From positions 1 to 26,378 of the forward strand of contig JBBQRQ010000072.1 in NCBI GenBank assembly GCA_038214755.1: a stretch of 26,378 nt of DNA, written 5' to 3'. The DNA comes from Verrucomicrobiota bacterium. GTDB taxonomy: Bacteria > Verrucomicrobiota > Verrucomicrobiia > Limisphaerales > CANJXF01. Shown here piece after piece: positions 1-26,378 of this stretch. The first letter of the stretch is position 1. Each line of letters starts with the position of its first letter. The notes under the pieces are model-generated. The model did not search any database, was not told the origin of the DNA, and saw only the letters and a program-made list of their open reading frames with translations. The translations under genes were made by a program, and so were the position numbers.

Positions 1-137
1 CCCCAAAACCACCCCCCCCCCCCCCCCCCCCCCCGGCCGCGCTTTTGCCAACCCGGCTGGGCCACACGGGGCCTCGGCCCGCCGTCTCCCACCCCGCCGC
101 TCCGATGTATTGGCTTCCGCGTCTTAGCGTCTTTGCG

Positions 138-863
138 TTAATCCGTTTTTAATTCTCCATCTACCAACTCGATCACTCGCGGAGCGCGCGCCGCGAGTTT
201 CGCGTCGTGAGTCGCGATAACCAATGTCGCGTTTTGTTCCGCGCGCAACGAGCAAATCAAATCCATAATCTCCTCGCCCGTGTGCGAATCCAGATTGCCC
301 GTGGGTTCATCGGCCAAAATCAAATCCGGCTGGTTAATCAACGCGCGAGCGATGGCGACGCGTTGTTGTTCGCCGCCGGAAAGCTCGTAGGGCCGATGTT
401 CCAATCGTTCGCCCAGTCCAACGCGTTTCAACAATTCACGACCGCGCTCAGCCGTTTCGCTGCGGCCTGTTCGCGCCATCCGCGCGGGCAGACACACATT
501 TTCCAACGCGCTTAATTCCGGCAACAAATGATACGCTTGAAAAACAAACCCGACGCGGTCGTTGCGCAGGCGCGTGAGGTTCAGGTTGGAAAGTTGACCC
601 AGATTTTTTTGCGCGAAAAAAACTTCGCCGCGATTCGGCAAATCCAATCCGCCCAGCAAATGGAGCAGCGTGCTTTTGCCCGCGCCGGACGCGCCGCGCA
701 ACGCCAGAAAATCTCCCGCGTCCACTGACAGCGTGACATCGCGCAGCACTTCCAGTTTTCGTTTTCCCATCGTGTAAATTTTGTGAACGCCCCGCGCTTC
801 GAGCAGCGGATTTTGCTTTGGCGTCGGCGCGTTCACGCGGGAGTTTTCGCTCGTGTCATTCAT
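138..863 (-). CDS. lolD: Lipoprotein-releasing ABC transporter ATP-binding protein (LolD/MacB-type ATPase)
   Basis: Walker [20 protein letters not shown]-loop region, signature [14 protein letters not shown], Walker B/D-loop [13 protein letters not shown]-loop ATHD. Overlaps the stop of the upstream permease by 8 bp. Confidence 0.9.
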
Positions 864-2148
864 AGCGCAACGCCTCCACCGGTTGCAGCCGGCTCGCTTT
901 CCACGCGGGAAAGAGTCCGGCGAGAACGCACGTCAAAAAAGCGGTCCCGCAAATAATCGCTATGTCCGACCCTTGAATCGACGCGGGCAGTTCGCTGATT
1001 TGATAAATTTTCGCGGGCAACAATTCGAAACCCGTCAGCCGATTCATGAAGCGCAGAAATTCATTTCGATAATTCAACGCGAGCATCGCCATGCCGAAAC
1101 CCAATCCCACTCCGAGCACGCCGACAACGATACTTTGGCTCAAAAAAATCCAGAGCACCTGGCGATTGTTCGCGCCGAGCGCTTTGAGAATTCCGATCTC
1201 GCGCGTCTTCTGAACGACGAAAGTAATCTGGCAATTCACGATGCCGAAGCCAGCGACGATCATGATGAAGAAGAGCAAAAAAAACATCATGTTCTTCTCG
1301 ACGGCCAGCGCGTTGAAAATTTCCGGGCTTTCCTCCGACCACGTCAAAATGTCGAAGCTCGCGCCCAAGCTGGCGGTGAGTTGTTTGCGCACTGCGTCGG
1401 CTTGAAAGGGGTCGCGCAACATTACTTGCAAGCCGCGCACAGAATCTTCGGTGTATTCGTAAAGTTGCTGGGCGTTTTCCAGTGAAGTCGCAATGATCGA
1501 CGCGTTGTATTCTCCGTAGCCCACGTCGAAAATTCCGCGCACGGTGAATTCCTCCGGGAGAATCGCCTCGGCATTCGTCTGGCCGCGCGTGCGCTCCATT
1601 TTTTCCAAGCTGCTCGGCGAATAAACCACTACGCGATCGCCGACACTCAATTCCAAACCGCGCGCAAAATCCCGACCGACCACCAACCCTTGCCCGCTCA
1701 AATCAAATTCTCCCTCGACCACGCTCTTGGGCAAAACGCTCACGCCTTTTTCGAGTTGAGGATCAATCCCGCGCAGGAGCGGCGCGGCTACTTTTGGATT
1801 TCCCTCCGCCGGTTGCGTCTTGACCAAAACCTGTCCGGTAATAAACGGAGCGACGCCCGTGACATTTTGATTGGTGCTGACAATTTTGCGGACCGCGTCA
1901 AAATTCGTTAACGGAATTTCACGTCCGGTCGCGGGATCGAGTTGGGAAATTTTCAAATGCGCGTTGAAGCCGAGAATGCGATTGCGATATTCCTGGTCGA
2001 AGCCGCTCATCACACTGATGACGATGATCAACACTGCCACTCCAAGCATCACGCCGATGATGGAGATCACCGTAATGACCGACACGAAAGTCCGGCGTGG
2101 TCGTAGATAACGCAGCGCAAGAAAAGCCTCAAAGGGCAATCGTGACAT
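856..2148 (-). CDS. Lipoprotein-releasing ABC transporter permease, LolC/E (possibly LolF-type) family
   Basis: N-terminal ALRYLR..F.SVI..ISIIGVMLGVAVLIIVISVMSGF, large periplasmic domain, V.QKTREIGILKALGA, C-terminal [17 protein letters not shown]; coupled to lolD. Confidence 0.9.
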   Translation of the reverse strand: MSRLPFEAFLALRYLRPRRTFVSVITVISIIGVMLGVAVLIIVISVMSGFDQEYRNRILGFNAHLKISQLDPATGREIPLTNFDAVRKIVSTNQNVTGVAPFITGQVLVKTQPAEGNPKVAAPLLRGIDPQLEKGVSVLPKSVVEGEFDLSGQGLVVGRDFARGLELSVGDRVVVYSPSSLEKMERTRGQTNAEAILPEEFTVRGIFDVGYGEYNASIIATSLENAQQLYEYTEDSVRGLQVMLRDPFQADAVRKQLTASLGASFDILTWSEESPEIFNALAVEKNMMFFLLFFIMIVAGFGIVNCQITFVVQKTREIGILKALGANNRQVLWIFLSQSIVVGVLGVGLGFGMAMLALNYRNEFLRFMNRLTGFELLPAKIYQISELPASIQGSDIAIICGTAFLTCVLAGLFPAWKASRLQPVEALRYE

Positions 2149-2156
2149 GGGGCGAG

Positions 2157-2185
2157 AAATTAGACATGCCTGACAGAAGTGTCAA
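2157..2185 (-). promoter_or_regulatory. Sigma70-type promoter of the lol permease gene
   Basis: Minus strand TTGACA (2180-2185), 17-bp spacer, TAATTT (2157-2162), 8 nt before the ATG. Confidence 0.65.
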
Positions 2186-2204
2186 CGAACCGGCCGGTGC
2201 CGAG

Positions 2205-2224
2205 GTGATTCCAAGTGGCGGCCA
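2205..2224 (+). repeat. Direct repeat, copy 1 (GTGATTCCAAGTGGCGGcCA)
   Basis: 17 bp identical (19 of 20) to 3311-3330. Confidence 0.8.
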
Positions 2225-2228
2225 AAAC

Positions 2229-2333
2229 GTAGCCCAGGTTTCCAACCTGCTGCGTCGCCGATTTCCAGTCCGCAGAGCGTCAGACTCCGACTGCGCCCCA
2301 CTACCTGGCCAAGCGGAGCGGTGTCAAGATGCG
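2229..2333. repeat. Degenerate GTAG-type REP-like element
   Basis: Starts GTAG-CCCAGGTTTCCAACCTG (internal hairpin) and ends GCCCCACTAC (2295-2304), followed by AAGATGCG. The right end matches the element at 13990-14126 in reverse. Confidence 0.6.
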
Positions 2334-2356
2334 CACTGGACGGAGTGGAAATTGAC

Positions 2357-2376
2357 TTTGAACTTTGAAGTTCAAA
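2357..2376. promoter_or_regulatory. Inverted repeat, candidate operator upstream of the GrpE-like gene
   Basis: TTTGAACTT-tg-AAGTTCAAA (perfect 9-bp arms), overlapping a TTGAAG-N16-TACTCT promoter-like motif. Confidence 0.4.
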
Positions 2377-2398
2377 CTCCGCAATTTACTCTCGGCGC

Positions 2399-3268
2399 AT
2401 GACTGATCGTTTTAAAACCAACCTGGCCATCTGGCCTTTTGTCATCGTTGATATTTTTTTTCTCGGATTGGCTTATTTGATTTTTTCTCACGCGCATCGT
2501 CCTCTCATTTTCTGGGAAGCTCTGGCGCTGATCGTTTGCGCGAGCCTCGGCGCGTGGAGTTTTCTCACGCCCTTTTTGCGCCGGAACGACGCCGCCATGA
2601 GACTTGTTGAGGCGGAAAGTTTGACAACCACGGTGACGCAAATAAAAAATCTCGAACAAGTCGCCGCGCAAATCAGCAGCGCAACCAATTATTTAAAAAC
2701 AGCGGAGGACGAATCAAAGCAAACCGTCGCCGCCGCCAAAAACATTTCGGAAAAAATGGCGGAGGAAAGCCGCGCCTTCGGTGAGTTTTTGCAGAATGCG
2801 AACGATGTGGAGAAATCCCATTTGCGTTTGGAAGTGGAAAAGCTCCGTCGCAGTGAAGTCGATTGGATTCAAATTCTCGTCCACATTTTGGATCAGGTTT
2901 TTGCGTTGCATCAGGCGGCCGTTCGCTCGGGAAAAGTTCCACTCATTGAACAAATTGGAAATTTTCAATCCGTCTGCCGCGATACCGCCCGCCGCATTGG
3001 TCTGTCTTGTCATGTCCCCGAAACGCCACAAACTTTCGACGAGAAGCTGCATCAACTTTTGGACGGGCAACCTGCGCCCGAGCCGACCGCGCAGATCATG
3101 GAAGTTGTCGCCGCTGGTTACTCATATCAAGGCCGCGTTGTGCGCCGAGCGTTGGTTCGTTTGCAAAGCGAGACAGATTCTTCAGAAAATTCGGAGGGAC
3201 CGGCGGCGGAATCGAATTTTGTCGCCGAAGAAAAATCGACCGTCGCTACAGAGGAGACGTTGATTTAA
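2399..3268 (+). CDS. Membrane-anchored GrpE-like protein (two N-terminal TM helices, coiled coil, GrpE-like head domain)
   Basis: Two hydrophobic segments in the first ~60 aa, long helical region, then IGL..TFDEKLHQ...IMEVVAAGYSYQGRVVRRALVRL, resembling the GrpE FDP..H / GY...GR.LR.A.V.V motifs; acidic tail. Confidence 0.65.
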   Translation: MTDRFKTNLAIWPFVIVDIFFLGLAYLIFSHAHRPLIFWEALALIVCASLGAWSFLTPFLRRNDAAMRLVEAESLTTTVTQIKNLEQVAAQISSATNYLKTAEDESKQTVAAAKNISEKMAEESRAFGEFLQNANDVEKSHLRLEVEKLRRSEVDWIQILVHILDQVFALHQAAVRSGKVPLIEQIGNFQSVCRDTARRIGLSCHVPETPQTFDEKLHQLLDGQPAPEPTAQIMEVVAAGYSYQGRVVRRALVRLQSETDSSENSEGPAAESNFVAEEKSTVATEETLI

Positions 3269-3290
3269 CCCGAAACCGGGGCTGCAATCC

Positions 3291-3567
3291 CACAGAAGGA
3301 AACAGAGGGTGTGATTCCAAGTGGCGGTCACTGTGCGTGCTGTTGAAAGCAAGACGCTTGCGCGAATTTCGATGGCGCATGAACGGCGCGAAGCGTCTTG
3401 GAGTGCGCCAGCCCTCTGGCGCTCTTGTTCTGACCGCCAGTTTAAATCACACCCGAAACAGAGAGAACAAAGGGAAGGATTTTAAACTTATTCTAATTCG
3501 GTCGATTTTGGGCAACACCAGATTTCTGCAAACACTTCTTGCTTCGTTTTCTTCGTTTTCTTCTGTG
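3291..3567. repeat. Composite intergenic repeat region between convergent genes
   Basis: Left arm CACAGAAGGAAACAGAGGG (3291-3309) and right arm CTTCGTTTT-CTTCGTTTT-CTTCTGTG (3542-3567) are imperfect inverted 9-mer arrays. Inside: CAAGACGCTT/AAGCGTCTTG (3350-3359/3391-3400) and hairpin GCGCCAG-ccct-CTGGCGC (3405-3422). Confidence 0.65.
3311..3330 (+). repeat. Direct repeat, copy 2 (GTGATTCCAAGTGGCGGtCA)
   Basis: 17 bp identical (19 of 20) to 2205-2224. Confidence 0.8.
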
Positions 3568-3589
3568 AAATGAATTTCGGAAGTCAGGT

Positions 3590-6500
3590 CTAATCTTCTG
3601 AAACACTGACCGTTTTTTGCAGCGCCAAAAAATGCAGCCAACGTCGGGTGACCGGCCGTTGGTAAATTTTACCGAGCGCGTCCGAATACAAAATGACTTG
3701 TTGCCGATAATATTCCGTCCGCGTTTCCAAATCCGATTCCGTCATCTGATCGGTTTTGAAATCCAGCAGCCAAATCTCTTTCGGCAAAATCACGGCGATG
3801 TCGATCACCCCTTGCAACACCACAAATTCCCCGGTCAACGCTTCCACGTTTTTTCCCAGGTTCAGTTTTGCAAAATCGTTTCCGTCCAGTCGTGATGTGA
3901 AAGGATGTTCGCGATGCACATCTTCGGCATGTCCGAAAATTTGTTTGCCCACTACCGAATTCCAAAACGAAGCGATCGCCGCAAAATTCAGCGCAGCGAT
4001 CTCTTTTGCGCTGAGAATTCCACCTTGCCCGATCCGTTCTGCTTCCTGCCGCAAATCGGTTTCGTTGCCCATTTTTTCGAGCGAAACGAATTCGAGGAAA
4101 GTGTGATGAGCCGTTCCTGCTTCGCTGGCAGAAAGTTCGCGCGCCATGATTTCGGGAACAGTTCGCTTATCACGAAGCCGAAACAGAGGCTGGCCTTCTT
4201 CCTCGAGTTGATTCGCCTGACGACGCAGCGCGGAGACAGAAGTTTTAGCCGGCTCGCTCGCAGCTGCTGAGAACGGATAAACCCATTCAATTCGATTTTG
4301 CAAAGCGTGAAAATTTTCTGAAGAAATAGGTTGTTCGCTGGGCAAGACCGTTTTTAAGACGGTTTCATTTTCCACAACGAGTCGGGAATCGTTCTCGCCG
4401 TAAATCGTCCGACTCAGGAGCGGGTTTTGGCCCGACTCCGCCAAAGAATCGGTTTGCGCCAGCCACGGCCCTATCCAGTCGAGATAATTTTTCGCGTCGG
4501 AAATTTCCTGAACGTCGATGCCCCGTTCCGCCCGTTTCGGCCATTTTTCGGAGACGGCTTTTTGAGTCGTGGTTCCGAATAAAATCAATCGTTCGGCGGC
4601 GCGCGTCATGGCGACATAGAGGAGACGAATTTCTTCGCCGAGCGTTTCGGTTTTCTGCCGTCGCTGCGCCAACCAATAAGGCAAACTTGGATAAGTCTGG
4701 CGCGTGCCGGGCGGCATGACCTGCGCGCAAAGGCCGTAAGTCTCGTCGAGGATAATTTTTTCCTGTAGGTCGGAAAAATTAAACGGCTTGCCGAGATCCC
4801 CCACCACCACGACTGGAAATTCCAGGCCTTTGCTTTGGTGAATGCTCATCAGCCGAACGGAATCGCCGACCTCGACCGAGGCGGGTTCCAAATCGATTTC
4901 AGCGTCCTGCTGCGACTCGATGAAGCGAATAAACCGGAACAGACCTTGTCCTTCCAAAGCATCAAACTGGCGCGTCAATTTGAGGAGACGCTCAATATTG
5001 GCGCGGCGCTGTTCACCGCGTGCTTGGGCGAGCAGCCAATCGGGATAATGCGTTTCATCGAGAATCGTTTCCACGAGTTGGGCGAGCGACATTCTTTTTT
5101 TTGAGCGACGCCATTTTGCGAAGCGATTGAAAAAATAATCGATCTTCGCAAAAGCACTTTCGGAACTTTTTGTTTTTGAATTTTGTTCATGCCAACGAAG
5201 CAACGCTGTCCAAAATTTTGCGTGACGATTGGCCATTCGCACTTCGGCAAGTTCATCCAACGACAGGCCGACAAAGGGCGAACGCAGGACGGCGAGCACC
5301 GGTAGATCCTGTAGCGGATTGTCGAGCAGCCGGAGCAGATTCAAAATGTCGGTGACTTCGAGGCTGTCGTAAAAACCGGTGCGCGTCGTGGTCAGAGGAA
5401 TGCCGAGGCGCGCGAATTCTTTGGCGTAGGCTTCGGCTTTATTCCGGGGCGAGCGCAGCAAAATGACCATGTCGCTCCACTGCGCCGGTGGTTGTTTTCC
5501 GTCTTTCCAAATGAGCGACTGCCGCGTTTTAAATTCGCGCAGACGAACTGCGATCAAGCGCGCTTCTTTTTCGACGTTGGAAAGAGAATCCAGATTTGTC
5601 TCGGATGTTTCCTCATCAGTTCCGGTGACTCGCAAATGTAACTCCACTCGCGAGGCCGGATCAGCCGCGACCGTTAAATGGGTTCGTTCAATTCGATTCC
5701 CAAATTGCAACCTCGCTTCCTCGTCGTAATCGATCCCGCCGATTTCTTTTTTCATCACCGTCGAAAAAAGCGGGTTCACAAAATTCAAGATCGCTTCGTG
5801 ACTGCGAAAATTATCGGAAAGCGAAATAACTTCACCCGACGAATCCTTTTTCCAGCGACGTTCGTAGTCCAAGAAAATTCGCGGATTGGCCAGGCGAAAT
5901 CGGTAGATGCTTTGTTTGACATCGCCGACCAGAAAACGATTTGCTTTGTCTTTTTCGCGAGAGATCGCTTTCAAAATAGTGTCCTGCGCCTCGTTGATGT
6001 CCTGATATTCGTCCACCAGAACGAGCCGCAATCGTTCGCGCCAGCCCTCGGCGATGGCAGTCGGTTTCTTTCCTTTTCGATTCCACAAAAGTTCGAGCGC
6101 CAATTGTTCGAGATCATGGAAATCCACTGCCGCCCCCTCGCGTTTGGTCTTGGTGAATCTTTCGGCGAATTGCTGCGCAAGCTGCAAGAGCGCTCTGACC
6201 TGCGGTTTGACCCACTCCCAATCCTGCGCCAGCGGATCGATTCCATTTTCAAAAAGGCAAAGCGATTTTAGAAATTCGGCTTCGTCAAAAACTTTTTTAA
6301 TCGGCTCGCGGCAAGCAGTTTTTCTGCGCGGTGGCCACAACGAATCATGATCGGTGGAGAGAATTTCCTCGAACACCACTCCAGCCTCGACGCGTTTGGT
6401 TTCGCCGGAAATCCGTTCTATCGCCGCGGCGCACTTTTGCGCGGGAGCGTTTGCCTTTTCCTGCGCGCGCAAAACGGGCAGCCACCAGTTTTTCCAGCGA

Positions 6501-7147
6501 AGCAATTCTTCGGAAAAAAACTTTTCCCAATGGGTCGGTTCGTTTTCTTCGAGGCTGGAAAATTGTTGCGCAAACCATCCCGCCGGGTCAGGCAACGTCT
6601 GGGTGTAAACATGAATTTTTTCCACAAGCTCACGGATCGGTTTGTCCCAGCCGTGGCCTTGCTCGGAAACGAGACGCTGCACCGGTTCGGCAATGGGATT
6701 TTTTCCCTCGTAAATTTCCTGCATCAAGCCATCGAGAACATCGCGCGCGAGGAGTTGGCCGTTTTCTTCAGGCAAAATATTTACCTGCGGATCCAATTCC
6801 AGTTCGTAAAAATGTTCGCGGACGAGTTGAAAACAAAAACTGTGCAAAGTGCAAATGCGCGCGCTGTCCAGCAGCGCGATCTGTTCGGCGAGATGCGCAT
6901 TGTCCGGTTCCTCGCGGTATTTTTCCTCCAGACTTTCTCGGATCCGTTTGCGCATCTCAGCGGCGGCGGCTTCGGTGAAGGTGACCATCAGGATTTTGTC
7001 GAGCGATCCTGGATTTTTCTTATCCAACAAAAAAGCGAGACACCGTTGCACGAGCGTGCGGGTCTTGCCGGCGCCCGCGCCAGCGACCACCAGGATATTC
7101 CCAACAGAGGCGATAGCTTTTTGCTGATTGGCAGTGGGCGCATTCAT
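3590..7147 (-). CDS. addA: ATP-dependent helicase/nuclease subunit A
   Basis: UvrD-type SF1A motifs AGAGAGKT, VTFTEAAAAEM, LVDEYQD, VGDVKQSIYRFR, NFRS, MSIHQSKGLEF, EEIRLLYVAMTRA; C-terminal RecB-type nuclease QGVID...LLDFKTD..Y..Q..LY. Confidence 0.93.
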   Translation of the reverse strand: MNAPTANQQKAIASVGNILVVAGAGAGKTRTLVQRCLAFLLDKKNPGSLDKILMVTFTEAAAAEMRKRIRESLEEKYREEPDNAHLAEQIALLDSARICTLHSFCFQLVREHFYELELDPQVNILPEENGQLLARDVLDGLMQEIYEGKNPIAEPVQRLVSEQGHGWDKPIRELVEKIHVYTQTLPDPAGWFAQQFSSLEENEPTHWEKFFSEELLRWKNWWLPVLRAQEKANAPAQKCAAAIERISGETKRVEAGVVFEEILSTDHDSLWPPRRKTACREPIKKVFDEAEFLKSLCLFENGIDPLAQDWEWVKPQVRALLQLAQQFAERFTKTKREGAAVDFHDLEQLALELLWNRKGKKPTAIAEGWRERLRLVLVDEYQDINEAQDTILKAISREKDKANRFLVGDVKQSIYRFRLANPRIFLDYERRWKKDSSGEVISLSDNFRSHEAILNFVNPLFSTVMKKEIGGIDYDEEARLQFGNRIERTHLTVAADPASRVELHLRVTGTDEETSETNLDSLSNVEKEARLIAVRLREFKTRQSLIWKDGKQPPAQWSDMVILLRSPRNKAEAYAKEFARLGIPLTTTRTGFYDSLEVTDILNLLRLLDNPLQDLPVLAVLRSPFVGLSLDELAEVRMANRHAKFWTALLRWHEQNSKTKSSESAFAKIDYFFNRFAKWRRSKKRMSLAQLVETILDETHYPDWLLAQARGEQRRANIERLLKLTRQFDALEGQGLFRFIRFIESQQDAEIDLEPASVEVGDSVRLMSIHQSKGLEFPVVVVGDLGKPFNFSDLQEKIILDETYGLCAQVMPPGTRQTYPSLPYWLAQRRQKTETLGEEIRLLYVAMTRAAERLILFGTTTQKAVSEKWPKRAERGIDVQEISDAKNYLDWIGPWLAQTDSLAESGQNPLLSRTIYGENDSRLVVENETVLKTVLPSEQPISSENFHALQNRIEWVYPFSAAASEPAKTSVSALRRQANQLEEEGQPLFRLRDKRTVPEIMARELSASEAGTAHHTFLEFVSLEKMGNETDLRQEAERIGQGGILSAKEIAALNFAAIASFWNSVVGKQIFGHAEDVHREHPFTSRLDGNDFAKLNLGKNVEALTGEFVVLQGVIDIAVILPKEIWLLDFKTDQMTESDLETRTEYYRQQVILYSDALGKIYQRPVTRRWLHFLALQKTVSVSED

Positions 7148-7273
7148 AGGAGGAATGGGTCGATTAAAAAATCATTGGGCGAACAAAATTGGATCGTGGC
7201 ATATGCGCTGCTCTGTCAGTTGGCAGGATAGAAATCGAAGAATGTTTGTCCAACATTATGACGTTTCGCTCCG

Positions 7274-8134
7274 ATGAATATGACCAAAACCAGCATGCTG
7301 ACAGATGGGGAATTTGATACCCAATCATTCCATAACACTACTCTCGCGGTTCCTGCCGCGCCGGCGCTCGAAGCGATGAAAAAATCTCCGCGCGGCCCGT
7401 TTGAATTTCGGGTCCATTTATCGGGCGAAGTAATGTACGAACTGGAAGTTTCCGATGACCTGAAGAATTGGACGCCTCTCGAATCTGGAATTGCGTCGGT
7501 GGAATCCATTGTTTACGTGGATGTCGATGCCGAAAAATTCACTTCCCGTTTTTACCGCGCCATTTGTGACGAGTTTATCTCCGAAAATATTATTGGCTAC
7601 GCGTCAGTCGATCTGGCTCCAGGTTTTTCGATGATTGCCAATCCTTTCAATGCCCGCTCCAACGCGATCTCCGCTTTGTTTCCGCAAATGATCGAGGGAG
7701 TAACGTTGTGTAAATTCGACACAAACTTATTTCGCCTCACCAATAACTCTGTAAAAAACAAGCAGTGGACCAATCCAAACGAAACACTTGTCCCCGGCGA
7801 AGGCGCGATTTTTTTCAATCCGACCGACAGTTCAAAAATCGTGGAGTTCGTCGGAGAAGTGAGTCAGGGCTGCGTGTTGAATCCTATCCCGGCTGGACTT
7901 TCAATCCGTAGTTCCGTCGTGCCAAAATCCGGCGGCTTGCAATCCGATCTTGGGTTTCCCATTGCTGCAGGCGACGTCGTCCATATTTTCGATCGGGTTG
8001 AACAAAAATATAAACTTTATCCATTCTCCGCCAGTGGGTGGGAAAGCAGTCCGCCACTGGTGAGCGTGGGCGAATCTTTTTGGATTGCGAAAACTCAAGC
8101 AGGTAATTGGATGACAAATTATCCGAAAAGTTAG
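7274..8134 (+). CDS. Hypothetical protein, beta-rich, no obvious signal peptide
   Basis: Clean 286-aa ORF filling the addA-addB gap; contains YELEVSDDLKNWTPL...D......RFYRA and two related units (GFSMIANP..PGEGAIF / GLSIRSS..VGESFWI). Confidence 0.75.
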   Translation: MNMTKTSMLTDGEFDTQSFHNTTLAVPAAPALEAMKKSPRGPFEFRVHLSGEVMYELEVSDDLKNWTPLESGIASVESIVYVDVDAEKFTSRFYRAICDEFISENIIGYASVDLAPGFSMIANPFNARSNAISALFPQMIEGVTLCKFDTNLFRLTNNSVKNKQWTNPNETLVPGEGAIFFNPTDSSKIVEFVGEVSQGCVLNPIPAGLSIRSSVVPKSGGLQSDLGFPIAAGDVVHIFDRVEQKYKLYPFSASGWESSPPLVSVGESFWIAKTQAGNWMTNYPKS

Positions 8135-8149
8135 AAACGGTTTTAAGTC

Positions 8150-8222
8150 GTAGCCGCTGACGTAAAGAGGCGGATTCTCGGGTCTCTCTAATCGAAATCC
8201 GCCTCCTCACGTCGGCGGCTAC
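8150..8222. repeat. GTAG-type REP-like palindrome between convergent genes (may act as a terminator)
   Basis: GTAGCCGCTGACGTAAAGAGGCGGATT ... AATCCGCCTCCTCACGTCGGCGGCTAC: ~27-bp near-complementary arms, each with an internal hairpin. Confidence 0.85.
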
Positions 8223-8238
8223 CATCGTTTCGGCTCCC

Positions 8239-11200
8239 TCACATTTTTTTCAAAACGCGGTAGTGATGAACCCACGGATCGATTCGGCAGATGCCCACGA
8301 ACTCACATTGCTCGCAAGCCCGGACATTTCCTTTTTGATATGGATCGATTTTCGCGACGCCGGAAAAAATTTCTTTTCCCATGCGAACGAGATGCTGCTC
8401 AACCTCGTCGAGCAATTTTCCAAAACTTTCGCTGCGCATAACCTCGCTGCTTGAGCCGTGCGGCATCCCGTCATTGTTCAATCGGTAATTAAACTGTGTC
8501 CCGGATTTTTCGTTTCGATTGTCGAGATGCGGAAGCGCGGCGAAGTCGAAACGTCCGGCGTGTTGATAAGCTTTTTGACGGGACTCATTTGATTCGCGCA
8601 AAACTTCCGAGCGGGTTTTCGCGCCGCTGAATTCTCCTCGCAGATTGACGTAAAAGACGCCCGCCGGAATCAGTCCCTTGACTCCAAAAATACTTTCAGG
8701 CTCCGGCAATCGGCGGAGAAACGCCAAATACCCGGCGAGTTGCAATTGCAACCCATGCGCGAGCAACACCGGATCAATTTTTTTGGCGCTGGATTTGTAG
8801 TCGATAATTACGGCCATCGACTGCTCTTGGCCGGGAATGCGAAAAGTATCGACCCGATCAATAATTCCGCGGAAGGCGAGTTTGCGTTTGTCGTCGAGAT
8901 TGATTTCCCAGGCGGGCAATGATTTTTCTCCCGCGCCGAAACCCAGCTCCACCACGTGCGGATCAAATTCGTATTGCTGCATCCAGCCAATCGTCGCCCC
9001 GATAAAATCCTGGAGCGTCGCGATCATTCTGCGCGCGGCAAAATCGTTTTGCGCTTCGGCGCCGAATAATCCATCGCGGAAAGTCGATTTCAATTCTTCG
9101 CCAATTTTCTTAATTCTTTTTTTCGCGTCGTCGCTGGAAATATCGCGCCACCGTTTTTTCTCACTTCGCAACTCCTCGTGAAACTTCGCCAAGACCGCGT
9201 GTTGAAAACTTCCTTTCTCCCGCACGTCCAGTTCAAAAACTTTTCGCTCCTCCGCGCGCAAACCGGCGCTGACGAAAAATTGGAACGGGCAAGCGGCATA
9301 TCGTTCCAGAGCGCTGACCGAAGTTTTAAGCGTCGTTCCGTAAAGCCGCTCCGCGATTTCAGGAGAAAGATTCTCAGAAGCAGGCAGCGCGGAAAAATGT
9401 TTGAGCTGCTCTCGCAACGAATCAAAAATCGGTTTGTCCGCCAACTCTTTCAATTGATTGGAGTCGAAAGCTTGAGCCGTAATGAGAGGCGCAATCAATT
9501 CGGAGCGATGTTCAGCCTCAAACCAATTTCGCGAGGGAAAAAATTTCTCCTCGATCAGCGTCGGAAAAAGCTGTTCGAACAACGAATAAAATGGAGAACG
9601 ATTCAAGGCGCGACCTTCGCTGTCCTGAGCAGAACGCGTCAGCACCAATCTTTTTTTGGAACGAGTGCAGGCGATGTAACCGTAAAACCTTTCGCGTCCG
9701 AGCCATTCCAATTTGTTCGGGCCGAGCGCAACATCCTGTTTTGAAAGTTCCGTCTGGTCAGTGTCCGTCAGCAAGATTCCCGATTTTGGGGGCGCGGGAA
9801 AAACTCCTTCATTCAAACCGAGCAACAAAACCAACTCTAAATCGGGATTGCGCGAACGATCAATCGTGCCGATCAAAACCTGGTCGAGCGCGGGTGGAAT
9901 GATCCCCGCCGTCATCCCGCTCAAACCCGATTCGCAAATCGAAAGCCAATCACTCAAACGCAGAGCGTCTTTCGAAAAAGCTTTTTCAATATTTTCCAGC
10001 CAACTCTCCATTTGTTCCAGAACCGTCGCATGCACGGGATCATTGCTGGCCCATGTTTCGATTTGTTCTTCGACTCTCAAATCATTCCACAGGCGGCGGA
10101 TCGCTTCGGCCATTTGCCCGCCGTTCGGAGAAAATTTTGCCAATGCGCCGACAAATTTCTGAAACGGTGGAATGAATCGCTGTCGGAATTCTTCCAAATC
10201 AATCAAAGACTTTTGTTCGTCGGGGAATTTTAGCGGAATTAACCACGCGTCCTTTTTCCAGCCGCGAGCCAGGGCTTCATTTTCCAATTGGTCCACCAGC
10301 GCTTCGTTGTCGGTGACCAGCCCAGATTTCAACGCGCAAAAAAAGTCGTCGTGCTCCCACCCAAACGCGGTCAGACGCAAAGCGCTTCGCGTCAACTCAG
10401 CGAGCGGATGATGCGCGACGGATTGGCGGCGATCTAAAAAAAATGGAATGTCGTAACGTAAAAAAATCCGCCGCAACGTATCGTGATAGCCCTCGAATTG
10501 GCGGAGCAGGACGGCCACGTTGCGGAAGCGCCCGCCGTGGCGGACGAAACGGAGAATTTCGTGCGCAGCGAGGGTCGCTTCACTTTCGACGTTCAGACAT
10601 TCAGCCAGACGAATCGAGTCCGAGAGGGCGACGTTCTCCTCATTTTCGAAAGCGTTTGGAGACGTCCAATTTTTTTCGAGATGGCGCAACGGAACGGAGT
10701 CGGCGAAGCGATTTTTGCGAACGTGCCGAGGAAGATTTTCAATTTTGATTTCGCAATCGGAAAGTTTGACCAGACGGCTGTGACATTCCTGAAACGTTTT
10801 ATTTACGACCGACCAGATGGATAAGGCGGACATTTTATTTGCCGATTGCGCCGATTGATCGAGGCAAAACGCGAGCGTGGCATCACCGCAAAGCGGGACG
10901 AACGCGGCCAGCAAATCCAATTCCTGCGGCGTCATCTCCGCGAAACCATCGAGCCACAATCCCGCGATGCGAATGGGAATTTGTTTCCGTTCATTGCGTA
11001 ATGCTTTCGTTGCGAGATCCAACAAACGATTGGCGTCCTGTAATTCATGTTTGGCCAGCCACGCGAAGTAGGCGTCGAGCAACAACGCCAGGTCAAAAAG
11101 TTTGGCGCTGAGTGGTGTCCTGCTTTCTACTTTTTCACAGAGCTTAAAAAGCGCGGCGGGCGAAAATTGGTGTCGTTGCAAATCGCGCAACAAAAGGCTT

Positions 11201-11568
11201 AGCTGTTGGGCGAAGCCGGGCATGCGCGCGCTGGCGCGAAAGATTTTTAATTGGTCCTTGTTCCGCGAGAGCAAGGCCCGCAACACCATCACGCGGCCTT
11301 CCTCGGAAAGTAATTTCGCCGGCGCACGTTGGAGTTGGGTGAGAACAAAATCCGCCAGCCGCTCAAACGACAAAATTTGGAGCCGCGCATAACCCGCCAG
11401 CGAATCATCCGCCAGAAGCTGACGCTCCAATTGAAAGGTCGCCTGCTTGGGCGCGAGCAGAATCAGCGGGTCGCCTTCGGGAGAATTTTGCAGCGCCGCG
11501 CGAATTTCGGACAGACAAAGAAATGTTTTGCCGCTGCCCGCCGGGCCAAGAACAAAGCGCGTTCGCAC
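8239..11568 (-). CDS. addB: ATP-dependent helicase/nuclease subunit B
   Basis: Likely GTG start at 11568 (VRTRFVLGPAGSGKT); PKQATFQLE, SFERLA, DGFAEMTPQE; nuclease GIIDRVD...IIDYKSS..LQLAGY; four Fe-S staple cysteines (YAACPF; CEQC.....C). The longer ORF to 11952 runs through repeats and into the divergent gene. Confidence 0.92.
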   Translation of the reverse strand: MRTRFVLGPAGSGKTFLCLSEIRAALQNSPEGDPLILLAPKQATFQLERQLLADDSLAGYARLQILSFERLADFVLTQLQRAPAKLLSEEGRVMVLRALLSRNKDQLKIFRASARMPGFAQQLSLLLRDLQRHQFSPAALFKLCEKVESRTPLSAKLFDLALLLDAYFAWLAKHELQDANRLLDLATKALRNERKQIPIRIAGLWLDGFAEMTPQELDLLAAFVPLCGDATLAFCLDQSAQSANKMSALSIWSVVNKTFQECHSRLVKLSDCEIKIENLPRHVRKNRFADSVPLRHLEKNWTSPNAFENEENVALSDSIRLAECLNVESEATLAAHEILRFVRHGGRFRNVAVLLRQFEGYHDTLRRIFLRYDIPFFLDRRQSVAHHPLAELTRSALRLTAFGWEHDDFFCALKSGLVTDNEALVDQLENEALARGWKKDAWLIPLKFPDEQKSLIDLEEFRQRFIPPFQKFVGALAKFSPNGGQMAEAIRRLWNDLRVEEQIETWASNDPVHATVLEQMESWLENIEKAFSKDALRLSDWLSICESGLSGMTAGIIPPALDQVLIGTIDRSRNPDLELVLLLGLNEGVFPAPPKSGILLTDTDQTELSKQDVALGPNKLEWLGRERFYGYIACTRSKKRLVLTRSAQDSEGRALNRSPFYSLFEQLFPTLIEEKFFPSRNWFEAEHRSELIAPLITAQAFDSNQLKELADKPIFDSLREQLKHFSALPASENLSPEIAERLYGTTLKTSVSALERYAACPFQFFVSAGLRAEERKVFELDVREKGSFQHAVLAKFHEELRSEKKRWRDISSDDAKKRIKKIGEELKSTFRDGLFGAEAQNDFAARRMIATLQDFIGATIGWMQQYEFDPHVVELGFGAGEKSLPAWEINLDDKRKLAFRGIIDRVDTFRIPGQEQSMAVIIDYKSSAKKIDPVLLAHGLQLQLAGYLAFLRRLPEPESIFGVKGLIPAGVFYVNLRGEFSGAKTRSEVLRESNESRQKAYQHAGRFDFAALPHLDNRNEKSGTQFNYRLNNDGMPHGSSSEVMRSESFGKLLDEVEQHLVRMGKEIFSGVAKIDPYQKGNVRACEQCEFVGICRIDPWVHHYRVLKKM

Positions 11569-11630
11569 AAAATATTTTCGCGCAGAAAAAGTTTCCGGCA
11601 AAGAATTTTCTTTAGAGTGGTTGAAGAAAT

Positions 11631-11776
11631 GGGTAGCACCTGCCTCGGTGGAATGCGTAGAGCGTTCGATGTTCAGCGTTCGATGTTTGAAAATTGAACC
11701 GACATTCAATCCAACATCGAACATCCAACATCGAAATAAGAAGTGTCTTCGCACCCGCCGGAGGCAGATGCTACCC
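11631..11776. repeat. Nested element: GTAG-type inverted arms around an inverted heptamer array
   Basis: Outer GGGTAGCACCTGCCTC (11631-11646) and GAGGCAGATGCTACCC (11761-11776), 15 of 16 complementary. Inner TTCGATGTT-cagc-GTTCGATGTT and AACATCGAAC-atcc-AACATCGAA. Confidence 0.8.
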
Positions 11777-11818
11777 GGCGCGTTCTGTGTTTGAACTTCA
11801 CCGATTCTGACAACGAGC

Positions 11819-12529
11819 ATGAAACTGAATTTCTCGAATGAACGAGTTCTGGCAGTGGTGGCGCATCCCGACGACGCGGAACTGCTTTGCGCGGGAACGT
11901 TGGCGCGGGCGAAAGAAGATGGCGCGGCTATTGCGATTTGCGTTTTGTGCAACGGCGATAAAGGTCAGCCGAGCAAACCGATCAAAAACTTAAAGGCGGT
12001 TCGTCGTCGAGAAACGATTGAGGCGGCTGGGTTGCTCGACGCTAAACTTTTCTTCGGCGATTTTCCGGATGCAACTTTATCGGATGATTATCCCTCGCGG
12101 TCACGACTGATTGAAATTTATCGGCAATTCAAACCGACGCTTGTTCTCGCGCATTCGCCGGAGGATTATCACACCGATCATCGCGCGGCCTCGGCGTTGG
12201 CGGAAGCGGCTTCGTGGCACGGCGCATCGCGGGGGCACAAAAGTAAATTCGCGGCGATGGATTCTCCGCCGGCGCTTTGGTGGATGGATACTTTGGACAT
12301 GAGCGGATTCAAGCCGGGATTCTTTGTGGATATTTCACGGTTCGCAAATTTGAAACACGATATGCTGGCGTGTCACAAAAGCCAGTTGGCGCGAGGCAAG
12401 GATGGCGATTTTTCTCCGCTGAGTGATTTGATGCACTTGCAATATCGAGCGCGCGGAATGCAATCGGGCGTTGCGGCGGCGGAAGCTTTTCGCGCGCATC
12501 ACGCCTTTAAGCGAGCGAGGGCCTGGTAA
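11819..12529 (+). CDS. PIG-L/LmbE family deacetylase
   Basis: Metal-binding motifs AHPDDAE and DYHTDH; R.RE...AA..L; ACHKSQ. Confidence 0.88.
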   Translation: MKLNFSNERVLAVVAHPDDAELLCAGTLARAKEDGAAIAICVLCNGDKGQPSKPIKNLKAVRRRETIEAAGLLDAKLFFGDFPDATLSDDYPSRSRLIEIYRQFKPTLVLAHSPEDYHTDHRAASALAEAASWHGASRGHKSKFAAMDSPPALWWMDTLDMSGFKPGFFVDISRFANLKHDMLACHKSQLARGKDGDFSPLSDLMHLQYRARGMQSGVAAAEAFRAHHAFKRARAW

Positions 12530-13924
12530 CTATTCCGGCAGTTCGCGCCCTTTTGTTTCGGGGGCAAAGAGCAAAACAATTGCTCCGGCCAGAAAAAGCA
12601 GACTGAGAATTGAGGTCGATTTTTCGAGACTATAGCCCCAGTCCTTTTGCATCCACCCGCTGACAAAAAGAATTGGCGCGGCGACAATTCGTCCGACATT
12701 AAAACAGAATCCGCCGCCGGTCCCGCGCAGGCGCGTGGGAAAAAGTTCTGGAAAATAAATCGCGTAACCCGCGTGCATTCCCAGAGTGAGAAAACCAAAA
12801 ATCGGCAGAACGACGTAGAGAACTGGCGCGCTGGCGTGGGCGAGAGTTTGAAAAACCAAAAGAGTGATGACCAATCCGCCGAGGTGAAAAAATAAAAATG
12901 CGCCGCGCCGGCCAATGCGTTCGCAAATTGGACCGAAGGATAGCAGGCCGAGTCCGCCGCCAGTCGTGACAAGCAACATGCCGAGCATTTCCCATTTCTT
13001 GATGATGGGAGAATGTTTTTTGAGCACGGCGTCTTTGACAATTTTGGGCGCATCGAGAGAAATCTGTTCCATTTTCAAATAGCGTTTTTCGGCATCGCGC
13101 CGCATCAAATCTTTTCCAAAAACATGGACGCCCCAAAAGGTCGCCAGCCCGGCCGCGGCCAGCGTGACGCCGACAACAGTGCTGCGCAAAAGTCCGCCGC
13201 GAAATAAATCGAGCAGCCGACCCGTTTCTTTGGTTGGATCTTTTCGGGCAATTTCGCGCGCCTGAATCCATTCCTCAGGTTCGCGCAGACGCCATCGAAT
13301 CCACAAGGTCAGGAGAGCGGGCAATGCGCCGATGCCGAATCCCCACCGCCAGCCAAACTTTGGATTGCCGACGATAAATGCGCCCGCCGCAATCGCGAGA
13401 TAAGTTCCGAATACGCTGGTGGCGTGAAAAATTCCCAGCGACAAAGCGCGGGCGCGTTTCGGGAAAACTTCAGCGACCATCGCACTGGCGACCGCCCATT
13501 CGCCGCCCACGCCCATTGCCACCAGGAATCTCAACCCGGCCATTTGCCACCAGGTTTGCGCGAATGCGGTGACGCAGGTGAAAAGCGAATACATCAAGAT
13601 CGTATAGACCATCGTTTTGGTCCGGCCAATTTTGTCGCTGAGAATTCCGAAAAGGACTCCGCCGAACGCGCCGCCGAGGAGAAACGCGCCGAGAGCCACT
13701 TTGTTGTAAAAATCTTTTGTTCCCGCGTCGGTTCCGGGCGGCAGGAGCGAAGGCATCGCCTCATTCATGCTGGCGACAAAAATCTGTCCTTCGAAGGTGT
13801 CGAAAACCCAGCCGAGCGACGCGATGATGAGAACCAGCCATTGATACCGCGAGACGCCGTGATACCACGGAACTTTCGGTTGCGATTCGTGGGTCAGAGA
13901 ATTTTCTGACGGCAGTTTGGACAT
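12530..13924 (-). CDS. MFS transporter
   Basis: About 12 hydrophobic segments; motif A GILSDKIGRTK, RFLVAMGVGGEW, PELFPTRLRGTG, C-terminal PETKGREL. Confidence 0.92.
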   Translation of the reverse strand: MSKLPSENSLTHESQPKVPWYHGVSRYQWLVLIIASLGWVFDTFEGQIFVASMNEAMPSLLPPGTDAGTKDFYNKVALGAFLLGGAFGGVLFGILSDKIGRTKTMVYTILMYSLFTCVTAFAQTWWQMAGLRFLVAMGVGGEWAVASAMVAEVFPKRARALSLGIFHATSVFGTYLAIAAGAFIVGNPKFGWRWGFGIGALPALLTLWIRWRLREPEEWIQAREIARKDPTKETGRLLDLFRGGLLRSTVVGVTLAAAGLATFWGVHVFGKDLMRRDAEKRYLKMEQISLDAPKIVKDAVLKKHSPIIKKWEMLGMLLVTTGGGLGLLSFGPICERIGRRGAFLFFHLGGLVITLLVFQTLAHASAPVLYVVLPIFGFLTLGMHAGYAIYFPELFPTRLRGTGGGFCFNVGRIVAAPILFVSGWMQKDWGYSLEKSTSILSLLFLAGAIVLLFAPETKGRELPE

Positions 13925-13989
13925 GAAATTATTTATTCATGCTCTGAATTTTTTGGACAGCACGAAATAGTCGAGCCGAGAGATCAACC

Positions 13990-14126
13990 CGCATCTTAAT
14001 TGTACCGCCAACCGATCAGACGTAGTGGGGCAGGCTTCCAGCCTGCCTGAGCGGGCATCTTGCCCGTGAATCAGCAGGGACTGGGGCTGGAAGCCCCATC
14101 GGCAGACAGGATGTCTGCCCCACTAG
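13990..14126. repeat. GTAG-type composite REP-like palindrome
   Basis: TAGTGGGGCAG (14023-14033) and CTGCCCCACTA (14115-14125) enclose four small hairpins (GCAGGCttccaGCCTGC; CGGGCAtctTGCCCG; GGGGCtggaaGCCCC; GGCAGACAggaTGTCTGCC); preceded by CGCATCTT. Confidence 0.85.
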
Positions 14127-14173
14127 TTTGGTGCCAGTAGTTTGGTTGCAGTGCCAAGATGGCGGGGAAGCCA

Positions 14174-15367
14174 TCAGGGTTCCACCACGACGGGCGTGCC
14201 AATGGTGACGAGCCGTAAAAGATATTCTGCATTCCAATTGGCGAGGCGAAAACAGCCGTGCGATTCCGTTCTGCCGATCTCCTCCGGCTTTGGCGTTCCG
14301 TGAATTCCATAGCCCGGTTTATCGAGACCGATCCAAACTGTGCCGACGGGATTGTTCGGGCCGGGAGGTATGATTAATTTTGTTTTGAGTTGGCGCGCCT
14401 CGACAGATTCAGGAAAATTTTCGGGGTCGAAAGTGTAATCCGGATTCGGCGCAAGTTTCTCGACGCGCAGTTCGCCGACGGGACGTTTCTCCACGCGTCG
14501 TGCAATGCTGCACGGAAAATGCGCGAGCAGATTCGTGTTGGCATCGAACGCTTCCAGATTTTTTTCCGACAAACGAATGCGGATGAGAGCAGCGGAATTT
14601 TTTGGTTTATTCACTTCAACATTCGGCACACGCACCGTCGTATTTTCATGGACGCTATCCCAGTTGACCAACGGATTGAGTCGTTTGAGAAAACCGGGGT
14701 GACAACAAAATTTCTTCGCGACCAATTCTAAAATAGTTTCGTAATCGAGACGGGTCTGTTGCGATTTGCTCAACCAATTTGTGCCGAGCGGTTGCAACTG
14801 GGCCAGTTCGTTCATGGTCACAGTAAATTGGGTGTAAAGGGGCGCGTCCAAGAGCAATTTTGTTTTCGTCGCAGCATCGAGTTCGCCGCTGACGGGAAGG
14901 TTTTCGCTCCGTTGAAAAGCGCGAAAGGCGGAGCGCGTTTGTGAGCCGATGACGCCGTCGATCGAGCCGGGGGAAATGGCGCGACGAGCCAGGGCGATTT
15001 GCGCTTCCAAAATATTTTGGGCGGGACGCGATGTGAATGAATCAGGGGAAGAAATATTTGAGCGATCTAAAACCGGAGGGGCAACGGTTTGTGTTTTAAT
15101 TTCCCTCGGCGGAATAACATTCCCCGGATTGATCGGTAACTCGGTTTTGTTCATCACAAGAATATGAGTTGGAACCGATTTTTTTTTCCCCGGAGCGGAG
15201 GGTGCAACGTGAGTCGCAAGCTGCGCCGTCTTCGCGTTTGGCTGAGAATTTTTTTGAGTGAACCAGAGCAAAAGTAACGCCATGCCGCCCACGAGAACGA
15301 CGAGAGCGAGAATTTTTCCGCCCGATTTTTTTGCATGAGCGAGCGGGAACTGTTTTAGAATCGGCAC
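14174..15367 (-). CDS. L,D-transpeptidase (YkuD family) with N-terminal TM anchor and peptidoglycan-binding domain
   Basis: Catalytic YGIHGT...GRTESHGCFRL; PGPNNPVG; PG-binding motif PGSIDGVIGSQTRSAFRAFQ...LPVSGELD. Start uncertain; GTG at 15367 follows TACAAT by 5 nt, and the ORF is open to 15403. Confidence 0.88.
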   Translation of the reverse strand: MPILKQFPLAHAKKSGGKILALVVLVGGMALLLLWFTQKNSQPNAKTAQLATHVAPSAPGKKKSVPTHILVMNKTELPINPGNVIPPREIKTQTVAPPVLDRSNISSPDSFTSRPAQNILEAQIALARRAISPGSIDGVIGSQTRSAFRAFQRSENLPVSGELDAATKTKLLLDAPLYTQFTVTMNELAQLQPLGTNWLSKSQQTRLDYETILELVAKKFCCHPGFLKRLNPLVNWDSVHENTTVRVPNVEVNKPKNSAALIRIRLSEKNLEAFDANTNLLAHFPCSIARRVEKRPVGELRVEKLAPNPDYTFDPENFPESVEARQLKTKLIIPPGPNNPVGTVWIGLDKPGYGIHGTPKPEEIGRTESHGCFRLANWNAEYLLRLVTIGTPVVVEP

Positions 15368-15447
15368 CCCGAATTGTAGATACAAAAACAGTTTTTGACC
15401 CAAGCATTATTGAATCGATTTTGAAATCCGGTACCTTCCCGACTGTT

Positions 15448-15969
15448 TTGGAAACCAAACGAAGCATTCTCTTGGCTGGATTCGCATTCACTTTGTTTTT
15501 TTTCAATTGCGAAAATGTTTTGGCGCAACCGGCAGAGGAAGTTAGTCCGATCAACAGGGCTGATCTCGCCACGAATTCTGACCTTCCGAAAGTTGTAAAA
15601 AATATTCCGAAATCAAAACCAACGACGCGACAAAAGCTCAATCCAATTTTTTGGTTCCAAAACATGGACGACCCAATCCCGCCACACTGGTATCGGCCAA
15701 AAAATAAAATGCGAAGTGTTCTGTGGAATTTTCGCAATCCGCTGCACAACTTTTTTTTCTACGTCATTGGAATTGCGGACAAGGAATTTGAAATCGTCGG
15801 GCGTTTTCCCGGAAAAATTTCCAACCCAAACGGCGGATGGAACTGGACGGTCTGTAAATATAAATGTCTGCGACTTCCGTTCATTTCTTACCAACGCGGA
15901 AAATTTAATTTTTATCTCGGCTGGCGAAATCGCGGGAACTTTGGTGTGAAGCTCAATTATTCCGACTGA
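15448..15969 (+). CDS. Hypothetical exported or membrane-associated protein, aromatic and basic
   Basis: Signal-peptide-like KRSILLAGFAFTLFFFNCENVLA, then a W/F/Y/R-rich domain (WNFRNPLHNFFFYVIG; YLGWRNRGNFG). Start uncertain (ORF open from 15331; TTG at 15421 or 15448). Confidence 0.65.
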   Translation: METKRSILLAGFAFTLFFFNCENVLAQPAEEVSPINRADLATNSDLPKVVKNIPKSKPTTRQKLNPIFWFQNMDDPIPPHWYRPKNKMRSVLWNFRNPLHNFFFYVIGIADKEFEIVGRFPGKISNPNGGWNWTVCKYKCLRLPFISYQRGKFNFYLGWRNRGNFGVKLNYSD

Positions 15970-16000
15970 AAAACCCCGCCCTTTCCGCCACTCGCATTAC

Positions 16001-17878
16001 TCATTCCACCGTCACGCTTTTGGCGAGGTTGCGCGGCTTGTCCACGTCGCAGCCGCGCGCCACGGCGATGTGATAGGCCAGGAGTTGCAGCGGAATAATC
16101 CCGAGCAACGGAAAAACCGGAGCAATCGTTTTCGGGATGAAGATGACGTCGTCGGCGATCCCGGATATTTTTTCATCGCCTTCAGTGGCGAGGGCAATAA
16201 TCGGACCTCGGCGCGCCTTCACCGTTTCGAGATTGCTCAAGACTTTTTCATACATCGCGCCGGTGGGAACGAGCACGACGGTCGGGCTGTTCTCGTCGAT
16301 GAGCGCGATGGGGCCGTGTTTCATTTCGGCGGCGGGATAACCTTCAGCGTGGATGTAGGAAATTTCCTTGAGCTTCAAAGCGCCTTCGAGCGCAACGGGA
16401 AAATTGATGAGCCGTCCGAGAAAATAAAAATCACGCGCCTGAGAATATTTTTTTGCCAGCCGATCAATTGCCTGGCTTTGGTCGAGCAATTTCTGGATTT
16501 GTTCCGGCACCGCTTCCAGCGCGCGGATGATTTGCAAACCATTACTCGAAGAAAGCATTCGAATTCGCCCCATCAACAGCGCGAGCATTGTCAGCACGGT
16601 GACCTGCGAAGTAAAAGCTTTGGTCGAAGCGACGCTGATTTCGGGCCCCGCGTGCAGATAAATTCCTCCGTCCGCCTCGCGCGCAATGGTGCTTCCCACC
16701 ACGTTACAAATCGCCATGACTCGGTGGCCGCGCCGCCGGGCTTCGCGCATTCCGGCAAGAGTGTCGGCGGTTTCGCCCGATTGAGTCAGGGCGAGAATGA
16801 GAGTGTTTTTTTCAATCGGCGAATTGCGGTAGCGAAATTCGCTGGCGTATTCCACTTCCGTTGGGACGTGGGCGAGTTCCTCGAAAAGATATTCGCCGAC
16901 GAGCGCGGAATGCCAGCTCGTCCCGCAAGCGGTAATCACGATCCGATCCACACAACGCAATTCCGCGATGCTCATGTTCAAGCCGCCGAAACGCGCTGTG
17001 GCTTCTTCGTGATCGATCCGCCCGCGCATCGCATTCTCGACGGTGCGCGGTTGCTCAAAAATTTCCTTGAGCATGTAGTGGGGAAATTTGCCGCGCTCGG
17101 TCGCTTCCGCATTGAATTCAATCTGGCTGATCTGGACGACGGCTGTGTCAAATCCCAGGCTCGTCACGTTGAAGCGATCCGCGCTCAAAGTGACCACGTC
17201 GTAATCATTCAAATAAATTGCCTGTCGCGTGTGCGCGACAATCGCGCCGGCATCGCTGGCCAGAAAATTTTCGCCTTCGCCCACGCCGACGATCAGTGGC
17301 GAACCGCGTCTTGCTCCAACAATCGTTCCCGGATGGTCGGCGCAAACCACCGCGATGCCATAGGTGCCGATGACTTCCCGCAACGCGTTCATCACCGCCC
17401 GCGTCAAAATGTGAATGTCGTTGCTCGAAGGCTCCACGTCCGCTTGTTGCCCGATTAACCGATCGTAATGTTCGCCAATTAACTGAGCCAGAACTTCGGT
17501 GTCAGTGGTCGAAGAAAAAGTGCGGCCGGACTTGAGGAGCCGGGCTTTGAGCGTGTCGTGATTTTCAATAATGCCATTATGCACCAAGGCGATGCGACCG
17601 GATTGATCCAGATGCGGATGGGAATTTTCGTCGGAAGGTTGCCCGTGCGTCGCCCAACGCGTGTGACCCACGCCAGTTTCTCCTGTTACAGGCCGCGTCT
17701 CGAGTAATTTGGCGAGACCATCATCGATCTTTCCTTTTTTTTTCCGAACCTGGACACCGGTCTTTTGCAAAATCGCCAGGCCCGCGCTGTCGTAACCGCG
17801 ATACTCCAGCCGCCGCAATCCTTCGAGGAGGATTGGGCTGGCTTGACGTTTCCCGACATATCCGACGATGCCGCACAT
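16001..17878 (-). CDS. glmS: Glutamine--fructose-6-phosphate transaminase (isomerizing)
   Basis: MCGIVG Ntn nucleophile, LEYRGYDSAG, GHTRWATHG, HNGIIEN, QSGETADT, VASTKAF, EGALKLKEISY, DKPRNLAKSVTVE. Confidence 0.98.
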   Translation of the reverse strand: MCGIVGYVGKRQASPILLEGLRRLEYRGYDSAGLAILQKTGVQVRKKKGKIDDGLAKLLETRPVTGETGVGHTRWATHGQPSDENSHPHLDQSGRIALVHNGIIENHDTLKARLLKSGRTFSSTTDTEVLAQLIGEHYDRLIGQQADVEPSSNDIHILTRAVMNALREVIGTYGIAVVCADHPGTIVGARRGSPLIVGVGEGENFLASDAGAIVAHTRQAIYLNDYDVVTLSADRFNVTSLGFDTAVVQISQIEFNAEATERGKFPHYMLKEIFEQPRTVENAMRGRIDHEEATARFGGLNMSIAELRCVDRIVITACGTSWHSALVGEYLFEELAHVPTEVEYASEFRYRNSPIEKNTLILALTQSGETADTLAGMREARRRGHRVMAICNVVGSTIAREADGGIYLHAGPEISVASTKAFTSQVTVLTMLALLMGRIRMLSSSNGLQIIRALEAVPEQIQKLLDQSQAIDRLAKKYSQARDFYFLGRLINFPVALEGALKLKEISYIHAEGYPAAEMKHGPIALIDENSPTVVLVPTGAMYEKVLSNLETVKARRGPIIALATEGDEKISGIADDVIFIPKTIAPVFPLLGIIPLQLLAYHIAVARGCDVDKPRNLAKSVTVE

Positions 17879-18023
17879 AGGTTTTCTGAATGACGAGCGA
17901 CTGAATTTCCAAACGGTCGCCAGAAGCGAACTAGTGAGTCAAGAGCGATGGCAGCGGAGCCTTTCAATCATTTCCAACGAACATCCATTTTCCACTTCAG
18001 CTTTTCGACGCTCAAAATCTACA

Positions 18024-18052
18024 ACGATCTTTTGTTGCATATGCAACAAAAG
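18024..18052. repeat. 29-bp direct repeat, left copy, palindromic
   Basis: ACGATCTTTTGTTGCATATGCAACAAAAG; 18027-18054 is a perfect 28-bp palindrome; identical to 18887-18915. Confidence 0.95.
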
Positions 18053-18093
18053 ATTGCATTCCTTTTTTTGCGCGATCCTGCCATTCTTCCGCA

Positions 18094-18885
18094 ATGCAGC
18101 CCAAAACCGAGGAGTTTCTGAACCTTCTGCTCTGGTCGGCTGACCAACTCTTGCGCCCCACCTTTCGCAACCTGACCGACTCCTACGAAGGCTGGGCCTA
18201 TCGCAATGGCCTCCTCCGCCAGACGGTTGCCTTGGAAAAGCAACAATTGCTGGAACGGGACGCCACTTCGCCGGATGACCGATTGTTTCGCCTTACGGCA
18301 CGGGGGAGGTTGCACGCTCTGGGCGGGCGCGACCCGGAGGAACGTTGGGCGCGACCATGGGACGGACAATGGCGGATGGTGCTCTTTGACGTGCCCATGG
18401 GACAGAACGCGCAACGCGAACGACTGCGCCGCTATCTCCGCGACAAAGGCTTCGGTCACTTGCAAAACAGCGTGTGGATAACACCCGATCCGCTGGCGGG
18501 GGAACGGCTGATTCTCGCCGGCGGAAAGATCAATGTGGAATCCCTTGTCCTCTTGGAAGCGCGGCCCTGCGCGGGGGAATCGGACGCGGAAATCGTGGCG
18601 GGCGCGTGGGACTACCCGCGCATCAACCGTGGTTATGCACGGCATCTCAAAGTGCTTGGGGAGCGACCGATGGGCGCATTGCGGAACGCCGCCGCGGCGA
18701 AGGTGTTGTTGCGCTGGTCACAGGCAGAGCGCGAGGCCTGGATGGATGTGGTGACGAACGACCCGCTGTTACCCGGCCGGATTCTGCCGTCGGATTATTT
18801 GGGCCAACAAGCGTGGCGGCGGCGGGTGGAAGTGCTGCGCGACGCCGGCCGACAACTCCGGACATTCCAACCACTCAAGAACTGA
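18094..18885 (+). CDS. PaaX-family protein (winged-helix-like N-terminus, Cas2-like middle domain, PaaX C-terminal-like domain)
   Basis: LEKQQLLER...FRLTARG; WDGQWRMVLFDVP...R.RLRRYL...GFGHLQNSVWITP; AWD...IN..Y and DPLLP..ILPSDYLG. No paa catabolic genes in the window. Confidence 0.8.
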   Translation: MQPKTEEFLNLLLWSADQLLRPTFRNLTDSYEGWAYRNGLLRQTVALEKQQLLERDATSPDDRLFRLTARGRLHALGGRDPEERWARPWDGQWRMVLFDVPMGQNAQRERLRRYLRDKGFGHLQNSVWITPDPLAGERLILAGGKINVESLVLLEARPCAGESDAEIVAGAWDYPRINRGYARHLKVLGERPMGALRNAAAAKVLLRWSQAEREAWMDVVTNDPLLPGRILPSDYLGQQAWRRRVEVLRDAGRQLRTFQPLKN

Positions 18886-18886
18886 G

Positions 18887-18915
18887 ACGATCTTTTGTTG
18901 CATATGCAACAAAAG
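18887..18915. repeat. 29-bp direct repeat, right copy, palindromic
   Basis: ACGATCTTTTGTTGCATATGCAACAAAAG starting one base after the TGA stop; 24-bp perfect palindrome at 18892-18915. Confidence 0.95.
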
Positions 18916-18975
18916 GTTGTTCGAGGAGACTCTCGGTTCAAACCATGATTGGAGGCAGCGATGAACTTCGTCCGA

Positions 18976-20358
18976 TCAAGCGCCCACTTGCTGTTTGATC
19001 GCGTCGCAGATTTTTTGGCTCCAACGATGGAGCACCGCGGCGTCGCGGCCTTCCATCAGCAAGCGCGCTTTGGGTTCCGTGCCGGAGTAACGCAGGAACA
19101 CGCGACCGCCCTCCGGTTTCACTTCCGCTTCCGCTTGCGCGACCGCATCCAACACGCCGTCGAGTTGGTCGAACGGTTTTTTTTCGCGGACACGAACATT
19201 GGAAATCAATTGGGGAAATCGCGTCCAGCAATCGACGAGTTCTGAAAGCGTTTTTCCGCGCGACTTCATGATGCGTAAAATTTGCAATGCGGCGACAAGT
19301 CCATCTCCAGTCGTGCCGTAGTCGCTGAAAATCAAATGGCCACTCTGTTCGCCGCCAAAATTAAATCCATTGCGCAACATTTCATCGATCACATTTCTGT
19401 CGCCCACTGGAGTTCGCACGATTTTTCCTCCCGCCGCGTGAATCGCAGCATCAACCCCAGCATTGCTCATCACCGTTGTGACCAAAGTTTTTTTGGCCAA
19501 ACGATTTTGCGCGAGCAGATCCAATCCGGCTACGGCCATGATGTCGTCGCCGTCGATCACATTCCCTTTTTCGTCGCAGAGAATCACCCGGTCAGCGTCG
19601 CCATCGTGCGCGATGCCGAGGTCGGCGCGCATCTCGCGAACTTTGCGCGCGAGATTTTCGGGGTGCATCGAACCGCAATCCTGGTTGATGTTCGTGCCGT
19701 TCGGTTGATTGCCGAAAACAAAAACTTCGGCGGCAAGCTCGCGCAAAACGCACGGCGTCGATTTGTAAGCTGCGCCGTGAGCGCAATCGACGACGATGCG
19801 CAAACCTTCCAGAGTCGAGCCGCGCGGAAAGGAGGCTTTGGCGAATTCGATGTAGCGGCCCAGCGCGTCGTCGATGCGCACCGCTTTTCCAATTTCGCCG
19901 GCGGTCGGGCGAATGTTTTCGATGTCGCCGCTGAAAACCAATTGTTCGATGCTCGCTTCGATATTGTCGTCGAGTTTGTAACCGTCGGCGCGAAAAAATT
20001 TTATGCCGTTGTCGTCATACGGATTGTGCGACGCGGTGATGACGATGCCGGCGTCAGCGCGCAAACTGCGAGTGACGTAGGCGACGCCGGGCGTGGGCAG
20101 AGGGCCGATAAATAAAACGTCCACGCCCATCGAGAGAATCCCGGACGAGAGCGCATTCTCCAACATGTAGCCGGAGAGCCGCGTGTCTTTGCCAATGACG
20201 ATTTGGTGTTTACCCCTCCCGCGCGGTTGAGTTTCGAGATGTTTGAAAACGTGAGCGGCGGCGCGGCCCAGTTTGAGCGCCGTTTCCGCCGTGACCGGTT
20301 CAACGTTGGCGGTCCCGCGAACGCCATCGGTGCCGAAGATTTTTTTGGGAGAAGTCAT
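18976..20358 (-). CDS. glmM: Phosphoglucosamine mutase
   Basis: FGTDGVRG, GKDTRLSGYMLE, catalytic TASHNP, metal loop DGDADR, GGEQSGH, RYSGTEP. Confidence 0.97.
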   Translation of the reverse strand: MTSPKKIFGTDGVRGTANVEPVTAETALKLGRAAAHVFKHLETQPRGRGKHQIVIGKDTRLSGYMLENALSSGILSMGVDVLFIGPLPTPGVAYVTRSLRADAGIVITASHNPYDDNGIKFFRADGYKLDDNIEASIEQLVFSGDIENIRPTAGEIGKAVRIDDALGRYIEFAKASFPRGSTLEGLRIVVDCAHGAAYKSTPCVLRELAAEVFVFGNQPNGTNINQDCGSMHPENLARKVREMRADLGIAHDGDADRVILCDEKGNVIDGDDIMAVAGLDLLAQNRLAKKTLVTTVMSNAGVDAAIHAAGGKIVRTPVGDRNVIDEMLRNGFNFGGEQSGHLIFSDYGTTGDGLVAALQILRIMKSRGKTLSELVDCWTRFPQLISNVRVREKKPFDQLDGVLDAVAQAEAEVKPEGGRVFLRYSGTEPKARLLMEGRDAAVLHRWSQKICDAIKQQVGA

Positions 20359-20383
20359 GCGCGAAAACTACACGAAAAATTTC

Positions 20384-20800
20384 TCAAGGGGAAACTTGTT
20401 CGACATTCACCGTGCGCGGTTCCACGCGGAAGGCGGTGGTGCCGGTGGGAAGGTCCAACTTTACCTGCTGATTGGTTTCGTGCGAAGAACGAACACTCGT
20501 TAAATCCACGAACACGGAAATATTTTGCGCGGTGAGATCTCGCAGAATCGCCTCCTCGCCGACGACAGTCAGGACGACTTCTTTGGGATGAACTTTGAAA
20601 ACTCGTGTGTCGCCGGGCTGACTTAAAATGCGAATCGGCACGCCCGAAAATTGTTTGGTGGTGGGATTGATGATCAGAGCTTCTGGAGATCGCAATCCGC
20701 TCTGAATCCCAAAATGAATGGCGAACCAGATCAATGTCGCCAACAACAGCGAAAAAAGTTTCAGCCAAAAATGGTGGAGGATAAGCGCGCGAATGGACAT
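20384..20800 (-). CDS. cdaR: CdaR/YbbR-like protein (N-terminal TM helix and one YbbR-like domain)
   Basis: WLKLFSLLLATLIWF anchor, P.EV.LTV.G.......L...I.VFVDL motif; located between cdaA and glmM; ATG at 20800 chosen. Confidence 0.75.
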   Translation of the reverse strand: MSIRALILHHFWLKLFSLLLATLIWFAIHFGIQSGLRSPEALIINPTTKQFSGVPIRILSQPGDTRVFKVHPKEVVLTVVGEEAILRDLTAQNISVFVDLTSVRSSHETNQQVKLDLPTGTTAFRVEPRTVNVEQVSP

Positions 20801-20833
20801 GGTTTCTAAGCGGTAACGATTCGGTTGGAATTC

Positions 20834-20982
20834 AACGCGAAGGCGCAAAGAAACCATGACACGACGACACCGGAGCGCCGGTTTGCAACCGGCTTAACCT
20901 CGGCGCCTTGACTAAAGCCGGTTCCAAACCGGCGCTCCATGGTGGGGATTTTTGCGCCTTCGCACCTTTGCCTCTTTGCGTT
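20834..20982. repeat. Nested element: GGAG-type REP-like pair inside inverted octamer-array arms
   Basis: Inner GGAGCGCCGGTTT...AAACCGGCGCTCC (20872-20938). Outer GCGAAGGCGCAAA (20837-20849) and TTTGCGCCTTCGC (20951-20963) are perfectly complementary, followed by more 8-mer units ending CTTTGCGTT. Confidence 0.85.
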
Positions 20983-21002
20983 AAAAGTTTTTTGCATGGT
21001 TA

Positions 21003-21848
21003 CTAGGAATCAATTTTAGCCGCGACAACTCCGTTGACCGAAACGCGACCGGCCTTCCACGAGCGAAATCTTTCGACTAGATTTCGAGATCTGTTTCGCG
21101 AAACAAAGACGGAGGTGAGAAACGCGCGAAGCTTTTCCAACGTGACGCCACGAACGAGTTGCCCTTTGTAGGCGTAGGAAATCGCGCCCGTCTCCTCGGA
21201 CACGATGACGACGATGGCATCAGTTTCTTCGCTCAAACCAATGGCGGCGCGGTGTCGCGTGCCGAGCGACGGATGCAAATCCTGGCGTTGCGTCAGCGGG
21301 AAAATGCAGGCGGCGTAGGCGATGCGATCTCCTTTAAGAATAACGCCGCCATCATGCACGGCGTTGTTCGGAAAAAAAATCGTCTCCAACATTTCCGGCG
21401 TCGCTTCGCAATCGATCCGAATGCCCGACTCAACTTCCTCCTGAAGCTGAATGGATTGTTCGATGGCGATGAGCGCTCCGATTTTTACTTCGGAAAGACG
21501 TTCGACCGTCTGGATGATGACTTCGATATTTTCGCGCTGTTCCTGAGTGGTGCGAAAAAGCGGCTTGTTGCCCAGTTCGGCCAGGATGCGTCGCAGTTCC
21601 GGTTGAAAAATAATCAGCACCGCGATGGCGGAAAAAGCGACAAAAGAACGGAGCAGCCAGTTGAGAACTTCCAGTTTCAGCGCGCCCGCCAAAACGGTCA
21701 TCGTCACCAGTACGACGACAAAGCCATAGACGACCGGAGCGCCGCGCGTGCCGCGAACGAAATCGAAAGCGTGATAAAGAACGACGGTGAGAATGACCAC
21801 CTCGAGGACAGGCCGCCAACTCACTTTTAAGATTTCCAAAGGGTCCAT
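21003..21848 (-). CDS. cdaA: Diadenylate cyclase (membrane-bound CdaA/DacA)
   Basis: Three N-terminal TM segments, IFQPELRRIL, IGALIAIE, HDGG, GTRHRAA, VSEETG. Confidence 0.93.
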   Translation of the reverse strand: MDPLEILKVSWRPVLEVVILTVVLYHAFDFVRGTRGAPVVYGFVVVLVTMTVLAGALKLEVLNWLLRSFVAFSAIAVLIIFQPELRRILAELGNKPLFRTTQEQRENIEVIIQTVERLSEVKIGALIAIEQSIQLQEEVESGIRIDCEATPEMLETIFFPNNAVHDGGVILKGDRIAYAACIFPLTQRQDLHPSLGTRHRAAIGLSEETDAIVVIVSEETGAISYAYKGQLVRGVTLEKLRAFLTSVFVSRNRSRNLVERFRSWKAGRVSVNGVVAAKIDS

Positions 21849-21854
21849 TTTTTT

Positions 21855-21954
21855 TGTAGCGGCGCGTCTGTGACCGCCGCTGATTTGGTCTTAAATGGCG
21901 GCGCTCACAGAGACGCCGCTACAGATCAGTGCGGCATTCACAGACGCCGCTTCA
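21855..21954. repeat. GTAG-type REP-like palindrome with a third degenerate copy overlapping the folP stop
   Basis: TGTAGCGGCG (21855-21864) and CGCCGCTACA (21914-21923) are perfectly complementary; CGGCATTCACAGACGCCGCTTCA (21932-21954) resembles the right arm. Confidence 0.85.
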
Positions 21955-22786
21955 GATTTTTCAAAAGATTTTCCGTCATCGCAACCGCTTGTTTCGTTGC
22001 CGCGACTTCGTGAGTGCGAATTATTTTCGCGCCCGCTCGCACTGCCCAACATTCGCAGGCCAACGAGGCGGGAAGACGTTCCGAAACTTTTGCGCCGCGA
22101 TCCTGGCTGAGAAACGATTTTCGCGAAACTCCCATGAGCAGCGGACGGTTCCATTTCGTAAAATTGCCCAAATTGCCGAGCAACTGCAAATTATGTTGCG
22201 CAGTTTTTCCGAAGCCGATGCCCACGTCCAAAATGATTTGCTCTGCATTGACACCCGCCGACGCCAAAAGATTCAATCGCTCCGCGAAAAATTTATTCAC
22301 GTCAGCGACCACGTCGATGTAAGACGGATTTTGTTGCATGGTTTGCGGTGTGCCTTGCATGTGCATGAGGACGTAGCCAGCGCCAGTTTTCGCCACGATG
22401 CGCCACATTTCGTTGTCGGTGCGATTGGCTGCGATGTCGTTGATGATGCTCGCGCCCGCGTCAATGGCGGCGCGAGCAACGGCGGGCTTCATCGTGTCGA
22501 TGGAAATGGGAATGGAAATTTTTTTTGCCAGGCGTTCAATGACGGGAATGACGCGGCGCAATTCTTCTTCCTCCGCCACCGGTGTGGCGCGCGGTCGAGT
22601 CGATTCTCCGCCGATGTCGATAATGTCCGCGCCTTGCGAAATTAAATCCAACGCGTGATTGATGGCAGATTCTGAATCGAAAAATTTTCCACCATCGGAA
22701 AAAGAATCCGGCGTCACGTTGACGATGCCCATGACCAGCGTGGGGCGGGGGAAAGTAAATTCAAAATTTCGGGCGCGAAGAAGCAT
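21938..22786 (-). CDS. folP: Dihydropteroate synthase
   Basis: MGIVNVTPDSFSDGG, GADIIDIGGESTRP, SIDT, INDI, LMHMQGTPQTMQ, DVGIGFGK, GVSRKSF, IIRTHEV; ATG at 22786 chosen. Confidence 0.97.
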   Translation of the reverse strand: MLLRARNFEFTFPRPTLVMGIVNVTPDSFSDGGKFFDSESAINHALDLISQGADIIDIGGESTRPRATPVAEEEELRRVIPVIERLAKKISIPISIDTMKPAVARAAIDAGASIINDIAANRTDNEMWRIVAKTGAGYVLMHMQGTPQTMQQNPSYIDVVADVNKFFAERLNLLASAGVNAEQIILDVGIGFGKTAQHNLQLLGNLGNFTKWNRPLLMGVSRKSFLSQDRGAKVSERLPASLACECWAVRAGAKIIRTHEVAATKQAVAMTENLLKNLKRRL

Positions 22787-22856
22787 CGCAGAAATAATGG
22801 CGCGAAGCCGCAATGACTGTCGAGCGTCTTGGCTTCAAGATTACCTCGGACCATGG

Positions 22857-23177
22857 TTAGGCGTTTCGTTCGATGCGGTGATGCCAATATCCAGGCTCTC
22901 GGCTACAGTGCATGACGGCATAAATGGTGACGCGTTCCTGTTGCGACTCCCATCGGTAGTAAATGACGAACGGGAAGCGGCTGAAGACATAGCGCCGAAT
23001 CTCCGGCTCCTCGACAACGCGCCACCGAATTGGAGCGGCGACCAAGGTCGTGATAGCAAACTCGACAGCCGTAACAAATCCGTCCGCCACTTGGGCTGAA
23101 GCTTCGTGGAGATAGTAGTTCGCGGCTTCCTCATATTCGGAAAGTGCCTCGGGATGAAAACCGTAGCTCGTAGCCAT
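22857..23177 (-). CDS. Type II toxin, RelE/ParE family
   Basis: FHPEA..EY.EA..YY, IRRY...RFPFVIYY, I.AVMH.SREPGYW..R; its start overlaps the antitoxin stop (TGATG). Confidence 0.88.
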   Translation of the reverse strand: MATSYGFHPEALSEYEEAANYYLHEASAQVADGFVTAVEFAITTLVAAPIRWRVVEEPEIRRYVFSRFPFVIYYRWESQQERVTIYAVMHCSREPGYWHHRIERNA

Positions 23178-23425
23178 CAGTTTGGCGCGCGTGAAGGGGC
23201 CAGGAGTTGGCGAACCCGAGCAAGAGCGTCGTCGCCCGGAATAAGTGCGACCTCTCCAGACTCGACCTGCGCGACACGCCGACGAACCTCGGCAATCTGG
23301 GCCGCTGCGATGTCCGGTGGAATGTCGTGGGCGAGGCTCTCCATGATACGGTCGGCGAGTTCGGCGCGTTCAGGGGCAGAAAGCTGCTCTACCTTTTCGA
23401 GGATGTGTGAAACGGCTTGAGTCAT
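23177..23425 (-). CDS. Putative antitoxin, addiction module component (TIGR02574-like)
   Basis: 82 aa from ATG 23425; LSAPERAELADRIMESL and EVRRRVAQVESGEVALIP; directly upstream of the toxin; preceded by TTGCCC-N16-TATCCT. Confidence 0.85.
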   Translation of the reverse strand: MTQAVSHILEKVEQLSAPERAELADRIMESLAHDIPPDIAAAQIAEVRRRVAQVESGEVALIPGDDALARVRQLLAPSRAPN

Positions 23426-23521
23426 GAAATCAGGATAGAAGCGCTTTGGATTCGGGCAAGCGTGCAGACACCAAACCCGGTTGGCGCCTTGCTGAAAGAT
23501 TTGAAACATTGAGACGTACGG

Positions 23522-23908
23522 TCATGTCTGCTGCCTCTCTTTCGCGAATCTGCGCGCCTGAAACAATTCGAAAATGCCGTAAGCCAAAAAGCAAGCTCCG
23601 AGGATAATGATGAAGCCAAATCGCTCCATGTCTGTAAGCCCCCATGCAATGAAAATGGCCCCAGTAATCAAATTGAACGTAGCCGCGCTCGACCGAATCT
23701 TGCGACCTGACTCAAGTATTCGTGCCGTCTGCGGTGAAAGCTTGAGGCTGCGGTCAACGAGCGCGACGACAGCCCGAACGTCTTCCTCGCATCGTCCGCG
23801 ACAGGCCAGTCCCTTCCCAACGTCAGCCGCACAGTCTGGACACAAACCTTTGCCGCACGACTTGCAACTGCCAACTGCCTCTTTGTCTTGATGGTAGAAA
23901 CAACGCAT
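23522..23908 (-). CDS. Small membrane protein with N-terminal B-box-like zinc-binding motif
   Basis: CxxH-x8-CxxC-x4-CxxC-x9-CxxxC, then two hydrophobic helices. Confidence 0.75.
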   Translation of the reverse strand: MRCFYHQDKEAVGSCKSCGKGLCPDCAADVGKGLACRGRCEEDVRAVVALVDRSLKLSPQTARILESGRKIRSSAATFNLITGAIFIAWGLTDMERFGFIIILGACFLAYGIFELFQARRFAKERQQT

Positions 23909-24141
23909 AGATTCTTGAGAGACGCGAGTGTGGTCTAACAGTTTAGTCCACCGCCCGCATATTGGCCTACTGGAATAGGAGACACTCGGTCGCGCATACG
24001 GGCAAAAAGAATGCCGGACAAAATTTGTGTCAGGTTGTCTTCTCTTCGCATCAGCGAAGCATCTTCGCCACGGTCACAAGCGCAAGCGGAAAAATAATGT
24101 TTGTCGGAAAAAATGAGAAGTTTTGCGGCTGAAAGTTTTCT

Positions 24142-24552
24142 TCAGTACGTTTCTGAACGGCGCGCCTCTTTTGAAATTTGGATCAGTTCAATTTCGTAAC
24201 CTTCGGGCGCATCGATAAAAGCAAATCCGCCGCTGCCATCAGGTCGCATGGTTGGGCCGTCGGAATATTTCAAGCCAAGCGACGCCAAATGTTTCCCGAA
24301 TCCTTCCAGGCTCTCGACTTCAAACGCCAGATGCGTCAAGTCGGGTTGCACTTGCACTGGTCCCGCTTTTGGAAAATGGCAAAGCTCAATCAACTCTTCG
24401 CTTTCAGGCGCTTTCAGAAAAACCAATTCCGATCCTCGCGGAGATTTGTGGCGTCGCACTTCGTCGAGGCCGAGGACCTCTTTGTAAAATTTCACCGAAC
24501 GTTCCAGATCGTTAAGACGATAGCGGGTGTGGAGAAGTTTTTTTGCTTTCAT
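24142..24552 (-). CDS. VOC family protein, probable lactoylglutathione lyase (glyoxalase I)
   Basis: LLHTRYRLNDLERSVKFY..VLGL, IEL, HLAFEV, FIDAPEGYEIELI (H/E/H/E metal ligands); ATG at 24552. Confidence 0.85.
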   Translation of the reverse strand: MKAKKLLHTRYRLNDLERSVKFYKEVLGLDEVRRHKSPRGSELVFLKAPESEELIELCHFPKAGPVQVQPDLTHLAFEVESLEGFGKHLASLGLKYSDGPTMRPDGSGGFAFIDAPEGYEIELIQISKEARRSETY

Positions 24553-24646
24553 GGAAAAAACGATAATCGTTCCGACACGAACTGTCATGGCGCTTTTTGG
24601 AATCGGTGATTGGAAATCGCTGGCTACTTTTCTATCGTTTCTCGCG

Positions 24647-25819
24647 ATGAAAACTTCTGAAATATTTTGCGGTGTGGTGGGCTGCTTCATAACTTGCGGC
24701 ATGTTTAGTTCGGTGGCAGCCGAGGAAGAAAATCGCGATGAACTTTTTGTTTACTTTGGCTCCTCCTCCCGCAAACCCGGTCACGGCATTTATGTTTCGC
24801 GACTGAATCCGGCCACTGGAAATTTATCCTCGCCGAGCCTCGCGGCGGAAATTGCCAATCCCGGTTTTCTCGCGCTCCATTCTTCCCGCTCTTTTCTCTA
24901 CGCCATCGGCGCGCCTGTCACCGCCAAAACAAACGACGGCACAGTCAACGCTTTTGCCATGGATTCCCACACCGGCCGGTTGACTTTTTTAAACCAACAA
25001 TCTTCCGGCGGACCAGGGCCTTGTCATCTCGTCGTGGATAAATCAGGACGATGGGTTCTCGTTGCCAATTATGCCGGCGGCAGCGTCGCGGTGTTGCCGA
25101 TTCACGCAGATGGGCGGCTTGGAGAACTTACCGAATTTATTCAGCACACCGGATCGAGCGTCCATCCGCAGCGCCAGAAAGAAGCGCACGCCCATTCCAT
25201 CAATCTCGATCCAGGAAATCGTTTGGCGTTCGTGGCAGACCTGGGCATCGACAAAGTGATGATTTATAAATTTGACGCGGCGCGGGGAAGGCTGGTGGCC
25301 AACCATCCTGCTTTCGCACTCGTGAAAAAAGGCGCCGGTCCCCGCCATTTTACGTTTCATCCCAATGGCCGCTTCGCCTATGTCATCAACGAAATGGATT
25401 GCTCGGCCACTGCCTTCGCCTTCGACAACACGCGAGGAGACTTGAAAGAAACGCAAACGATTTCCCTCCTGCCGAACGGGGAGAAAGTTAAAGCCGGTTT
25501 CAGCGGCGCGGAGGTTCAAGCTCATCCGTCGGGAAAATTTCTTTACGGCTCCACGCGAGGCCACGACAGCATCACGGTTTTCTCCATCGACAAAAAAACC
25601 GGAGCACTGACTTTTGTGCAAAACGAATCAACGCAGGGAAAAGTTCCGCGCAATTTTGGGATTGATCCGACGGGGCAAATTTTGTTGGCGGCCAATCAGG
25701 ATTCGGACAGCGTGGTCGTTTTTCGAATCGATGCGAAGAGTGGAAGGATCACTCCCACCGGCCAAACAATTGAAGTGCCAAATCCCGTTTGCGTTAAGTT
25801 TTTGCCGAGGGCGCGTTAG
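24647..25819 (+). CDS. pgl: Lactonase family beta-propeller (6-phosphogluconolactonase/YbhE-like), likely exported
   Basis: GPCHL, VANYAGGSV, AHAHSI, ADLGID, GAGPRH, YVINE, LYGSTRGHDSI, PRNF, ANQDSD; signal-peptide-like N-terminus from ATG 24647. Confidence 0.85.
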   Translation: MKTSEIFCGVVGCFITCGMFSSVAAEEENRDELFVYFGSSSRKPGHGIYVSRLNPATGNLSSPSLAAEIANPGFLALHSSRSFLYAIGAPVTAKTNDGTVNAFAMDSHTGRLTFLNQQSSGGPGPCHLVVDKSGRWVLVANYAGGSVAVLPIHADGRLGELTEFIQHTGSSVHPQRQKEAHAHSINLDPGNRLAFVADLGIDKVMIYKFDAARGRLVANHPAFALVKKGAGPRHFTFHPNGRFAYVINEMDCSATAFAFDNTRGDLKETQTISLLPNGEKVKAGFSGAEVQAHPSGKFLYGSTRGHDSITVFSIDKKTGALTFVQNESTQGKVPRNFGIDPTGQILLAANQDSDSVVVFRIDAKSGRITPTGQTIEVPNPVCVKFLPRAR

Positions 25820-25824
25820 GCGAA

Positions 25825-25991
25825 AATCCGAAATCCGCGGCCGAAAGAAATCCGAACACCGAAATCCGAGAACGAAATTCACCGAGTTGCGGCAGTGGAG
25901 GGGTGGTGGCCAAACATTTTTCCTAACGCTCGTCGAAAGGCCTTTTCGGATTTCGACCCTCTTTCGGATTTCGGGGATTCGGATTTCGGAT
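25825..25991. repeat. Inverted heptamer-array element (CGAAATC / GATTTCG units)
   Basis: Left arm AATCCGAAATCCG..GAAATCCGAA..CCGAAATCCGA; right arm TTCGGATTTCG..TTCGGATTTCGG..TTCGGATTTCGGA; ~70-bp unique spacer; lies between convergent pgl and tRNA. Confidence 0.85.
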
Positions 25992-26033
25992 GTCACGCTG
26001 CCAGCTAATCCGCGCGGCGGGATAAAATTGAAA

Positions 26034-26118
26034 TGGTGCCCACGACAGGATTTGAACCTGTACGATGTTACTCACTAGAACCTGAATCTAGCGCGTCTGC
26101 CAATTCCGCCACGTGGGC
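26034..26118 (-). tRNA. tRNA-Leu (anticodon CAG)
   Basis: Minus strand GCCCACG/CGTGGGC acceptor stem with encoded ACCA, D-arm GGCGGAATTGGCAGACGC, anticodon arm CTAGA-TTCAGGT-TCTAG, long variable arm, T-arm ACAGG-TTCAAAT-CCTGT. Confidence 0.96.
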
Positions 26119-26378
26119 CACGTGTTCTTTCTGACCTTTCATCGCGCGCCACTGAAACGGCGCGAACCAAACTGCCGCGCACAATATCAAACCACTTTCC
26201 ATCAGCGCAAGCGCCCAAATGAACAACATGGGTCTGAGGCACGGCCAATTCATGAAGATGATTGAAAGCTTGGCTGGCGGGCATGAAGGCAGCGGATGGC
26301 GTAGCGATGATGTTCGGCGTTCATGGCGGTGAAAAAGTCGGTGGTGGTTTTGTGCTGCGGTTTTTTCTGCCGGTTGCG

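Follow-up and report, generated by a model that had tools for sequence, protein, structure and literature searches.

The window analysed here, 26,378 nucleotides of contig JBBQRQ010000072.1 from a Verrucomicrobiota genome (GCA_038214755.1), carries a gene for a PaaX-fold protein that lies between two copies of a palindromic repeat and is antisense to both glmS and glmM (Table 1). An exact 29-mer occurs at 18024-18052 and again at 18887-18915, a spacing of 863 bp, and 32 of 33 bp are identical when the comparison is extended. The palindrome is perfect over 28 bp at the left copy (18027-18054) and over 24 bp at the right one (18892-18915). Between the left 29-bp copy and the ATG there are 41 bases, and between the stop codon and the right copy there is one. 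All these features, including the enclosure of just one gene, had been described in an initial annotation made from the DNA letters, and all were confirmed. The extent of the repeat needed correction, the functional repeat being a 36-bp quasi-palindrome (L on the left, R on the right). The gene had looked GC-rich by eye; its GC content is indeed 62.6%, as against 56.0% for glmS, 56.5% for glmM, and 52.7% for the genome.

Table 1. Features of the palindrome-bounded unit and of its surroundings in the window.
Feature	Position	Strand	Remark
Left 36-bp quasi-palindrome (L)	18023..18058		Outer edge is the unit's left end; DNA hairpin -11.9 kcal/mol
Predicted -35 box, abutting L	18059..18064	+	TTG at -35 to -33 in 63-69% of 35 units
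Predicted -10 box, six bases before the ATG	18082..18087	+	Among 35 units, -11 is A in 77% and -7 is T in 86%
Gene for PaaX-fold protein, 263 aa	18094..18885	+	PaaX_M match and structure model
Asp99 codon (F-D-V-P), candidate catalytic residue	18388..18390	+	Family invariance
Gln124-Asn125-Ser126 codons (L-Q-x-S-V-W), Cas2/VapD-type turn motif	18463..18471	+	Q124 and S126 invariant
Right 36-bp quasi-palindrome (R)	18886..18921		Begins at the base after the stop codon; DNA hairpin -10.5 kcal/mol
Context of about 3.0 kb (glmS and unit) between glmM and DUF7338/YkuD genes	15970..18975		Only in this genome among those tested

Repeats can confuse assemblers, and the pair might in principle be an assembly artefact or a chance repeat. 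A contig of sequencing run X1, which was assembled separately, covers 17796-19874 with zero differing letters, so the duplication is no artefact of one assembler; X1 possibly represents the source sample and would then not be an independent sample. The chance expectation of an exact 29-mer pair in the window is about 1e-9, and the same layout was found in dozens of genomes. We give an artefact or a chance repeat next to no credence. The 29-mer occurs exactly twice in the window, but the repeat has more than two copies in the genome (5.1 Mb, 175 contigs), which has nine exact copies of a 24-bp core, seven of them on other contigs. Three further palindromes, with 1, 4, and 6 mismatches, were found on other contigs. 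The gene itself is present in this genome as one full copy and one internal fragment on contig C131.

The unit had been placed inside a conserved cdaA-cdaR-glmM-glmS cluster. This was not borne out: at 34 other glmM loci, glmM was never followed by glmS; in eight of these loci, the sequence runs out 400 bp or less after the stop codon. In three genomes of the same genus, a DUF7338 or YkuD gene lies within about 150 bp after glmM, with no palindrome there. Therefore, the segment of about 3.0 kb that holds glmS and the unit is peculiar to this genome. GlmS is 77% identical to the copy in G002, a genome of the same genus, and GlmM is 91% identical. GlmS was not found in six of eight same-genus genomes, and no unit gene or palindrome was found at 19 other glmS loci. 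These glmM and glmS tallies include one unpublished genome, G009, on which no claim rests. Fixation of the gene between glmM and glmS could be ruled out, since the units of relatives lie beside unrelated genes.

We asked how often homologues are flanked by palindromes. Once five duplicates and a copy with an internal deletion had been removed, the closer set comprised 56 full-length loci of the clade, 50 of them with both flanks; the best 17-pair dyad was scored and passed with at least 13 pairs. Palindromes were found on both sides in 35 of the 50 loci and on at least one side in 47, while none of 100 control windows and none of 26 ordinary PaaX loci had them on both sides. In a phylum-wide set, 20 of 400 other genomes matched and yielded 28 loci, 27 with both flanks; 17 of these had a left palindrome, 18 a right one, and 15 both (control windows, 1 of 55). 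This recurrence supports the earlier view of a self-contained repeat-gene-repeat unit.

The anatomy of the unit is fixed. The centre of L usually lies 54 bp upstream of the start codon, the palindrome centres are 819-1059 bp apart, and exactly one gene is enclosed, with no adjacent antitoxin gene. The palindrome is about 36 bp long across the phylum, while its sequence changes completely between units: L and R have 30.3 of 34 bases in common within one unit and 19.4 of 34 between units, where related units are not independent. No conserved tetranucleotide tag of the REP GTAG kind was found beyond position 18 outward of L (n = 43) or in the flanks of the palindromes in genome G068 (n = 69).

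The position of L suggests a role in the expression of the gene. Shine-Dalgarno-like words were found in 2 of 35 unit leaders, and the mRNA is predicted to be leaderless. Because L abuts the TTG of the -35 box, the start codon follows six bases after a -10-like box, and Shine-Dalgarno-like words are few, autorepression of a leaderless promoter through L is likely.

The palindromes appear to be kept symmetric rather than constant. Among 84 palindromes, the commonest base at positions 11-13 from the centre accounts for 44-57%, yet these positions are symmetric in 86-96%. When the four arms of each of 34 units were compared over 510 positions, 422 agreed in all four arms and 52 differed in one. 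Of the 28 positions with a two-two split, 21 kept each palindrome self-symmetric, whereas four showed the direct and three the inverted pattern. This is unlike the remains of a plain target duplication or of inverted ends, and it does not support an origin of the two copies by plain direct duplication. The pattern fits a hairpin or cruciform substrate, and it also fits template switching independent of any enzyme of the unit. Template-switch repair is able to make quasi-palindromes symmetric without a dedicated enzyme.

The initial annotation also raised co-variation between the palindrome and the winged helix. None was detected, the partial correlation between the inner hexamer and residues 21-50, where the recognition helix is predicted, being 0.03. 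For residues 1-20 and for the Cas2-like domain, the values were 0.31-0.32, which are weak and confounded by kinship. The ends of the palindrome are more conserved than its inner part. This is in line with the widely spaced operator of PaaX, TGATTC-N27-GAATCA (PMC9493321), with which the analogy would place the contacts at the ends.

The 263-residue protein is predicted to consist of a winged helix (about aa 20-76), a Cas2-like domain (aa 87-167), and a helical C-terminal domain (aa 172-255). Pfam PaaX_M matched with E 5.7e-18, PaaX_C stayed below its cut-off, and the PaaX N-terminal model did not match; the score against TIGR02277 was 55.9 bits, below the equivalog cut-off of 264.55. Cas2 and VapD profiles matched weakly, and Cas2 HMMs matched up to 16 of 23 family members. 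The structure model (pLDDT 79, with low confidence in the N-terminal part) matched E. coli PaaX (8a39) and Rv0674 (3kfw) along almost its full length, with Z 12.7 each; the alignment to 8a39 covers residues 10-258 with rmsd 6.7 (Foldseek E 1e-9). The middle domain matched Cas2 8ia4 with Z 9.3 and rmsd 3.1 over 74 residues. The homodimer prediction scored 0.41 against a mark of 0.42.

Retention of the aspartate in F-D-V-P, a point of the initial annotation, turned out to be a property of the family as a whole. Asp99 is invariant in 23 of 23 closer members and in 22 of 22 distant ones, down to 24% identity, as are R108, G121, Q124, and S126; no Asp is found at this position in the 26 ordinary PaaX loci. 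Of 205 long homologues in which this region could be read, 200 have the Q-x-S motif; Gln is present in none of 25 readable ordinary PaaX proteins. The PaaX 8a39 and Rv0674 3kfw structures also lack the Asp and the Gln at these positions. Judging from motif and secondary structure, D99 and S126 would correspond to D7 and S43 of the VapD protein HP0315, where D7A and S43A lower the RNase activity, and in the Cas2 protein SSO1404 the catalytic residue is D10 (PMC3351183). E155 is nearly invariant in the 23 closer members, not in the 22 distant ones, and may be a second acidic residue comparable to D76 of HP0315.

Among the Pfam, NCBIfam, and PADLOC profiles, only PaaX, Cas2, and VapD models matched, apart from one weak CARF match; there was no match to HUH, DDE, tyrosine-recombinase, or serine-recombinase families. 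Y1_Tnp in particular had no Pfam match, and no histidine is invariant in either family alignment (23 and 22 members). No transposase or recombinase fold was among the structural matches listed. No Rfam model matched near its gathering score. Neither cas1 among the window or flank genes nor an array with unique spacers was found, so a CRISPR adaptation module was rejected. The lack of paa genes, reported for the window, extends to relatives (none among 100 flanking frames).

The sites of the unit are scattered. Of 103 flanking reading frames, 100 were scanned and fell into dozens of unrelated families; one unit sits between gyrB- and gyrA-type genes. The GC content of the gene hardly follows that of its flanks (r 0.14, 54 units). 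The protein is present, fragments included, in 29 of 101 genomes of the order, and in one of eight same-genus genomes, there as a remnant. In G149, an orthologous site has flanks of 86% identity, lacks a palindrome, and is shorter by about 1.0 kb. Together with the glmM sites of the genus, which carry no solo palindrome, this site argues that a resident palindrome is not a required target.

Distant hosts carry closely similar units. The protein at locus L083 is 84% identical to the focal one, and the GlmM of the same genome is 65% identical. The genes at L062 and L083 have 95% DNA identity and unrelated left flanks. By these comparisons the unit appears to cross orders at 95% DNA identity, with the reservation that the L083 contig is possibly misbinned. 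In a quick version of the protein tree, 3 of 47 branches were strongly supported, and the tree was not taken as proof of transfer. Two close genomes retain the unit at one site, so that vertical inheritance is also possible.

The left boundary is exact. Among 11 close units (55 pairs), identity is 0.82 at position -17 and about 0.25 beyond the outer edge of L. Among the 14 closest pairs listed, homology stops at the outer edge of L with two exceptions, which are pairs with a common IS200-like remnant or a common site. On the right, homology ends at the edge of R in some pairs and 10-40 bp beyond it in one subfamily. The 3' end or a fragment of ubiD was found near 14 of 29 close loci, compared with 2 of 40 distant ones, and was antisense to the gene in 15 of 16; it lies upstream of the unit in three loci and on C131. 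This pattern suggests capture of right-hand flanks and circular permutation, although Campbell-type integration at ubiD would look similar.

Co-resident copies of the gene were compared in 13 genomes (31 pairs); their amino acid identity did not exceed 80%, and near-identical full copies within one genome were not found among them. With this, and with no match to a known transposase or recombinase family, a classical insertion sequence was rejected. Neither an 863-bp circle nor a skip junction was seen among the joints listed in the X1 contigs, which drop rare forms. No pair of filled and empty sites was exact to the base, as G149, three solo sites of the G103 genus, and a pair 98.8% identical all had replaced intergenic DNA. 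No copy of the gene was found in the viral, phage, and plasmid collections, where four distant PaaX-type matches lay on plasmids and one solo palindrome on viral contigs. We nevertheless consider the unit itself very probably mobile.

Palindromes also occur without the gene, as a genome-wide count of solo copies revealed. Searching 101 genomes for a 22-bp core with up to two mismatches gave hits in 17, of which 14 belong to the 29 with a protein match, and no hit for the reversed control pattern. Positive genomes have 1 to 75 copies, with 11 in the focal genome and 75 in G068. In metagenomes, at least 123 loci were found, and 10 of the 80 examined had a piece of the gene. That solos are decayed units was rejected, because a 3' remnant of the gene was found on none of 499 solo sides.

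Such dispersed sites might mark the regulon of an ordinary transcription factor with a second operator or a terminator after its own gene. The PaaX fold and the contact of L with the predicted -35 box agree with this explanation. Four solo sites in a genus of six genomes are common to close genomes, and the 12 sites listed in the focal genome all look intergenic or near gene ends. On the other hand, the solo counts range from 0 to 75 among relatives, two sites of G103 have no palindrome in three close genomes, the neighbouring genes have no common function, and solos are present in 3 of 72 genomes without a protein match. We therefore regard an ordinary regulator as very improbable.

In G068, the palindromes often come as doublets: 36 sites comprised 13 single, 18 double, and five larger ones, and the spacing was 76 bp in 21 of 29 gaps. 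Their linkers are similar to one another and reappear at several places in the genome, for which reason we rejected CRISPR-like mini arrays. Doublets and linkers are much like the BIME mosaics described in PMC3333891. The mean score for IHF-like sites was up to 4.4 of 9 in the G068 linkers and about 2.4 elsewhere; no such sites were found in the flanks of units, and we gave this signal no weight.

The spread of these palindromes could also be the work of host enzymes. In this alternative, the protein only binds DNA and represses its own gene, HUH enzymes of the host (RAYT or IS200) or MITE shells move the palindromes, and the gene is gained and lost by crossing-over between palindromes. Host Y1 transposases could move hairpins in trans, and the host genome has 17 Y1-transposase matches. 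Many solos lie inside a second composite repeat, and IS200-like remnants, recognised by eye, adjoin L at L064 and L083. In G068, one solo joins the left arm of a doublet's first copy to the right arm of its second copy and has the same flank. But a protein that only binds needs no invariant D99, Q124, and S126, which ordinary PaaX dropped. Nor is there a conserved asymmetric tag beside the palindromes, and wholly different palindrome sequences keep their length and position across the phylum. We think this alternative improbable, although it deserves to be taken seriously.

Some units share a palindrome in tandem. Three of 66 units have the 3' end of an older unit 15-18 bp upstream of L (one weak match in 50 for a far control), so that the palindrome between them is both the R of the older unit and the L of the newer one. 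On the downstream side, one of 60 units has a remnant beyond its R, and this remnant carries an R as well. The remnant at L346 is 87% identical to the adjacent gene and is therefore not a duplicate of it. Very different units were found at the same site, behind mutS (56% aa identity), uvrD (49% aa identity), and also ubiD. Of the remnants away from contig ends, seven are cut at the 5' end only, two at both ends, and one at the 3' end only, by a frameshift.

Loss of the promoter end in most remnants is what would be expected of an addiction or abortive-infection system, in which a VapD-like RNase is silenced by its own palindromes as a DNA antitoxin and is released by loss of the site or by breakdown of host DNA. 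Such a unit would travel by transformation and host recombination, with the solos acting as sinks. Retention of the Asp/Gln/Ser residues only in the palindrome-flanked family speaks for it, as do the patchy presence, the frequent broken copies, and the co-residence of divergent copies only. Genes for GmrSD and an ADP-ribosylglycohydrolase lie beside two units, and the characterised VapD and Cas2 proteins of PMC3351183 are RNases. By itself, however, addiction leaves the exact left boundary, the palindrome-sharing tandems, and the 76-bp doublets unexplained. Moreover, PADLOC returned Cas2 models only, apart from the CARF match, and the neighbours are mostly housekeeping or metabolic genes. We judge addiction unlikely, and about as probable as movement by host enzymes.

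The explanation we prefer, held with a little less than even confidence, is a horizontally mobile one-gene unit between cognate 36-bp palindromes. Its PaaX-fold protein probably binds the palindromes and, from L, probably represses its own leaderless promoter; it is predicted to cut or rejoin DNA there through its retained Cas2/VapD-type site, which would make the unit similar to a REPtron with a non-HUH protein. A dimer would grip both ends of the palindrome, much as PaaX grips its operator, and the palindrome would work as a hairpin or cruciform, as suggested by symmetry that is kept where the sequence varies. Transfer would start with a break at L and run across the gene as far as R; at times it would overrun R and carry adjacent DNA with it, for instance the 3' end of ubiD. 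Resident palindromes may serve as landing sites. Loss of the gene with one palindrome would leave a solo, and further dispersal of solos and doublets would take place in part within other repeats. Similar newcomers would be kept out by a resident copy, in agreement with the lack of close duplicates within a genome.

The doubt lies in the catalyst rather than in the mobility. The nucleases of the Cas2/VapD fold that are named in PMC3351183 cut RNA. HUH enzymes make up all the characterised partners of REP-type palindromes that PMC3333891 and PMC5581495 describe. A full-text search, covering chiefly the main texts of papers available without subscription, found no paper on PaaX together with Cas2, palindromes, mobile elements, or Verrucomicrobia. 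We know of no nuclease of the Cas2/VapD fold that joins DNA. The more specific claim is that the protein with the PaaX/Cas2 fold acts as transposase or recombinase and that the unit stands for a new class of minimal mobile elements. The protein would cut at the edge of its 36-bp hairpin, carry DNA bounded by palindromes from genome to genome, give rise to REP-like repeats, and build arrays in which palindromes and genes alternate. We put this claim forward tentatively and are more inclined to doubt it than to accept it.

The unit resembles a REPtron in that a single gene is flanked by cognate palindromes of 30-40 bp, that the same palindromes are dispersed between genes as singles, doublets, and short arrays with few linker types, and that close duplicates of the gene within a genome are lacking. 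It differs in that the protein is no HUH/Y1 enzyme and that the palindromes are nearly perfect, loopless, and free of a GTAG-like tag. RAYTs are mostly inherited vertically according to PMC3333891 and PMC5581495, whereas the unit changes site and host. With PaaX, the phenylacetyl-CoA-responsive repressor (PDB 8a39, 3l09), the family has in common the three-part fold over the whole chain, the W-D-G-x-W and D-P-L-L-P motifs, and a long dyad site (39 bp in PaaX, 36 bp here; PMC9493321), and the repression by PaaX of its own promoter parallels the autorepression predicted here. Unlike PaaX, the family scores far below the TIGR02277 cut-off, has no paa genes nearby, has sites on both sides of a mobile gene, and keeps the Asp/Gln/Ser residues, of which PaaX has lost Asp and Gln. 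The likeness to Cas2 and VapD consists in the fold of the middle domain and, by motif and secondary structure, in F-D and Q-x-S at the positions of F6-D7 and Q41-S43 of HP0315 (PMC3351183). In contrast to those proteins, the domain is fused between a DNA-binding and a helical domain, its nuclease activity is a candidate one, and neither cas1 nor an array nor an antitoxin gene belongs to the unit. The combination of an exact end with a leaky one, which takes adjacent DNA along, recalls the IS91/ISCR rolling-circle elements. Those elements have an HUH transposase and dissimilar ends, whereas the unit has the same palindrome at both ends.

If the preferred reading is true, the unit is a small mobile element of a new kind. 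The placing of a gene between palindromes would then have arisen twice, in unrelated protein families. The second of these would provide a new DNA-rearranging chemistry in a protein of 263 residues with a self-declared, diversifying 36-bp site, and it makes the role of a Cas2-type acidic site outside CRISPR, as well as the origin of dispersed bacterial palindromes, testable with one small protein. Many of the annotated PaaX regulators (1742 matches, ordinary PaaX included) would have to be re-annotated in genomes without phenylacetate genes. If the more specific claim of a transposase or recombinase also holds, PaaX repressors that sense a ligand would be descendants that were domesticated and lost catalysis, and Cas2, so far a scaffold in an integrase that duplicates repeats, would gain a free-living selfish relative at 36-bp palindromic repeats.

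The 3′ end of ubiD is a hot spot for close PaaX/Cas2-like units, that is, for genes of this type between left and right palindromes. The close units are convergent to the ubiD 3′ end, often with one variable cargo gene in between, and 3′ fragments of ubiD are duplicated or dispersed (Table). In the source genome, G000, ubiD pieces lie on five contigs; some of the pieces are broken up by REP-like inserts and one is fused to a fragment of the PaaX-like gene.

Other repeats were also seen. The hairpin cargo of a composite repeat shell is interchangeable: it is either the unit-type palindrome or REP doublets of another kind. Long perfect palindromes of a second family, 18–32 bp in length with a core containing TTTGCAAA, have at least nine copies in G000. 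The window itself holds four REP-like inverted-repeat doublets, all from families other than that of the unit palindrome.

Transposase-related DNA was found beside the palindromes. At one locus in a relative (G103), a DDE_3 transposase insertion lies 3 bases outside the left palindrome; the matching site in another relative, G104, has no such insertion. In several units, 5′ remnants of an IS200/RAYT-like transposase, read by eye, adjoin a palindrome. At a further locus, L199, two palindromes lie 770 bp apart and enclose no gene. Similar DNA precedes each of them and resembles a degraded 3′ end of a PaaX-like gene.

Locations of the features (G, genome, with G000 the source genome; C, contig of the genome named; L, locus compared)
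Feature	Genome or window	Location
Close units at ubiD 3′ end		L003, L004, L021, L023, L029, L062, L063, L064, L066, L069, L070, L073, L074, L078, L083, L103
ubiD pieces	G000	C39, C77, C80, C131, C175
Composite repeat shell	G000	C22:37271, C54:25334, C82:21026, C78:7757
Composite repeat shell		L204–L247
Second palindrome family	G000	C37:26890, C58:20769, C80:20157 and 20350, C5:30192, C118, C9
REP-like doublets	Window	8150–8222, 14023–14125, 20872–20938, 21855–21923
DDE_3 insertion	G103	C122:15279–16496 (L067)
IS200/RAYT-like 5′ remnants		L064 and L083 (upstream of left palindrome); L313, L327
Palindromes without gene	G084	C23:9390–10181 (L199)
glmS	Window	16001–17878
Presumed antitoxin-like and RelE/ParE-like pair	Window	22857–23509

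Elsewhere in the window, two genes adjoined by folP encode 110 and 106 amino acids; from their translations, we take them to be a small antitoxin-like gene and a RelE/ParE-like gene. The glmS gene differs from its same-genus counterparts to an unusual degree (77% and 72%, versus 91% for GlmM). It was not found in six of the eight same-genus genomes, two of which were >90% complete and one 90% complete. The glmS gene of the window was possibly acquired.
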